Virus record (IMG/VR): IMGVR_UViG_3300017816_000002
Strand: one strand, 5' to 3'
From: a virus
DNA: 36,280 bases
The notes under the pieces were generated by a model that saw only the letters and a list, made by a program, of their open reading frames with translations, was not told the origin of the DNA and made no database searches. This document shows, piece by piece, positions 1 through 36,280 of this stretch. A program made the translations under genes and the position numbers. Positions within the stretch are counted from its first letter, which is position 1, and the number at the start of each line of letters is the position of its first letter.

Positions 1-123
1 CCGTCCAGACCGACGCCGGCAACGCCTACGTGCTGATGGCCGTGGCCGAGGTCAGGGGCGGGCCCTGGTTCGGCGACGAGGAAACCGCGGCCGGGCCGAC
101 CGAGCTCACCGTTACCGATACCC
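1..123. repeat. Terminal direct repeat, copy A (contig-closure overlap or terminal redundancy)
   Basis: Bases 1-123 are base-for-base identical to 36158-36280, the last 123 bases. The unit length is therefore 36157 bp and the element is circular or circularly permuted. Confidence 0.95.
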
Positions 124-128
124 CATGA
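1..128 (+). CDS. 3' end (partial, redundant copy) of the hypothetical gene that starts at 35887
   Basis: The frame of the 35887 ORF carries through the repeat (codons phased on position 3) to TGA 126-128. This forms an ATGA overlap with the terS start at 125. Confidence 0.6.
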   Translation, partial: VQTDAGNAYVLMAVAEVRGGPWFGDEETAAGPTELTVTDTP

Positions 129-565
129 CCGCGCAGTACGACCGTTCCATCGCCGACGAGATCCTGCGGCGAGTGGCCGAAGGCGAGCCGCTCCGCGCGA
201 TCCTGCGCAGCGACGGGCGCTTCCCGGGCAAGTCGGTGTTCTACACCTGGCTGGACGCCGACCCGGACCTCAAGGCGAGGTTCCGGCAGGCCCGGGAGGA
301 GGGCGCCGACGCGATCGCGGAGGAGTGCCTGGAGATCGCCGACGACGGCACGAACGACTACGTGATGGGCAAGGACGGCCTGGTGCTGGACGCCGAGCAC
401 ATCCAGCGGTCGAAGCTGCGCGTCTGGACCCGCCTGCAGCTGCTGGCCAAGTGGTTCCCGCAGAAGTACGGCGACAAGGTCTCCATGGAGCACTCCGGCC
501 CTGGTGGCGGCCCCGTCCAGACCGTGACCAGGATCGAGCGGCGCATCGTCAAGCCGGACGGATGA
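125..565 (+). CDS. terS: Terminase small subunit
   Basis: 146 aa. The pattern ARFRQAREEGADAIAEECLEIADDG...SKLRVWTRLQLLAKWFPQKYGDK is typical of Sf6/P22-type small terminases (recollection). Its stop is ATGA-coupled to the terL start. Confidence 0.85.
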   Translation: MTAQYDRSIADEILRRVAEGEPLRAILRSDGRFPGKSVFYTWLDADPDLKARFRQAREEGADAIAEECLEIADDGTNDYVMGKDGLVLDAEHIQRSKLRVWTRLQLLAKWFPQKYGDKVSMEHSGPGGGPVQTVTRIERRIVKPDG

Positions 566-1884
566 GCGCGCTGGAGATCGAGACGGCGGCGGTGTTCGAG
601 CCGCTGTTGCGGCCGGCGCGCTACAAGGGGGCGCACGGCGGCCGAGGCTCCGGGAAGAGCCACTTCTTCGCCAGCCTGGCCGTGGAGGACGCGCTGGCGT
701 TCCCTGGCGAGGCCGGCGACGGCCTGCGGATGGTCTGCATCCGCGAGGTCCAGAAGTCGCTGAAGCACTCGGCCAAAAGCCTGATCGAGTCCACGCTGAC
801 CAAGTACGGTCTGGGCGAGGCGCAGGGATTCCGGGTGTTCAAGGAGGTGATCGAGACGCCGAAGGGCGGCCTGATCATCTTCCAGGGCATGCAGGACCAC
901 ACCGCCGACTCGATCAAGTCGCTGGAGGGATTCCACCGGGCGTGGGTCGAAGAGGCGCAGAGCCTGTCTCCGCGGTCGCTGGAGCTGCTCACCCCGACGA
1001 TCCGCTGGGAAGACAAGCAGCGCGGCCTGCAGTCCGAACTGTGGTTCGGCTGGAACCCGCGGCGGAAGACGGATCCGGTCGACACGATGCTGCGCGGGCC
1101 GACATTGCCGACTGGCGCGGTGGTGGTGCGGGCCAACTGGTCGGACAACCCGTGGTTCCCGTCGGTCCTGGAGCAGGAGCGCCAGGACTGCCTGCGTCGG
1201 AACCCCGACCAGTACCCGCACATCTGGGAGGGCGAGTACGCCACTGCCATCAGCGGCGCCTACTACGCGCAGGCCCTGGCCGAGGCGAAGCTGCAGGGGC
1301 GGATCGGCAACCTCTCGGCCGACCCGCTGATGACGCTGCGGGCCTACTGGGACATCGGCGGCACCGGAGCCAAAGCGGACGCGTGCGCCATCTGGATCGT
1401 GCAGTTCGTGGGGCGCGAGGTCCGCATCCTGCGCTACTACGAGGCGGTGGGGCAGCCCCTGGCGACCCACGTCGAGTGGCTGCGCCGCAACGGCTACGGG
1501 AGCGCCCTGTGCATCCTGCCGCACGACGGCGCGGCGCACGACAAGGTCTACAAGACAAGTTACGAGAGCGCGCTGCGAGCGGCCGGATTCGAGGTGCGCG
1601 TGCTGCCCAACATGGGCGCCGGCGCCGCGATGACCCGCATCGAGGCTGGCCGGCGGGTGTTCCCGTCCTGCTGGTTCGATGAGCGCGGCACCGAGGCCGG
1701 CCGCGATGCCCTGGGCTGGTACCACGAGAGGCGCGACGAGAGCAGGAGCATCGGACTGGGACCGGACCACGACTGGTCCAGCCACGGCGCCGACGCGTTC
1801 GGCCTGATGGCCGTCGACTACCTGAACACGAACCACGAAACCCCGGACCTGTCGGCCCTGGAGCACTACTCGGTGGACTACTGA
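562..1884 (+). CDS. terL: Terminase large subunit (PBSX/Terminase_3-like)
   Basis: Start taken at ATG 562, overlapping the terS stop. Walker A motif GGRGSGKSH lies near the N-terminus. 440 aa with high GC3. The portal gene follows directly. Confidence 0.93.
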   Translation: MSALEIETAAVFEPLLRPARYKGAHGGRGSGKSHFFASLAVEDALAFPGEAGDGLRMVCIREVQKSLKHSAKSLIESTLTKYGLGEAQGFRVFKEVIETPKGGLIIFQGMQDHTADSIKSLEGFHRAWVEEAQSLSPRSLELLTPTIRWEDKQRGLQSELWFGWNPRRKTDPVDTMLRGPTLPTGAVVVRANWSDNPWFPSVLEQERQDCLRRNPDQYPHIWEGEYATAISGAYYAQALAEAKLQGRIGNLSADPLMTLRAYWDIGGTGAKADACAIWIVQFVGREVRILRYYEAVGQPLATHVEWLRRNGYGSALCILPHDGAAHDKVYKTSYESALRAAGFEVRVLPNMGAGAAMTRIEAGRRVFPSCWFDERGTEAGRDALGWYHERRDESRSIGLGPDHDWSSHGADAFGLMAVDYLNTNHETPDLSALEHYSVDY

Positions 1885-3851
1885 TGGCAGAGGCACAGAA
1901 TCGGGACGCCCTGAATGAAATGCGGCGCCGCTACGCGCTGGCGTCCGACCACGTCAAGGACGCATACGACAAGTCGCGTGATGACGTGCGCTTCGTGGAC
2001 GTCCCGGGGCACCAGTGGGACGCCAAGCTCAGGGCGCGCCGCGGCGACCGCCCGATCTACGAGTTCCCGAAGCTGGCCAGCCACTGCCGGCAGATCATCA
2101 ACGAGATGCGGCAGAGCCGGCCGCAGGCCAAGATCCGCGGCGTGGAGGAGTCCGACCGGGCATTGGCCGAGCTGATGCAGGGGATCATCCGCAACATCGA
2201 GTCCGTCTCGAACGCGGAGCAGGCCTACGACATCGGCTTCGACTTCGCGGTCAAGGGCGGCTTCGGCTTCTGGCGCATCTGCACCGACTACGCCAAGGAC
2301 GATGATTTCGAGCTGGACATATTCATCAAGCCGGTTCGCAACCCGTTCGCGGTCAAGTTTGACCCGGCCGCGGTGGAGATCGATCGGCGCGACGCCAACT
2401 TCTGCTTCGTGGAGGAGCTGATACCCGTCGAGGAGTTCCGGGCCCGTTATCCGAAGGCCGACCTCCATGACTTCGACGAGGACAGCGCCTGCAAGGACTG
2501 GCGCGAGGCCGGCCAGGTCCGGGTCGCCGAGTACTGGGAGAAAGTGCCGCGCAAGCGCCGCTTGCTGGCCCTGAGCGACGGCCGGGTGGTGTTCCTCGAC
2601 GACATCGCCGGGCAGTCCGGGCTGGGCGAGGATGAGGCGCTGGAGTTCCTGGCCGCGTCGGGCATCCAGGTGGTGCGGGAGCGCGAGGTCCAGAGCCACA
2701 AGGTCCAGATGCGGCTGACCAACGGGCACGAGTGGCTGACCGAGCCCTACGAGTTCCCGAGCAAGTTCATTCCCATCGTGCCGGTCTGGGGCAACATCCA
2801 GAACATCGACGGCGAGGACGTGTTCTACGGCATGGTCCGCCCGAATAAGGACCAGCAGCGCCTGCACAACGTGCACCGCACCGCGGCGATCGAGGCCGTG
2901 GCGAAGGCTCCGAAGGCGCCGTTCGTCGTCAAGCTTGGGTGGATCAAGGGGCTGGAGCGATTCTGGCGCAATGCCAACTCCGAGGACTACCCCTTCCTGC
3001 CGGTCAACGACGACGCCGACGCACTGCCGCAGCGCGCCCCCCAGGCCGAGATCCCGGCGGCGCTGCTGCAGCTGGCCGCGCTGGACAACGAGGACATCAA
3101 GGCCAGCACCGGCCAGTACGACGCCAGCCTCGGCGCCCGGTCCAACGAGACCAGCGGCCGCGCCATCACCGCGCGCAAGATGCAGGGCGCGACGGCCACA
3201 TTCAACTACATCGACAACCTGGCCTACGCCATCCGCTACAGCGCAGAGATCCTCGTGGACATGATCCCGCGGGTCTACGACACCCAGCGCGTGGTGCGCG
3301 TGCTCGGCGAGGACGGCGGCGCGAAGTGGAAGACCCTGTACCAGGAGGTCGTTGACCCGACCACCGGCCAGACCGTCATGCTCAACGACATCCGCAAGGG
3401 CAAGTACGACGTAACCGTGACTGTCGGGCCGAGCTACGCCACGCAGCGCTTGGAGGCTGTGGACGCGTTCACCACCCTGCTGGGTCAGATGGGGCCGGGT
3501 CTGCCGCCTCCGATTGCCTCGCTCATGGCGTACACGGCGATCCACAACATGGACTTGCCGGGGTCCGACAAGGTGGACGAGGCATTCCGCAAGCTGCTCG
3601 TGCAGATGGGGGTCATGCAGCCGCGGGAAGGTGACGAGCCGCCGCCGCCGCCGCAGCCCAGCCCGGCCGAAGTTGCCAAGGCTGAGAAGGACGCCGCGCA
3701 AGCAGCGCTCTACGGGGCGCAGGCAGAGCGGCAGCAGATCGAGAACCAGGCCGCGTCGCAGATTCTACAGGCTCCGATCATGCCGGCGATGGACTTCACG
3801 CCGCAAGGCGGATTCATGCCCGATCCGGGCTATGCAACTGGCGCCTACTGA
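1884..3851 (+). CDS. Portal protein (P22-type)
   Basis: 655 aa with a TGATG overlap to terL. Size, position and a Pro/Gln-rich C-terminal tail fit P22-family portals. Confidence 0.88.
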   Translation: MAEAQNRDALNEMRRRYALASDHVKDAYDKSRDDVRFVDVPGHQWDAKLRARRGDRPIYEFPKLASHCRQIINEMRQSRPQAKIRGVEESDRALAELMQGIIRNIESVSNAEQAYDIGFDFAVKGGFGFWRICTDYAKDDDFELDIFIKPVRNPFAVKFDPAAVEIDRRDANFCFVEELIPVEEFRARYPKADLHDFDEDSACKDWREAGQVRVAEYWEKVPRKRRLLALSDGRVVFLDDIAGQSGLGEDEALEFLAASGIQVVREREVQSHKVQMRLTNGHEWLTEPYEFPSKFIPIVPVWGNIQNIDGEDVFYGMVRPNKDQQRLHNVHRTAAIEAVAKAPKAPFVVKLGWIKGLERFWRNANSEDYPFLPVNDDADALPQRAPQAEIPAALLQLAALDNEDIKASTGQYDASLGARSNETSGRAITARKMQGATATFNYIDNLAYAIRYSAEILVDMIPRVYDTQRVVRVLGEDGGAKWKTLYQEVVDPTTGQTVMLNDIRKGKYDVTVTVGPSYATQRLEAVDAFTTLLGQMGPGLPPPIASLMAYTAIHNMDLPGSDKVDEAFRKLLVQMGVMQPREGDEPPPPPQPSPAEVAKAEKDAAQAALYGAQAERQQIENQAASQILQAPIMPAMDFTPQGGFMPDPGYATGAY

Positions 3852-3897
3852 GCCAGACCGCACCCGCCCGGCTTGGCGGGAACCCTAGAGGTGCGAA

Positions 3898-4731
3898 ATG
3901 ACCGACGAAACCGAAACCCTTCCGGGTAGCGGCGAGGCGAGTGCGCCCGCTGCGGACACCGCAGTCCCCAAGAATGACGCCGAGGCCGCCGCGCAGGATG
4001 CGCAGAAGGCCGAGGAGGAAAAGCGCGAATCCAAGCCGGACGAGGCTCAGGCCAAGCGCAAGAACCGCACAACCGAGTACATCGAACGGCTGAAAGGCGA
4101 GGCTGCGCGGGCGCGAGAGCTTGAGCGAAAGCTCGCTGAGCTGGAGGCGCGCCTGCCCAAGCCGGAGGGGCCGAAGCCCCCGGACCCCAAGGACTTCTAC
4201 GAAGACCCGATTGGATTCACCAAGGCCCAGGCAGAGTTCCAGGTAATGGAGGCTCGCCGCAAGTGGGAGGAGGAGCAGCGGGCAGCCGCAAAGCAGGCCG
4301 AGGAACAGAGGCTGTGGCAGTCCTACCAGGAGCGCGCCTTGAAGTTCGCGGCGGAACACGAAGATTTCGAGGAGGTGGTCAATTCCGTCCGCTTCCCTCT
4401 GGCGCCTGAAGTTCAGGCCGCGATTGCCGCCCATGAGTCCGGGCCTGCAATCGCCTACCACATTGGACTCAACGCACATGATGCGTTCCTTCTCGCCCAG
4501 ACCAAGCCGGAGCTGGCCCAGTTTGCGGTTGAGCTGATCGCATCGCGCATGAAGGCCGCGCCCGAAGTGCCCTCGCCTCCCGCAGCCACGGCGGAAACAC
4601 CCAAACCCATCAGCCAAGCACCTGCTCCGCCGCCGCGAGTCGGCGGTCGCTCCCCTACCGAGGTCCCGAAGGAAAAGATGACCGACGAGGAATGGTACCG
4701 GGCCGAGCAGGAACGCAGGCGCAAGCGATAA
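3898..4731 (+). CDS. Scaffolding protein
   Basis: 277 aa, rich in Ala/Glu/Lys/Arg and coiled-coil-like (ERKLAELEARL, EEEQRAAAKQAEEQR). Lies between the portal and coat genes. Confidence 0.7.
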   Translation: MTDETETLPGSGEASAPAADTAVPKNDAEAAAQDAQKAEEEKRESKPDEAQAKRKNRTTEYIERLKGEAARARELERKLAELEARLPKPEGPKPPDPKDFYEDPIGFTKAQAEFQVMEARRKWEEEQRAAAKQAEEQRLWQSYQERALKFAAEHEDFEEVVNSVRFPLAPEVQAAIAAHESGPAIAYHIGLNAHDAFLLAQTKPELAQFAVELIASRMKAAPEVPSPPAATAETPKPISQAPAPPPRVGGRSPTEVPKEKMTDEEWYRAEQERRRKR

Positions 4732-4743
4732 AGGAGAATAGCC

Positions 4744-5952
4744 ATGGCGAACGTAGGCCAGGCACTTACCCATCAGATGATCGCCCGCGAGGCGGCCAAG
4801 ATCCTGCTGGAAAACAACAACGTTGCCAACCACATCAACATCGAGCGCCAGAAGGAGTTCGGTGAGGAGGTCAACGGCTACAAGAAGGGCGATACCGTCA
4901 AGGTCGCGGTGCCGCCGGTCCCGGTGACTTACTCGGGCTCGTCCTTCGCTGGCGGCGGCTCCGCCCCGGCCGCCAAGGAGTCGTACGTTGACCTGACGGT
5001 CGATCAGCAGGAGCACGTTCCGCTGACCTTCACCGCCAAGGAGAAGAAGCTGGAGCTGACCGAGTTCAGCAAGCGCTTCCTCCGCCCGGCGATGACCTCG
5101 CTGGCGAGCAAGATCAACGCGGTGTTCCTCCAGGCGATGTACGAGCAGACCCCGAATGTGGTCGGCGCCTGGGGCACCACTCCGGGTTCGCGCGCCGTGT
5201 GGCGCAATGCGGCGTCCACGCTGGACCGCTTCCTGGCGCCGGAGGACGACCGGTACGCCCACATTTCGGTCGATGCGAGCGATGCGCTGGCGGAAACCAA
5301 CTCCAGCCTGTTCCACACCGCCGATGAAATCCGTGGGGAGTTCAGCAAGAACGCCATCGGCACCTTCGCGGGCCTGGAGTTCTACAAGCAGCTGTCCCTG
5401 CCGGTTCACGCCAATGGTGCCGGTGCTGGCTACCTGATCAATGGCGCCTCGCAGACCGGCTCGACCCTGACCGTTGACACCGGCAGTGGTGCCATCACCA
5501 AGGGCTCGATCATCACCATCGCTGGCGTGAACGCGGTCCACCCGATCACGGGCGCTGACCTTGGCATCCCGGCCAAGTTCGTGGTGACTGCAAATGTCAC
5601 CTCGGGTGCCACCTCGATCCCGATCTACCCGGCGCTGATCCCGAACACCACCAGTGTGCGCGGCAACGTCACCGCTTCGCCGGGCGACAATGCGGCCATC
5701 ACCGTGTTCGGCACTGCGTCGCAGTCCAAGGTGCAGGATCTGGTGTTCCACCGGGATGCTTTCGCCGCCGCGTTCGCGCCGCTGCCGGTGCTGGCGTCGT
5801 GCGAGGGCTACACCGCCTCGATCAAGGGCATCAGTGTCCGTGTGATGACCTTCGGCGATGGCAAGAGCGACGAGGAGCACACCCGTATCGATGTGCTGTT
5901 CGCCAAGCCGACCGCCGTGCGTCCGTACCACTCGGTGCGCGTCACTGAGTAA
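4744..5952 (+). CDS. Major capsid (coat) protein, P22 gp5-like
   Basis: 402 aa with an AAGGAG SD upstream and very high GC3. Position is after the scaffold gene, and a strong GC hairpin follows. Confidence 0.88.
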   Translation: MANVGQALTHQMIAREAAKILLENNNVANHINIERQKEFGEEVNGYKKGDTVKVAVPPVPVTYSGSSFAGGGSAPAAKESYVDLTVDQQEHVPLTFTAKEKKLELTEFSKRFLRPAMTSLASKINAVFLQAMYEQTPNVVGAWGTTPGSRAVWRNAASTLDRFLAPEDDRYAHISVDASDALAETNSSLFHTADEIRGEFSKNAIGTFAGLEFYKQLSLPVHANGAGAGYLINGASQTGSTLTVDTGSGAITKGSIITIAGVNAVHPITGADLGIPAKFVVTANVTSGATSIPIYPALIPNTTSVRGNVTASPGDNAAITVFGTASQSKVQDLVFHRDAFAAAFAPLPVLASCEGYTASIKGISVRVMTFGDGKSDEEHTRIDVLFAKPTAVRPYHSVRVTE

Positions 5953-5961
5953 GCCAACTGT

Positions 5962-5987
5962 GGGAGGGCGGCGGCTGTCGCCCTCCC
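5962..5987 (+). terminator. GC-rich hairpin after the coat gene (attenuator/terminator-like)
   Basis: GGGAGGGCG (5962-5970) pairs with CGCCCTCCC (5979-5987) across an 8-nt loop. It is followed by CATTTC, which is only a weak U tract. Confidence 0.5.
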
Positions 5988-6004
5988 CATTTCAGGAAAA
6001 GGAA

Positions 6005-6169
6005 GTGTCCGAGAACATTTATCCCACCTGGCTTTACAAGGACGGCATCGTTGGGGAGGACGCGCGCCTGGTCAACGACGCTGAGCAGGAGGCCGCCGCC
6101 CGCAAGGACGGCTACATCGATCACACCGAATACAAGCCTGCCAAGCAGGCCAAGAGCAAGGGCGCGTAA
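6005..6169 (+). CDS. Small hypothetical virion-module protein (54 aa, GTG start)
   Basis: GTG 6005 is preceded by AGGAAAAGGAA. It is in frame with track ORF 5858..6169, whose upstream part looks off-frame. Confidence 0.5.
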   Translation: MSENIYPTWLYKDGIVGEDARLVNDAEQEAAARKDGYIDHTEYKPAKQAKSKGA

Positions 6170-6171
6170 GG

Positions 6172-6585
6172 ATGACCAAGGTGTCGGAAGTCGTTAGGGA
6201 CGCATTGCTGGTGATGCGCGTCATCGACGCATCCGGCGCCCCCGATGCTGACGAGGCACGGGATGCGGTCAACGCGCTCAACCGCATGATGCGCACATGG
6301 GAGGCTGAGGGCCTGGCGCTTGGGTGGTCTGATGTCGAGGGCGTTGATGATGACCTGCCGGCCCCGGCGGAGGCTGAGGAAGCCATCGTCTACGGGCTGG
6401 CGTTGCGTCTGCGCCCGATATTTGGGCGGGCGCTGGAGCCGGACGTGATTGCAATGGCCGAGTCATCGCTGTCTGCACTCCGCGCGCTTTCCATGAACGG
6501 GCAGTGGTCGCGCGTGAGCTATGACGATCTTCCGGTCGGCAGTGGGCAGCGCGTGGGCAGTTGGCGAGACGGGTTCAATAGCTGA
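6172..6585 (+). CDS. Head-to-tail adaptor, P22 gp4-like
   Basis: 137 aa. EVVRDALLVMRVIDASG...DAVNALNRMMRTWEAEG and DLPVGSGQR parallel the remembered P22 gp4 segments DLVRAALRKLGV...DAVDDLEAMMAEWYQDG and RMPTGSGNS. Sits upstream of the gp10-like gene. Confidence 0.72.
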   Translation: MTKVSEVVRDALLVMRVIDASGAPDADEARDAVNALNRMMRTWEAEGLALGWSDVEGVDDDLPAPAEAEEAIVYGLALRLRPIFGRALEPDVIAMAESSLSALRALSMNGQWSRVSYDDLPVGSGQRVGSWRDGFNS

Positions 6586-8750
6586 TGGCCATGCGCCAAG
6601 TCCCGGTCGTTGGTGGGTTCTACGACGACCCGAACAAGCACTGGAGCCGACAGGACGTTCTGAACTGGCTGCCCGTGCCTGCGGAGCGGCCCGGCACCAA
6701 GACGGCATTCCGCCTGAAAAACGCGCCGGGGATGCGCCCTCTTGTCGATGTTGGCGGCGAGGGGCGTATTCGCGGAATGCGCAATGTTGAGGGCAAGCTG
6801 TTTGTCGTCCAGGGCAATCAGCTGTACCAGATCAGCAGCAAGCTTGTGGCGCTGCCTCTCGGCACGATTCCGGGCGTTGGCCGAGTGTCGATGGCCCACA
6901 ACGCCAAGGGTCTGGGGAATGAGCTGATGATTGTCAACGGCTCGGCGGGCTACGTCTACGACACCAACACCAAGGCGCTGGCCAAGGTGACGGACGAGGG
7001 CTACCCTGGCGCGGTCGTTGTCGATTTTGTGGATCAGTATTTCGCCCAGGTCGAGCCGCAGGGGCGCTACTGGTTCCACTCCGATCTCGCGGACGGGCAC
7101 AGCTACAACACGCTGGACCGCTACCAGGCGGAGGCGGACCCGGACCGGATCACGGGAATCCTGACGCTGCAGCCAGAGGTGCTGGTGTTTGGGCGCGACA
7201 CCACTGAGGTCTACGTCAACGCAGGCGGCGCGACCGGCACCTTCCAACGGGCGTCGAACACCATCATCCAGGCGGGTTGCTCTGCCCGATTCAGCCCGCG
7301 CCGCATGGATAACACGGCGTTCTGGCTGGATGACAAGCGCTTGGTGCGCCGGTTGGACGGCTACACCCCGGTCATCGTGTCCACCGAGGCGATCAACGCC
7401 GCATTCTGGGAGTGCAGTGAGGCCGAAATTTCGCAGGCCTACGCATTCACCTGGGAGTCCGGTAGCCACAAGGTGTACTACATCACCGTCCCTGGGCGTT
7501 TCACCTTCGGCTATGACGCCTGGTCGCAGGAATGGCATAGGCGCGACACTCCGGGCTATCCGCACTGGGCTGTTACCGACGTTGCCTTCTGGAACGGGGA
7601 GTGGATCGCAGCGGACGCACTTTCTGGCAGGCTCTACGTTCTGGATTGGGCGTATCCGCGCTATGGTTGTGACGAGTTGGTGCGCTCCCGCACCACTGGC
7701 AAGCTCTTTGCCGATGGGAACAGGATCACGCTCAACGAGGTGCGGCTGCTGCTGGATACCGGCAACGGAGAGGTGCCTTGCGTACCGTTTGCGGAGCAGC
7801 CGGAAGGCCCGACGCTGAGCGGATCGGCTCCGGACGGCTGGATTCATCTTGAGTACGACGACTTCACCTATACAGCCACGCCCGGCGGCGCGCCTATTGC
7901 GTCCATCAAAATGACCGGCGGCACGCTCCCCAAGGGCATGCAGTTCAACAATGGCGTTCTGTCCGGCACTCCTACAGAAGTAGGCTCGCACACAATTCAC
8001 ATGCGGGTCGAGGACGAAAACGGGCTTTGGGCTCTGCATTCGGACACGATCCTGATCGACGTGCCCCGCTGGGATCCGCTTCACACCGGCGCGGGCGGTG
8101 TGCTGGAGAACGCGACCAAGACCTTCGTCACGGACATCACTACCTCGCAGCGCCCGATGACCCGCTCCTACATCGGGGCAACGCTGGCCGACAAGTTTTA
8201 CTGCGAGGTGGTCCTTGATGTGCTGCCGGTGGTTGCCGGTGGTGATCCGGCTTTCTCTATCGGCATCGTCAATCAGGATCACGCCTATAGCAATGCGCCC
8301 TACGTGGGCAGCAACCACGGCTTTGGCGCGGCTCGTGGCATTGGTGTGCTTCCGGGGAAAACAACGGGGCAGAACGTGACGATATCGGGGTGTGGGGGGG
8401 CGGGAAGTGGGGAGGTGTTCGGCCCTGCATTCACCGGCGCAGGGCAGGTGTTCCGCGTGGCATTCGACGGCCCTGCGGGGAAGATCTGGGTCAGCGACAC
8501 CGAAGACTGGGAGATGTGGGTCACCAATGGTGTGTACGGCCCCTGTGAGGCGGTCACGGCCAACCCGACGCTAGGAACCAACCCCCTGTCGGAGATTTTT
8601 GCCTGGGAGAGCGGGACCGCATTCTATGTTGCCGTCGCCGGTCGCGACGGGGATGACGGAACGCACCTCAGGGCGACACTCCGCATCCTGCCGGAGGAGT
8701 TCGACTATCCGATCCCGGGCGGTTTCAAGGCGCTGGGGGAGCTGGCATGA
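6585..8750 (+). CDS. Tail hub protein, P22 gp10-like N-terminal region fused to He_PIG (putative Ig) and SPRY-like C-terminal domains
   Basis: 721 aa. GVGRVSMAHN and YWFHSDLADGHSYNTLDRYQAEADPDRITGI match remembered gp10 motifs. Residues ~410-492 carry GTLPKGMQFNNGVLSGTPTEVGSHTIHMRVEDENG (He_PIG signature). Residues ~495-718 have SPRY-like features (DKFYCEV, FSIGIV, GQVFRVAFDGPAGKIW, FDYPIPGGFKAL). Confidence 0.82.
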   Translation: MAMRQVPVVGGFYDDPNKHWSRQDVLNWLPVPAERPGTKTAFRLKNAPGMRPLVDVGGEGRIRGMRNVEGKLFVVQGNQLYQISSKLVALPLGTIPGVGRVSMAHNAKGLGNELMIVNGSAGYVYDTNTKALAKVTDEGYPGAVVVDFVDQYFAQVEPQGRYWFHSDLADGHSYNTLDRYQAEADPDRITGILTLQPEVLVFGRDTTEVYVNAGGATGTFQRASNTIIQAGCSARFSPRRMDNTAFWLDDKRLVRRLDGYTPVIVSTEAINAAFWECSEAEISQAYAFTWESGSHKVYYITVPGRFTFGYDAWSQEWHRRDTPGYPHWAVTDVAFWNGEWIAADALSGRLYVLDWAYPRYGCDELVRSRTTGKLFADGNRITLNEVRLLLDTGNGEVPCVPFAEQPEGPTLSGSAPDGWIHLEYDDFTYTATPGGAPIASIKMTGGTLPKGMQFNNGVLSGTPTEVGSHTIHMRVEDENGLWALHSDTILIDVPRWDPLHTGAGGVLENATKTFVTDITTSQRPMTRSYIGATLADKFYCEVVLDVLPVVAGGDPAFSIGIVNQDHAYSNAPYVGSNHGFGAARGIGVLPGKTTGQNVTISGCGGAGSGEVFGPAFTGAGQVFRVAFDGPAGKIWVSDTEDWEMWVTNGVYGPCEAVTANPTLGTNPLSEIFAWESGTAFYVAVAGRDGDDGTHLRATLRILPEEFDYPIPGGFKALGELA

Positions 8751-8968
8751 GCGATCGAAAAGTAGCCCTCTCGGTCCAGAAGAACAGCAACCGGGAAAAG
8801 ATCGTGACGCGGGAAGCGAGCATTGGTGAGGTAGGGGAGGCGGGCCGGAAGGTCCGCTTCTCGCGTTTTGGGCAGGCGGAGGTGTTCGACATGACAATTC
8901 GCGTCACCTCTCCGGTGTGCGTGGACCTGATGGGCGCGGTTGCCGAGATAGAGGTGGCGGATGACTGA
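8747..8968 (+). CDS. Hypothetical small virion-module protein (73 aa)
   Basis: ATGA overlap with the hub gene stop and overlap with the next gene start. Moderate GC3. Confidence 0.5.
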   Translation: MSDRKVALSVQKNSNREKIVTREASIGEVGEAGRKVRFSRFGQAEVFDMTIRVTSPVCVDLMGAVAEIEVADD

Positions 8969-9404
8969 CGCGCTGCCGGACGTGCTGCGGGGCGCGCCGA
9001 CCTACGAGCAGGTGAGGGAGCTTGAGGCCGCCATTTCCGTGCTGCCTCCCGCTGAAATCGAGTACGAACACCACTTCTCTGATGGGGTGTACACCCGTGT
9101 CATGCACGCCCCCGCCGGGACCGTGATGGTCGGGAAGATCCACAGGCACTCGACCGTGAACATCCTGGCGAAGGGGGCGATCAAGGCAACCTCGGAGGAT
9201 GGAACCGTGCGGGTTCTGGAGGCGCCGTGCGTGTTCGTCTCTCCGCCCGGCTGCAAAAAGGTTGGCCTCGCCCTGACGGACATCACGTGGATCAACGTCC
9301 ACGCTACCAAATTGACTGACCTCGCAGCCATCGAGGCCAAATTCATTGTGCCGGAGCCGCGGGCCCGGATTGTGGAGGAAAATGCATGTCTTGGGTCGCA
9401 GTAG
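8961..9404 (+). CDS. Hypothetical protein with a cupin-like beta-barrel pattern (147 aa)
   Basis: HHFSDGVYTRVMHAPAGTVMVGKIHRHSTVNILAKGAI...VFVSPPGCKKVG alternates beta-strand-like segments with conserved His residues. Sits between the hub and ejection genes. Confidence 0.6.
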   Translation: MTDALPDVLRGAPTYEQVRELEAAISVLPPAEIEYEHHFSDGVYTRVMHAPAGTVMVGKIHRHSTVNILAKGAIKATSEDGTVRVLEAPCVFVSPPGCKKVGLALTDITWINVHATKLTDLAAIEAKFIVPEPRARIVEENACLGSQ

Positions 9405-9982
9405 GCACCGCTGTTGTTGGCACCGCCGTCAATGCCATTGGGCAGAAGAAGGCCGCCGCAGCGCAGCAGAAGGGCTACAACGCCGCCACCGCAGAGCAGG
9501 CGCGCCAGTTTGACATTGCCCGTGAGGACCAAATGCCCTGGATGCAGGCCGGGCATCGCGCCCTGGGGCAGATGGAGCAGCTGAACGCGGGGAATTTTTC
9601 CAGCTTCAAGGAGTCACCCGACTACCAGTTTGCCCTGACGCAAGGCTTGCAGGGGCTGGATCGCTCTGCTGCTGCGCGAGGCGCGCTGTGGTCCGGCGGC
9701 GCGGACGCGGATCGCATGGCGTATGCCTCGGGCCTCGCCTCGCAGAACTACGGGAACTACTACAACCGTCTTGCGGGCCTTGCCGGCATTGGACAGTCCA
9801 CGGCTACCAATCTCGGGAACGTGGGCATGACCTACGCCGCCAATGTTGGCAATCTCGCGGTTGGCGCTGGAAATGCTCGGGCCTCTGGGTACCAGCAGCG
9901 ATATGGCGGCTATGCGAACGCACTGACTGGGATCGGCGGGGCGATCAACAATTGGTACAGCCAGCGCTCCGTTGGCGCTTAA
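9386..9982 (+). CDS. Internal virion / ejection protein (gp7 position)
   Basis: 198 aa with a GGAGGA SD. Gly/Ala/Asn-rich with an N-terminal hydrophobic segment (WVAVGTAVVGTAV). Synteny with the P22 ejection genes. Confidence 0.68.
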   Translation: MSWVAVGTAVVGTAVNAIGQKKAAAAQQKGYNAATAEQARQFDIAREDQMPWMQAGHRALGQMEQLNAGNFSSFKESPDYQFALTQGLQGLDRSAAARGALWSGGADADRMAYASGLASQNYGNYYNRLAGLAGIGQSTATNLGNVGMTYAANVGNLAVGAGNARASGYQQRYGGYANALTGIGGAINNWYSQRSVGA

Positions 9983-9994
9983 CCGGGGGGTTCG

Positions 9995-11560
9995 ATGGAT
10001 TCCAACTACAACCCGCTTGCCGCCATCCAGTATGTACAGCAGCAGGGCGAGCTGGGCCGCCTGCGCGGGCAGCAAAACCGACTCGCCCAGCTCGCCTCAA
10101 GTGCGTACACCGCGCAGCCCGCAGAGCGTGCGGCGATTTTTGGGCAGATGGCGCAGGTCGACCCGACCTCTGCATTCCAGGCTGAGGAGGCGTTTGGAAA
10201 GCGCGACAACTCGCGCATTGCTAACCTCGCCGCCAAGGCCAGGTACGTGGTGAATATGGCCAAGGCCGGGCAATCTCAGGCGGTGGCGGGCATCTACCCG
10301 CAGCTGGCGCAGGAGGCCCGGCAGCTGGGCCTGGGCGACGTGCCGCTGGAGTGGAGTGACGAGTTCATTCCGGGGCTGGAACAGCTGGCGAGCTACCAGG
10401 CCCGGCCCGACGAGGGCGCGCCGGCCGGGTACCGCCAGTTCCAGATGATGGCCGAGGCCGCTGGGCTCAGGCCGGGCACCCCCGAGTACCAGCAGGCCGC
10501 GAAGATCGCGCTGGGGCAGGAGGGGCGGGCCAGCAGCGCTGGCTTCGGCTTCGACAGCATCGACATCGGCGACGGCCGCCCGCGCCGGTCCCGCGAGAAT
10601 CCGCGCACGGGCGCGCTGGAGTACTACGACGAGCGGGTGGGCGGATGGGTGCAGCTCGGCGGCCCGTCCGCAATGGGCATGCCCGCGCCGGCGGCCACGC
10701 CGCAGCGAGGCGCTCCGACGGCCGTCACGGGCACCCAGGCCGATGCGGAGGAGGCGGCCAATCTCGCAAACGCCTACTACCAGCAGCTCCGGGCGGCTGG
10801 CCTGCCGGACGAGCAGGCGGTGCAGGCGACCGAGGTCTACCTGCAGCGGCTGCAGCGGCAGAGCGTCAGCGCTCCTGCGCCTGCCGGCGCGCCCTCGGCG
10901 GGGGCGCCCCTGCTGGTGCCCGACATGCAGCGCGGCGGACTGGTCGCGCCCCCGGGGATCGGCGCCGGCCGGACCAAGGAGGAGGAAGCGGCCGCGGCCG
11001 AGGCCGCCAAGATCGGTGTGCAGCTGGAGTACGCCCCGCGGGTGGCCGCGGCTGAGGCCGCCGCGACGCGGCTCAATGAGCAGGCCAAAGCAGAAGCCGA
11101 GCGCGACGCCAAGGCCGCCGGCCGCCAGCAGGACGCCGACGACGCCCTGGAGCTGCTGGCGGAGGCAGAGCGGCTGCTTCCGGCGGCGACCGGCGGCCGC
11201 ATCCCCGCACTCGGTGACGCCGTGGCCGGTGCGTTCGGCGTGGCCACGGACGGCGCGCGGGCGAACGCTGCACTGGCGACGCTCGCCGGCCAGCTGACCG
11301 CGAAGATGCCGCGGATGGAAGGCCCGCAGTCCGACCGCGACGTGCAGATGTACAAAGAGATGGCCGGCGACCTGGCCAACGCCAACCTGCCCCGCGAGGT
11401 GCGCATGGCGGCGCTGCGGCAGATCCGACGCTTGCGACAGAAGTACGCAAGCGGCGGCGCTGCCCAGCCTGCGCGCGTCCGGACCCCCGATGACTATGCC
11501 CGGCTGCCCTCCGGTGCCACCTACATCGCGCCCGACGGCTCCGTGCGGAGGAAGAGGTGA
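9995..11560 (+). CDS. Internal virion / ejection protein (gp20 position)
   Basis: 521 aa, Ala/Gln-rich and largely helical. Overlaps the next gene (ATGA-type coupling). Confidence 0.68.
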   Translation: MDSNYNPLAAIQYVQQQGELGRLRGQQNRLAQLASSAYTAQPAERAAIFGQMAQVDPTSAFQAEEAFGKRDNSRIANLAAKARYVVNMAKAGQSQAVAGIYPQLAQEARQLGLGDVPLEWSDEFIPGLEQLASYQARPDEGAPAGYRQFQMMAEAAGLRPGTPEYQQAAKIALGQEGRASSAGFGFDSIDIGDGRPRRSRENPRTGALEYYDERVGGWVQLGGPSAMGMPAPAATPQRGAPTAVTGTQADAEEAANLANAYYQQLRAAGLPDEQAVQATEVYLQRLQRQSVSAPAPAGAPSAGAPLLVPDMQRGGLVAPPGIGAGRTKEEEAAAAEAAKIGVQLEYAPRVAAAEAAATRLNEQAKAEAERDAKAAGRQQDADDALELLAEAERLLPAATGGRIPALGDAVAGAFGVATDGARANAALATLAGQLTAKMPRMEGPQSDRDVQMYKEMAGDLANANLPREVRMAALRQIRRLRQKYASGGAAQPARVRTPDDYARLPSGATYIAPDGSVRRKR

Positions 11561-13740
11561 TGGCGAACCCGTGGGATCAGGATGAGCTGATCGCGCCCGC
11601 GCCGGTCGCCACCCAGCAACCTGCGGCTGCCGCGGCGCCGTGGGAGCAGGACGAGATCCTGGCGCCGGCCGGCTATTGGGACAACGGCTCGGCTCTGCAA
11701 GGCGACGGCGAGCTCGGCGGCGACGGCACGTTGGAGATCGACATCATCGGCGGCACCCCTGCCAGCGAGACGCAGATGCGCGCTCCACTGGCGGCCCAGG
11801 TGGGCGATGACGCCAGGTCGTTGTTCGCGCTCGACTCCGATATCAGGGAGGGTACCCCTCTGCACGCCGGCCACGCCCTGGTGGCCGCGGCCAAGGACAT
11901 GTTCGGCACCCAGCGCAGCGTGGCCGAGTACGTGGCGGAGAAGAGCGGCGGGCGCGTTGCGCGCACCAGCGACGGCGGCTACGGCGTGATCCTGCCGGAT
12001 GGTCGCGAGTACCGGGTCAACGAGGCGGGGCTGGATTCGACGGACGTGGCCAACGTGGTCGGCAACGCCGCCGCCTTTTTCCTCCCGGCCACCTGGGCCG
12101 GTCGGGTCGCCCAGGCCCGCAACCTTGGCCTGGTGGCGCGCATGGGCCTGCAGGGGGCGACCGCGGCCGGCACCGATGCAGCGCTGCAGGCGGGCGCGAC
12201 CGGCGGCGACGTGGACCCCAGCCGCACGGCCGCTGCGGCTGCCGGCGGCATCGCCGGCGAAGCAGCCGGAACGGCTATCGGCTACGGCGTGAACCGGCTC
12301 GCTGCTGCCTCGCGCACTGCCAGCGGCGCGAACGCGCGTCAGGCACAGAACCTGCTGGCTGGCGCCGGCGCGCCGTCCGCGCCGCGTCAGGTGGTCAACC
12401 GCCTTGCTGGTGGCATGGAGGAGGTGCTCGCTGGCGCGGACCCGAACGCCATCCTCGGGCGTGAGCTGTACGGGTTCCAGTACACACTCGGGCAGCGCTT
12501 GGCCGACCCGGTGCGACGGTTCGATCAGCTCAGCCGCGAAGAGGTACTGCGGCAGGCTCCCGGCGCCGGAGGCGTGTTCCAGCGCGCCGCGGACGCGAAC
12601 CGCCAGCGCCTTGGCGAAGTGGTCGACGACCTGGGCACCCGCCTTGGCGGCCAGCCCGGCGCCACGCCGGCGGAGCTGGCGCAGGGTGCGGCCTCGCGCT
12701 TGCAGGGACAGGCACGCGCGCTCGAGCAGCGGATCCAGGCGGCCTATCAGGAGGCAGGCCGCGGCGGGCGCGCCGCCGTCGGTGTGGGCGCCATAGAGTC
12801 GCTGCCGGGCCGCCTGCGCGCCGCCGTGGCAGACTTCGGGGTCAACCCCGAGCTGCACCCCGCCGCCAGCCGGACGCTCGCTCAGCTCGCGGAGGCGGCC
12901 AGCCAGGCCCAGCAGGGCAACATCAAGGGCGTGACCCTCAAGGCCATCGAAACCCAGCGCCGGATCATCAACAACAACGTCGGCGCCGCGAAGAATCCCG
13001 CGGACCGCGCCGCCACGCTGGCGATCAAGCGCGAGTTTGACGGCTGGCTGGACGAGGCCGTGGAGAGTTCGCTGGTGTCCGGCGACCCGGTCGCGCTGCA
13101 GGCGCTCAAGGACGCCCGGCAGCTGCGGTTCGAATACGGCCGGCGGTTCGAGGGCAAGGAGGAGGCCGACCGCTTCATCAGCGGCCTACTGGACGGCAGC
13201 CGGACCCCGGAGGAGCTGGTCAACATAGCCCTCGGCGCCTCGCAGGTCAGTAAGGCCGGCGGCGCGCGGTTCATCGAGCGACTGCGCCAGGCGTCTGGCA
13301 ACGACCCGGAGGTCATCGGCGCCCTGCGTGCGGCGCACTTCCAGCGCATGGCGATCGGCGCCAACGGCGAGCCGCTGGCGATGGGCCAGATCGTCCGCAA
13401 CATCAAGGCGACCGAGTACGGCAACGCCAGCATCGTGCGGGCGCTGTACAGCCCGCAGGAGTGGGCCGAGGTGCGCCGGCTGGCCGCGGTGCTGGATCCG
13501 CTTGTGGCCAAGGGCGACATGGCGCGGACGTCGGGCACGGCCGAGCGGATGGCCCGGATGATGTTCCAGCGCATCGGCGGCGGTCTGCCGTTCGTGGGCG
13601 AGATGGTCCGCGCGGTGGGCGATGTCCAGTCGACGATGGCCGCGCAGCGTGCGCTAAGCCAGCCGCTGCGGCTGCCTGCGCAGGCACCGGCAGCTGCAGT
13701 GCCAACCGGAGCGGCCCTTGGACAGGAGGTCCAGCGCTAG
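11557..13740 (+). CDS. Internal virion / ejection protein (gp16 position)
   Basis: 727 aa, Ala/Gly-rich, the last gene of the ejection block. Its TAG stop (13738-13740) shares the CTAG tetranucleotide with the stop of the convergent minus-strand gene. Confidence 0.68.
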   Translation: MMANPWDQDELIAPAPVATQQPAAAAAPWEQDEILAPAGYWDNGSALQGDGELGGDGTLEIDIIGGTPASETQMRAPLAAQVGDDARSLFALDSDIREGTPLHAGHALVAAAKDMFGTQRSVAEYVAEKSGGRVARTSDGGYGVILPDGREYRVNEAGLDSTDVANVVGNAAAFFLPATWAGRVAQARNLGLVARMGLQGATAAGTDAALQAGATGGDVDPSRTAAAAAGGIAGEAAGTAIGYGVNRLAAASRTASGANARQAQNLLAGAGAPSAPRQVVNRLAGGMEEVLAGADPNAILGRELYGFQYTLGQRLADPVRRFDQLSREEVLRQAPGAGGVFQRAADANRQRLGEVVDDLGTRLGGQPGATPAELAQGAASRLQGQARALEQRIQAAYQEAGRGGRAAVGVGAIESLPGRLRAAVADFGVNPELHPAASRTLAQLAEAASQAQQGNIKGVTLKAIETQRRIINNNVGAAKNPADRAATLAIKREFDGWLDEAVESSLVSGDPVALQALKDARQLRFEYGRRFEGKEEADRFISGLLDGSRTPEELVNIALGASQVSKAGGARFIERLRQASGNDPEVIGALRAAHFQRMAIGANGEPLAMGQIVRNIKATEYGNASIVRALYSPQEWAEVRRLAAVLDPLVAKGDMARTSGTAERMARMMFQRIGGGLPFVGEMVRAVGDVQSTMAAQRALSQPLRLPAQAPAAAVPTGAALGQEVQR

Positions 13741-13979
13741 AGCTTGTCGATATGCCCGTCGCGTAGCCAGCGGCGGCGGGCGGCATTCCAGCCGACGGTG
13801 AAGGCCACTGCCGCGACGATCACCAAGGCGAACCACCACATGCCTAGCCAGAATGCCGGTCCGAAAGCGATGAGCATGGACGCCACGGTCGTGATGGTCA
13901 GACCGATTTTGTCCTCGCAGAACCAGATCACGACCCGCCGCCAGCGGGAAAGATGGGCTAGGGACTCGTACTCAGCCAT
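13737..13979 (-). CDS. Small membrane protein B (80 aa, about 2 TM), antisense to the late operon
   Basis: Start ATG 13979 (MAEYESLAHL...). Hydrophobic stretches LTITTVASMLIAFGPAFWLGMWWFALVIVAAVAFTV. Good GC3. 8-nt overlap (ATGGCTGA) with the upstream gene. Confidence 0.7.
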   Translation of the reverse strand: MAEYESLAHLSRWRRVVIWFCEDKIGLTITTVASMLIAFGPAFWLGMWWFALVIVAAVAFTVGWNAARRRWLRDGHIDKL

Positions 13980-14196
13980 TGCTCTGCACCACGAACCAGA
14001 GGATAAGCGCGCCGACCACCAGCAGCGGCCAGAGCAGCGCCGCGAGACCCGCAGCGATTGCCGAGGGGATCCAGCCGAGGCCGCCCCCCAGAAGGAAACC
14101 GTACTCGGCAATGCAGTACAGCCAACACGCGGCGAACACGGCGAGCCCGACAAGGGCGGTAACCGCTTCGTAGAGACAGCCCCCTAGGTCGTCCAT
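13972..14196 (-). CDS. Small membrane protein A (74 aa, 2-3 TM), antisense to the late operon
   Basis: MDDLGGCLYEAVTALVGLAVFAACWLYCIAEYGFLLGGGLGWIPSAIAAGLAALLWPLLVVGALILWFVV is almost entirely hydrophobic helices. Good GC3. Confidence 0.7.
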   Translation of the reverse strand: MDDLGGCLYEAVTALVGLAVFAACWLYCIAEYGFLLGGGLGWIPSAIAAGLAALLWPLLVVGALILWFVVQSNG

Positions 14197-14213
14197 GTCG
14201 CCCTTTTACCACA

Positions 14214-14241
14214 GCCCCGGCACGCCCGGGGTTTCGCTTTT
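14214..14241 (+). terminator. Intrinsic terminator inside the late operon, just upstream of the tail-fibre genes
   Basis: CCCCGG (14215-14220) pairs with CCGGGG (14226-14231) across a 5-nt loop. It is followed by TTTCGCTTTT. The tail-fibre SD (CAGGAG) and ATG 14253 follow immediately. Confidence 0.65.
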
Positions 14242-14252
14242 CAGGAGATCCC

Positions 14253-15080
14253 ATGTCCGTCCATCAGCTGATCGACCCCTTGGTCGCCCTGGACAACCTG
14301 CTGGGCACCGGCATCGCCCCCGGCGGGAAACTGCACTTCTACGACCTGGGGACCACCACCCCGAAAAACACCTGGAAGGACGCCGACAAGGCCGCCCTGA
14401 ACACAAACCCGGTGGTTCTCAACTCTGCCGGGCGCGTCCCCTATCAGGTTTGGGGCGATGGCGACTATACCGTCAAATTCGAGGCAGCGGACGGCTCGAC
14501 CATCGTGGCGGCGGTGGAAATCCGTGACCCGGCACCTGCGGCCCAATCCCTGCCGCCCATGACCGGCAATGCGGGGAAGTTCCTGGCCACTGATGGGACT
14601 CAGGCCGAATGGCAGCCGATCATACAGCTCCCTGACCCGTCTGGCTCTGCTGGCATGTTCCCCGTGGTGAACTCGACCGGTGACGGGTACGTCCTCCAGT
14701 CCCAGCCTGAGATGCCGGAGCCTGAGTACTCTGGCAGCACTTCGATCTGGCGCTGGAAAACCGGCAGTGGCGATGACATGGCGATCCTGTTCGGCACCGG
14801 CACTGCGCCCGCCAGCAACGCCAAGGCCACCACTGCCAGCATCAGTTTCAGCCCTGCGTTCACCAAGTTGATGCACGTGAGCGTGACGACCACCGGATCG
14901 TCCTACACCAGCTCCGGCGCACTGGTGGACAACTCCGTTACGGGCTGGACGGCGGGCGCGGCCTCGTCTGGCGTGACGGTCAATTTCAACGTGTCCGACG
15001 ACGATACCAACTCGTCATGGAAGATCAGCACCAGCATCCCATTCTCGTGGGTCGCGTTCGGTTTCGTGGCGCCTGAGTAA
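14253..15080 (+). CDS. Tail fibre / tailspike protein 1
   Basis: 275 aa. The N-terminus LIDPLVALDNLLGTGIAPGGKLHFYDLGTTTPKNTWKD...NPVVLNSAGR resembles phage tail-fibre N-terminal anchor domains. Position is equivalent to P22 gene 9. Confidence 0.7.
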   Translation: MSVHQLIDPLVALDNLLGTGIAPGGKLHFYDLGTTTPKNTWKDADKAALNTNPVVLNSAGRVPYQVWGDGDYTVKFEAADGSTIVAAVEIRDPAPAAQSLPPMTGNAGKFLATDGTQAEWQPIIQLPDPSGSAGMFPVVNSTGDGYVLQSQPEMPEPEYSGSTSIWRWKTGSGDDMAILFGTGTAPASNAKATTASISFSPAFTKLMHVSVTTTGSSYTSSGALVDNSVTGWTAGAASSGVTVNFNVSDDDTNSSWKISTSIPFSWVAFGFVAPE

Positions 15081-16429
15081 TGAGCGATAGCCCGATTCTA
15101 CCCCGGCCCGAGACGTGGACCGGAACGAGGGAGTGGTATGCATTTTTTCGCTCCCTTGCGCAGAGGCAGCAACAAGGATCGCCTGACGTATCGGCGATTG
15201 AGCGCCGCGTAGAGAGGCTAGAGAACAAATCGCCCGACACGATGCTCGCCGCAGGGTCCGTTGAGATTAACGGCAGCGTCATCCAGCTCTCTGGTGATGT
15301 TTCGCAGCCGCTGGGCAGCCAGTTCTACGGTACGGATGCCCACGGAAATCGCGGCTGGTACACCGCCACGGATTCCATTGAAGCCGGCTACGGCATCATC
15401 AAATCGCCTGCGGACGGCTACACCTACAAGGGCGAGCTAAAGGACGAGGGCGACCTTCCGGGGACTGCCAGCGAGGGCGACGCCTACCTGATCGACGGCG
15501 CGTATTGGGTGTGGGAGTCGGGCGGCTGGGTGTACAAGGGAATCCCCTCCAACGTAGCGCGTCTGTCCCTGCCGGCTGGCACAAACAAGGATGATGGCCT
15601 GCTATGGAAGCCGGGTGCCGATCCTGACTACGAGGTCGCCCCCGTCGTCCGTAACCCGATGGCGGCCACGGGTGATTTGATCTATCGCAACTCTGCCGGA
15701 GCGCCTGCTCGGCTGGCGGCAGGGTCGAATGGCGATCATCTGGTGGTTTCAGGCGGCATTCCTGCGTGGCAGACGCCAACATACGGCAACCTCGTCGCTG
15801 GCTCCAACGTCACTCTCAGCGGCACGCTGACCGGTCGATTGGTCGGCTCTGGCAATGTGACGATCTCTGCCACCGGCGGCGGGGGCGGCTTCCCGTTCGT
15901 GCCACCGCCGCAAACGGGCTGGTCCTGGGTAAACCAGGGCAGCGCAACGATAACGAGCACCCCGGATTACCAGCTTATCTCCGGCGGCAGTTCGCCGTCG
16001 CTCAACTGCCGCATGCGCACAAGGGCCGCGCCCGCCGCGCCGTATGCAGTCACGATGGGGATCGAAGTGACCGCCAGAAGCAACAGCGACAGTGCCGTGG
16101 CGGCATTCTGGCGGGACAGTTCATCTGGCAGGCTGACGTTCTATGGATTCCTGAACGGGTCCATCCAGTCCGCAAACTACAACAACCCCAGCAGCTACAA
16201 TTCGCTGGTTTTCAACCACTCCGTGTTTCTTGGCCCGATTCTTTGGCTCCGTCTTGAGGATGATGGCGTCAACAGGTCGATCAGCTACTCAAGCAACGGG
16301 TACGACTTCATCGTCCTGCACACGTCGGCGCGAACCGATTTCATCACACCCGATGAGATCGGGTTCATGACCCTGGTGAACAACAGCATGACGCCGGCGC
16401 ATGCGCGACTCGTACACTGGCAGATCTAG
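15080..16429 (+). CDS. Tail fibre / receptor-binding protein 2
   Basis: 449 aa with a TAATG overlap to fibre 1. Gly/Ser/Thr-rich with a beta-rich C-terminus (jelly-roll/lectin-like by eye). Last gene of the late operon. Confidence 0.68.
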   Translation: MSDSPILPRPETWTGTREWYAFFRSLAQRQQQGSPDVSAIERRVERLENKSPDTMLAAGSVEINGSVIQLSGDVSQPLGSQFYGTDAHGNRGWYTATDSIEAGYGIIKSPADGYTYKGELKDEGDLPGTASEGDAYLIDGAYWVWESGGWVYKGIPSNVARLSLPAGTNKDDGLLWKPGADPDYEVAPVVRNPMAATGDLIYRNSAGAPARLAAGSNGDHLVVSGGIPAWQTPTYGNLVAGSNVTLSGTLTGRLVGSGNVTISATGGGGGFPFVPPPQTGWSWVNQGSATITSTPDYQLISGGSSPSLNCRMRTRAAPAAPYAVTMGIEVTARSNSDSAVAAFWRDSSSGRLTFYGFLNGSIQSANYNNPSSYNSLVFNHSVFLGPILWLRLEDDGVNRSISYSSNGYDFIVLHTSARTDFITPDEIGFMTLVNNSMTPAHARLVHWQI

Positions 16430-16589
16430 CGGGGATTCCACGGCCAGCCATCCACCGCGCGGTCCGGGGGGCGCCTCGGCTGCTGGTCGCGCATTCCCGA
16501 CGACCTAATCAGCATTCCCCTACGCCCCCACGAATCCACCTGCGCCACCATCCCCCTGCCAGCAGCGCGCCAACGATTCGTCCGCGCGT

Positions 16590-16608
16590 GGCCCCGTCCG
16601 GCGGGGCC
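16590..16608. terminator. GC hairpin between the convergent late operon and the three-gene cassette
   Basis: GGCCCCG (16590-16596) pairs with CGGGGCC (16602-16608) across a 5-nt loop. It lies 10 nt beyond the cassette stop. There is no U tract on either strand. Confidence 0.4.
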
Positions 16609-16617
16609 GGCTGGCGC

Positions 16618-16830
16618 TCATTCAATGGGGGGCAACCCCGCCTCGATCGCTGCGCACGCGAGCAGCAGCGTACGCGGCGTGCGGATCGGCTCGCCCGTCC
16701 GGCGGTTCGTGCCGCGCTCCTGGTCCTGGTAGCTCGTCAGCGCCAGGCCGAGGGCCTCGGCTGCGGCGCGCTGTGACAGGCCCAGGCGCTCGCGCCAGAT
16801 CCGCAGCGGGGTTGCCGGCGCCGCGCTCAT
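16618..16830 (-). CDS. Cassette gene 3: small XRE-family HTH protein (70 aa)
   Basis: Start ATG 16830 (ATGA overlap with gene 2). LRIWRERLGLSQRAAAEALGLALTSYQDQERG is a canonical XRE helix-turn-helix. Confidence 0.78.
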   Translation of the reverse strand: MSAAPATPLRIWRERLGLSQRAAAEALGLALTSYQDQERGTNRRTGEPIRTPRTLLLACAAIEAGLPPIE

Positions 16831-17261
16831 GCGCGCCCCGGCGGAAGGCTGACGTGCTGGCCAGCGGCGTCCTCGGCCGCGACCTCGGCCGCGATGTCCT
16901 CCGCTACCGGGTCCGCCGGCTCGCCGCGAGCGCGGGCCGCGTGATACCACGCGGTGATGATCGTGGCCAGGCCGTCGTCGCCGGCTTGCATAAGCGCGGC
17001 AGCGGCATCGCCGCTGGCCGCAGCGATCTGCTCCAACGGGGCCGTCTCAAACGACAGATCGCCGTTGCCCTCGCGGCGCAGCCGCAGGTCCGCAAACCGC
17101 AGGTTTTCGGGGATGGTGATGCGCAGCGTCTGTGCGGCCATCGCGGCCTCCACGTTGTGCACGATCCAGTCGGTCAGCCGCATGCCGGCGCCCCTGGACG
17201 CGCGAACCCAGCGGCCCTTGAGGGCCGCCGGGACGCGCAGGTGGATGATGGAGTCGGTCAT
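16827..17261 (-). CDS. Cassette gene 2: 144-aa protein with a ribbon-helix-helix-like N-terminus
   Basis: Start ATG 17261 (ATGA overlap with gene 1). IIHLRVPAALKGRWVRASRGAGMRLTDWIVHNVEAA fits a strand-helix-helix pattern. The C-terminal ~100 aa are unassigned. Confidence 0.72.
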   Translation of the reverse strand: MTDSIIHLRVPAALKGRWVRASRGAGMRLTDWIVHNVEAAMAAQTLRITIPENLRFADLRLRREGNGDLSFETAPLEQIAAASGDAAAALMQAGDDGLATIITAWYHAARARGEPADPVAEDIAAEVAAEDAAGQHVSLPPGRA

Positions 17262-17575
17262 TCGGCCAACGCCTCGGCCTCGGGGGAGCTGCAGAACCGC
17301 TCCCAGATGCGGTTGCGGTCGGTCAGCAGCCGCTCGGCGCGGGCGGCGAGGTCGGCGTCGTCGGCGTCCACGGTCGTCTCCCTGACGCACCCCTCGGCGC
17401 TCTGCACGTCGATCTGGATGTCGACCTCGTGCCCCTCGGCCGCCAGCTCGGCCAGGTCGTCGCGCCAGCGCTGCTCCATGAACTTGGCGAGAGCCTGGGC
17501 GGCCTCGTAGTTGTCGCGCCAGCCGTCGCCCAGGTTGCCGTCCAGAATCTGCGCGGTGATCGTGATGGTGGTCAT
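17258..17575 (-). CDS. Cassette gene 1: strongly acidic 105-aa protein
   Basis: AGGAG SD 7 nt upstream of ATG 17575. 24 Asp+Glu versus 10 Lys+Arg by my count. No recognisable family. Confidence 0.72.
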   Translation of the reverse strand: MTTITITAQILDGNLGDGWRDNYEAAQALAKFMEQRWRDDLAELAAEGHEVDIQIDVQSAEGCVRETTVDADDADLAARAERLLTDRNRIWERFCSSPEAEALAE

Positions 17576-17644
17576 GACGTTTCTCCTGTCGTGGAATCCC
17601 GGTTCCGCCGGGGCGGCGGTCGGGCTGTCCCCGACCGTGGTGCC

Positions 17645-17673
17645 AGTAAATCACGACTGCGCGGCGCAGTCAA
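17645..17673 (-). promoter_or_regulatory. Candidate sigma70 promoter of the three-gene cassette with an overlapping palindromic operator
   Basis: Minus-strand TTGACT (17668-17673), a 17-nt spacer, then TTTACT (17645-17650). The perfect 17-nt palindrome GACTGCGC-G-GCGCAGTC (17655-17671) spans the -35 and the spacer. Confidence 0.5.
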
Positions 17674-17708
17674 CAGGGCGCGGCGACCGTTCGTCGGGAA
17701 ATGGGCGG

Positions 17709-18896
17709 TCAGCCGCCTCCCTCGATGACCCGCAGGCCAGGCGAGCGGACGCCGCAACCGAGGTAGTCCGCCCAGTCCTCCATGAGCCGCCGGCGCCGCT
17801 CCAGCAGGTTGCCGCGCCGGTAGGCCGCCTCGGCCCTGTTCCGGATCGCATGGGCCAATGCCATCTCGACCAGCTCGTTCGGGAACTCGGTCGTCTCTGC
17901 CGCCCAGTCGCGGAAGCTGGACCGGAAGCCGTGGACAGTGAACGGCAGCCCGTAGCCCTTCGGCGGCGCCTTCTGGACCAGGTACAGCATCGCGTTCTCG
18001 GAGAGGGCGAAGGGCGGTCGGTCCCGCGGTAAACCCCGCAGGATGGCGATCGCCGCGGCCGTCAGCGGCACCTGATGCGCCCGGCCGCCCTTCATGCGCT
18101 CGGCGGGGATCGTCCAGACCGCAGCGGCCAGGTCGAACTCCGGCCAGTCCGCCCCCGTGACCTCGCCGGTGCGCGCCGCCGTCAGGATGGTGAACCGCAG
18201 CGCACGCCGCGCCGCGCCGTCCCGCTCCGCCAGCCGGGCCATGAACCCCGGCACGTCCGCGTAGGGCATCGCCTCATGGTGTCGGCGCTTGCCCACCTTC
18301 GACGGCTTGGGTAGGAGCTTGTCCAGGTGCCCGCGCCAGCGCGCCGGGTTGTCGCCGGTCCGCAGGCCGTGCACCCGCGCCCAGTCCAGCACGCGCTCGA
18401 TGCGGCCGCGCACCCGGTTGGCCGTCTCGGTTTTCGTGGCCCAAATCGGCTGCAGGCAGGCCATGACCGCGGCGGTGTCCACAGACTCGACCGGCAGGTC
18501 TGCGGCTGGCCCGTAGTCCCGCAGCGACTGCCGCCACTGGTCGGCCTGGGCGCGGTTCTTCCAGCCCGCCTCCAGGCTGGCGATAAGAGCGCCAGCGCAC
18601 TCGCCGAACGTGCGGCCCGCGGCCGCTGCAGCCGCCCGCTCCGCCAGCGGGTCCAGCCCGTTGGCCAGCACCTTGCGCTGCGCCAGGGCGGCGCTCCTGG
18701 CCTCCTGCAGGCTGACCAGCGCGGCGGATCCCAGCCCCATCTCCCGGCGCCGGCCCCGCAACTGGTAGCGCAGCACCCAGGATTTGGCCCCGGTGGGACC
18801 GATCAGCAGGTACAGGCCGCCGCCGTCGGCGTAGTAGCCGGGGTTCCGCAGGGTCTGGATCGCCCGCGCGCTCAGGCGGTTAATTGGCCGCGCCAT
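17709..18896 (-). CDS. int: Tyrosine integrase (P4-type, DUF4102 arm-binding N-terminus)
   Basis: 395 aa. N-terminus LSARAIQTL...YYADGGGLYLLIGPTGAKSWVLRYQLRGRRREMGLGS. C-terminal catalytic region has HGFRSSFRDWAAE and LAHAIRNRAEAAYRRG (the R..H..R..Y set). Confidence 0.95.
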   Translation of the reverse strand: MARPINRLSARAIQTLRNPGYYADGGGLYLLIGPTGAKSWVLRYQLRGRRREMGLGSAALVSLQEARSAALAQRKVLANGLDPLAERAAAAAAGRTFGECAGALIASLEAGWKNRAQADQWRQSLRDYGPAADLPVESVDTAAVMACLQPIWATKTETANRVRGRIERVLDWARVHGLRTGDNPARWRGHLDKLLPKPSKVGKRRHHEAMPYADVPGFMARLAERDGAARRALRFTILTAARTGEVTGADWPEFDLAAAVWTIPAERMKGGRAHQVPLTAAAIAILRGLPRDRPPFALSENAMLYLVQKAPPKGYGLPFTVHGFRSSFRDWAAETTEFPNELVEMALAHAIRNRAEAAYRRGNLLERRRRLMEDWADYLGCGVRSPGLRVIEGGG

Positions 18897-18909
18897 AGTG
18901 CCCCACCAT

Positions 18910-18921
18910 CTGCCCCATGTT
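18910..18921. repeat. GCCCCATGTT motif copy immediately upstream of the int start
   Basis: CTGCCCCATGTT lies 14-25 nt upstream of int ATG 18896. The same 10-mer occurs twice in tandem at 19097-19119. Confidence 0.6.
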
Positions 18922-19096
18922 TCCCCTCGCGATTGCTGGAAACGGGAGGATATGGCGGGGGAATCTCACCGAATGCGATTGAGGGCTCATGAGCGGCGCT
19001 GATAGGGGCAGAGAGGCGATAATCGGCCTCTCACTCCGCCAGATCAACCCCCGGAGGCCCGCAGCGATGCGGGCTTCCGGTTATCCGGGGCAGGTC

Positions 19097-19119
19097 GCCC
19101 CATGTTCTGCCCCATGTTC
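19097..19119. repeat. Tandem GCCCCATGTTC repeats next to the xis stop (candidate Int/Xis arm-type sites)
   Basis: GCCCCATGTTC followed by TGCCCCATGTTC, head to tail, ending 3 nt before the xis stop codon. Confidence 0.6.
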
Positions 19120-19121
19120 CG

Positions 19122-19403
19122 TTACGCGGCCCGCTGCTGGCGCCCGGCGGCCAGGGCATCGATCCAGGCCTCGATCTCCGAGGACAGCCAGCGCGAGGCG
19201 GTGCCCACCTTGACCGGCCGCGGGAACTCGCCGGCGGCGATCATGCGGTAGACGGTGGCCTGGCTGAGGCTCACCGAGGCCAGCACGTCGCTGAGCGTCA
19301 TCAGGCGGGTGACGGTAGGGGATGGCGCGGTCTTGTCGTTGCTCTCGGTCATGCTGCCTCCTCGTTCAGCGGTCATGGGGCGGCTCCTGGTGTCGTTGCT
19401 CAT
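19122..19403 (-). CDS. xis: AlpA-family excisionase / DNA-binding protein
   Basis: LMTLSDVLASVSLSQATVYRMIAAGEFPRPVKVGTASRWLSSEIEAWI is the AlpA/Xis HTH signature. ATG 19403 is ATGA-coupled with a GGAGG SD. An internal ATG at 19352 also has an AGGAGG SD, so the start is uncertain. Confidence 0.85.
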   Translation of the reverse strand: MSNDTRSRPMTAERGGSMTESNDKTAPSPTVTRLMTLSDVLASVSLSQATVYRMIAAGEFPRPVKVGTASRWLSSEIEAWIDALAAGRQQRAA

Positions 19404-19762
19404 CGCTCAGTCCTCCAGTCGATCCCACGCTTGGCCAACACGCGGCGGGCCGCGTGCGTTTGCGCCTTGTCCTCATGGCCGTTGGCGGCCTCCAGCAATC
19501 GCTCGATGCGCGACGGCGGGCGAACCTTGCCCTCTGCTACCAGGCGCTGGTACTCCTCCCACAGCTCCGACCGGCGTTGGGCCAGGTCCGCGTTGCGCTC
19601 CGCCAGCGTCCGCATCTTTCGGCGCCAGTTGCTCTTGGGCATGTGGCCCGCAGGGCTGACCGCGCCGTCCTCGCAGTAATCGAGGCGGCTGGCACCGCGT
19701 AGCGTGGCGAACGTCTCGAAATCGATGGCCCGCGGGGAAACGTCGGTTTGCCGGTCAGCCAT
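19400..19762 (-). CDS. Hypothetical early protein (120 aa)
   Basis: Start ATG 19762 with a GGGAGGG SD. Basic, helical C-terminal half. Coupled to xis. Confidence 0.65.
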   Translation of the reverse strand: MADRQTDVSPRAIDFETFATLRGASRLDYCEDGAVSPAGHMPKSNWRRKMRTLAERNADLAQRRSELWEEYQRLVAEGKVRPPSRIERLLEAANGHEDKAQTHAARRVLAKRGIDWRTER

Positions 19763-19958
19763 TCCCGCCCTCCCTCTCATGTCCGGGGTCCGGCGGGGCG
19801 GGATGCTTGGCGAGTTTTTCCAGCACGGCGGAAGTGAAGGCGCCGACGATGACTGCTGAGAAGCCCAAGACGAAGTGCCCGTGATAGCAGGCGAAGTAGG
19901 CGCCGCCCAACCACAGCGCGTCGTATCGGCTGAATAACGGAGCCGTCAGCCACTTCAC
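19755..19958 (-). CDS. Small membrane protein (67 aa, GTG start)
   Basis: GTG 19958 overlaps the stop of the DUF551 gene (GTGA), with a GGAGG upstream. Hydrophobic stretch LWLGGAYFACYHGHFVLGFSAVIVGAFTSAVL. Confidence 0.55.
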   Translation of the reverse strand: MKWLTAPLFSRYDALWLGGAYFACYHGHFVLGFSAVIVGAFTSAVLEKLAKHPAPPDPGHEREGGNG

Positions 19959-20467
19959 TTCCCCACCTCCTGCCCAGCCTTCCCCCGCGCCTGGTCGATG
20001 GTGGGTGGTGCGGGGAGCGGACGCCAGTGGGTTACGCGGTATCCGTAGGCAGTAGCCAAGCCAACACAGCAGTCCAAATACCAATCGGTGCATTCCCAGT
20101 ATCCTTTCCGGACCGATGGAGTAGTCCCGTCTCCGCAGTCCACCACAAGGAGCAGCCGTTTCCCGAATCCGTTTGCGCCTATGTCGGGCTTGGGCGCCGT
20201 CTCAATCGGCTGCCAGCCGTCCTCCCGCGCCGCTGCCAGCAGGCCGAGTTCGTAGCCGTTCTGCTTTGCTTCGGCCGCATCCTCCTGCGCCGCTTCCAGC
20301 GCGTCGGCGGCTTCGCGGAGCAGCTCACGGAAGTCGTCGGGGCGCATGTCCACAAACACGCACTTGTGCGTCGGGTCGTCCGGCATCCTCTCTGCGTCGT
20401 CGGTCGGCTCCCACTTCACGGCGCGCAGCCTATCGATCAACTTGCTCACTGCTTCGTCGATTTTCAT
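19955..20467 (-). CDS. DUF551-domain protein (170 aa)
   Basis: C-terminus DGWQPIETAPKP...LLLVV...GYWECTDWY...VTHWRPLPAPP matches the DUF551 signature. GAAGGAG SD and an ATGA overlap with the upstream gene. Confidence 0.8.
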   Translation of the reverse strand: MKIDEAVSKLIDRLRAVKWEPTDDAERMPDDPTHKCVFVDMRPDDFRELLREAADALEAAQEDAAEAKQNGYELGLLAAAREDGWQPIETAPKPDIGANGFGKRLLLVVDCGDGTTPSVRKGYWECTDWYLDCCVGLATAYGYRVTHWRPLPAPPTIDQARGKAGQEVGK

Positions 20468-20733
20468 GCTTGCTCCTTCATCGCCAGGATGGCGTCTCGG
20501 ACGTCCGCCAGCGCGGCGCGCGTCCACTCGCATGCAATCTCGCCCGCGGCGGAGTTGCCGACCGGAATGCGGTACTCCTCGATGACTTTGATTGCTTCCT
20601 CCAGCGCGGCGTTGCGGACGAGGGTGGCGAAGTATTCATCTCGCAATCCAATGCGGTTCTTGCCGCCGATATCCATCGCATCAGCGTAAGCATCTGCCCG
20701 CAAAGCGAACTCAATGATCTCGTTGGTGGTCAT
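20464..20733 (-). CDS. Hypothetical early protein (89 aa)
   Basis: Translationally coupled at both ends. Acidic and helical. Confidence 0.65.
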   Translation of the reverse strand: MTTNEIIEFALRADAYADAMDIGGKNRIGLRDEYFATLVRNAALEEAIKVIEEYRIPVGNSAAGEIACEWTRAALADVRDAILAMKEQA

Positions 20734-20936
20734 TTGGCAGGATCTTCAGGCATACGGATAAAAGTCGGATGGGGGAAGCCCTGTGCCTTCTTCCATCCGA
20801 TCCATTTTTTCTCAGGCGGCGTCTGGGCTTCGTTGTTCTTGTGCCCCAGAATTTGGTAGTCGGTTTCTTGAACTACCTCCCCGTCGTTGAGCAAGCGCCC
20901 GCCCTTTTCCAACAGCGTGTGGTAATACTCGGTCAT
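20730..20936 (-). CDS. Hypothetical early protein (68 aa) in a locally lower-GC patch
   Basis: Start ATG 20936 (ATGA overlap). [22 protein letters not shown]... The upstream part of the track ORF looks off-frame. Confidence 0.55.
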
Positions 20937-21202
20937 TTCACTTCTCCAGCCGTGCTCCCCAACCGCTCGCGCAGGGCGGCGACGACAAAATCCAAGTCTT
21001 GAGCAATCCCCCCGAACTCTGCGCACTCAGGAATCCTTGCTTTAAGGGTCTGCACCATGGCCGCCTGGTGCGCGCGGCTCAACACCTCCAGCGCCTGCCG
21101 CAACAGGGCTTCGTCGCGGATGACCCGCCCAACGGCGCACTCGTAGTGCTTCGGCCCCCAGCTCCAGCAGCCGGGACCGTGTGTGCTTTGGCGGTCAGTC
21201 AT
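20933..21202 (-). CDS. Hypothetical early protein (89 aa)
   Basis: Coupled gene chain with good GC3. Confidence 0.62.
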
Positions 21203-21614
21203 TGCGGTCCTCCTGGGCTAGGGCGGCGTTCGCCCGCTCATACGGCTCGTTGCACTCGGGCAGATGCTGGGCCGCGAACGCCAGCGCACGCCGCGCCGCC
21301 CGCAACTCCTCCGCCAGCCGCTCGGCGCGGGCTTGGATTGCGCGCACGCTGTCCGGAATGTCGTGATAGCTCCATTTCGTCATATCGGGCTCCGGCCCCT
21401 TGATGACGATGGCAGTCTCGGCAAGCACCCGCGCCAGCTTGTCCACCACGGCGTCGGACTCCTCCACCTCCGCCCGCAGCGCCTCGATCTCTGCGTCCTT
21501 GGCTGCGGTGGCGTGGGCGACGTTGGCGCAGGCGTAGTCGCGCACATGCTGCTGCACGCGCTCACTCTGGTGCGCGAAATGTTCCGGCAGCGGCAGCAGC
21601 TTAACGTTAGCCAT
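21195..21614 (-). CDS. Hypothetical early protein (139 aa, coiled-coil-like)
   Basis: Start ATG 21614 with a GGAGG SD 6 nt upstream. [25 protein letters not shown] is a heptad-like segment. Confidence 0.65.
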
Positions 21615-21744
21615 GGGGCACCTCCGTGTCGCGCAGGTATGCGTCAATGGCGTCGATGGCGTCGATCAGGGCGCGGTCCTCACGGATGCGCCACTGGCGC
21701 TCGGCCATGCTCGGGCCGAACAGGAATCGAATCAGTCGGCGCAT
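21607..21744 (-). CDS. Hypothetical small protein (45 aa)
   Basis: ATG 21744 overlaps the upstream stop (TGATG). High GC3. Confidence 0.5.
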   Translation of the reverse strand: MRRLIRFLFGPSMAERQWRIREDRALIDAIDAIDAYLRDTEVPHG

Positions 21745-22028
21745 CACTTCGCACCTCCCTGCTGCTGGGCTGCGTGATAGAGCGCAGCGCACGGGTGAGT
21801 TTCGGGCTGGAAGTAGCCAGCCCCGTTGTACCCGCACAAGTAGCACGGGGCTTTGCGGAACCTCGCCCTATCCACGGCAGCGGGCTGCTGGGCGAGGGCG
21901 GCTTCCAGCTCGCGGGCGCATGCCATAAGAGTTTCGCGGATATCGGAGCCAGCATCACCCTTGAAAAACTCTGCGGCGTCGCGCCACTGGTCGGGCAGCG
22001 CCCGCACCGGGTCTGTGTTGTTGGTCAT
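21744..22028 (-). CDS. Hypothetical early protein (94 aa)
   Basis: Coupled gene chain. Carries a Cys/His cluster (CYLCGYNGAGYFQPETHPC). Confidence 0.62.
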   Translation of the reverse strand: MTNNTDPVRALPDQWRDAAEFFKGDAGSDIRETLMACARELEAALAQQPAAVDRARFRKAPCYLCGYNGAGYFQPETHPCAALYHAAQQQGGAK

Positions 22029-22192
22029 GGTGTCAGCGCCTCCAGGCGCTCGGCCTCGTTGATGTAGTAGCGGTAGCGCGCGTGGTCGTCGGGGAACTGC
22101 GCCCGGCTCGTCTCGGCCTGGATGCGCCAGAGTTCGGCGTGCCGGCGCGGGTCGTCCCGGTACAGGTCGCGCTGGGTGGTGTCGGATCGCAT
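22025..22192 (-). CDS. Hypothetical small protein (55 aa)
   Basis: ATG 22192 lies 7 nt after the SSB stop with a GAGGA SD. Very high GC3. Confidence 0.55.
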   Translation of the reverse strand: MRSDTTQRDLYRDDPRRHAELWRIQAETSRAQFPDDHARYRYYINEAERLEALTP

Positions 22193-22199
22193 GGCGTCC

Positions 22200-22529
22200 T
22201 CAGAACGGGATGTCGTCATCGAAGCTGTCACCGGTAACCGGGGTTTGTGCCGCGGCCTGTCGCGTGCTGGCGCCCCGACCCCGATGCGGAGGCGCACTGC
22301 ACTGCTGGCCGCTGCGCTCCCGGTCCGGCTTCCACTGGTCCACGGCCACGTACCACTTGCCGCTGCTGCCGCTAACCTTGACCTCAGCATTGATCCACTC
22401 GCCGTCCTGCTGCTGCAGCCAGGCGATCAGCTCCTCGCGCCTGATCGACAGCTTGGCCTTGACGTACTCGGGCGCGTTCTCGTTCGGCGCCTTGGCCATC
22501 AGGCCGTCGATGAATTTGGTGTCGCCCAT
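22200..22529 (-). CDS. Short non-canonical single-stranded-DNA-binding-like protein with an SSB acidic tip
   Basis: 109 aa ending DSFDDDIPF, the canonical SSB C-terminal protein-interaction tip. The N-terminal ~70 aa do not look like the classical SSB OB-fold opening. Lies in the RecT/exonuclease recombination module. Confidence 0.7.
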   Translation of the reverse strand: MGDTKFIDGLMAKAPNENAPEYVKAKLSIRREELIAWLQQQDGEWINAEVKVSGSSGKWYVAVDQWKPDRERSGQQCSAPPHRGRGASTRQAAAQTPVTGDSFDDDIPF

Positions 22530-22576
22530 GTCTGCTCCGGTGGAATAGGTGGCCGTCTTTCCGGCCTGTCACTCGG

Positions 22577-22729
22577 TTACGGCTCCGAGGTCGCTTCTAC
22601 GACCGATCTGCGGCTCACCGAGGGGAGCGGCTCGCCGCTGGGTGCGCCCCGAGGGGAGGCGGGGCGCGGGGCCGGCGCAGGGGAGGGCGCCGGGGTTGGG
22701 TGGGGAGGGCCGGTGCTGATCTCCGGCAT
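22577..22729 (-). CDS. Candidate proline-rich small ORF (50 aa) in the RecT-SSB spacer
   Basis: ATG 22729 to TAA 22577 gives MPEISTGPPHPTPAPSPAPAPRPASPRGAPSGEPLPS... There is no convincing SD. It may simply be the translation of the C-rich strand. Confidence 0.2.
   Translation of the reverse strand: MPEISTGPPHPTPAPSPAPAPRPASPRGAPSGEPLPSVSRRSVVEATSEP
22591..22601. repeat. 11-mer TCGCTTCTACG, copy 1 (flanks the G tract)
   Basis: An exact copy recurs at 22765-22775. Confidence 0.7.
22653..22709 (+). repeat. Dense G-run tract (G-quadruplex-prone on the + strand, C-rich in early-left mRNA)
   Basis: GGGGAGGCGGGGCGCGGGGCCGGCGCAGGGGAGGGCGCCGGGGTTGGGTGGGGAGGG has at least 9 runs of G3-4 within 57 nt. 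Confidence 0.7.
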
Positions 22730-22764
22730 TGCCTACGTCAGGGGCCTATCGGCAGTTCATCCCC

Positions 22765-22775
22765 TCGCTTCTACG
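22765..22775. repeat. 11-mer TCGCTTCTACG, copy 2
   Basis: Exact direct repeat of 22591-22601, 174 bp away. Confidence 0.7.
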
Positions 22776-22808
22776 TCGCGCATCAGCCTGCGCATTCCTC
22801 CCCATAGC

Positions 22809-23876
22809 TCACTTCGCCGCCATATCCAGCGCGTCTCGGCGGAGTTCGTAAGCCTGGACCAGCTGCGGCTGGGCATCGGCAGGCAGCATCCGCCCCAGGT
22901 CATAGGCAGCGTCCAGCGCGTCCACGTCCTGCGCGGACTGGATGCCGGCGAGCACGTCGGCGAGGGTCGGGGCTTGCGGATCGGTCGGCTGCTCGGGCTG
23001 AGGCTTGGGCGCGCGCGCCTTCACCTTTTCGCGCAGACTCGCCGCAGCCGGAGCAGACTCGGCCGCCGCCTCGTCGACCTCGAACCAGTCGGCAGGCACG
23101 CTCATGCCGTCGCGCAGGCTCGCCCAGATCTTCTTGAGCTGGACCACCTGCGCCGGGCGCGTTGCCTCAAGTCGGCACTGATTGCGCTTCTCGATCTGCT
23201 GCTGCGTCACGCCGAACTGGTCGAATGCGGCCACCAGCTTCTTGAGGCCCTCGGCGGAGGTGTCGGCGCTGGCCTTCATGGTCTGCTCGCACTGCTTGAC
23301 TGCGGCCTCGATCACATCGCCCGGGATCACGCCCAGGATGCAGGCACGCAGCCGGCGTGCGCCCTGGTTGGCCACCAGCTCGTACACATCGCGCGGATCC
23401 TCCAGCCGCTTCGCGCCCTGCCGGGTGTGCCGGACGTGCGGCACCTGGAACACCTTCACCTGACGGGTGTTCGTCTCGATATCCCACGCGAAGGCTTCGA
23501 CGGACGACTCGCCGTTGCGCTGCTCAAGCTCACGGATGCCGAACTGCACGTTGCCCCAGCACTGGGCGGCGACCTCGGCCAAGCGGATGCTCGGGCCGGT
23601 CACGTCGCTGCCGCCGCGGCTGTAGCTGTAGAGCGCGCCCTCGGCGAGGGTGGGGCGGGTGCAGGCCTGCAGGATGCGGTCCATGGCCGCGATGGGGTCG
23701 CGCGGGAACTTCTTGGCGATGACCATGGCCGCTTGCACCTCGGCAATCTCGCGCTGCTGGCCGGCGTCGGCCATGGCGTTGTTGCTGGCGCGGGTGGCGA
23801 TCGATGCGCTGCCGAACGGGTTGGCGCCGGCGGCGACGGGGGTGGTGTTCTGCTGGTGGTTGGCGATGGCGTTCAT
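22809..23876 (-). CDS. recT: RecT-family single-strand annealing recombinase
   Basis: 355 aa. GPSIRLAEVAAQCWGNVQFGIRE...FAWDIETNT...LVANQGARRLRACILGVIP is RecT-like. Directly downstream of the YqaJ exonuclease. Confidence 0.82.
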   Translation of the reverse strand: MNAIANHQQNTTPVAAGANPFGSASIATRASNNAMADAGQQREIAEVQAAMVIAKKFPRDPIAAMDRILQACTRPTLAEGALYSYSRGGSDVTGPSIRLAEVAAQCWGNVQFGIRELEQRNGESSVEAFAWDIETNTRQVKVFQVPHVRHTRQGAKRLEDPRDVYELVANQGARRLRACILGVIPGDVIEAAVKQCEQTMKASADTSAEGLKKLVAAFDQFGVTQQQIEKRNQCRLEATRPAQVVQLKKIWASLRDGMSVPADWFEVDEAAAESAPAAASLREKVKARAPKPQPEQPTDPQAPTLADVLAGIQSAQDVDALDAAYDLGRMLPADAQPQLVQAYELRRDALDMAAK

Positions 23877-23880
23877 GGGC

Positions 23881-24810
23881 TCAGTCCTTGATCAGGAGGC
23901 GACGGGAAGGGGTTCCGGGCTGGGTGAACTGCGCGGCGAGGTCGGGGTGGGCGGCCTTGAACGCCGCGGCATCGAATCGCTGGGGGGCCTTCGCGAGCTT
24001 CCAGGTCGCCAGCACCCGGCCATCGGGTCCGACCAGCGTGTCGCCGGCCTCGCCCAGGGCGTTGAGCAGGGCGGCGTCGGCGGCCTCCTTGGCGGCCTCC
24101 AGCTCCTTGATCTGCTGGCGCAGGCGCCGGGCCTCGGCCCACGCCTCCACGACGTCCGGGGCAGCCTGCACGCTGCCGGCAGCGGCCAGCCGCCCGTAAC
24201 GCTGCTGCGCCTCGGCGAAGGACACCGGCGGCGGCTCGTCGCCGCGCACGACCCGATCCCAGAACTCGGCCTCGGCCTCGATCAGGTCCGACTGCAGCGA
24301 CGGGTCGGCCTCGACCACGTAGATGCGGAAGTCGTGGCCGCCGATCAGCACAGCCACGTCGGCCACCGGAAACCCGGTCACCGCCAGGTAGTGCTGCACC
24401 TGCAGGGCATATGCATCCGGCACTTCATCGGTGCCCGGCTCGCCCCAACCGGCGCCGGTGCGCGCGGTCTTGGCCTCGAACACGCGGCGGTCCTCGGTGA
24501 AGCCGTCCAGGTTGGCGACCATGAAGTGGTGCCGCTGGTGGCGCAGCATGCCGTCAGGCACCAGCACCGCCCGCCCGGTCACGTCCGAGTAGCGCTGCCG
24601 GATCACCGGCTCCAGCAGCCGGCCCCACAGCATCGGCGCGCTGTCGGAGTCGTCGACGGCCTCGCCGCGCTTCTCGCGGTACACGTCCAGCGGGGTGCGG
24701 TAGGGCGACAGGCCCAGGATAGGCGCCACGTCGCTGCCACCGATCCCGGTCCGGCGTTCGGCCAGCCAGGCGCTGCGCTCGTCGGGGATGACCTGCAGCT
24801 GCGCGCTCAC
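23881..24810 (-). CDS. YqaJ-like (lambda Exo-type, PD-(D/E)XK) recombination exonuclease
   Basis: 309 aa. SAWLAERRTGIGGSDVAPILGLSPYRTPLDVYREKRGE...LLEPVIRQRY is the typical YqaJ N-terminal signature. Confidence 0.85.
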   Translation of the reverse strand: MSAQLQVIPDERSAWLAERRTGIGGSDVAPILGLSPYRTPLDVYREKRGEAVDDSDSAPMLWGRLLEPVIRQRYSDVTGRAVLVPDGMLRHQRHHFMVANLDGFTEDRRVFEAKTARTGAGWGEPGTDEVPDAYALQVQHYLAVTGFPVADVAVLIGGHDFRIYVVEADPSLQSDLIEAEAEFWDRVVRGDEPPPVSFAEAQQRYGRLAAAGSVQAAPDVVEAWAEARRLRQQIKELEAAKEAADAALLNALGEAGDTLVGPDGRVLATWKLAKAPQRFDAAAFKAAHPDLAAQFTQPGTPSRRLLIKD

Positions 24811-25007
24811 GACTGCTGCCCCCCAGCGTCCTGCACCTGCCCGCCGCGGCTCATCACCTCGGCCACGTCATCCGGCTTGGCGGCGGCAGCGGTGTAGCGC
24901 CCCCTGGCCACATGGGCGACGGCCTGCGCCTGCGAGATGGCGCGCACCAGGACGGTGGCCGGCGGATCGGCCTGGGTGTCGGTGACCTTGTAGATGCGAC
25001 TGCTCAT
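24807..25007 (-). CDS. Hypothetical early protein (66 aa)
   Basis: AAGGAG SD. ATGA-coupled to the exonuclease gene. Confidence 0.6.
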   Translation of the reverse strand: MSSRIYKVTDTQADPPATVLVRAISQAQAVAHVARGRYTAAAAKPDDVAEVMSRGGQVQDAGGQQS

Positions 25008-25025
25008 TGCGGCGTTGCTCCTTGC

Positions 25026-25274
25026 TCAGTGGGTGTCGTCGGCCGGTCGCGCCGGCCGGATGAAGGGCGCGATGCGTTCGTGCTCGCGCGCATCGCTGGT
25101 GGCCTTGCGCAGCTCGTAGGCCACGTTCAGGCCGAACAGCACCGCGATCAGGCCGACGCCCCCGGCCAGGGCATAGGCGCCGGCCACCGCCGACAGCACC
25201 ACCATGGCGATCAGGAACAGAACCACGAGGGTGGAGACGACGGCGGGGACATAGGCGAGGTAGCGGTCGTTCAT
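25026..25274 (-). CDS. Small membrane protein (82 aa, 2 TM)
   Basis: Start ATG 25274 with a CAGGAG SD. Hydrophobic stretches YVPAVVSTLVVLFLIAMVVLSAVAGAYALAGGVGLIAVLFGL. Confidence 0.62.
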   Translation of the reverse strand: MNDRYLAYVPAVVSTLVVLFLIAMVVLSAVAGAYALAGGVGLIAVLFGLNVAYELRKATSDAREHERIAPFIRPARPADDTH

Positions 25275-25311
25275 GGGATAGCTCCTGCCGGCGATGCCGG
25301 CGTGTGGGTGT

Positions 25312-25620
25312 TCAGGGGGAGATGGCGACCCAGAGGCACAGGGCCGCACAGACGACGCACAGGGCATCGACCACAACGGACCGGATGGCCTCCAGGTGCT
25401 GCTCGCGGGTCAGGCCGGGCCAGTTCCCGTCTGCCGTCGGCGGGGTGGGGGGCAGGTCGTCCGGTTTCGGGTACACCGGCAGGTCCGGCACCGATTCACG
25501 CGGCGGCGGCGAGCCGGTCCAGGTGCCGGTGCCCACCAGGTCGGCGTTGCCCAGCTCCAGCACCTCGCCCGGCGAGGGCAGGCCCTGCTGCATGGCGGCG
25601 ATGAAGTCGGCGTCGTTCAC
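25312..25620 (-). CDS. Hypothetical Pro-rich protein with a C-terminal TM helix (102 aa)
   Basis: Good GC3. C-terminus is VVVDALCVVCAALCLWVAI. Confidence 0.58.
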   Translation of the reverse strand: MNDADFIAAMQQGLPSPGEVLELGNADLVGTGTWTGSPPPRESVPDLPVYPKPDDLPPTPPTADGNWPGLTREQHLEAIRSVVVDALCVVCAALCLWVAISP

Positions 25621-25826
25621 AGGCCACCTCCAGCCACCAGGGCGGCGCGGACGCGGCGCGCCTCAGCCATGAAAGGGCGGATGCGGTCGCGGCAGCGGTT
25701 CCCGGCTTCCCACAGGCGGGCGCGCTTGTGGGCGTGCTTCGTGGCCCGATACTCGCGGCGCAGCTCGACGAACCAGCGGCTCTGCTCGCGGGCTGCGTCG
25801 ACCCAGTAGCGGACGGGGGCGCTCAC
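25617..25826 (-). CDS. Hypothetical basic protein (69 aa, GTG start)
   Basis: GTG 25826 overlaps the upstream stop (GTGA). Arg/Lys-rich. Confidence 0.5.
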   Translation of the reverse strand: MSAPVRYWVDAAREQSRWFVELRREYRATKHAHKRARLWEAGNRCRDRIRPFMAEARRVRAALVAGGGL

Positions 25827-26167
25827 GCGTACACCCCCGCCAGCTGCTCGACTGCCTCGGCCTCGCTCAGCCACGGCCGGTCGTTCTGCCGGACCTCGAC
25901 CAGTTCGCCGATGTGGCGATCCACCGCGGCGCGGTACAGGTGCATGAAGCCCACGGCGTCGTCGGCGCGCAGGAAGAGGGCGGCCTCGGCGGCCTCCTCC
26001 TCGCTCAGCGCCACCTCGCCCAGCAGCGCCGGGGAGTGCGCCAGCTGCTCGCGCAGCTCGGCGTCGCGGTCTGCCTCGTAGTCGCCCAGCGGGGCGTTCT
26101 GCGGGTCATGCGGGTGGGGGAGGTCACCCGGGCCGGGCATACGGTGGTAGGCAGCCTGCAGTCCCAT
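25823..26167 (-). CDS. First gene of the early-left (PL) operon, acidic hypothetical protein (114 aa)
   Basis: Start ATG 26167 with a GGAGA SD 7 nt upstream, about 50 nt downstream of the predicted PL start. Not Arg-rich, so not N-like. Confidence 0.62.
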   Translation of the reverse strand: MGLQAAYHRMPGPGDLPHPHDPQNAPLGDYEADRDAELREQLAHSPALLGEVALSEEEAAEAALFLRADDAVGFMHLYRAAVDRHIGELVEVRQNDRPWLSEAEAVEQLAGVYA

Positions 26168-26224
26168 CGCTCTGTCTCCTGCCCCATCCCTCACCGCGAG
26201 GGGGTCTGCTGGGGCGATGGGGAG

Positions 26225-26253
26225 ACAATAGCAGCGCTAATTATCCGCGTCAA
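26225..26253 (-). promoter_or_regulatory. PL early-left promoter
   Basis: Minus strand: -35 TTGACG (26248-26253), a 17-nt spacer, then -10 TATTGT (26225-26230). It has the same -10 hexamer and the same operator geometry as PR. Confidence 0.7.
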
Positions 26254-26264
26254 CAGCAAAGCTA
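26229..26264. promoter_or_regulatory. OL operators (two TAGC-N3-GCTA-type sites, 25-bp centre spacing)
   Basis: TAGCAGCGCTA (26229-26239) overlaps the PL -10 and spacer. CAGCAAAGCTA (26254-26264) abuts the -35. The 15-mer CAGCAAAGCTATTTA is shared exactly with OR (28782-28796). Confidence 0.7.
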
Positions 26265-26317
26265 TTTATTTGTCGAGCAGCCGACGAACGGTAGGGCGAA
26301 GTTCTACATAGCCGGGC

Positions 26318-26343
26318 AAAGAAAAACCCCGCCGGGGCGGGGT
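26318..26343 (-). terminator. Intrinsic terminator of the repressor/cargo operon (tIMM analogue)
   Basis: Stem CCCCGC/GCGGGG (26327-26342) followed on the minus strand by TTTTTCTTT. Lies between the DUF3800 stop (26483) and PL. Confidence 0.8.
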
Positions 26344-26482
26344 CTCTTGAGGCGCCCTTAGTCCGTGGGATAACCCTGTGGGCAAGTGGTTGATTACTGC
26401 CTTGACTTTTGATAGCTTTGCGGCCAGCCCCCGGCAGTCGAAGCCCCTGCCCAGAGTAGGGGAAGCGGCAAAGGCCGTGACC

Positions 26483-27235
26483 TCAAGGTCTAGACTGCCG
26501 GGCGCGCCCTCCTCTAGGGCCCAGCTGCATGTTCCACATGCTCAGGCGCTTTTCTCCGTAGTGGGAACTTCCGCCCAGCCGCCTCACTCCGATCTTCCCC
26601 GCCACGTGAGCCGCCAAGGCGCTCTTTGCGGCGCTCGCCTCCGGCCGGGTGTCGTGGGCGTTCTTGTGCCACGCGATCGCGCCGGTCAGCAGATCCGCCA
26701 CCTGGATCAATCGGGATCCCTTTGAGTTGCGATGGGCGACGCGGGTGAAGGGCCGGTGCTGGGGGGTCCCTAGATCCTTCGCCGCCCGTCTATTGAGGCA
26801 GGTCTGCAGCTCTAGCAGGTCCCGCGCGGTGTTCCTCGCGTCCAGGTCGACCACGATCTTTTCCAGCCGCACGAACGGCTTGCCGGCTCTGTGGTACAGG
26901 ATCTGGAACAGTAACTTGTTGAAGCCAAGTTCGCTGTCACCCTCGTTGTAGGCCCGGTGATCGAGCAGGCTGGTATCGACAATGAGGGCATGGGCCTCGC
27001 TGCCCAGCGGGACCATCTCGTCGAAGTAGAAGTCGACGGCAGCCCTGTACGCGGCTAACTTCCCGCCGCTGACCTTGGTCCACTTGAGCTCACTGTTCTG
27101 GATCCCGTGGTCGGCCAGGCGGGCGTCGAGATCGTGTTCAAACTGCCGCACCATCTGGGCCGGGCAGCTAACGAAGCCGAGCACCATGTACCGGTGCGCG
27201 TTCTGGCTGCTTTCGTCGAGGAAGACGTGCCGCAC
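26483..27235 (-). CDS. DUF3800-family protein (250 aa)
   Basis: The N-terminal MRHVFLDES motif and the C-terminal LIQVADLLTGAI motif are the two signature motifs of DUF3800. Uses more A/T-ending codons (tta, aga, cta, ata, tca) than neighbouring genes. Confidence 0.82.
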   Translation of the reverse strand: MRHVFLDESSQNAHRYMVLGFVSCPAQMVRQFEHDLDARLADHGIQNSELKWTKVSGGKLAAYRAAVDFYFDEMVPLGSEAHALIVDTSLLDHRAYNEGDSELGFNKLLFQILYHRAGKPFVRLEKIVVDLDARNTARDLLELQTCLNRRAAKDLGTPQHRPFTRVAHRNSKGSRLIQVADLLTGAIAWHKNAHDTRPEASAAKSALAAHVAGKIGVRRLGGSSHYGEKRLSMWNMQLGPRGGRARQSRP

Positions 27236-27385
27236 CTACTTCACCCAGCCGCCCGTCCACCGCACGCGCCCCACGACCGTGAGCCCGTCGGCCAGCGGCC
27301 GCGGATCCTTCCAGTTGTGGTCTCCGTCGGGGTTGTCCGACACGAACACCACCTGGCCTACCGTTCGTCGGCTGCTGCGGGGAAA

Positions 27386-27420
27386 CCTAGGCATTGCCTA
27401 TTGACCGCATCCTAGGCATT
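27386..27420. repeat. Two CCTAGGCATT direct repeats (25-bp period) upstream of the DUF3800 gene
   Basis: Exact 10-mers at 27386-27395 and 27411-27420, each containing the palindrome CCTAGG. They lie in the 186-nt spacer between the SHOCT gene stop and the DUF3800 start. Confidence 0.6.
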
Positions 27421-27421
27421 T

Positions 27422-27922
27422 CTACCGCTGCAGCAGCTTCTGCTTTTCTGCCTCGAACTCGGCGTCCGTCAGTAGACCGCGCCGGCGCAGGTCATCCAGC
27501 TTCGTCAGCTCCGTATAGAGGTCCGGATGCGGCTGCGCCTGAGCTTGCTCAGGAATGCCGGACGCACCGGCGCTTACATGCACATGCACGTCAGGCTCGG
27601 GGGCGATGGCGGCTGAGGTCGCCTCGCCCGGACGGGCAAGGCGGAACTGGTACTCCGCGGCGGGGAAGCGACCTGGCGCCGCCTCGGTGTAGGCCATGTG
27701 CACCGGCACCGCGACCATGCCGCGCTCGGCGGCGTAGTCGTTCGCGGCTTGGATGGCCTTCTTCTTGGTGGTGCTGGGCTGCCCGAAAGCACCGGCGTGG
27801 TTCTTTACTATCACCATGAACACGTCCGGAGATACCTGCAGAACCTCTGGCTTCCCGGCATGGGCTGTAGGCGCAGCGGTTGCGATAGCAGCCCCGAGTA
27901 CAAGCATCAATCGAGTCTTCAT
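27422..27922 (-). CDS. Secreted protein with an N-terminal signal peptide and a C-terminal SHOCT domain (166 aa)
   Basis: MKTRLMLVLGAAIATAAPTAHA|GK looks like a type I signal peptide. C-terminal LYTELTKLDDLRRRGLLTDAEFEAEKQKLLQR is the SHOCT motif. GGAGAAGG SD, 9 nt after the orf134 stop. Confidence 0.8.
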   Translation of the reverse strand: MKTRLMLVLGAAIATAAPTAHAGKPEVLQVSPDVFMVIVKNHAGAFGQPSTTKKKAIQAANDYAAERGMVAVPVHMAYTEAAPGRFPAAEYQFRLARPGEATSAAIAPEPDVHVHVSAGASGIPEQAQAQPHPDLYTELTKLDDLRRRGLLTDAEFEAEKQKLLQR

Positions 27923-27931
27923 CGCCTTCTC

Positions 27932-28336
27932 CTAATGCGCAGGCAAACAATCCGGCAGGCTTGCGCCCGTCTCGGCGGCATCGACGTACCCGTTCATCCG
28001 GTCCAGAAGATCGTCCAACTGCGGGTCGGTCAGGTCCGAGAGGTAGGGCACGCCTTTGGTCATCAGGAAGTGGGTGATAGCGATCTGCCAGCCGTACGTG
28101 TTAGCGATGACCATGATCATGTGCATCTTCCTGGCGCGCTCCGATACGTCGAGCGGCCGCATGGTGGTCCAGTCGGGAAGGCTGGGCGGTGGCGGCTCTG
28201 GCGCCGGCTGCGCCTCAGGCTCGCTTCCGCTGCCGACCAGCCGCAAATCCCGCGGCATCCCCAGTTTCCGCTTCGCGCGCTGCGCCAGAAGCGCCGCCAC
28301 GCGGTCGACCTGCTGCCCGAACTCCTCGCTCCCCAT
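27932..28336 (-). CDS. orf134, hypothetical protein cotranscribed with the repressor
   Basis: ATG 28336 is preceded by GGAGG (6-nt spacing). All of the first ~14 codons end in G/C. Pro-rich linker (EPEAQPAPEPPPPSLP) then a helical C-terminal domain. Overlaps the repressor 3' end by 122 nt. Confidence 0.72.
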   Translation of the reverse strand: MGSEEFGQQVDRVAALLAQRAKRKLGMPRDLRLVGSGSEPEAQPAPEPPPPSLPDWTTMRPLDVSERARKMHMIMVIANTYGWQIAITHFLMTKGVPYLSDLTDPQLDDLLDRMNGYVDAAETGASLPDCLPAH

Positions 28337-28745
28337 CCATCGCCTCCGTCTGTTCCAGGATCACCAAACGCAGCAGTTCGGCGAACAGTTCGGGGTCCGC
28401 TTCGATGTCGATCGGCTTCCCCACGACCTGCCTGGTCGATTGCCGCATCAGCTGCGCCGCGCGTGAAATGGTGGAGGCGGTCAGTCGCGCGAGGTGCGAC
28501 GGGCCGAAGTGATCTTGGATCCGGCGGTACTCGAGGCTGATCTCGGCGGGGGAGATGCCCAGGGCGGACGCGATAGCCTCGGCCCGGTCCCACGGCACCG
28601 GACGGTGCCCACTGGCGTACTGGCTCACCAGGCCCGGAGTCACGTCGAGCGCATCGGCCAGTTGCGCCTTGGTGGCGCCCGCTTTCGCGATGGCGACCGT
28701 GAGGCGGAGAGCTTCCTCGGTCTGGGGGTTGGCTGGCCTAGGCAT
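28215..28745 (-). CDS. CI-like prophage repressor (XRE HTH N-terminus, no S24 peptidase domain seen)
   Basis: AKAGATKAQLADALDVTPGLVSQYASGHRPVPWDRAEAIASALGISPAEI is the HTH. Divergent from the cro-like gene across the operator region. No SD. The -10-like TAGCGT ends 6 nt before the ATG, suggesting a leaderless mRNA. The last ~40 codons have poor GC3. Confidence 0.8.
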   Translation of the reverse strand: MPRPANPQTEEALRLTVAIAKAGATKAQLADALDVTPGLVSQYASGHRPVPWDRAEAIASALGISPAEISLEYRRIQDHFGPSHLARLTASTISRAAQLMRQSTRQVVGKPIDIEADPELFAELLRLVILEQTEAMDGERGVRAAGRPRGGASGAAREAETGDAAGFAAGRQRKRA

Positions 28746-28746
28746 G

Positions 28747-28817
28747 TAGCAACGCTATCCCAGCGCCGTCCGTCGGGCGACCAGCAAAGCTATTTACAAG
28801 AGTAGATAGCCAAGCTA
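28747..28817. promoter_or_regulatory. OR operators (three TAGC-N3-GCTA-type sites)
   Basis: TAGCAACGCTA (28747-28757), CAGCAAAGCTA (28782-28792) and TAGCCAAGCTA (28807-28817). The last overlaps the PR spacer and -10. The first overlaps the putative PRM -10. Confidence 0.72.
28752..28780 (-). promoter_or_regulatory. Putative weak maintenance promoter (PRM analogue), leaderless repressor mRNA
   Basis: Minus strand: -10 TAGCGT (28752-28757) ends 6 nt before ATG 28745. The -35 is poor (TCGCCC, 28775-28780). Confidence 0.4.
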
Positions 28818-28821
28818 TTGT
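28793..28821 (+). promoter_or_regulatory. PR early-right promoter, leaderless cro-like mRNA
   Basis: -35 TTTACA (28793-28798), a 17-nt spacer, then -10 TATTGT (28816-28821). Six nt later comes ATG 28828, with no SD. Confidence 0.68.
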
Positions 28822-28827
28822 GCGCCC

Positions 28828-29058
28828 ATGAGCGCACCCATCCTGCAACCTCTGGTAGACAAGGTCGGCTCCCAGGCCGAGTTCGCCCGCCGCATAGGAG
28901 CCGCCCCCGCGCTGGTCTGGCAGTGGCTGGATGCACGCCGGCCGGTGAGCCCGAAGTACGCACGGGCCATTGAAGCGGAGTTCGGCGTTTCCAGGCACGA
29001 CCTCCGCCCCGACGTGTTCGGCCCGGCGCCCGCGCAGAAGGCCCGCCGCCGTGCCTGA
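28828..29058 (+). CDS. Cro-like repressor (YdaS/Cro-type HTH, 76 aa)
   Basis: GSQAEFARRIGAAPALVWQWLDARRPVSPKYARAIEAEFG is the HTH. Divergent from the CI-like gene. Confidence 0.8.
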   Translation: MSAPILQPLVDKVGSQAEFARRIGAAPALVWQWLDARRPVSPKYARAIEAEFGVSRHDLRPDVFGPAPAQKARRRA

Positions 29059-29061
29059 CCA

Positions 29062-29092
29062 GGACATGCACAACGCCACGCTGCGCATGTCC
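29062..29092. terminator. Hairpin between convergent cro and orf91
   Basis: GGACATGCACA (29062-29072) pairs with TGCGCATGTCC (29082-29092), 10 of 11 bp. No U tract. Confidence 0.45.
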
Positions 29093-29117
29093 GCGATGCT
29101 CGCGGTGCTGGACCTGT

Positions 29118-29393
29118 TCAGGCGGCTGGGGATTCCCCGTTTCGGCGATGTGCCGCAGCGCGGATCTCCGTCGCCAGGCCCTGCAGCGTCTGGACGTATG
29201 CCTCCTGGTACTCCGGGAGCTGGAAGTAGTCCTGCTGCATCTCCGCATCGACCCATTGCAGGTTCCGGGCGTCCCACGCCGCGAGGGCCGCAGCCGGGTC
29301 CGGGTGGGATGCAATGAGCACGGTCATCGCCTGGCGCATCGCGCCCGTCATCGCCAAGCACTGCGTCAGCAGGCGCACTGCCGTTTCGTCCAT
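29118..29393 (-). CDS. orf91, helical hypothetical protein antisense to the early-right operon
   Basis: ATG 29393 with a GGAGA SD 6 nt upstream. High GC3 in this frame. The overlapping plus-strand frames are Arg/Ser/Pro-rich junk. Confidence 0.62.
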   Translation of the reverse strand: MDETAVRLLTQCLAMTGAMRQAMTVLIASHPDPAAALAAWDARNLQWVDAEMQQDYFQLPEYQEAYVQTLQGLATEIRAAAHRRNGESPAA

Positions 29394-29469
29394 GTCCGTC
29401 TCCGGTATCGGTGGTGGGGTCGCACTCCCATCGTACCGGCAGACGGGCGCCTCTCTGGTCGGCCACCCC

Positions 29470-29712
29470 TCAGTTCCCCAGCGGCGCCGGAAGCCTGAGC
29501 CGCAGCACCCGCGCGCCTCTCTCTCCGCGCGGAGCCGGTTTGGGCGCCGGATGGGGGAGTGCGCGCGCCACCACCTGGCCGCCCACCCGCCGCACGGCGA
29601 CCACGCCGCGGCAGATGCGAACCAGCGTTGTGACGCCCTCCGCGTCCACCCACAGCTTTCCCTGCCGGCGTTCATCGTCAGGCGTCGGCAGGTCTTTTCT
29701 TTCTGAGTTCAT
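29470..29712 (-). CDS. orf80, hypothetical protein antisense to the early-right operon
   Basis: ATG 29712 with GAAGGA 9 nt upstream. GC3 is about 79% by my count. The C-terminal third is low-complexity (PHPAPKPAPRGERGARVLRLRL), so its extent is uncertain. Confidence 0.45.
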   Translation of the reverse strand: MNSERKDLPTPDDERRQGKLWVDAEGVTTLVRICRGVVAVRRVGGQVVARALPHPAPKPAPRGERGARVLRLRLPAPLGN

Positions 29713-29760
29713 GCGGCTCGGTCCTTCGGGGTCGGCCCTTTATTTCGCCCCGGCGGGCTT

Positions 29761-29787
29761 GTCCCACGCAGTCCCACGAGGTGGGAC
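29761..29787. promoter_or_regulatory. Three helically phased heptamers GTCCCAC / GTCCCAC / GTGGGAC
   Basis: Heptamers start at 29761, 29771 and 29781, exactly 10 bp apart. The last two form the palindrome GTCCCAC-GAG-GTGGGAC. They lie between divergent orf80 (start 29712) and the cII-like gene (start 29804). Confidence 0.65.
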
Positions 29788-29803
29788 GACCGAGGAAACA
29801 CCG

Positions 29804-30196
29804 ATGCAGACACCGCAGATGCCGCTGTTCTACGACACCTACGAGGATGCGATCCGAGATTGCGTGACCGCGCTGGGGGGCAACAAGGCCGTGGGCAACA
29901 TGCTCTGGCCGGCGCTGCCCGCCGACGAGGCCGGCCGGAAGCTGGCGCACTGCCTCAACCCGGAGAAGCGCGAGAAGCTGGACCTGGGCGAGCTGCGCCT
30001 GATCCGCCGCGAGGCCCGCAAGGCCGGCGTGCACATCCTGGCGCACTACGAGGCCCGCGACGCCGGGTACACCGAGCCGCAGCCGCTGAACCCCGAGGAC
30101 GAGGCTGCCCAGCTGCAGCGCGAGTTCATCGCGTCGGTGAAGGCGCTGGAGGCGATCCAGGCCCGCATGGGTCAACTGCAGGAGAGGACGCGCTGA
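29804..30196 (+). CDS. CII-like regulatory protein (Phage_CP76-like)
   Basis: 130 aa with a GAGGAA SD. KLAHCLNPEKREKLDLGELRLIRREARKAG resembles the CP76/CII motif NKLNPE...L.L.EL..I (recollection). Confidence 0.6.
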   Translation: MQTPQMPLFYDTYEDAIRDCVTALGGNKAVGNMLWPALPADEAGRKLAHCLNPEKREKLDLGELRLIRREARKAGVHILAHYEARDAGYTEPQPLNPEDEAAQLQREFIASVKALEAIQARMGQLQERTR

Positions 30197-30339
30197 TGGC
30201 CGCCGACAAGCCCCAGCCCCAGAGGCCGAAGGCAAAGCCGGCGCACCCGTGGCGGGCGTTCAACCCCGGCTGGCTCCAGTCCAACCCGGCCCTGCCGGAT
30301 CGAATCGTGCCGCGGCACTCGCGGCTGGTGAGGAAGTGA
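30196..30339 (+). CDS. Hypothetical small basic protein (47 aa)
   Basis: TGATG overlap with the upstream stop. Very high GC3. Confidence 0.5.
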   Translation: MAADKPQPQRPKAKPAHPWRAFNPGWLQSNPALPDRIVPRHSRLVRK

Positions 30340-30341
30340 CC

Positions 30342-30665
30342 ATGAGCGCCACCGTCCCGTTCCACAACACCGCCGGCCTCACCGGCCGCCAGCTCCTCGC
30401 CGCCTCCCGTGTGGCCAAGGGGCAGGAGGCCGCGATCATGGAAATTTTCCGCGCCGCCGGGCGCCCGCTCACCCCGTCCGAGGTGCATGCCCGGATGCCC
30501 GGCCGCGTGCTGCTCACCAGCGTCCGCCGCGCCATGTCGAACCTCACCCAGGCCGGGGCGCTGGTGAAGCTGGACCGGGTGCAGCCGGGGCCGTTCGGAC
30601 AGCCGGAGCACCTGTGGGCGCTACCGGCCGGGCAGGGCGAGCTGTTTCATGGGAGGGCGGGGTGA
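30342..30665 (+). CDS. Winged-helix DNA-binding-like protein (107 aa)
   Basis: GAGGAA SD. ILEIF-like AIMEIFRAAGRPLTPSEVHARM...VRRAMSNLTQAGALVK fits a wHTH pattern. Confidence 0.6.
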   Translation: MSATVPFHNTAGLTGRQLLAASRVAKGQEAAIMEIFRAAGRPLTPSEVHARMPGRVLLTSVRRAMSNLTQAGALVKLDRVQPGPFGQPEHLWALPAGQGELFHGRAG

Positions 30666-30901
30666 TGGACCGCGACGACGCCCGCATGGTCGCCCTGATC
30701 CTCGCCGGCCACGACCAGTGCCCGCGTGCCGGGATCCTGCAGAGCGGGCGTCCGGGCATGCGGCCGGTGTCCTACGGGTTCGAGGGCGAGGAGCTGGAGG
30801 TCGGCGGGCATCGCTTCGAGCTGGTCGAGCTGCGCGAGGCGCTCGCCCGGCTGCAGGCCATGGCCGACATGCAGGGCGACCTGTTCCAGGAGGCCGCATG
30901 A
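30665..30901 (+). CDS. Hypothetical protein (78 aa)
   Basis: TGATG-coupled to the upstream gene and ATGA-coupled to the downstream gene. Confidence 0.55.
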   Translation: MDRDDARMVALILAGHDQCPRAGILQSGRPGMRPVSYGFEGEELEVGGHRFELVELREALARLQAMADMQGDLFQEAA

Positions 30902-31089
30902 GCACCCAGCACGCCAGCGCCTACCAGGCCGGCCGCTACGCGCGCCAGGCCGGTCGCGGGCTCGAGTCATGCCCCCGCTACGGGATCACCCCCGAATCCC
31001 GCGACGAGGCACGGGCCTGGCAGCAGGGATGGCACGACGAGGACCGCGAGCAGGTCGCCGCGCGAACCTCAAAGGCGAACGCACGATGA
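30898..31089 (+). CDS. Rmf/CrpP-family small protein (63 aa)
   Basis: AYQAGRYARQAGRGLESCPRYG...ARAWQQGWHDE parallels the ribosome-modulation-factor/CrpP motif (YQAG..A..G......CPY......W..GW). Confidence 0.65.
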   Translation: MSTQHASAYQAGRYARQAGRGLESCPRYGITPESRDEARAWQQGWHDEDREQVAARTSKANAR

Positions 31090-31997
31090 ACTACTTCGAG
31101 CTTTATCCGGGCGACTACCTCAAGGCCACGGGCCGACTGACCCTGGCCGAGCACGGCGCCTACCTGCGCCTGCTGATGGAGTACTACGCCACCGAGCAAC
31201 CGCTGCCAGAGGACTACGACGAGCTCTACGTCATCGCCTCGGCTATCAAGCCAGCCGACCGCGCCGCCGTGAAGAAGGTGGCGGACCGCTACTTCCCCAT
31301 CGGCGACGACGGGCTGCGGCACAACGAGCGCGCGGACGCCGAGATCGAGAAGGCGCAGCGGCGTATGGCCGCATCCAGGCAGAACGGAGCCAAGGGCGGC
31401 CGACCCCGCAAGCCCCAGCAAGGGGCTGGAGAAAACCCAGCAGGTATCCCAACGGGTATCCCACTGGGCACCCCAGCAAAAACCTACTCTGGAGAAGCTC
31501 TCCAGACCCCACACGCCATACAACCTCCAGATACGCCCCTGGGAGCGGATACCACCTCGGAGGCGCGCGCGCCCGCTACGACGCCCCCTGCGCCTGGTGA
31601 ACCCACCACCGCCGCCGGCCGTGCCTGCCTGGCTATGCGACGCGGCGGCATCGCGCAGACCAACCCCAGCCACCCCGCGCTGCTCGCCGCCATCGCCGAG
31701 GGCGCGACGGACGCGATGTGGGAACACACCGCGCGCGAGGCCGTGGGCCACAACCCGCCCAAGGGCTTCGCCTGGGTCATCGCCACCGTCCGCGGCCGCC
31801 TCGCCGATGCCGCAAACCTCCCGACCGGAGCCGCACATGGAACCCATCGCCAGCCATCTCCCGCACCCCGACTCTCCGCAGCCGACCGCGTCCTCGCAAA
31901 CGTCCAGCGCGCCCAATCCGAACACGGCGACGCCTGGCCGGATGAGCAGCCCGCCGACGACGCCATCCCAGGCGAGGCCGTCCGGCTCCCTGGCTGA
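31086..31997 (+). CDS. DUF1376 (YdaU-like) replication-module protein (303 aa)
   Basis: N-terminus MNYFELYPGDYLKATGRLTLAEHGAYLRLLMEYY...PLP is the DUF1376 signature. A basic linker (GAKGGRPRKP) precedes the C-terminal domain. Confidence 0.75.
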   Translation: MNYFELYPGDYLKATGRLTLAEHGAYLRLLMEYYATEQPLPEDYDELYVIASAIKPADRAAVKKVADRYFPIGDDGLRHNERADAEIEKAQRRMAASRQNGAKGGRPRKPQQGAGENPAGIPTGIPLGTPAKTYSGEALQTPHAIQPPDTPLGADTTSEARAPATTPPAPGEPTTAAGRACLAMRRGGIAQTNPSHPALLAAIAEGATDAMWEHTAREAVGHNPPKGFAWVIATVRGRLADAANLPTGAAHGTHRQPSPAPRLSAADRVLANVQRAQSEHGDAWPDEQPADDAIPGEAVRLPG

Positions 31998-32604
31998 CTT
32001 CGTCTGGTTGCACATGGCGGCCCTCTACGGCCACACCTGGACCAGCGCCTACGGCGACAGCAGCCGCGGCCCGGCCGGCGCCCAGTGGGCCAAGACTCTC
32101 GCCGGCATGACCCGGGCGCAGATCGAGGCCGGCATCGACGCCTGCAGGGCCGAGGGCGCCGAGTTCCCGCCCAGCGCCCCGCGCTTCCGCGCCATGTGCC
32201 TGGGCATCCCGAGCCTTGCCCGCGTCCGCCTGGAGCTGACCCGCGGGCAACCCTCGCCGTTCGCCCGCATGGTGTGGGCCAACCTCGACGTGCACCGCTA
32301 CCGCACCGAGAGCGCCGACCGCGCCGACCGGATGCTCCGCGAGGCCTACGAGCTGGCGCGCGAGGAGCGGATGCGTGGCGCCGAGCTTCCCGAGCCGCCG
32401 ACTGCGTCCATCGAGCAACAGGCACCCCAGCCGTGGGTTCCGCCAACGCCCGAGGAGCGCCAGAGGATTCTCGACCGCGTTCGGGGTGAGGTGCAGTTCC
32501 ACACCCCCGAGTTCATCGCCAAGGTCGAGGCCACGATGGTCGAGTTCGGGTGCAGCCGCGACCAGGCTGAACGAATCGTTGAGAACGGGGAGAGGGAGGT
32601 GTGA
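31837..32604 (+). CDS. Lambda P-like replication protein (helicase-loader family); start uncertain
   Basis: WAKTLAGMTRAQIEAGIDACRAEGAEFPPSAPRFRAMC parallels lambda P ...ITTMEQVNAGMRVARRQNRPFLPSPGQFVAWC (recollection). ATG 31837 has a GGAG 8 nt upstream but overlaps the previous gene by 161 nt. Alternative starts are 31942 and 32014. Confidence 0.65.
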   Translation: MEPIASHLPHPDSPQPTASSQTSSAPNPNTATPGRMSSPPTTPSQARPSGSLADFVWLHMAALYGHTWTSAYGDSSRGPAGAQWAKTLAGMTRAQIEAGIDACRAEGAEFPPSAPRFRAMCLGIPSLARVRLELTRGQPSPFARMVWANLDVHRYRTESADRADRMLREAYELAREERMRGAELPEPPTASIEQQAPQPWVPPTPEERQRILDRVRGEVQFHTPEFIAKVEATMVEFGCSRDQAERIVENGEREV

Positions 32605-32939
32605 TGAGCGTGCAGAATCCACCAGCATCGCGCGCGCGTTTGGCGGGGCAGCCCACCGACGGCAGGGCCGGTGTGCGCAGGCCGATCCGGTTCCTGGGCA
32701 AGGCATTCACATCCGAGGCCGAGTTCATGCAGGCGTTCCCGGCCTACGGGTCGCACGGCTGCATCCGGGCGATTCGCGCCGGCTGCGAGACGCCGCACGA
32801 GGTCGAGGTGTGGCTGTACGAGCAGTCGCCGGAGGCGCGGCGGCGGATGCGCGACGCGCTGCGCAGGAACCGCGAGCAGATGGCCAAAGCTGGGCTGACC
32901 GGGCGCGGCCCGAGGTCGAAGCGGAGGAGGGCGGCATGA
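32601..32939 (+). CDS. Hypothetical protein (112 aa)
   Basis: ATGA-coupled at both ends. Basic C-terminus. Confidence 0.6.
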   Translation: MMSVQNPPASRARLAGQPTDGRAGVRRPIRFLGKAFTSEAEFMQAFPAYGSHGCIRAIRAGCETPHEVEVWLYEQSPEARRRMRDALRRNREQMAKAGLTGRGPRSKRRRAA

Positions 32940-33127
32940 CTGTCGCCAGGCTGAGGCCATCGTCGAGGGCGGAACGGGGGAGGCTGAGCATGCGGCGTAA
33001 CCATGCGGACGCATCGCGCGCGGACGGCTCGCCGGGCAGCTGGCGGCCGCTGGGATTCGGGCTCTGTGCGGCGTCGGCGGCTCTGGTGCTGTGGGCCGGG
33101 GTGGTGCTGGCGGGAGGTGGGGCGTGA
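32936..33127 (+). CDS. Small membrane protein (63 aa, C-terminal TM)
   Basis: GGAGGAGGG SD. Hydrophobic stretch [23 protein letters not shown]. Confidence 0.55.
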
Positions 33128-33507
33128 TGCGCGACCTGATCCTCCCCTGGCCGAGCCGCGACCTGCACCCCAACGCCCGCGTGCACTGGCGGGTGAAGTC
33201 GAAGGCGACGAAGGCCGCCCGCGCCGCCGCGTGCCTGCTCGCTCGCCAAGCCGGATGGGCTGCACTGCAGCTCCCCGCCGGCCGCCTGCACCTCTGGCTC
33301 GACTTCTACCCGCCGGACCGCCGGCGCCGCGACGACGACGGCCTGCTGGCGAGCATGAAGGCCGCCCGTGACGGCATCGCCGACGCGCTCGGCATCGACG
33401 ACTCGCGCTTCATCTCGCACCCCTACGTCCGCGACGAGACCCGCGCCGGCGGCGAGGTCCGCATCCGCATCACCGCAGGAGAAGCCTCATGCAGCCCCAA
33501 CCCCTGA
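33127..33507 (+). CDS. rusA: RusA-family Holliday junction resolvase
   Basis: [29 protein letters not shown]...[37 protein letters not shown] is the RusA signature. Confidence 0.85.
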
Positions 33508-33689
33508 CCCAGGCCGAACTCGACCGGCTCACCGACGACCAGCTCAGCGTGCTGGCACGCGCCACGCAGCGCCTGGCCGACGCCTCGCAGCGGACCGCCG
33601 CCGGCTACCAGCGGCAGGCGGACCGCATGCGCAAGGCGATCAAGATCCGCAATCGCAACCGGAGGACCGAGCATGGCGAACGTGCGTGA
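33489..33689 (+). CDS. Hypothetical protein (66 aa)
   Basis: Helical and basic. Overlaps both neighbours. Confidence 0.5.
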
Positions 33690-34368
33690 GCTGCTGGGCA
33701 GGCTGAACCAGCAAACCATCCGCTACGACGTGGGCCGGGGCGGCATCCCGGAGCTGTCGAACCAGGACATCGCCGCAGCGCTGGCGTTCGTGGAGCCGGG
33801 TCTGGGCCGCGAGCTGCTCGAGGCCTGCTGGTGGCCGGACGGGGCTGCGCTGCGCCGAAAGCAACTGCGCGACGCGGTAATCGCGCTGGTGCAACCGGAA
33901 CTGCGCCGGCAGTGGCAACTGCTGGCCGATGCGAGGACGGAGCTCGGCATCGCCAAGGCGTGCATGGGCTGGGGCGGAGCGGTCACGCCGGAGCAGCAGC
34001 GTGAGTTGGAGCGTGCCACCGCGCGCCTGGAGCGAGTGACCGCCGAGTGCTGGCCGCGTACCACGCTGGAATCCTTGCCAACGCTGGCCCAGGCGGTCAT
34101 CCGGGAGATCGCCCACCGGTCGCTGTGCGGCGACTGCGGCGGCCGCGGCCAGTTGGTGGCCGGCGAGCTCGTGGTGACCTGCGCGACCTGTGGCGGCCAT
34201 GGCGTGGTGCCGATGAGCGACCGGAAGCGGGCGGCCGCCATCGGGCGCGACGAGGCGGCCTATCGCCGAAACTGGCGGGGCGTCTACGAGTGGCTGCTGG
34301 TGCGGATGCGGAACGCGGAATCCGCCGCCGCCGCGCAGCTCAGGAGGGCGCTCGACCGGGCTGCGTAG
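33673..34368 (+). CDS. Late-gene antiterminator Q-like protein
   Basis: 231 aa. Zinc-ribbon CGDCGGRGQLV...CATCGGHG followed by SDRKRAAAIG...YRRNWRGVYEWL, as in Phage_antitermQ. Located immediately upstream of a promoter and terminator and the lysis genes. Confidence 0.78.
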   Translation: MANVRELLGRLNQQTIRYDVGRGGIPELSNQDIAAALAFVEPGLGRELLEACWWPDGAALRRKQLRDAVIALVQPELRRQWQLLADARTELGIAKACMGWGGAVTPEQQRELERATARLERVTAECWPRTTLESLPTLAQAVIREIAHRSLCGDCGGRGQLVAGELVVTCATCGGHGVVPMSDRKRAAAIGRDEAAYRRNWRGVYEWLLVRMRNAESAAAAQLRRALDRAA

Positions 34369-34375
34369 CGCGGAC

Positions 34376-34405
34376 TTGCTAGGTCCGCGGATTTCCCCCT
34401 AGATT
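34376..34405 (+). promoter_or_regulatory. Candidate late promoter (PR' analogue)
   Basis: -35 TTGCTA (34376-34381), an 18-nt spacer, then -10 TAGATT (34400-34405). The -35 sits in the loop of the inverted repeat CGCGGAC/GTCCGCG (34369-34375 / 34383-34389). Confidence 0.5.
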
Positions 34406-34418
34406 TCCCACCATCGCG

Positions 34419-34455
34419 CGCCTGCCCCCGAAACGGGGCGGGCGTTTCCGTTTCC
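34419..34455 (+). terminator. Intrinsic terminator just downstream of the late promoter (tR' analogue, Q target)
   Basis: 10-bp stem CGCCTGCCCC / GGGGCGGGCG (34419-34428 / 34435-44, one G-U pair) followed by TTTCCGTTTCC. Confidence 0.7.
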
Positions 34456-34640
34456 GGGGTTCGGGCTGGTGGTGCCGGCCGCCGCAAGGGCTGGGGCCTC
34501 CCGGCCGCCCCGACCATCCACGCCCGTCTACCCCAACCGGACCAACCATCGAGCCCAGCCGGGCGCGGTGACGGGCCCCTATCGCCTGCTCGCGGTACCC
34601 GCCAGCCCACGACTCCGGGGCTGACGCGGGCAGGCGCTCT

Positions 34641-34654
34641 ATTGCCGAGGCAAT
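34641..34654 (+). promoter_or_regulatory. Small hairpin enclosing the holin SD (sdi-like)
   Basis: ATTGC-CGAG-GCAAT directly abuts GTG 34655. The GAGG SD lies in the loop and 3' arm. Confidence 0.35.
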
Positions 34655-34930
34655 GTGCAGATGAAGGATCCGATCACCCAAGACCTGGCTGTCGGCCTGG
34701 CGAAAGTCGCACCGCCCGTGGCGGTGGCGGTCACCAGCACGGCGACCGGCATCACGCTCCAGGAGTGGGTGCTCATCACGACGATCGTCTACGGCGTGGT
34801 GCAGACCAGCCTGACCATTGTCCGCGGCTGGGGCGACTGGCTGACCTGGTGGGGTGGGCGGATGGCGGATCTGCGCCGCGTCTGGGACTGGGCGCGCAGC
34901 CGCTGGGCGAGGTTCATCGGCCGTGGCTGA
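34655..34930 (+). CDS. Holin, two TM domains (pinholin-like); two possible starts GTG 34655 / ATG 34661
   Basis: 91 aa. TM1 is LAVGLAKVAPPVAVAVTSTATGI and TM2 is WVLITTIVYGVVQTSLTIV, with a basic C-terminus. First gene after the late promoter, followed by a SAR endolysin. Confidence 0.78.
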   Translation: MQMKDPITQDLAVGLAKVAPPVAVAVTSTATGITLQEWVLITTIVYGVVQTSLTIVRGWGDWLTWWGGRMADLRRVWDWARSRWARFIGRG

Positions 34931-35426
34931 GGTCAAGAACAGGGCGGTAGGGGGCGGCATCGCAGCCGTCGTCCTGGGCGGTGCGCTGGCCCTGGCGGCC
35001 CCGATCATCCAGCGATGGGAGGGCGTGCGCTACACGGCCTATCAGGACAGCGTCGGCGTCTGGACCGTCTGCTACGGGCACACCAAGACCGTCGAGGCCG
35101 GCAAGCGCTACACCAAGGCCGAGTGCGATGCGCTGCTGGCGCAGGACATGGCCGAGGCCAACGCCTACGTCCGCCAGTGCATCGGGGTGCCGATGCTGCG
35201 CCAGATCGAGGCTGCGCTGACCAGCGCGGCCTTCAACCTCGGGCCGCAGGTGGTTTGCGGCTCCACCCTACAGAAGAAGGCGCTGGCCAACGACTGGCCC
35301 GGCGCGTGCGCGGAGCTGGACAAGTGGAAGTTCGCCGGCGGCCGGGAGTTGCGCGGGCTGGTCCTGCGCCGCGCCGACGAGCGCGCACTGTGCGAGGGAC
35401 GCGCCCTGTGGGGAGGCGAGTCGTGA
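34923..35426 (+). CDS. SAR endolysin, GH24 (P21 R-like lysozyme)
   Basis: The Gly/Ala-rich N-terminal segment GGGIAAVVLGGALALAAPII is the SAR domain. WEGVRYTAYQDSVGVWTVCYGHT matches the remembered P21 R segment [22 protein letters not shown]. The start at GTG 34923 is chosen over GTG 34854 and is uncertain. Confidence 0.85.
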   Translation: MAEVKNRAVGGGIAAVVLGGALALAAPIIQRWEGVRYTAYQDSVGVWTVCYGHTKTVEAGKRYTKAECDALLAQDMAEANAYVRQCIGVPMLRQIEAALTSAAFNLGPQVVCGSTLQKKALANDWPGACAELDKWKFAGGRELRGLVLRRADERALCEGRALWGGES

Positions 35427-35890
35427 CCTGGCGCCCGGCCGCGGTGCTGCTGCTGGTGGCCCTGTCCTTCTGGGCCGGCTGGTCCTGGCGTGGCGCACGC
35501 GCCGAGGCCGTGGAGGCCGGCCTGCAGCGCGACGCTGCCCAGGCCCGGGTCGCCGCGGAGCAGAGCGCCCGCGCCACTGAACACGCCGCCGCGGCCATCC
35601 TGGCTGAGGTCGGCGCACGCCACGAGGAGGACCGTGCCGATGCGGAAGCCGTGCCTGCTGCTGTTGCTGCTGATCTGCGCGCCGGCATTCTCCGGCTGCG
35701 CCGCGAATGGGCCGGGTGCGAAACCCAGCGCCTGTCCGACGCTGCCGCCGCCGCCGCCGAACGTGATGCGCTCGCCGCAGAACGAGAGCGCCTTGCGGGC
35801 GCTGTTGTTCGAGTCGGCCGAGACGCCGACGACCAGATCCGAGCCCTCCAGGCCGTGATCCGCGCGTACCGCGAGGAGCAGGAGCCATGA
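35423..35890 (+). CDS. rz: i-spanin Rz
   Basis: GTG 35423 overlaps the endolysin stop (GTGA). N-terminal TM AAVLLLVALSFWAGWSW, then an Ala/Glu/Arg coiled coil and an LRAGILRLRREW motif. Confidence 0.8.
   Translation: MTWRPAAVLLLVALSFWAGWSWRGARAEAVEAGLQRDAAQARVAAEQSARATEHAAAAILAEVGARHEEDRADAEAVPAAVAADLRAGILRLRREWAGCETQRLSDAAAAAAERDALAAERERLAGAVVRVGRDADDQIRALQAVIRAYREEQEP
35640..35858 (+). CDS. rz1: o-spanin Rz1, embedded in Rz in the +1 frame
   Basis: MRKPCLLLLLLICAPAFSGC carries a lipobox (FSGC). The mature part is Pro-rich (CPTLPPPPPN). Lies entirely inside rz. Confidence 0.8.
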   Translation: MRKPCLLLLLLICAPAFSGCAANGPGAKPSACPTLPPPPPNVMRSPQNESALRALLFESAETPTTRSEPSRP

Positions 35891-36280
35891 GCACCATCGG
35901 CCGGGCCAGCAACGCGTTCGCCTCCGCGCACGACCGAACCCGCGTCCACTGCGTTCGCATCTACCCGGGCGAGTCACGCCGGCTGCTGGCCAGCTTCAAC
36001 GGCGTGATGCCCAAGGGCGAGCGGATCATCAAGGCCACGTTCCGCCAAGTGTCCGCTTGCAGCGTGGCGATGGCCGACCCCCAGCTGGAGCACGCCGGCC
36101 GCGCCGCCTCCGTCCAGCTCACGGCCGCGTACCGCGGCTGCCAGCCGATCAAGGCCCCCGTCCAGACCGACGCCGGCAACGCCTACGTGCTGATGGCCGT
36201 GGCCGAGGTCAGGGGCGGGCCCTGGTTCGGCGACGAGGAAACCGCGGCCGGGCCGACCGAGCTCACCGTTACCGATACCC
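35887..36280 (+). CDS. Hypothetical protein between the lysis and packaging genes (133 aa when completed through the repeat to position 128)
   Basis: ATG 35887 overlaps the Rz stop (ATGA). The frame stays open to the window end with high GC3. The stop is found at 126-128 after wrap-around. Confidence 0.65.
   Translation, partial: MSTIGRASNAFASAHDRTRVHCVRIYPGESRRLLASFNGVMPKGERIIKATFRQVSACSVAMADPQLEHAGRAASVQLTAAYRGCQPIKAPVQTDAGNAYVLMAVAEVRGGPWFGDEETAAGPTELTVTDT
36158..36280. repeat. Terminal direct repeat, copy B
   Basis: Identical to 1-123. Confidence 0.95.

Follow-up and report, generated by a model that had tools for sequence, protein, structure and literature searches.

We analyzed the whole 36,280-nucleotide stretch of the IMG/VR virus record IMGVR_UViG_3300017816_000002 (hereafter the window), which encodes a P22-type portal and coat, a P4-type integrase and AlpA, and in which a cassette of three minus-strand genes lies between the integrase and tail-fibre genes of a P22-like temperate phage. 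The re-derived coordinates agreed with the original prediction: gene 1 (17575–17258, 105 amino acids), gene 2 (17261–16827, 144 amino acids) and gene 3 (16830–16618, 70 amino acids) are chained by ATGA overlaps. A GC-rich hairpin on the same strand (GGCCCCG-CCGGA-CGGGGCC, 16590–16608), located 10 nt past the gene 3 stop codon, has a folding energy of –21.1 kcal/mol (RNAfold, z = –1.15); it was not called by a terminator scan, and is at most a possible terminator without a U-tract. A search of deposited phage genomes yielded no DNA match and no protein match, a plasmid search yielded one match, a search of the window for tRNA genes yielded none and attP was not located. Cassettes of this kind also occur on plasmids, in unrelated phages and in bacterial genomes.

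Upstream of gene 1, the minus strand reads as a sigma70-type promoter, with a –35 hexamer TTGACT (17673–17668) separated by a spacer of 17 nt from TTTACT (17650–17645), as originally proposed; a TG one base upstream of TTTACT produces an extended –10 element (TG-a-TTTACT, 17653–17645), as in the sister loci. The –35 and the spacer are covered by a perfect 17-bp palindrome, GACTGCGC-C-GCGCAGTC (17655–17671, assigned to neither strand), the center of which is G on the plus strand, in agreement with the earlier reading. A consensus promoter scan of the cassette region made no call, because the –10 has no A at position 2, and perfect 8 + 8 palindromes were not enriched beyond chance in this GC-rich window (5 observed versus 6.1 expected). 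Since such palindromes are common by chance and the promoter scan was silent, the significance of both elements rests on their position and conservation. The position of the –35 equals that of TTGAC or TTGCA hexamers in about 50 related loci, and the –10 in Aca6-type sister loci is TGn-GATTAT or TGn-GATGAT. A hexamer is also found at the position matching the cassette –35 in the published acrIC7-acrIC6-aca10 promoter (PMC9410881).

Gene 3, previously described as an XRE HTH protein, indeed matched HTH_3/HTH_31; however, it is an Aca6 homologue rather than a generic XRE protein: along its full length it shares 52% identity with the Aca6 reference WP_035450933.1 (E = 6e-17), and it shares 77% identity with WP_123771529.1 from the published Aca6 set. 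By this homology, gene 3 is assigned to the Aca6 family of repressors. Faint Pfam matches of gene 3 to the Xre-like and MqsA antitoxin families were also observed.

AcrIF25 (PDB 8JDH/8JDI) is an anti-CRISPR that extracts Cas7f from the type I-F Cascade. The N-terminus of gene 2 had been described as RHH-like, and its fold was found to match only AcrIF25, Arc, CopG and RHH antitoxins (Foldseek). This RHH module (residues 1–45, 17127–17261, minus strand) is 72% identical to AcrIF25 residues 9–47 (PDB 8jdh, E = 7.6e-11; profile E = 1.3e-14) and is represented by 211 representative clusters. Among homologues, L8-R9 of the beta-strand are invariant and I6, H7 and V10 are at least 90% conserved. The remainder of gene 2 (16827–17126, minus strand) is a helical, AcrIC6-type C-terminal domain (CTD) with more than 347 full-length homologues. 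The CTD is conserved throughout, carries a conserved disordered tail (...AEDAAGQxxSxPPGRA) and is found as a separate gene in five loci (L020, L058, L060, L061 and L062); a comparison with the PDB revealed no sequence match and no fold match. Searches of Pfam, NCBIfam, PADLOC and PHROGs yielded nothing for gene 2. Nevertheless, the original remark that no family is recognised for genes 1 and 2 holds for gene 1 only, as gene 2 is, by homology, a member of the AcrIC6 family, an assignment made through the operon-labelled homologues WP_074980465.1 and EWC40191.1 and not through the reference WP_080050315.1. The former, 57% identical to gene 2 over its full length, is the middle gene of the Pseudomonas citronellolis operon published as acrIC7-acrIC6-aca10, and the latter is called acrIC6 in an aca4 locus in the literature. 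We also considered whether the CTD is a Cas7 binder of the AcrIF25 or AcrIE10 type, and rejected this idea as neither sequence nor fold similarity was found; for the Cas7f-binding domain of AcrIF25, the profile aligned the RHH only, and Foldseek covered 70 columns at a TM of 0.24.

Gene 1 occupies a variable cargo slot and is very acidic, as noted earlier (24 D + E versus 10 K + R in 105 amino acids; pI 4.2). It remains an orphan: no match was found in Pfam, NCBIfam, PADLOC or the PDB, PHROGs yielded only non-significant matches (E of at least 0.19) and its family comprises only 23 homologues. The fold check called for in the original prediction yielded an AlphaFold2 model with a pLDDT of 92.7 and an alpha/beta fold, for which a search against the PDB and BFVD found nothing significant. 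DinI-like and MIF/tautomerase-like matches had E values of 0.04 or worse, DinI being the weak best fold analogue (TM 0.45–0.55, E = 0.1). A distant homology to AcrIC7, suggested by eye from a similar order of secondary structures, was likewise rejected (BLASTP E of about 1; hhalign probability 0.2%). Distant homologues of gene 1 lie outside such cassettes, among other accessory genes of mobile elements.

Across loci, 73 ORFs, grouped into 45 clusters, were found in the slot between the leader and gene 2, and virtually none of them matched a family. In sister loci, this slot includes validated anti-CRISPRs, namely AcrIC7 and an AcrIF25 domain. The cargo of locus L009 from P. stutzeri (WP_003294373.1/EWC40192.1) is the AcrIC7 reference, that of P. 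citronellolis (WP_074980466.1) is the AcrIC7 homologue AcrIC7Pci, and that of L048 is a stand-alone AcrIF25 Cas7-binding domain (E = 1.4e-46). Full AcrIF25 homologues followed by Aca6-like genes are located behind the same leader in L064, L065 and L082. These observations make gene 1 a candidate anti-CRISPR or anti-defence effector.

The palindromes were also compared across loci. That of L034, in which the gene 3 homologue is 75% identical, is identical to that of the window; L015 and L048 contain perfect 17-bp palindromes of the same geometry in the same place, and L032 contains a 17-bp near-palindrome with one mismatch. In the window, L034, L015 and L048, the Aca6-type site follows the perfect palindromic pattern GAC-N5-N-N5-GTC. 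The palindrome at the equivalent place in L007 is the operator published for Aca10, ATACGCTCATTGAGCGTAT, and binding of Aca10 at the equivalent site was demonstrated by EMSA (PMC9410881). From locus to locus, the palindrome sequence follows the type of HTH regulator and not the invariant RHH. This suggests that the palindrome in the window is the operator of the Aca6-family protein encoded by gene 3, although dual repressor control of the promoter is possible.

Between the promoter and gene 1, the minus strand encodes a structured leader. Its first hairpin (17637–17617), already proposed in the original prediction, was recovered by RNAfold on the window with an 8-bp stem; the sequence of this hairpin varies between loci and its position is conserved. 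A hairpin at this place was the usual prediction among 105 unique leaders (mean z = –1.95; 75% below –1). It is followed by a near-invariant element, CCGCCCCGGCGGAACCGGG (17616–17598); 60 of 72 loci carry this element upstream in the same orientation. The element contains a hairpin, S2 (17612–17608 with 17602–17598), that was predicted independently by RNAalifold. A further helix, S1 (17616–17614 with 17607–17605), is possible, and may close the element into an H-type pseudoknot. Among 50 distinct variants of the leader, 98.5% of cells were paired, four pairs showed compensatory changes and four cells were U-G; this pairing score was reached by none of 500 shuffles. An Rfam search of positions 17573–17640 revealed no family, even at E values of up to 10. 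Downstream, an invariant UCC (17595–17593) precedes the AGGAG SD sequence (17587–17583), which the original prediction had also noted, and can pair with its GGA. We regard this UCC:GGA anti-SD pairing as weak and tentative: a fourth base pair is restored by compensation in L008 and L057, yet at least five loci, the window among them, have a mismatch there, so that only a weak 3-bp pairing is left. The first cargo ATG lies 17 nt past the leader motif in most loci. About 50 related loci share a layout consisting of a regulator-specific palindrome, a variable hairpin, a near-invariant hairpin/pseudoknot and a start codon at a fixed distance. When loci were selected by the leader alone, the leader and the RHH gene occurred together in 19 of 21 informative cases; a strict link between them was rejected, as L085 and L094 carry the leader without the RHH gene.

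The features looked for in an acr-aca operon were found at this locus: an inverted repeat, to which an Aca protein would bind, overlaps the core promoter; gene 2, upstream in the operon, is 57% identical to a gene labelled AcrIC6; and gene 3, a small HTH gene related by homology to a family of validated Aca proteins, lies at the 3΄ end of the operon. Very probably, the cassette represents an acr-aca operon, with an anti-CRISPR or anti-defence role, that the P22-like phage carries as a moron. The points counted against this reading were the chance occurrence of such palindromes in the window, the non-canonical –10 together with the silent promoter scan, the lack of resemblance in sequence or fold between gene 1 and validated Acrs, and the location of the distant gene 1 homologues. 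In addition, the single published Aca6 inverted repeat, atgcGCAC(N3)gTGCgctt, differs from the palindrome in the window, and AcrIC6 is a weak I-C/I-E inhibitor (EOP of about 0.01; PMC7913775). The earlier view of a self-regulated moron with its own operator-controlled promoter holds as a reading, in which promoter activity and operator binding would both be expected. Of the three options put forward with it, an anti-defence protein under repressor control fits, with genes 2 and 3 in Acr and Aca families. A match of the genes to a well-characterised module, named at the time as an outcome that would speak against the prediction, was largely what we found, the operon being of the published acrIC6-aca type. 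In this way, a moron that had carried no annotation, in a P22-like phage that is uncultured and of high GC content, can be given a class of function, and gene 1, from an orphan family of 23 members with a confidently modelled but unmatched fold, can be nominated as a candidate Acr or anti-defence protein.

Negative feedback on their own promoters has been shown for Aca families. Upon DNA entry, the promoter, with its TG extension, would fire and yield a single mRNA with a structured leader, from which three proteins would be produced by coupled translation: an orphan acidic candidate inhibitor (gene 1), an AcrIC6-family protein (gene 2) and an Aca6-family HTH protein (gene 3). Aca6 dimers would then occupy the palindrome of 17 bp that spans the –35 and the spacer, turning the promoter off, and genes 1 and 2 would serve as the payload against the type I CRISPR-Cas of the host or another defence system. 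The sequences themselves show the anatomy of the cassette, its homologies, the conserved architecture and the covariation in the leader; promoter activity, binding of Aca6 to the operator in the window and inhibition by genes 1 and 2 are steps that we infer.

The cassette belongs to the published acrIC6-aca operon type and is not a new system (PMC7913775; PMC9410881; PMC9410906). The P. citronellolis acrIC7-acrIC6-aca10 and P. stutzeri acrIC7-acrIC6-aca4 loci (Leon 2021; Lee 2022) have the same order of a variable acr, acrIC6 and an HTH aca, a palindrome between –35 and –10, and a leader hairpin followed by CCGCCCCGGCGGAACCGGG, the SD sequence and an ATG at the same fixed position. The P. citronellolis operon is labelled AcrIC7|AcrIC6|Aca10 in the supplement of Shehreen 2022, where the same leader sequence is printed (PMC9410906), and its downstream protein is Aca10 (PDB 7XI5/TGC30851.1). 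In contrast to these loci, the first gene here is an unrelated orphan (AcrIC7 profile comparison, 0.2% probability), the regulator is of the Aca6 type rather than Aca10 or Aca4 with a different operator sequence, and the carrier is a P22-like phage of a high-GC host. An association of acrIC6 with aca6 has likewise been reported (Shehreen 2022, PMC9410906), the reference of the Aca6 family, to which gene 3 is homologous, being from Alcanivorax sp. (WP_035450933.1). AcrIF25 shares the N-terminal RHH with gene 2, but its Cas7-binding CTD is absent from gene 2, the helical CTD of which matches it in neither sequence nor fold. AcrIE10 (PDB 8JI9) and Aca14 resemble gene 2 in having an RHH followed by a small helical domain and in the placement of an RHH gene within an acr operon with a promoter inverted repeat; however, gene 2 has no sequence or fold match to AcrIE10, and a separate HTH Aca is present in the cassette. 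Because the palindrome varies between loci while the RHH does not, an RHH that reads the palindrome in the AcrIE10/Aca14 style is unlikely. The motif of aca10 operons (PMC13551039) also comprises an inverted repeat in the promoter, a start codon whose position is conserved and a hairpin immediately following the transcription start, and is presumably the leader motif observed here, although the present layout spans Aca4-, Aca6- and Aca10-type operons and contains a second near-invariant hairpin/pseudoknot.

Binding of RNA is unusual for RHH proteins. It is nevertheless possible, though less likely than not, that gene 2 acts mainly as a second regulator rather than as an inhibitor and that gene 1 alone is the payload; the RHH would then read an invariant element, either the leader, in its RNA or its DNA form, or the CCGACGAACGGTA box, as a universal control layer above the locus-specific Aca operator. 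The conservation of the RHH beta-strand across loci with differing promoter palindromes is consistent with this role, as are the 19 of 21 informative leader-selected loci in which the near-invariant leader accompanies the RHH gene and the stand-alone RHH genes at the same operon position in L087 (57 amino acids) and L084 (73 amino acids). AcrIC6 is, moreover, weak as an Acr (PMC7913775), the RNA motif of aca10 operons was not bound by purified Aca10 (PMC13551039), and RHH modules serve as Aca in AcrIE10 and Aca14 (PMC13530269; PMC13551039). However, two loci (L085 and L094) carry the leader without the RHH gene, RNA binding would be out of the ordinary for such a protein, the conservation of the AcrIC6 CTD throughout points to an independent role for this domain, and AcrIC6 measurably inhibits I-C and I-E systems (PMC7913775).

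We consider it rather unlikely that the operon, although Aca-controlled, directs its payload against a non-CRISPR defence such as restriction-modification or abortive infection, with gene 1 perhaps acting as an acidic DNA mimic. Non-Acr anti-defence genes are frequent in Aca-regulated operons (PMC13551039; PMC7648647), gene 1 is acidic (pI 4.2) with distant homologues among mobile-element accessory genes, and its best, though weak, fold analogue is DinI, which binds RecA and is itself small and acidic; however, the DinI match is not significant, and the cargo validated in sister loci, AcrIC7 and the AcrIF25 domain, is directed against CRISPR.

The two other options of the original prediction fared poorly. 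RHH and XRE folds are common among antitoxins, TacA, AtaR, VapB and MazE appear among the weak Foldseek matches of the RHH, and gene 3 has the faint antitoxin matches given above; however, a tripartite toxin-antitoxin or addiction module, with gene 1 or the gene 2 CTD as toxin and the RHH and HTH as antitoxin and regulator, is very improbable, as 45 unrelated families replace one another as the first gene from locus to locus, searches of family libraries and of folds revealed no toxin, and genes 2 and 3 are members of Acr and Aca families that have been published. A second immunity region similar to P22 immI, with RHH repressors over an antirepressor, is equally improbable despite the P22-like phage and an RHH weakly resembling Arc (Foldseek E of about 1–2), since no antirepressor (Ant-like) homologue was found, the regulators are of Aca families and the cassette is shared by plasmids, unrelated phages and bacterial genomes.

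The N-termini of AcrIC6 and AcrIF25 have the RHH in common, and the C-terminal domains fused to it number at least 46, unrelated to each other and including two validated Acrs. At least 45 cargo families, likewise unrelated, follow the leader, the acr operons of which are under at least three Aca families (Aca4, Aca6 and Aca10). We tentatively propose, as a speculative extension, that the near-invariant RHH and the leader, with its variable hairpin, hairpin/pseudoknot and UCC anti-SD, constitute a portable control unit in which the leader, as RNA or DNA, is recognised by the RHH protein and AcrIC6 has a chiefly regulatory role. If real, such a link would explain why AcrIC6 is found everywhere yet is weak, and would supply a binding partner for the RNA motif not bound by Aca10. 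If this proposal is true, the RHH and leader would also provide a new and very productive sequence anchor for mining anti-defence proteins, of which gene 1 would be one.

Gene content marks the window as the genome of a P22-like phage, with genes for the large terminase, a portal of P22 type (E = 2e-187) and a P22 coat protein. No tRNA was detected in it, and it showed no similarity at the DNA level to deposited phages. The cassette sits immediately downstream of the P4-type integrase gene (18896->17709) and a gene for an excisionase of the AlpA type, and faces the end of the tail-fibre gene (15080..16429). We re-read the coordinates of the original prediction from the sequence, and all were correct. 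Three minus-strand genes, translationally coupled through ATGA overlaps at both junctions, encode proteins of 105 aa (gene 1, 17575->17258; pI 4.2, 24 D+E versus 10 K+R), 144 aa (gene 2, 17261->16827) and 70 aa (gene 3, 16830->16618). On the same strand they are preceded by a –35 element (TTGACT, 17673-17668), a 17-nt spacer and a –10 element (TTTACT, 17650-17645), with the perfect palindrome GACTGCGC-C-GCGCAGTC (17671-17655) spanning the –35 element and spacer, and then by a leader hairpin (hairpin 1, 17637-17617) with AGGAG 3' of it. Located 10 nt past the gene 3 stop codon, a GC-rich hairpin of 7 bp (16590-16608, minus strand) that lacks a U-tract is a possible terminator, though the terminator scan did not call it. 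Within the window alone, a simple promoter scan made no call, because the –10 element has no A at position 2, and perfect 8+8 palindromes occurred at chance frequency (5 observed versus 6.1 simulated at 68% GC). The case for a promoter and operator is therefore drawn from related loci rather than from the window by itself.

We compared the cassette with 71 loci containing a gene 2 relative (18 genomic, 47 viral and 6 further loci), and their organization places it in a large class of loci. The shared order is a –35 element, a locus-specific spacer palindrome, a –10 element, a hairpin of variable sequence and a leader element, CCGCCCCGGCGGAACCGGG(A/C)(T/A)TCC, followed by TGATAGGAGCAACATC and ATG, the cargo (variable genes between leader and ribbon-helix-helix (RHH) gene), the RHH gene and a small regulator. 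Gene 3, the regulator of the window, matched HTH_3 and HTH_31 in Pfam; compared with the Aca6 reference and family set printed in the supplement of Shehreen et al. 2022 (PMC9410906), it was 52% identical to the reference WP_035450933.1 (E = 6e-17) and 77% identical to set member WP_123771529.1 (Vulcaniibacterium), and by this comparison it is Aca6. A long palindrome lies between –35 and –10 in nearly every locus, and its sequence follows the downstream regulator type. Aca10-like loci have ..ACGCTCA-T-TGAGCGT.., the Aca10 site by EMSA (Lee et al. 2022, PMC9410881), and Aca4-like loci have TACAC-N3-TTAA-N3-GTGTA. In Aca6-like loci the palindromes are 17 bp long and start at the third base of the –35 element, and a TGn extended –10 is common to their promoters; the window palindrome recurs identically in L034, where gene 3 is 75% identical, and those of L015 and L048 are GACGTCGT-A-ACGACGTC and GACCGCCT-T-AGGCGGTC. 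Because the palindromes vary with the regulator while the DNA-reading β-strand of the RHH at the start of gene 2 is strongly conserved (L8-R9 invariant; I6, H7 and V10 at least 90%), the window palindrome is most likely the Aca6 operator rather than an RHH site.

The RHH-like start proposed for gene 2 was borne out. The sole match in a PDB sequence search was AcrIF25 (8jdh) residues 9-47 (72% identity, E = 7.6e-11), the family profile aligned to AcrIF25 at the N-terminus only (E = 1.3e-14), and the AF2 model (pLDDT 77) matched solely RHH folds (AcrIF25, Arc, CopG and RHH antitoxins), its helical C-terminal domain (CTD) giving no fold match. The name AcrIF25 is used twice, for the RHH Cas7-extracting protein of PDB 8JDH/8JDI and for an unrelated Acinetobacter HTH protein (bioRxiv 10.1101/2024.01.05.574328). 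More than 347 full-length homologues of gene 2 were found, with conservation reaching the invariant C-terminal tail. One, WP_074980465.1 from Pseudomonas citronellolis (57% identity), is flanked by the 94-aa cargo WP_074980466.1 and a 65-aa protein whose sequence is that of PDB 7XI5/TGC30851.1, namely Aca10. In the P. stutzeri sister locus L009, the gene 2 homologue is EWC40191.1, the cargo (WP_003294373.1/EWC40192.1) is the AcrIC7 reference and the regulator is TrfB-like, like Aca4. acrIC6 is present in both loci (Leon et al. 2021, PMC7913775), and the P. citronellolis operon was named acrIC7-acrIC6-aca10 (Lee et al. 2022, PMC9410881). The Shehreen supplement (PMC9410906) has the label AcrIC7|AcrIC6(WP_080050315.1)|Aca10, associates aca6 homologues with acrIC6 and contains a promoter string identical to the L007 leader. 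Since WP_074980465.1 and EWC40191.1 sit in loci that these papers label acrIC6, gene 2 can be placed indirectly as an AcrIC6 homologue, via operon-labelled homologues rather than the reference WP_080050315.1, and the earlier view that it has no family no longer holds. AcrIC6 inhibits type I-C and I-E systems weakly, with an EOP of about 0.01 (PMC7913775). The C-terminus of AcrIC6-type proteins is an invariant tail predicted to be disordered, ..AEDAAGQxxSxxPGRA (window 16827-16880 in gene 2), and a 70-aa protein of L067 (2371-2583) consists of the RHH and this tail with nothing else; the tail resembles a short linear motif for interaction.

Each locus carries one to four small hypervariable cargo genes, in total 73 ORFs in 45 BLAST clusters, and the 50 scanned had essentially no Pfam or NCBIfam family. 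Validated Acrs are among the cargo: AcrIC7 in L009 and L033, its homologue AcrIC7Pci in L007 and L025, and, in L048 (1152-1499), the Cas7-binding domain of AcrIF25 on its own (E = 1.4e-46 to residues 45-157 of 8jdh), directly upstream of an AcrIC6-type gene. L064, L065 and L082 carry full RHH-AcrIF25 homologues in place of gene 2, with Aca6-like genes after them. The occurrence of this domain both alone and fused to the RHH shows that domains are shuffled between RHH gene and cargo slot. A DUF3584 SMC-like gene of 1242 aa, accompanied by two partners, lies with a TrfA-like gene and IS605 OrfB in the plasmid-like context of one cassette (L001-L006, 1-5178, minus strand), so that this element has a defence-like system beside the anti-defence cassette.

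Gene 1 had no family match in Pfam, NCBIfam or PADLOC, and only non-significant hits in PHROGs. Twenty-three homologues were found among 5.8 billion clusters, the distant ones among accessory genes of other mobile elements and not in RHH cassettes. Its confident AF2 model (pLDDT 92.7) has an alpha/beta fold with no significant match in PDB or BFVD, the best plausible analogue being DinI (TM 0.45-0.55, E = 0.1). A relationship to AcrIC7 was ruled out by comparison. Occupying the cargo slot, gene 1 is an orphan and a candidate inhibitor; in one rival reading the payload acts against a defence other than CRISPR-Cas. There is little support for the toxin-antitoxin and immI-like immunity/antirepressor options of the original prediction, since the first gene is swapped freely from one locus to another and neither a toxin nor an antirepressor was found.

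The cassette is most likely a self-repressed acr-aca operon. Its promoter would give an early burst of gene 1, the AcrIC6 homologue and Aca6, and Aca6 would then shut the promoter at the palindrome. In another rival reading, gene 2 acts as a regulator. The observation first made in the window is real and the kind of system is already known; the remaining interest lies in gene 1 and the RHH-leader module.

Of 72 sequences (the 71 loci and the window), 60 have the 20-mer CCCGGCGGAACCGGGATTCC (at most four mismatches) upstream on the same strand, with the first cargo ATG 17 nt past it in most loci. For an unbiased leader sample, scans were anchored on the Shine-Dalgarno (SD) region only, which added 23 viral and 68 metagenomic loci. 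RNAalifold on its own predicted the 5-bp helix S2 (17612-17608 with 17602-17598). Across 50 distinct variants we tested a pseudoknot model, with S1 (17616-17614 with 17607-17605) as CCG with CGG and S2 as CCCGG with CCGGG: 98.5% of cells were paired, with double-sided changes at four pairs and U-G pairs in four cells, 0 of 500 shuffles reached the score, and slid controls were far lower. Variant forms were CGGGG/CCCCG, CTAGG/CCTAG, CTCGG/CCGAG, CAGGG/CCCTG and CCAGG/CCTGG for S2, and CUG/CAG and CCC/GGG for S1. The covariation makes S2 a solid prediction; S1, the putative pseudoknot closure, has few events behind it and is tentative. At the site of hairpin 1, folding of 105 unique leaders usually predicted a hairpin (mean z –1.95, z < –1 in 75%), and an invariant UCC can pair weakly with the SD GGA. 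The leader matched no Rfam family. Feussner et al. 2026 (PMC13551039) describe a covarying RNA motif in the leaders of aca10 operons, presumably the element seen here; they report that purified Aca10 did not bind the motif and that the motif did not co-evolve with Aca10. Two leader-motif copies 240-390 nt apart were observed in L038/L041 (2818 and 3209) and L059 (3420 and 3658), which appear to be tandem leader-plus-cargo units in one locus.

Among 21 informative loci picked by leader alone, 19 had an RHH gene downstream. In L085 and L094, leader and cargo are followed directly by an Aca10-like gene without an RHH gene, so the leader is not strictly tied to the RHH. Among 1.84 billion representatives at 50% identity, a search with the 45-residue RHH found 211 clusters. 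The best 150 of the 211, with an RHH about 67% identical to the query, comprised 43 RHH-only proteins, 20 with short tails and 87 with a CTD of at least 45 aa. These 87 CTDs formed 46 BLAST clusters, so that this RHH precedes at least 46 unrelated domains; some of the proteins may be metagenomic fragments. The AcrIC6 type was the largest cluster within this best 150 (23 members), and the AcrIF25 type had two. In L020, L058 and L060-L062 the AcrIC6-type CTD is encoded by a gene of its own. A constant RHH on varied CTDs, RHH-only genes and the split CTD suggest that the RHH has a conserved function of its own. Recognition of the invariant leader is one possibility, weakened by the two RHH-less leaders.

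A 10-mer, CGACGAACGG (extended form about CCGACGAACGGTA), was observed 20-30 nt upstream of the –35 element in many acr promoters, in either orientation, and in 24 of 167 fetched loci. The window has four copies (17687-17696, minus; 2919, minus; 26282, plus; 27361, minus), versus a roughly estimated 0.2 expected, and inverted copies at 3600 and 4692 flank the entire cassette of L011. The box may mark the boundary of a cassette, serve for recombination or be the site of a shared regulator. It also lies within perfect inverted repeats of 19 bp, GCAGCCGACGAACGGTAGG and its reverse complement (26277-26295 and 27356-27375), which flank a single DUF3800 gene (26483..27235, minus strand; Pfam E = 2e-12) that looks like a second inserted moron.

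What the first reader, a model, noticed from the sequence alone, without database searches (positions are those of the whole stretch)
26318..28745. Repressor-cotranscribed three-gene cargo in the lambda rexAB slot: orf134, secreted SHOCT protein, DUF3800 protein
SEEN: Every gene between PL (26225-26253) and PR (28793-28821) is on the minus strand. The order is the CI-like repressor (28745->28215) and then orf134 (28336->27932), whose GGAGG SD lies inside the repressor 3' end. Next is a signal-peptide plus SHOCT protein (27922->27422, starting 9 nt after the orf134 stop). A 186-nt spacer with two CCTAGGCATT repeats follows, then a DUF3800 protein (27235->26483). The clearest U-tract intrinsic terminator I found in the window (26318-26343) comes next, immediately before PL. 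ESTABLISHED: In lambda this same slot (cI-rexA-rexB-terminator, between PRM and PL) carries a prophage-expressed anti-phage system. Immunity-region cargo in other temperate phages is typically superinfection exclusion or defence. INFERENCE: These three genes are expressed in the lysogen together with the repressor. They are the best candidate here for an undescribed prophage-encoded defence or exclusion system. I do not know of a described system with this gene combination.
Basis: partly seen in the sequence, partly recalled or inferred. Interest (0 to 1): 0.82.

Follow-up and report, generated by a model that had tools for sequence, protein, structure and literature searches.

The report
Prophage nuclease paired with antisense RNA
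The supposed three-gene defence operon is a patchwork of unrelated pieces, but one piece, an RNase H-like DUF3800 nuclease gene, always travels with a small, highly conserved, uncatalogued structured RNA encoded on the opposite strand at its 3' end, in the place that a partner protein (RlfB) holds in phage P1.

Summary
The interpretation, one new three-gene system, fails: orf134, the SHOCT protein and DUF3800 never co-occur in about 100 related loci.

orf134 is a conserved partner of this HTH-only repressor and overlaps its 3' end. It is backbone, not cargo. The SHOCT protein is an independently mobile moron. The "186-nt spacer" is the 3' relic of a classical S24-type cI whose stop codon abuts the DUF3800 start, so DUF3800 once sat directly behind a cI.

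It folds as a four-way junction. It is 75-90% identical in nucleotides where the proteins are 50-60% identical. It is found antisense at the DUF3800 stop in every locus whose DUF3800 is 29-76% identical and whose 3' flank is present. In a model-fitted alignment 22 of 27 pairs covary. It matches no Rfam family.

DUF3800 matches PADLOC candidate PDC-M04A, which I show is P1 RlfA; PDC-M04B is RlfB. RlfB and the RNA occupy the same 3' slot and are mutually exclusive.

Best reading: a two-part nuclease-plus-RNA module and a candidate defence system. Its function is untested.

The parts
28793..28821 (+). PR-like promoter (TTTACA, 17 nt, TATTGT). Operator-like 13-mers at 28782-28794 and 28807-28819 overlap it.
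28828..29058 (+). Cro-like gene (YdaS/Cro HTH), divergent from the repressor
   Evidence: YdaS_toxin 3e-15
28215..28745 (-). HTH-only CI-like repressor (176 aa). Its last ~40 codons overlap orf134 in another frame.
27932..28336 (-). orf134, a conserved partner of this repressor type (223 homologues, same slot in other prophages). It has an N-terminal helix, a linker and a C-terminal three-helix bundle. Function unknown. Backbone, not cargo.
27422..27922 (-). Periplasmic (AHA|G signal peptide) SHOCT-domain protein. It is an independent moron, elsewhere chromosomal or located in the late region of other P22-like prophages.
27386..27419 (-). Two copies of ATGCCTAGG (27419-27411 and 27394-27386). 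A third copy is the repressor start (28745-28737). Possible recombination joints.
   Evidence: 3 found, 0.16 expected
27236..27364 (-). Relic of the last ~42 codons of a classical HTH+Peptidase_S24 CI/LexA-type repressor. It lies inside 'orf52' (27394->27236). Its stop codon TAG directly abuts the DUF3800 GTG start.
26483..27235 (-). DUF3800 protein (250 aa), an RNase HII/H2-like fold with D7-E8, D132 and Q178xxD181. It belongs to the PADLOC PDC-M04A / P1 RlfA family.
26390..26418 (+). Predicted sigma-70 promoter of the small RNA (-35 TTGATT 26390-26395, 17 nt, -10 TAGCTT 26413-26418). The position is conserved in unrelated flanks of 14 loci. An operator-like sequence (26411-26423) overlaps the -10.
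26426..26506 (+). Small structured RNA, convergent with and antisense to the DUF3800 3' end. It is a four-way junction: P1 of 12 bp closing three hairpins P2-P4 (paired core 26427-26505). It overlaps the last 23 nt of the DUF3800 CDS.
26318..26343 (-). Intrinsic terminator-like hairpin plus U-tract that ends minus-strand transcription before PL. The DUF3800 3' UTR would therefore be complementary to the whole small RNA.
26225..26266 (-). PL-like promoter (TTGACG, 17 nt, TATTGT) with the operator-like 13-mer at 26254-26266

Best explanation
The interval between PR and PL is a mosaic of four independent pieces.
1. The immunity backbone: an HTH-only repressor and its conserved overlapping partner orf134.
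2. A SHOCT-domain periplasmic protein acquired as a moron.
3. The 3' stump of an older S24-type cI gene.
4. A self-contained two-part module: the DUF3800 RNase H2-like nuclease gene plus a ~80-nt four-way-junction RNA, transcribed from its own promoter on the opposite strand and ending at the DUF3800 stop codon.

Shown here:
- The RNA and this DUF3800 clade are inseparable, in a fixed geometry.
- The RNA strand, fold, promoter and boundaries are conserved with covariation.
- In the related P1 rlfA/rlfB (PADLOC PDC-M04) clade the same 3' position holds the RlfB protein gene instead. RNA and RlfB never coincide.
- The module sits in prophage, mobile-element and defence-island contexts. In an ancestor of this phage it lay directly behind cI.

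Inferred:
- The RNA is the functional partner of the nuclease. It stands in for RlfB, and for the RT-msDNA of type VII retrons. It binds the nuclease and holds it inactive, or otherwise controls it.
- In the lysogen the nuclease is made from the repressor transcript. Infection, or loss of the RNA, releases nuclease activity on RNA or RNA-DNA hybrids, which gives abortive infection or exclusion.

My confidence by step: mosaic about 0.9; conserved protein-RNA module about 0.9; RNA acts as regulator or partner of the nuclease about 0.6; anti-phage defence role about 0.4.
For: No co-occurrence of the three genes:
- No co-occurrence of orf134, SHOCT and DUF3800 in related loci.
- orf134 lies in the same repressor-adjacent, overlapping arrangement in other prophages.
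- SHOCT homologues are chromosomal or sit in late regions.
- The 'spacer' is an S24 relic.

The RNA:
- The 3' flank is 75-90% identical in nucleotides in all 17 close loci, against 50-60% protein identity.
- Strand asymmetry: the gene strand gives -30.4 kcal/mol with 13 broken C.A/A.C cells. The opposite strand gives -46.8 kcal/mol with 2 broken cells, the rest G.U.
- Controls: 99.5% of cells paired, 0/500 shuffles reach this, slid partners give 35-50%.
- Covariance-model hits outside the seed lie at the same place and strand where the protein is 29-41% identical: L100 E 2e-6, L098, L003, L001, L006, L004/L005.
- There are no other hits with E<1 in 761 kb.
- Each divergent RNA folds alone into the same junction, z -4.8 to -7.1.
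- With the divergent members, 22/27 pairs carry double changes and 0/500 shuffles reach any of the five measures. RNAalifold agrees.
- A promoter is conserved in position.
- The RNA 3' end lies within -13..+31 nt of the stop codon, and low-GC members have a U-tract after P1.

The protein:
- Catalytic motif conserved. AlphaFold2 pLDDT 94. Best PDB matches are RNase HII 1eke and human RNase H2A 3puf.
- PDC-M04A at 1.5e-34. P1 RlfA = PDC-M04A and RlfB = PDC-M04B.
- RlfB lies directly 3' of DUF3800 in 37 of 72 viral loci and in none of the RNA-bearing loci. P1 has no such RNA.
- Defence genes are neighbours elsewhere.

Literature: DUF3800 genes associate with at least 11 unrelated ncRNA motifs (PMC5737381). 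DUF3800 is the effector of type VII retrons (PMC7736814). It accompanies Cas12a2/a3 and Cas13 loci.
Against: - Nothing here shows that the RNA is transcribed, that it binds the protein, that the nuclease is toxic, or that any phage is blocked.
- PDC-M04 is only a computational candidate.
- In P1 the rlfAB pair sits behind a C1-controlled operator and is annotated as possibly linked to lytic replication. That does not fit a lysogen-expressed defence.
- The alignment that includes the divergent RNAs is fitted to the model. Within the close clade only 5 pairs show double changes.
- The RNA is by geometry complementary to the DUF3800 3' UTR, so a purely antisense role cannot be excluded.
- An operator-like sequence on the RNA promoter, if real, would mean the RNA is repressed in the lysogen. 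That complicates a simple antitoxin model.
- I could not read the supplementary alignments of Weinberg et al. 2017, so identity with one of their motifs that is missing from Rfam is not excluded.
Confidence: 0.55

Rival explanations
1. One reading: orf134, the SHOCT protein and DUF3800 act together as one new repressor-cotranscribed three-gene defence or exclusion system.
For: The genes are adjacent and co-oriented, with short gaps and no terminator-like site until 26338-26326. The slot is equivalent to lambda rexAB. GC is lower than in the flanks.
Against: The three genes never co-occur in about 100 related loci. Each has its own independent distribution. A relic of another gene separates SHOCT from DUF3800, so their adjacency is a recombination accident.
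Confidence: 0.04
2. The RNA is only a cis-antisense regulator, like a type I antitoxin or a plasmid copy-control RNA. It pairs with the complementary 3' UTR and the end of the DUF3800 mRNA, triggers its decay or causes convergent transcription interference, and never contacts the protein.
For: The convergent overlap with the stop codon is invariant. In the window the mRNA must run through the RNA gene to reach its terminator. Structured antisense RNAs are well known (established knowledge: CopA, Sok, RNAII of par).
Against: Loops and junctions are conserved as strongly as stems, and the RNA is more conserved than the protein. The same architecture is kept through complete sequence turnover. 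The overlap with the CDS is 0-31 nt and sometimes negative. Other DUF3800-associated RNAs lie on either side and either strand (PMC5737381). In the sister clade a protein, RlfB, fills the same slot.
Confidence: 0.2
3. The DUF3800 module is not a defence system. It is a replication or nucleic-acid-processing accessory of mobile elements, for example an RNase H-like enzyme that trims R-loops or primers, with the RNA as substrate or cofactor.
For: The fold is RNase H2-like. P1 rlfA/rlfB follow repL/oriL, lie behind a C1 operator, and are annotated 'possibly associated with lytic replication'.
Against: The P1 annotation is positional only. Members lie in chromosomal islands beside a type IIG restriction-modification gene, SoFic and an HNH effector. 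There is literature linkage to retrons and to collateral-RNase CRISPR effectors. Here the gene is co-oriented with the repressor, not with the replication operon.
Confidence: 0.15
4. The RNA is a guide or scaffold for an RNA-directed nuclease, in the manner of the omega RNAs of TnpB/IscB, which also start at the 3' end of an RNase H-fold nuclease gene.
For: A nuclease of the RNase H superfamily has a structured RNA at its 3' end. There is a historical precedent: Weinberg's HEARO motif turned out to be the IscB omega RNA (my recollection).
Against: There is no variable guide-like segment. Both RNA ends are locked in P1, and the only variable part is the 4-8-nt P4 loop. The RNA is on the opposite strand. 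The protein is small (250 aa) and RNase H2-like rather than RuvC-like.
Confidence: 0.04
5. The conserved 3' element acts as DNA, for example as a recombination or attachment site or a protein-binding palindrome, and not as RNA.
For: It contains an invariant GGCGCC/GGGCGCCC palindrome. The module is mobile.
Against: The mismatches are strand-specific: all are G.U on one strand and C.A on the other. There are compensatory changes in four helices, a promoter at a fixed distance, and a U-tract after P1 in low-GC members. No second copy flanks the gene.
Confidence: 0.02

Closest known systems
DUF3800-associated structured RNA motifs (DUF3800-I to -XI, drum, skipping-rope; Weinberg et al. 2017, PMC5737381)
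   Same: A conserved structured ncRNA is tightly linked to a DUF3800 gene. Some of the published motifs end in intrinsic terminators. Function is unknown in both cases.
   Different: No Rfam family matches this RNA, even at E<=10; Rfam does hold DUF3800-I and -IX. Here the geometry is fixed: always convergent, ending at the stop codon. I could not compare with motifs that may be absent from Rfam.
Phage P1 rlfA-rlfB / P7 rapA, which is PADLOC candidate system PDC-M04
   Same: The window protein matches the PDC-M04A model built around RlfA. In both, the partner is encoded directly at the 3' end of the DUF3800 gene, and both are phage-borne.
   Different: The partner here is an antisense RNA, not the 154-aa RlfB protein. 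The two are mutually exclusive. Identity to RlfA is only 26%. P1 rlfAB is behind a C1 operator, whereas here the gene is co-oriented with the repressor.
Type VII retrons (RT + msr/msd ncRNA + DUF3800 effector; Mestre et al. 2020, PMC7736814)
   Same: A DUF3800 RNase H2-like protein is coupled to a structured non-coding nucleic acid. In retrons the nucleic acid holds the effector in check until infection.
   Different: There is no reverse transcriptase in or near the module. The retron proteins lack the Q of the QxxD motif, which is present here.
Lambda cI-rexA-rexB (repressor-cotranscribed exclusion genes)
   Same: Position between the repressor and PL, closed by a terminator. The S24-cI relic shows an ancestral cI->DUF3800 coupling.
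   Different: There is no homology to RexA/RexB. The content is a nuclease plus an RNA, not a sensor plus an ion channel. Cotranscription is not demonstrated.
RNA-antitoxin toxin-antitoxin systems (type III ToxIN; type I pairs with 3'-overlapping antisense RNAs such as txpA/RatA)
   Same: A nuclease or toxic protein gene is paired with a small RNA. Both are carried on mobile elements and have abortive-infection potential. The convergent 3' overlap resembles some type I pairs.
   Different: There are no tandem RNA repeats upstream of the gene (type III). The protein is a 250-aa RNase H-like enzyme, not a short membrane peptide (type I). Toxicity is untested.

Membership tests
Pfam DUF3800 (PF12686) | HMM match above the gathering score | tested here: met
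   48.4 bits against a cut-off of 21, full-length match 1-149/149
Pfam DUF3800 (PF12686) | N-terminal DE motif and C-terminal QxxD motif (as described in PMC7736814) | tested here: met
   D7-E8 nearly invariant, D132 and D181 invariant, Q178 nearly invariant in 42 sequences
Pfam DUF3800 (PF12686) | RNase H / RNase H2-like fold | tested here: met
   AlphaFold2 pLDDT 94. Foldseek top hits are RNase HII 1eke and RNase H2A 3puf, probability 0.99-1.0, TM 0.41-0.47.
PADLOC candidate PDC-M04 (P1 rlfAB type) | Component A (RlfA-like DUF3800 protein) | tested here: met
   PDC-M04A at 1.5e-34, profile positions 6-228 of 232. P1 RlfA hits the same model at 1e-95.
PADLOC candidate PDC-M04 (P1 rlfAB type) | Component B (RlfB-like protein) adjacent to A | tested here: not met
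   No PDC-M04B hit among 14 neighbouring window ORFs. tblastn of RlfB finds nothing in the window or in any RNA-bearing locus.
DUF3800-associated RNA motifs of Weinberg et al. 2017 | A conserved structured RNA next to a DUF3800 gene | tested here: met
DUF3800-associated RNA motifs of Weinberg et al. 2017 | Match to one of the published motif models | tested here: not met
   No Rfam 15 hit at gathering score or at E<=10 for the window, nor at E<=1 for divergent members. Motifs not deposited in Rfam could not be checked.
Type VII retron | Reverse transcriptase gene and msr/msd adjacent to DUF3800 | tested here: not met
   No RT-like ORF or PADLOC retron hit among the neighbours. The flanking genes are the SHOCT gene, the cI relic and small PL-operon ORFs.
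Lambda RexAB-type repressor-cotranscribed exclusion module | Located between the repressor and PL on the repressor strand, with a terminator before PL | tested here: met
   The ancestral direct cI->DUF3800 junction is shown by the relic.
Lambda RexAB-type repressor-cotranscribed exclusion module | Transcribed with the repressor in the lysogen and excludes other phages | not testable with these tools
   Needs RNA-seq of a lysogen and phage challenge.
Type III toxin-antitoxin (ToxIN-like) | Tandem repeats of the antitoxin RNA upstream of an endoribonuclease toxin that processes them | tested here: not met
   A single-copy RNA lies downstream and antisense. No other copy exists in the window.

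The most novel reading that the evidence does not exclude
DUF3800 nucleases are a widespread effector whose activity is set by interchangeable partners: the RlfB protein, a retron RT-msDNA, CRISPR effectors, or, as here, a dedicated cloverleaf-shaped small RNA. In this clade the RNA directly binds and gates the RNase H2-like enzyme as an RNA antitoxin, pseudo-substrate or sensor. That would make a new RNA-controlled abortive-infection system. In this phage it would be wired into the lysis-lysogeny switch through cotranscription with the repressor and an operator-like site on the RNA promoter. It would also give the first functional explanation for the dozen orphan 'DUF3800 RNA motifs' known since 2017.
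Probability: 0.3. Interest if true: 0.8.

Novelty: new variant of a known kind. Interest (0 to 1): 0.6.

Why it matters
DUF3800 proteins recur in prophages, in P1, in type VII retrons and beside Cas12a2/a3 and Cas13. They have been known since 2017 to keep company with many unrelated structured RNAs. No function has been shown for the protein or for any of the RNAs.

This locus offers a compact test case of under 1.1 kb. The RNA strand, ends, promoter and fold are defined. There is a natural comparison in the RlfB protein, which occupies the same slot in the P1 clade. The genetic setting, behind the repressor of a temperate P22-like phage, predicts when the module is expressed. That makes the open question of what the DUF3800-associated RNAs do directly testable.

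The result also shows that adjacency in an immunity-region slot is a poor guide to what forms a system.

Tried and rejected
- DNA similarity of the 3.5-kb region, and of the RNA alone, to deposited phages and plasmids: no match.
- The RNA core pattern in IMG/VR: no match.
- The genome-collection scan gave only one locus, after a first attempt failed for lack of a conserved stretch. The metagenome scan gave eight.
- Rfam at gathering score and at permissive thresholds, on the window and on divergent loci: nothing relevant.
- tRNA-likeness: ARAGORN finds no tRNA or tmRNA in the window. The RNA shares only the four-way topology with tRNA.
- orf134 function: no Pfam or PADLOC hit, only a weak PHROG hit. 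AlphaFold2 model of pLDDT 78 with no significant PDB match.
- A profile search of DUF3800 against PDB sequences: nothing. Only the fold comparison worked.
- Upstream flanks of DUF3800 are not conserved between loci. I therefore rejected my first idea, that the 186-nt upstream 'spacer' was the DUF3800-associated RNA.
- orf52 as a real small gene: rejected. It is a gene stump.
- PDC-M04B among the neighbours of the window and of six other loci: none.
- Literature searches for PDC-M04, PF12686, the DUF3800-I/drum/skipping-rope names and RNA-antitoxin plus RNase H: no mechanistic study of DUF3800. The 2026 CASK preprint names a DUF3800 protein (Csx32) but assigns it no activity.
- The supplementary files of Weinberg 2017 are not held.

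Full report
OBSERVATION

Their family assignments hold: the repressor has HTH_31/HTH_3, the 166-aa protein has a C-terminal SHOCT domain (8.8e-8), and the 250-aa protein is DUF3800 (2e-12). The Shine-Dalgarno GGAGG before orf134 and the 9-nt gap before the SHOCT gene are visible in the sequence.

The consensus scan finds exactly two promoter-like sites in 4 kb (0.3 expected). They are PL at 26253-26225 (-) and PR at 28793-28821 (+). The only minus-strand terminator-like site is at 26338-26326. An operator-like 13-mer, AATAGCTTTGCTG, occurs exactly at both promoters.

The window is a whole 36,280-nt contig (P0170). It is a temperate P22-like phage, with P22 portal and coat proteins, a terminase and a YqaJ exonuclease and a tyrosine integrase. 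The cargo is 63-65% GC against 70-73% in the flanks. The anatomy is therefore real, with two corrections given below.

THE THREE GENES ARE NOT ONE SYSTEM

I collected about 100 related loci: 72 viral contigs, one genome locus, eight metagenome loci and 24 places found by exact-protein look-up.
- tblastn of orf134 and of the SHOCT protein finds nothing in any locus that carries a DUF3800 homologue. The converse searches also find nothing.
- DUF3800 relatives at 48-76% identity are stand-alone genes in varied mobile-element or island settings: next to AlpA, a tape-measure gene, an integrase, Fic or a terminase.

orf134 has 223 homologues. In other prophages it sits in the same place, next to the divergent Cro-like gene. 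There an HTH repressor ORF, missed by the gene callers, overlaps its first ~40 codons, just as in the window. GC3 shows that orf134's frame is the coding one across the overlap. orf134 is therefore a conserved partner of this repressor type. Its model is an N-terminal helix, a linker and a confident three-helix bundle, with no structural match.

The SHOCT protein has an AHA|G signal peptide and 125 homologues. In Xanthomonas sacchari it is an ordinary chromosomal gene. In other P22-like prophages it is a lone opposite-strand gene among the tail genes. It is an independent moron.

THE 'SPACER' IS A GENE STUMP

The 186 nt upstream of DUF3800 have GC3 of 0.90-0.97 in the frame of a 52-codon ORF. 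Residues 11-52 of that ORF match the last 42 residues of HTH+Peptidase_S24 repressors 214-246 aa long, at up to 79% identity. Its stop codon directly abuts the DUF3800 start (TAG|GTG).

An ancestor therefore had a classical cI followed immediately by DUF3800, which is exactly the rexAB geometry. The present repressor, orf134 and the SHOCT gene replaced most of that cI. They may mark the recombination joints.

A MISSED RNA GENE

The upstream flanks of DUF3800 are not conserved between loci. The 85-100 nt beginning at the stop codon are 75-90% identical in all 17 close loci, although the proteins are only 50-60% identical. The boundaries are sharp.

Folding the alignment on the gene's strand gives 24 pairs at -30.4 kcal/mol with 13 broken cells, all C.A or A.C. 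The opposite strand gives 27 pairs at -46.8 kcal/mol with 2 broken cells, and every other deviation is G.U. That asymmetry identifies an RNA read from the window + strand. It forms a four-way junction: P1 of 12 bp closing hairpins P2 (7 bp), P3 (4 bp) and P4 (4 bp with a variable loop). The paired core is 26427-26505.

On this structure 99.5% of cells pair. None of 500 shuffles reaches that figure or the observed covariation score, and sliding the partners by 1-3 columns drops pairing to 35-50%.

A -35 close to TTGAC and a -10 of the form TAnnnT end 7-8 nt before P1 in essentially all 14 non-redundant loci, within otherwise unrelated sequence. In the window this is TTGATT, 17 nt, TAGCTT at 26390-26418.

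A covariance model found further copies where the protein is only 29-41% identical: L100 (E 2e-6), L098, L003, L001, L006 and, weakly, L004/L005. Each is antisense and touches the stop codon. With the second model these, plus the window, were the only hits with E<1 in 761 kb.
- Each divergent RNA folds on its own into the same junction, z -4.8 to -7.1.
- In the combined alignment 22 of 27 pairs carry double changes, and all five measures beat all 500 shuffles. RNAalifold agrees. This alignment is fitted to the model, which is a caveat.
- The RNA's 3' end lies within -13 to +31 nt of the stop codon in 20 loci. In low-GC members P1 is followed by a U-tract, so P1 serves as the RNA's own terminator.

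No Rfam family matches the RNA at any threshold. ARAGORN finds no tRNA in the window.

THE PROTEIN AND ITS KNOWN RELATIVES

The family keeps D7-E8, D132 and Q178xxD181. The AlphaFold2 model (pLDDT 94) is closest to RNase HII 1eke and human RNase H2A 3puf. These are the templates reported for the retron type VII DUF3800 protein.

The protein matches PADLOC PDC-M04A at 1.5e-34. A tblastn search of deposited phages led to P1 RlfA and P7 RapA at 26% identity. PADLOC scores RlfA as PDC-M04A (1e-95) and the adjacent RlfB as PDC-M04B (1e-51). PDC-M04 is therefore the rlfAB pair.

RlfB homologues begin at the DUF3800 stop codon, on the same strand, in 37 of the 72 viral loci. None occurs in the window or in any RNA-bearing locus, and P1 lacks the RNA. 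The 3' partner slot holds either RlfB or the RNA.

Neighbours of the RNA-bearing module elsewhere include a type IIG restriction-modification gene, SoFic and an HNH CBASS-type effector.

HOW IT MOST LIKELY WORKS

Shown: a fixed, co-inherited pair consisting of an RNase H2-like nuclease gene and a structured small RNA with its own promoter. It sits in mobile and defence-island contexts. Here it lies behind the repressor with no intervening terminator.

Inferred: the RNA is the nuclease's partner. It would be functionally equivalent to RlfB, and analogous to the RT-msDNA that restrains effectors in retrons. It would bind and gate the enzyme. Release on infection would give abortive infection or exclusion.

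The main rival is a purely cis-antisense role. The conservation of loops and junctions, the minimal overlap with the CDS and the protein partner in the sister clade all argue against it. A replication-accessory role, suggested by the P1 annotation, remains possible.

An operator-like sequence (11 of 13 positions) lies exactly on the RNA's -10. If it is real, the repressor would silence the RNA in the lysogen and release it on induction. That would switch the nuclease off during the phage's own lytic growth. This is speculative.

VERDICT

The three-gene interpretation is not supported. What is there is a new variant of a known but unexplained kind: a DUF3800 (RlfA / PDC-M04A family) nuclease whose partner is an uncatalogued antisense four-way-junction RNA. 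It extends the DUF3800-RNA association of Weinberg et al. 2017. Function remains untested.

Noticed in passing
window 28215-28336 (-); L090 about 4580-5120; L092 about 4590-5130: The HTH-only repressor ORF runs about 40-45 codons into the 5' end of orf134 in another frame. The same overlap is kept in phages whose repressors are only ~44% identical. Gene callers missed the repressor in those loci, leaving 480-500 nt uncalled.
   Followed up: partly
L092-L094 4598-4807, compared with protein P0294: The N-terminal HTH of an S24-type repressor (P0294) is 56% identical to the HTH of an orf134-type repressor. DNA-binding modules are therefore exchanged between the two architectures, and orf134 may stand in for the S24 C-terminal domain.
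   Followed up: no
window 26411-26423 (+): GATAGCTTTGCGG matches 11 of 13 positions of the PL/PR operator-like sequence and sits exactly on the predicted -10 of the small-RNA promoter. Close relatives have TAAGAT-type -10 elements there instead. There are 4 hits in the window against 0.2 expected.
   Followed up: partly
window 28737-28745, 27411-27419, 27386-27394 (-): ATGCCTAGG occurs three times (0.16 expected): at the repressor start codon, 3 nt after the SHOCT stop, and at the start of the cI-relic ORF. These may be recombination joints or duplicated leaderless starts.
   Followed up: partly
L102 5001-5480; L103 3261-3740; L104 2957-3436: A 50%-identical SHOCT protein sits as a lone opposite-strand gene among tail and ejection genes of other P22-like prophages. 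It is followed by a small ORF of 55-61 aa.
   Followed up: no
L098 1107-4750: A DUF3800 gene overlaps by 4 nt the end of a 965-aa MmeI-type (type IIG) restriction-modification gene, and carries the antisense RNA at its own 3' end.
   Followed up: partly
L105 (phage P1 NC_005856) 1312-1328: P1 rlfA-rlfB lie behind an annotated C1-controlled operator (Orlf). The P1 DUF3800 pair is therefore repressed in the lysogen, the opposite of what is expected for the window's repressor-co-oriented copy.
   Followed up: no
L080 3659-3750 (-) and 33-104 (+); L004 8775-8847 (-): Rfam finds sRNA-Xcc1 (61.8 bits) and a tRNA on the small contig that carries one DUF3800-RNA module. It also finds a tRNA near the end of a viral contig, possibly an attachment site.
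   Followed up: no
window 26505-26494 and the homologous positions in other loci: The conserved C-terminal G-A-R of many DUF3800 proteins is encoded by GGCGCCCGG, which is the complement of the RNA's P1 3' strand. Protein and RNA therefore constrain each other there. The invariant GGGCGCCC is also a palindrome.
   Followed up: no
viral loci L007-L010, L012, L014, L040-L042, L044-L046, L051, L053-L055, L058, L060-L063, L065-L071: About 28 distant DUF3800 loci have neither RlfB nor this RNA at the 3' end, and the subset of them scanned gave no Rfam match. They may carry other partners that are still unrecognised.
   Followed up: no
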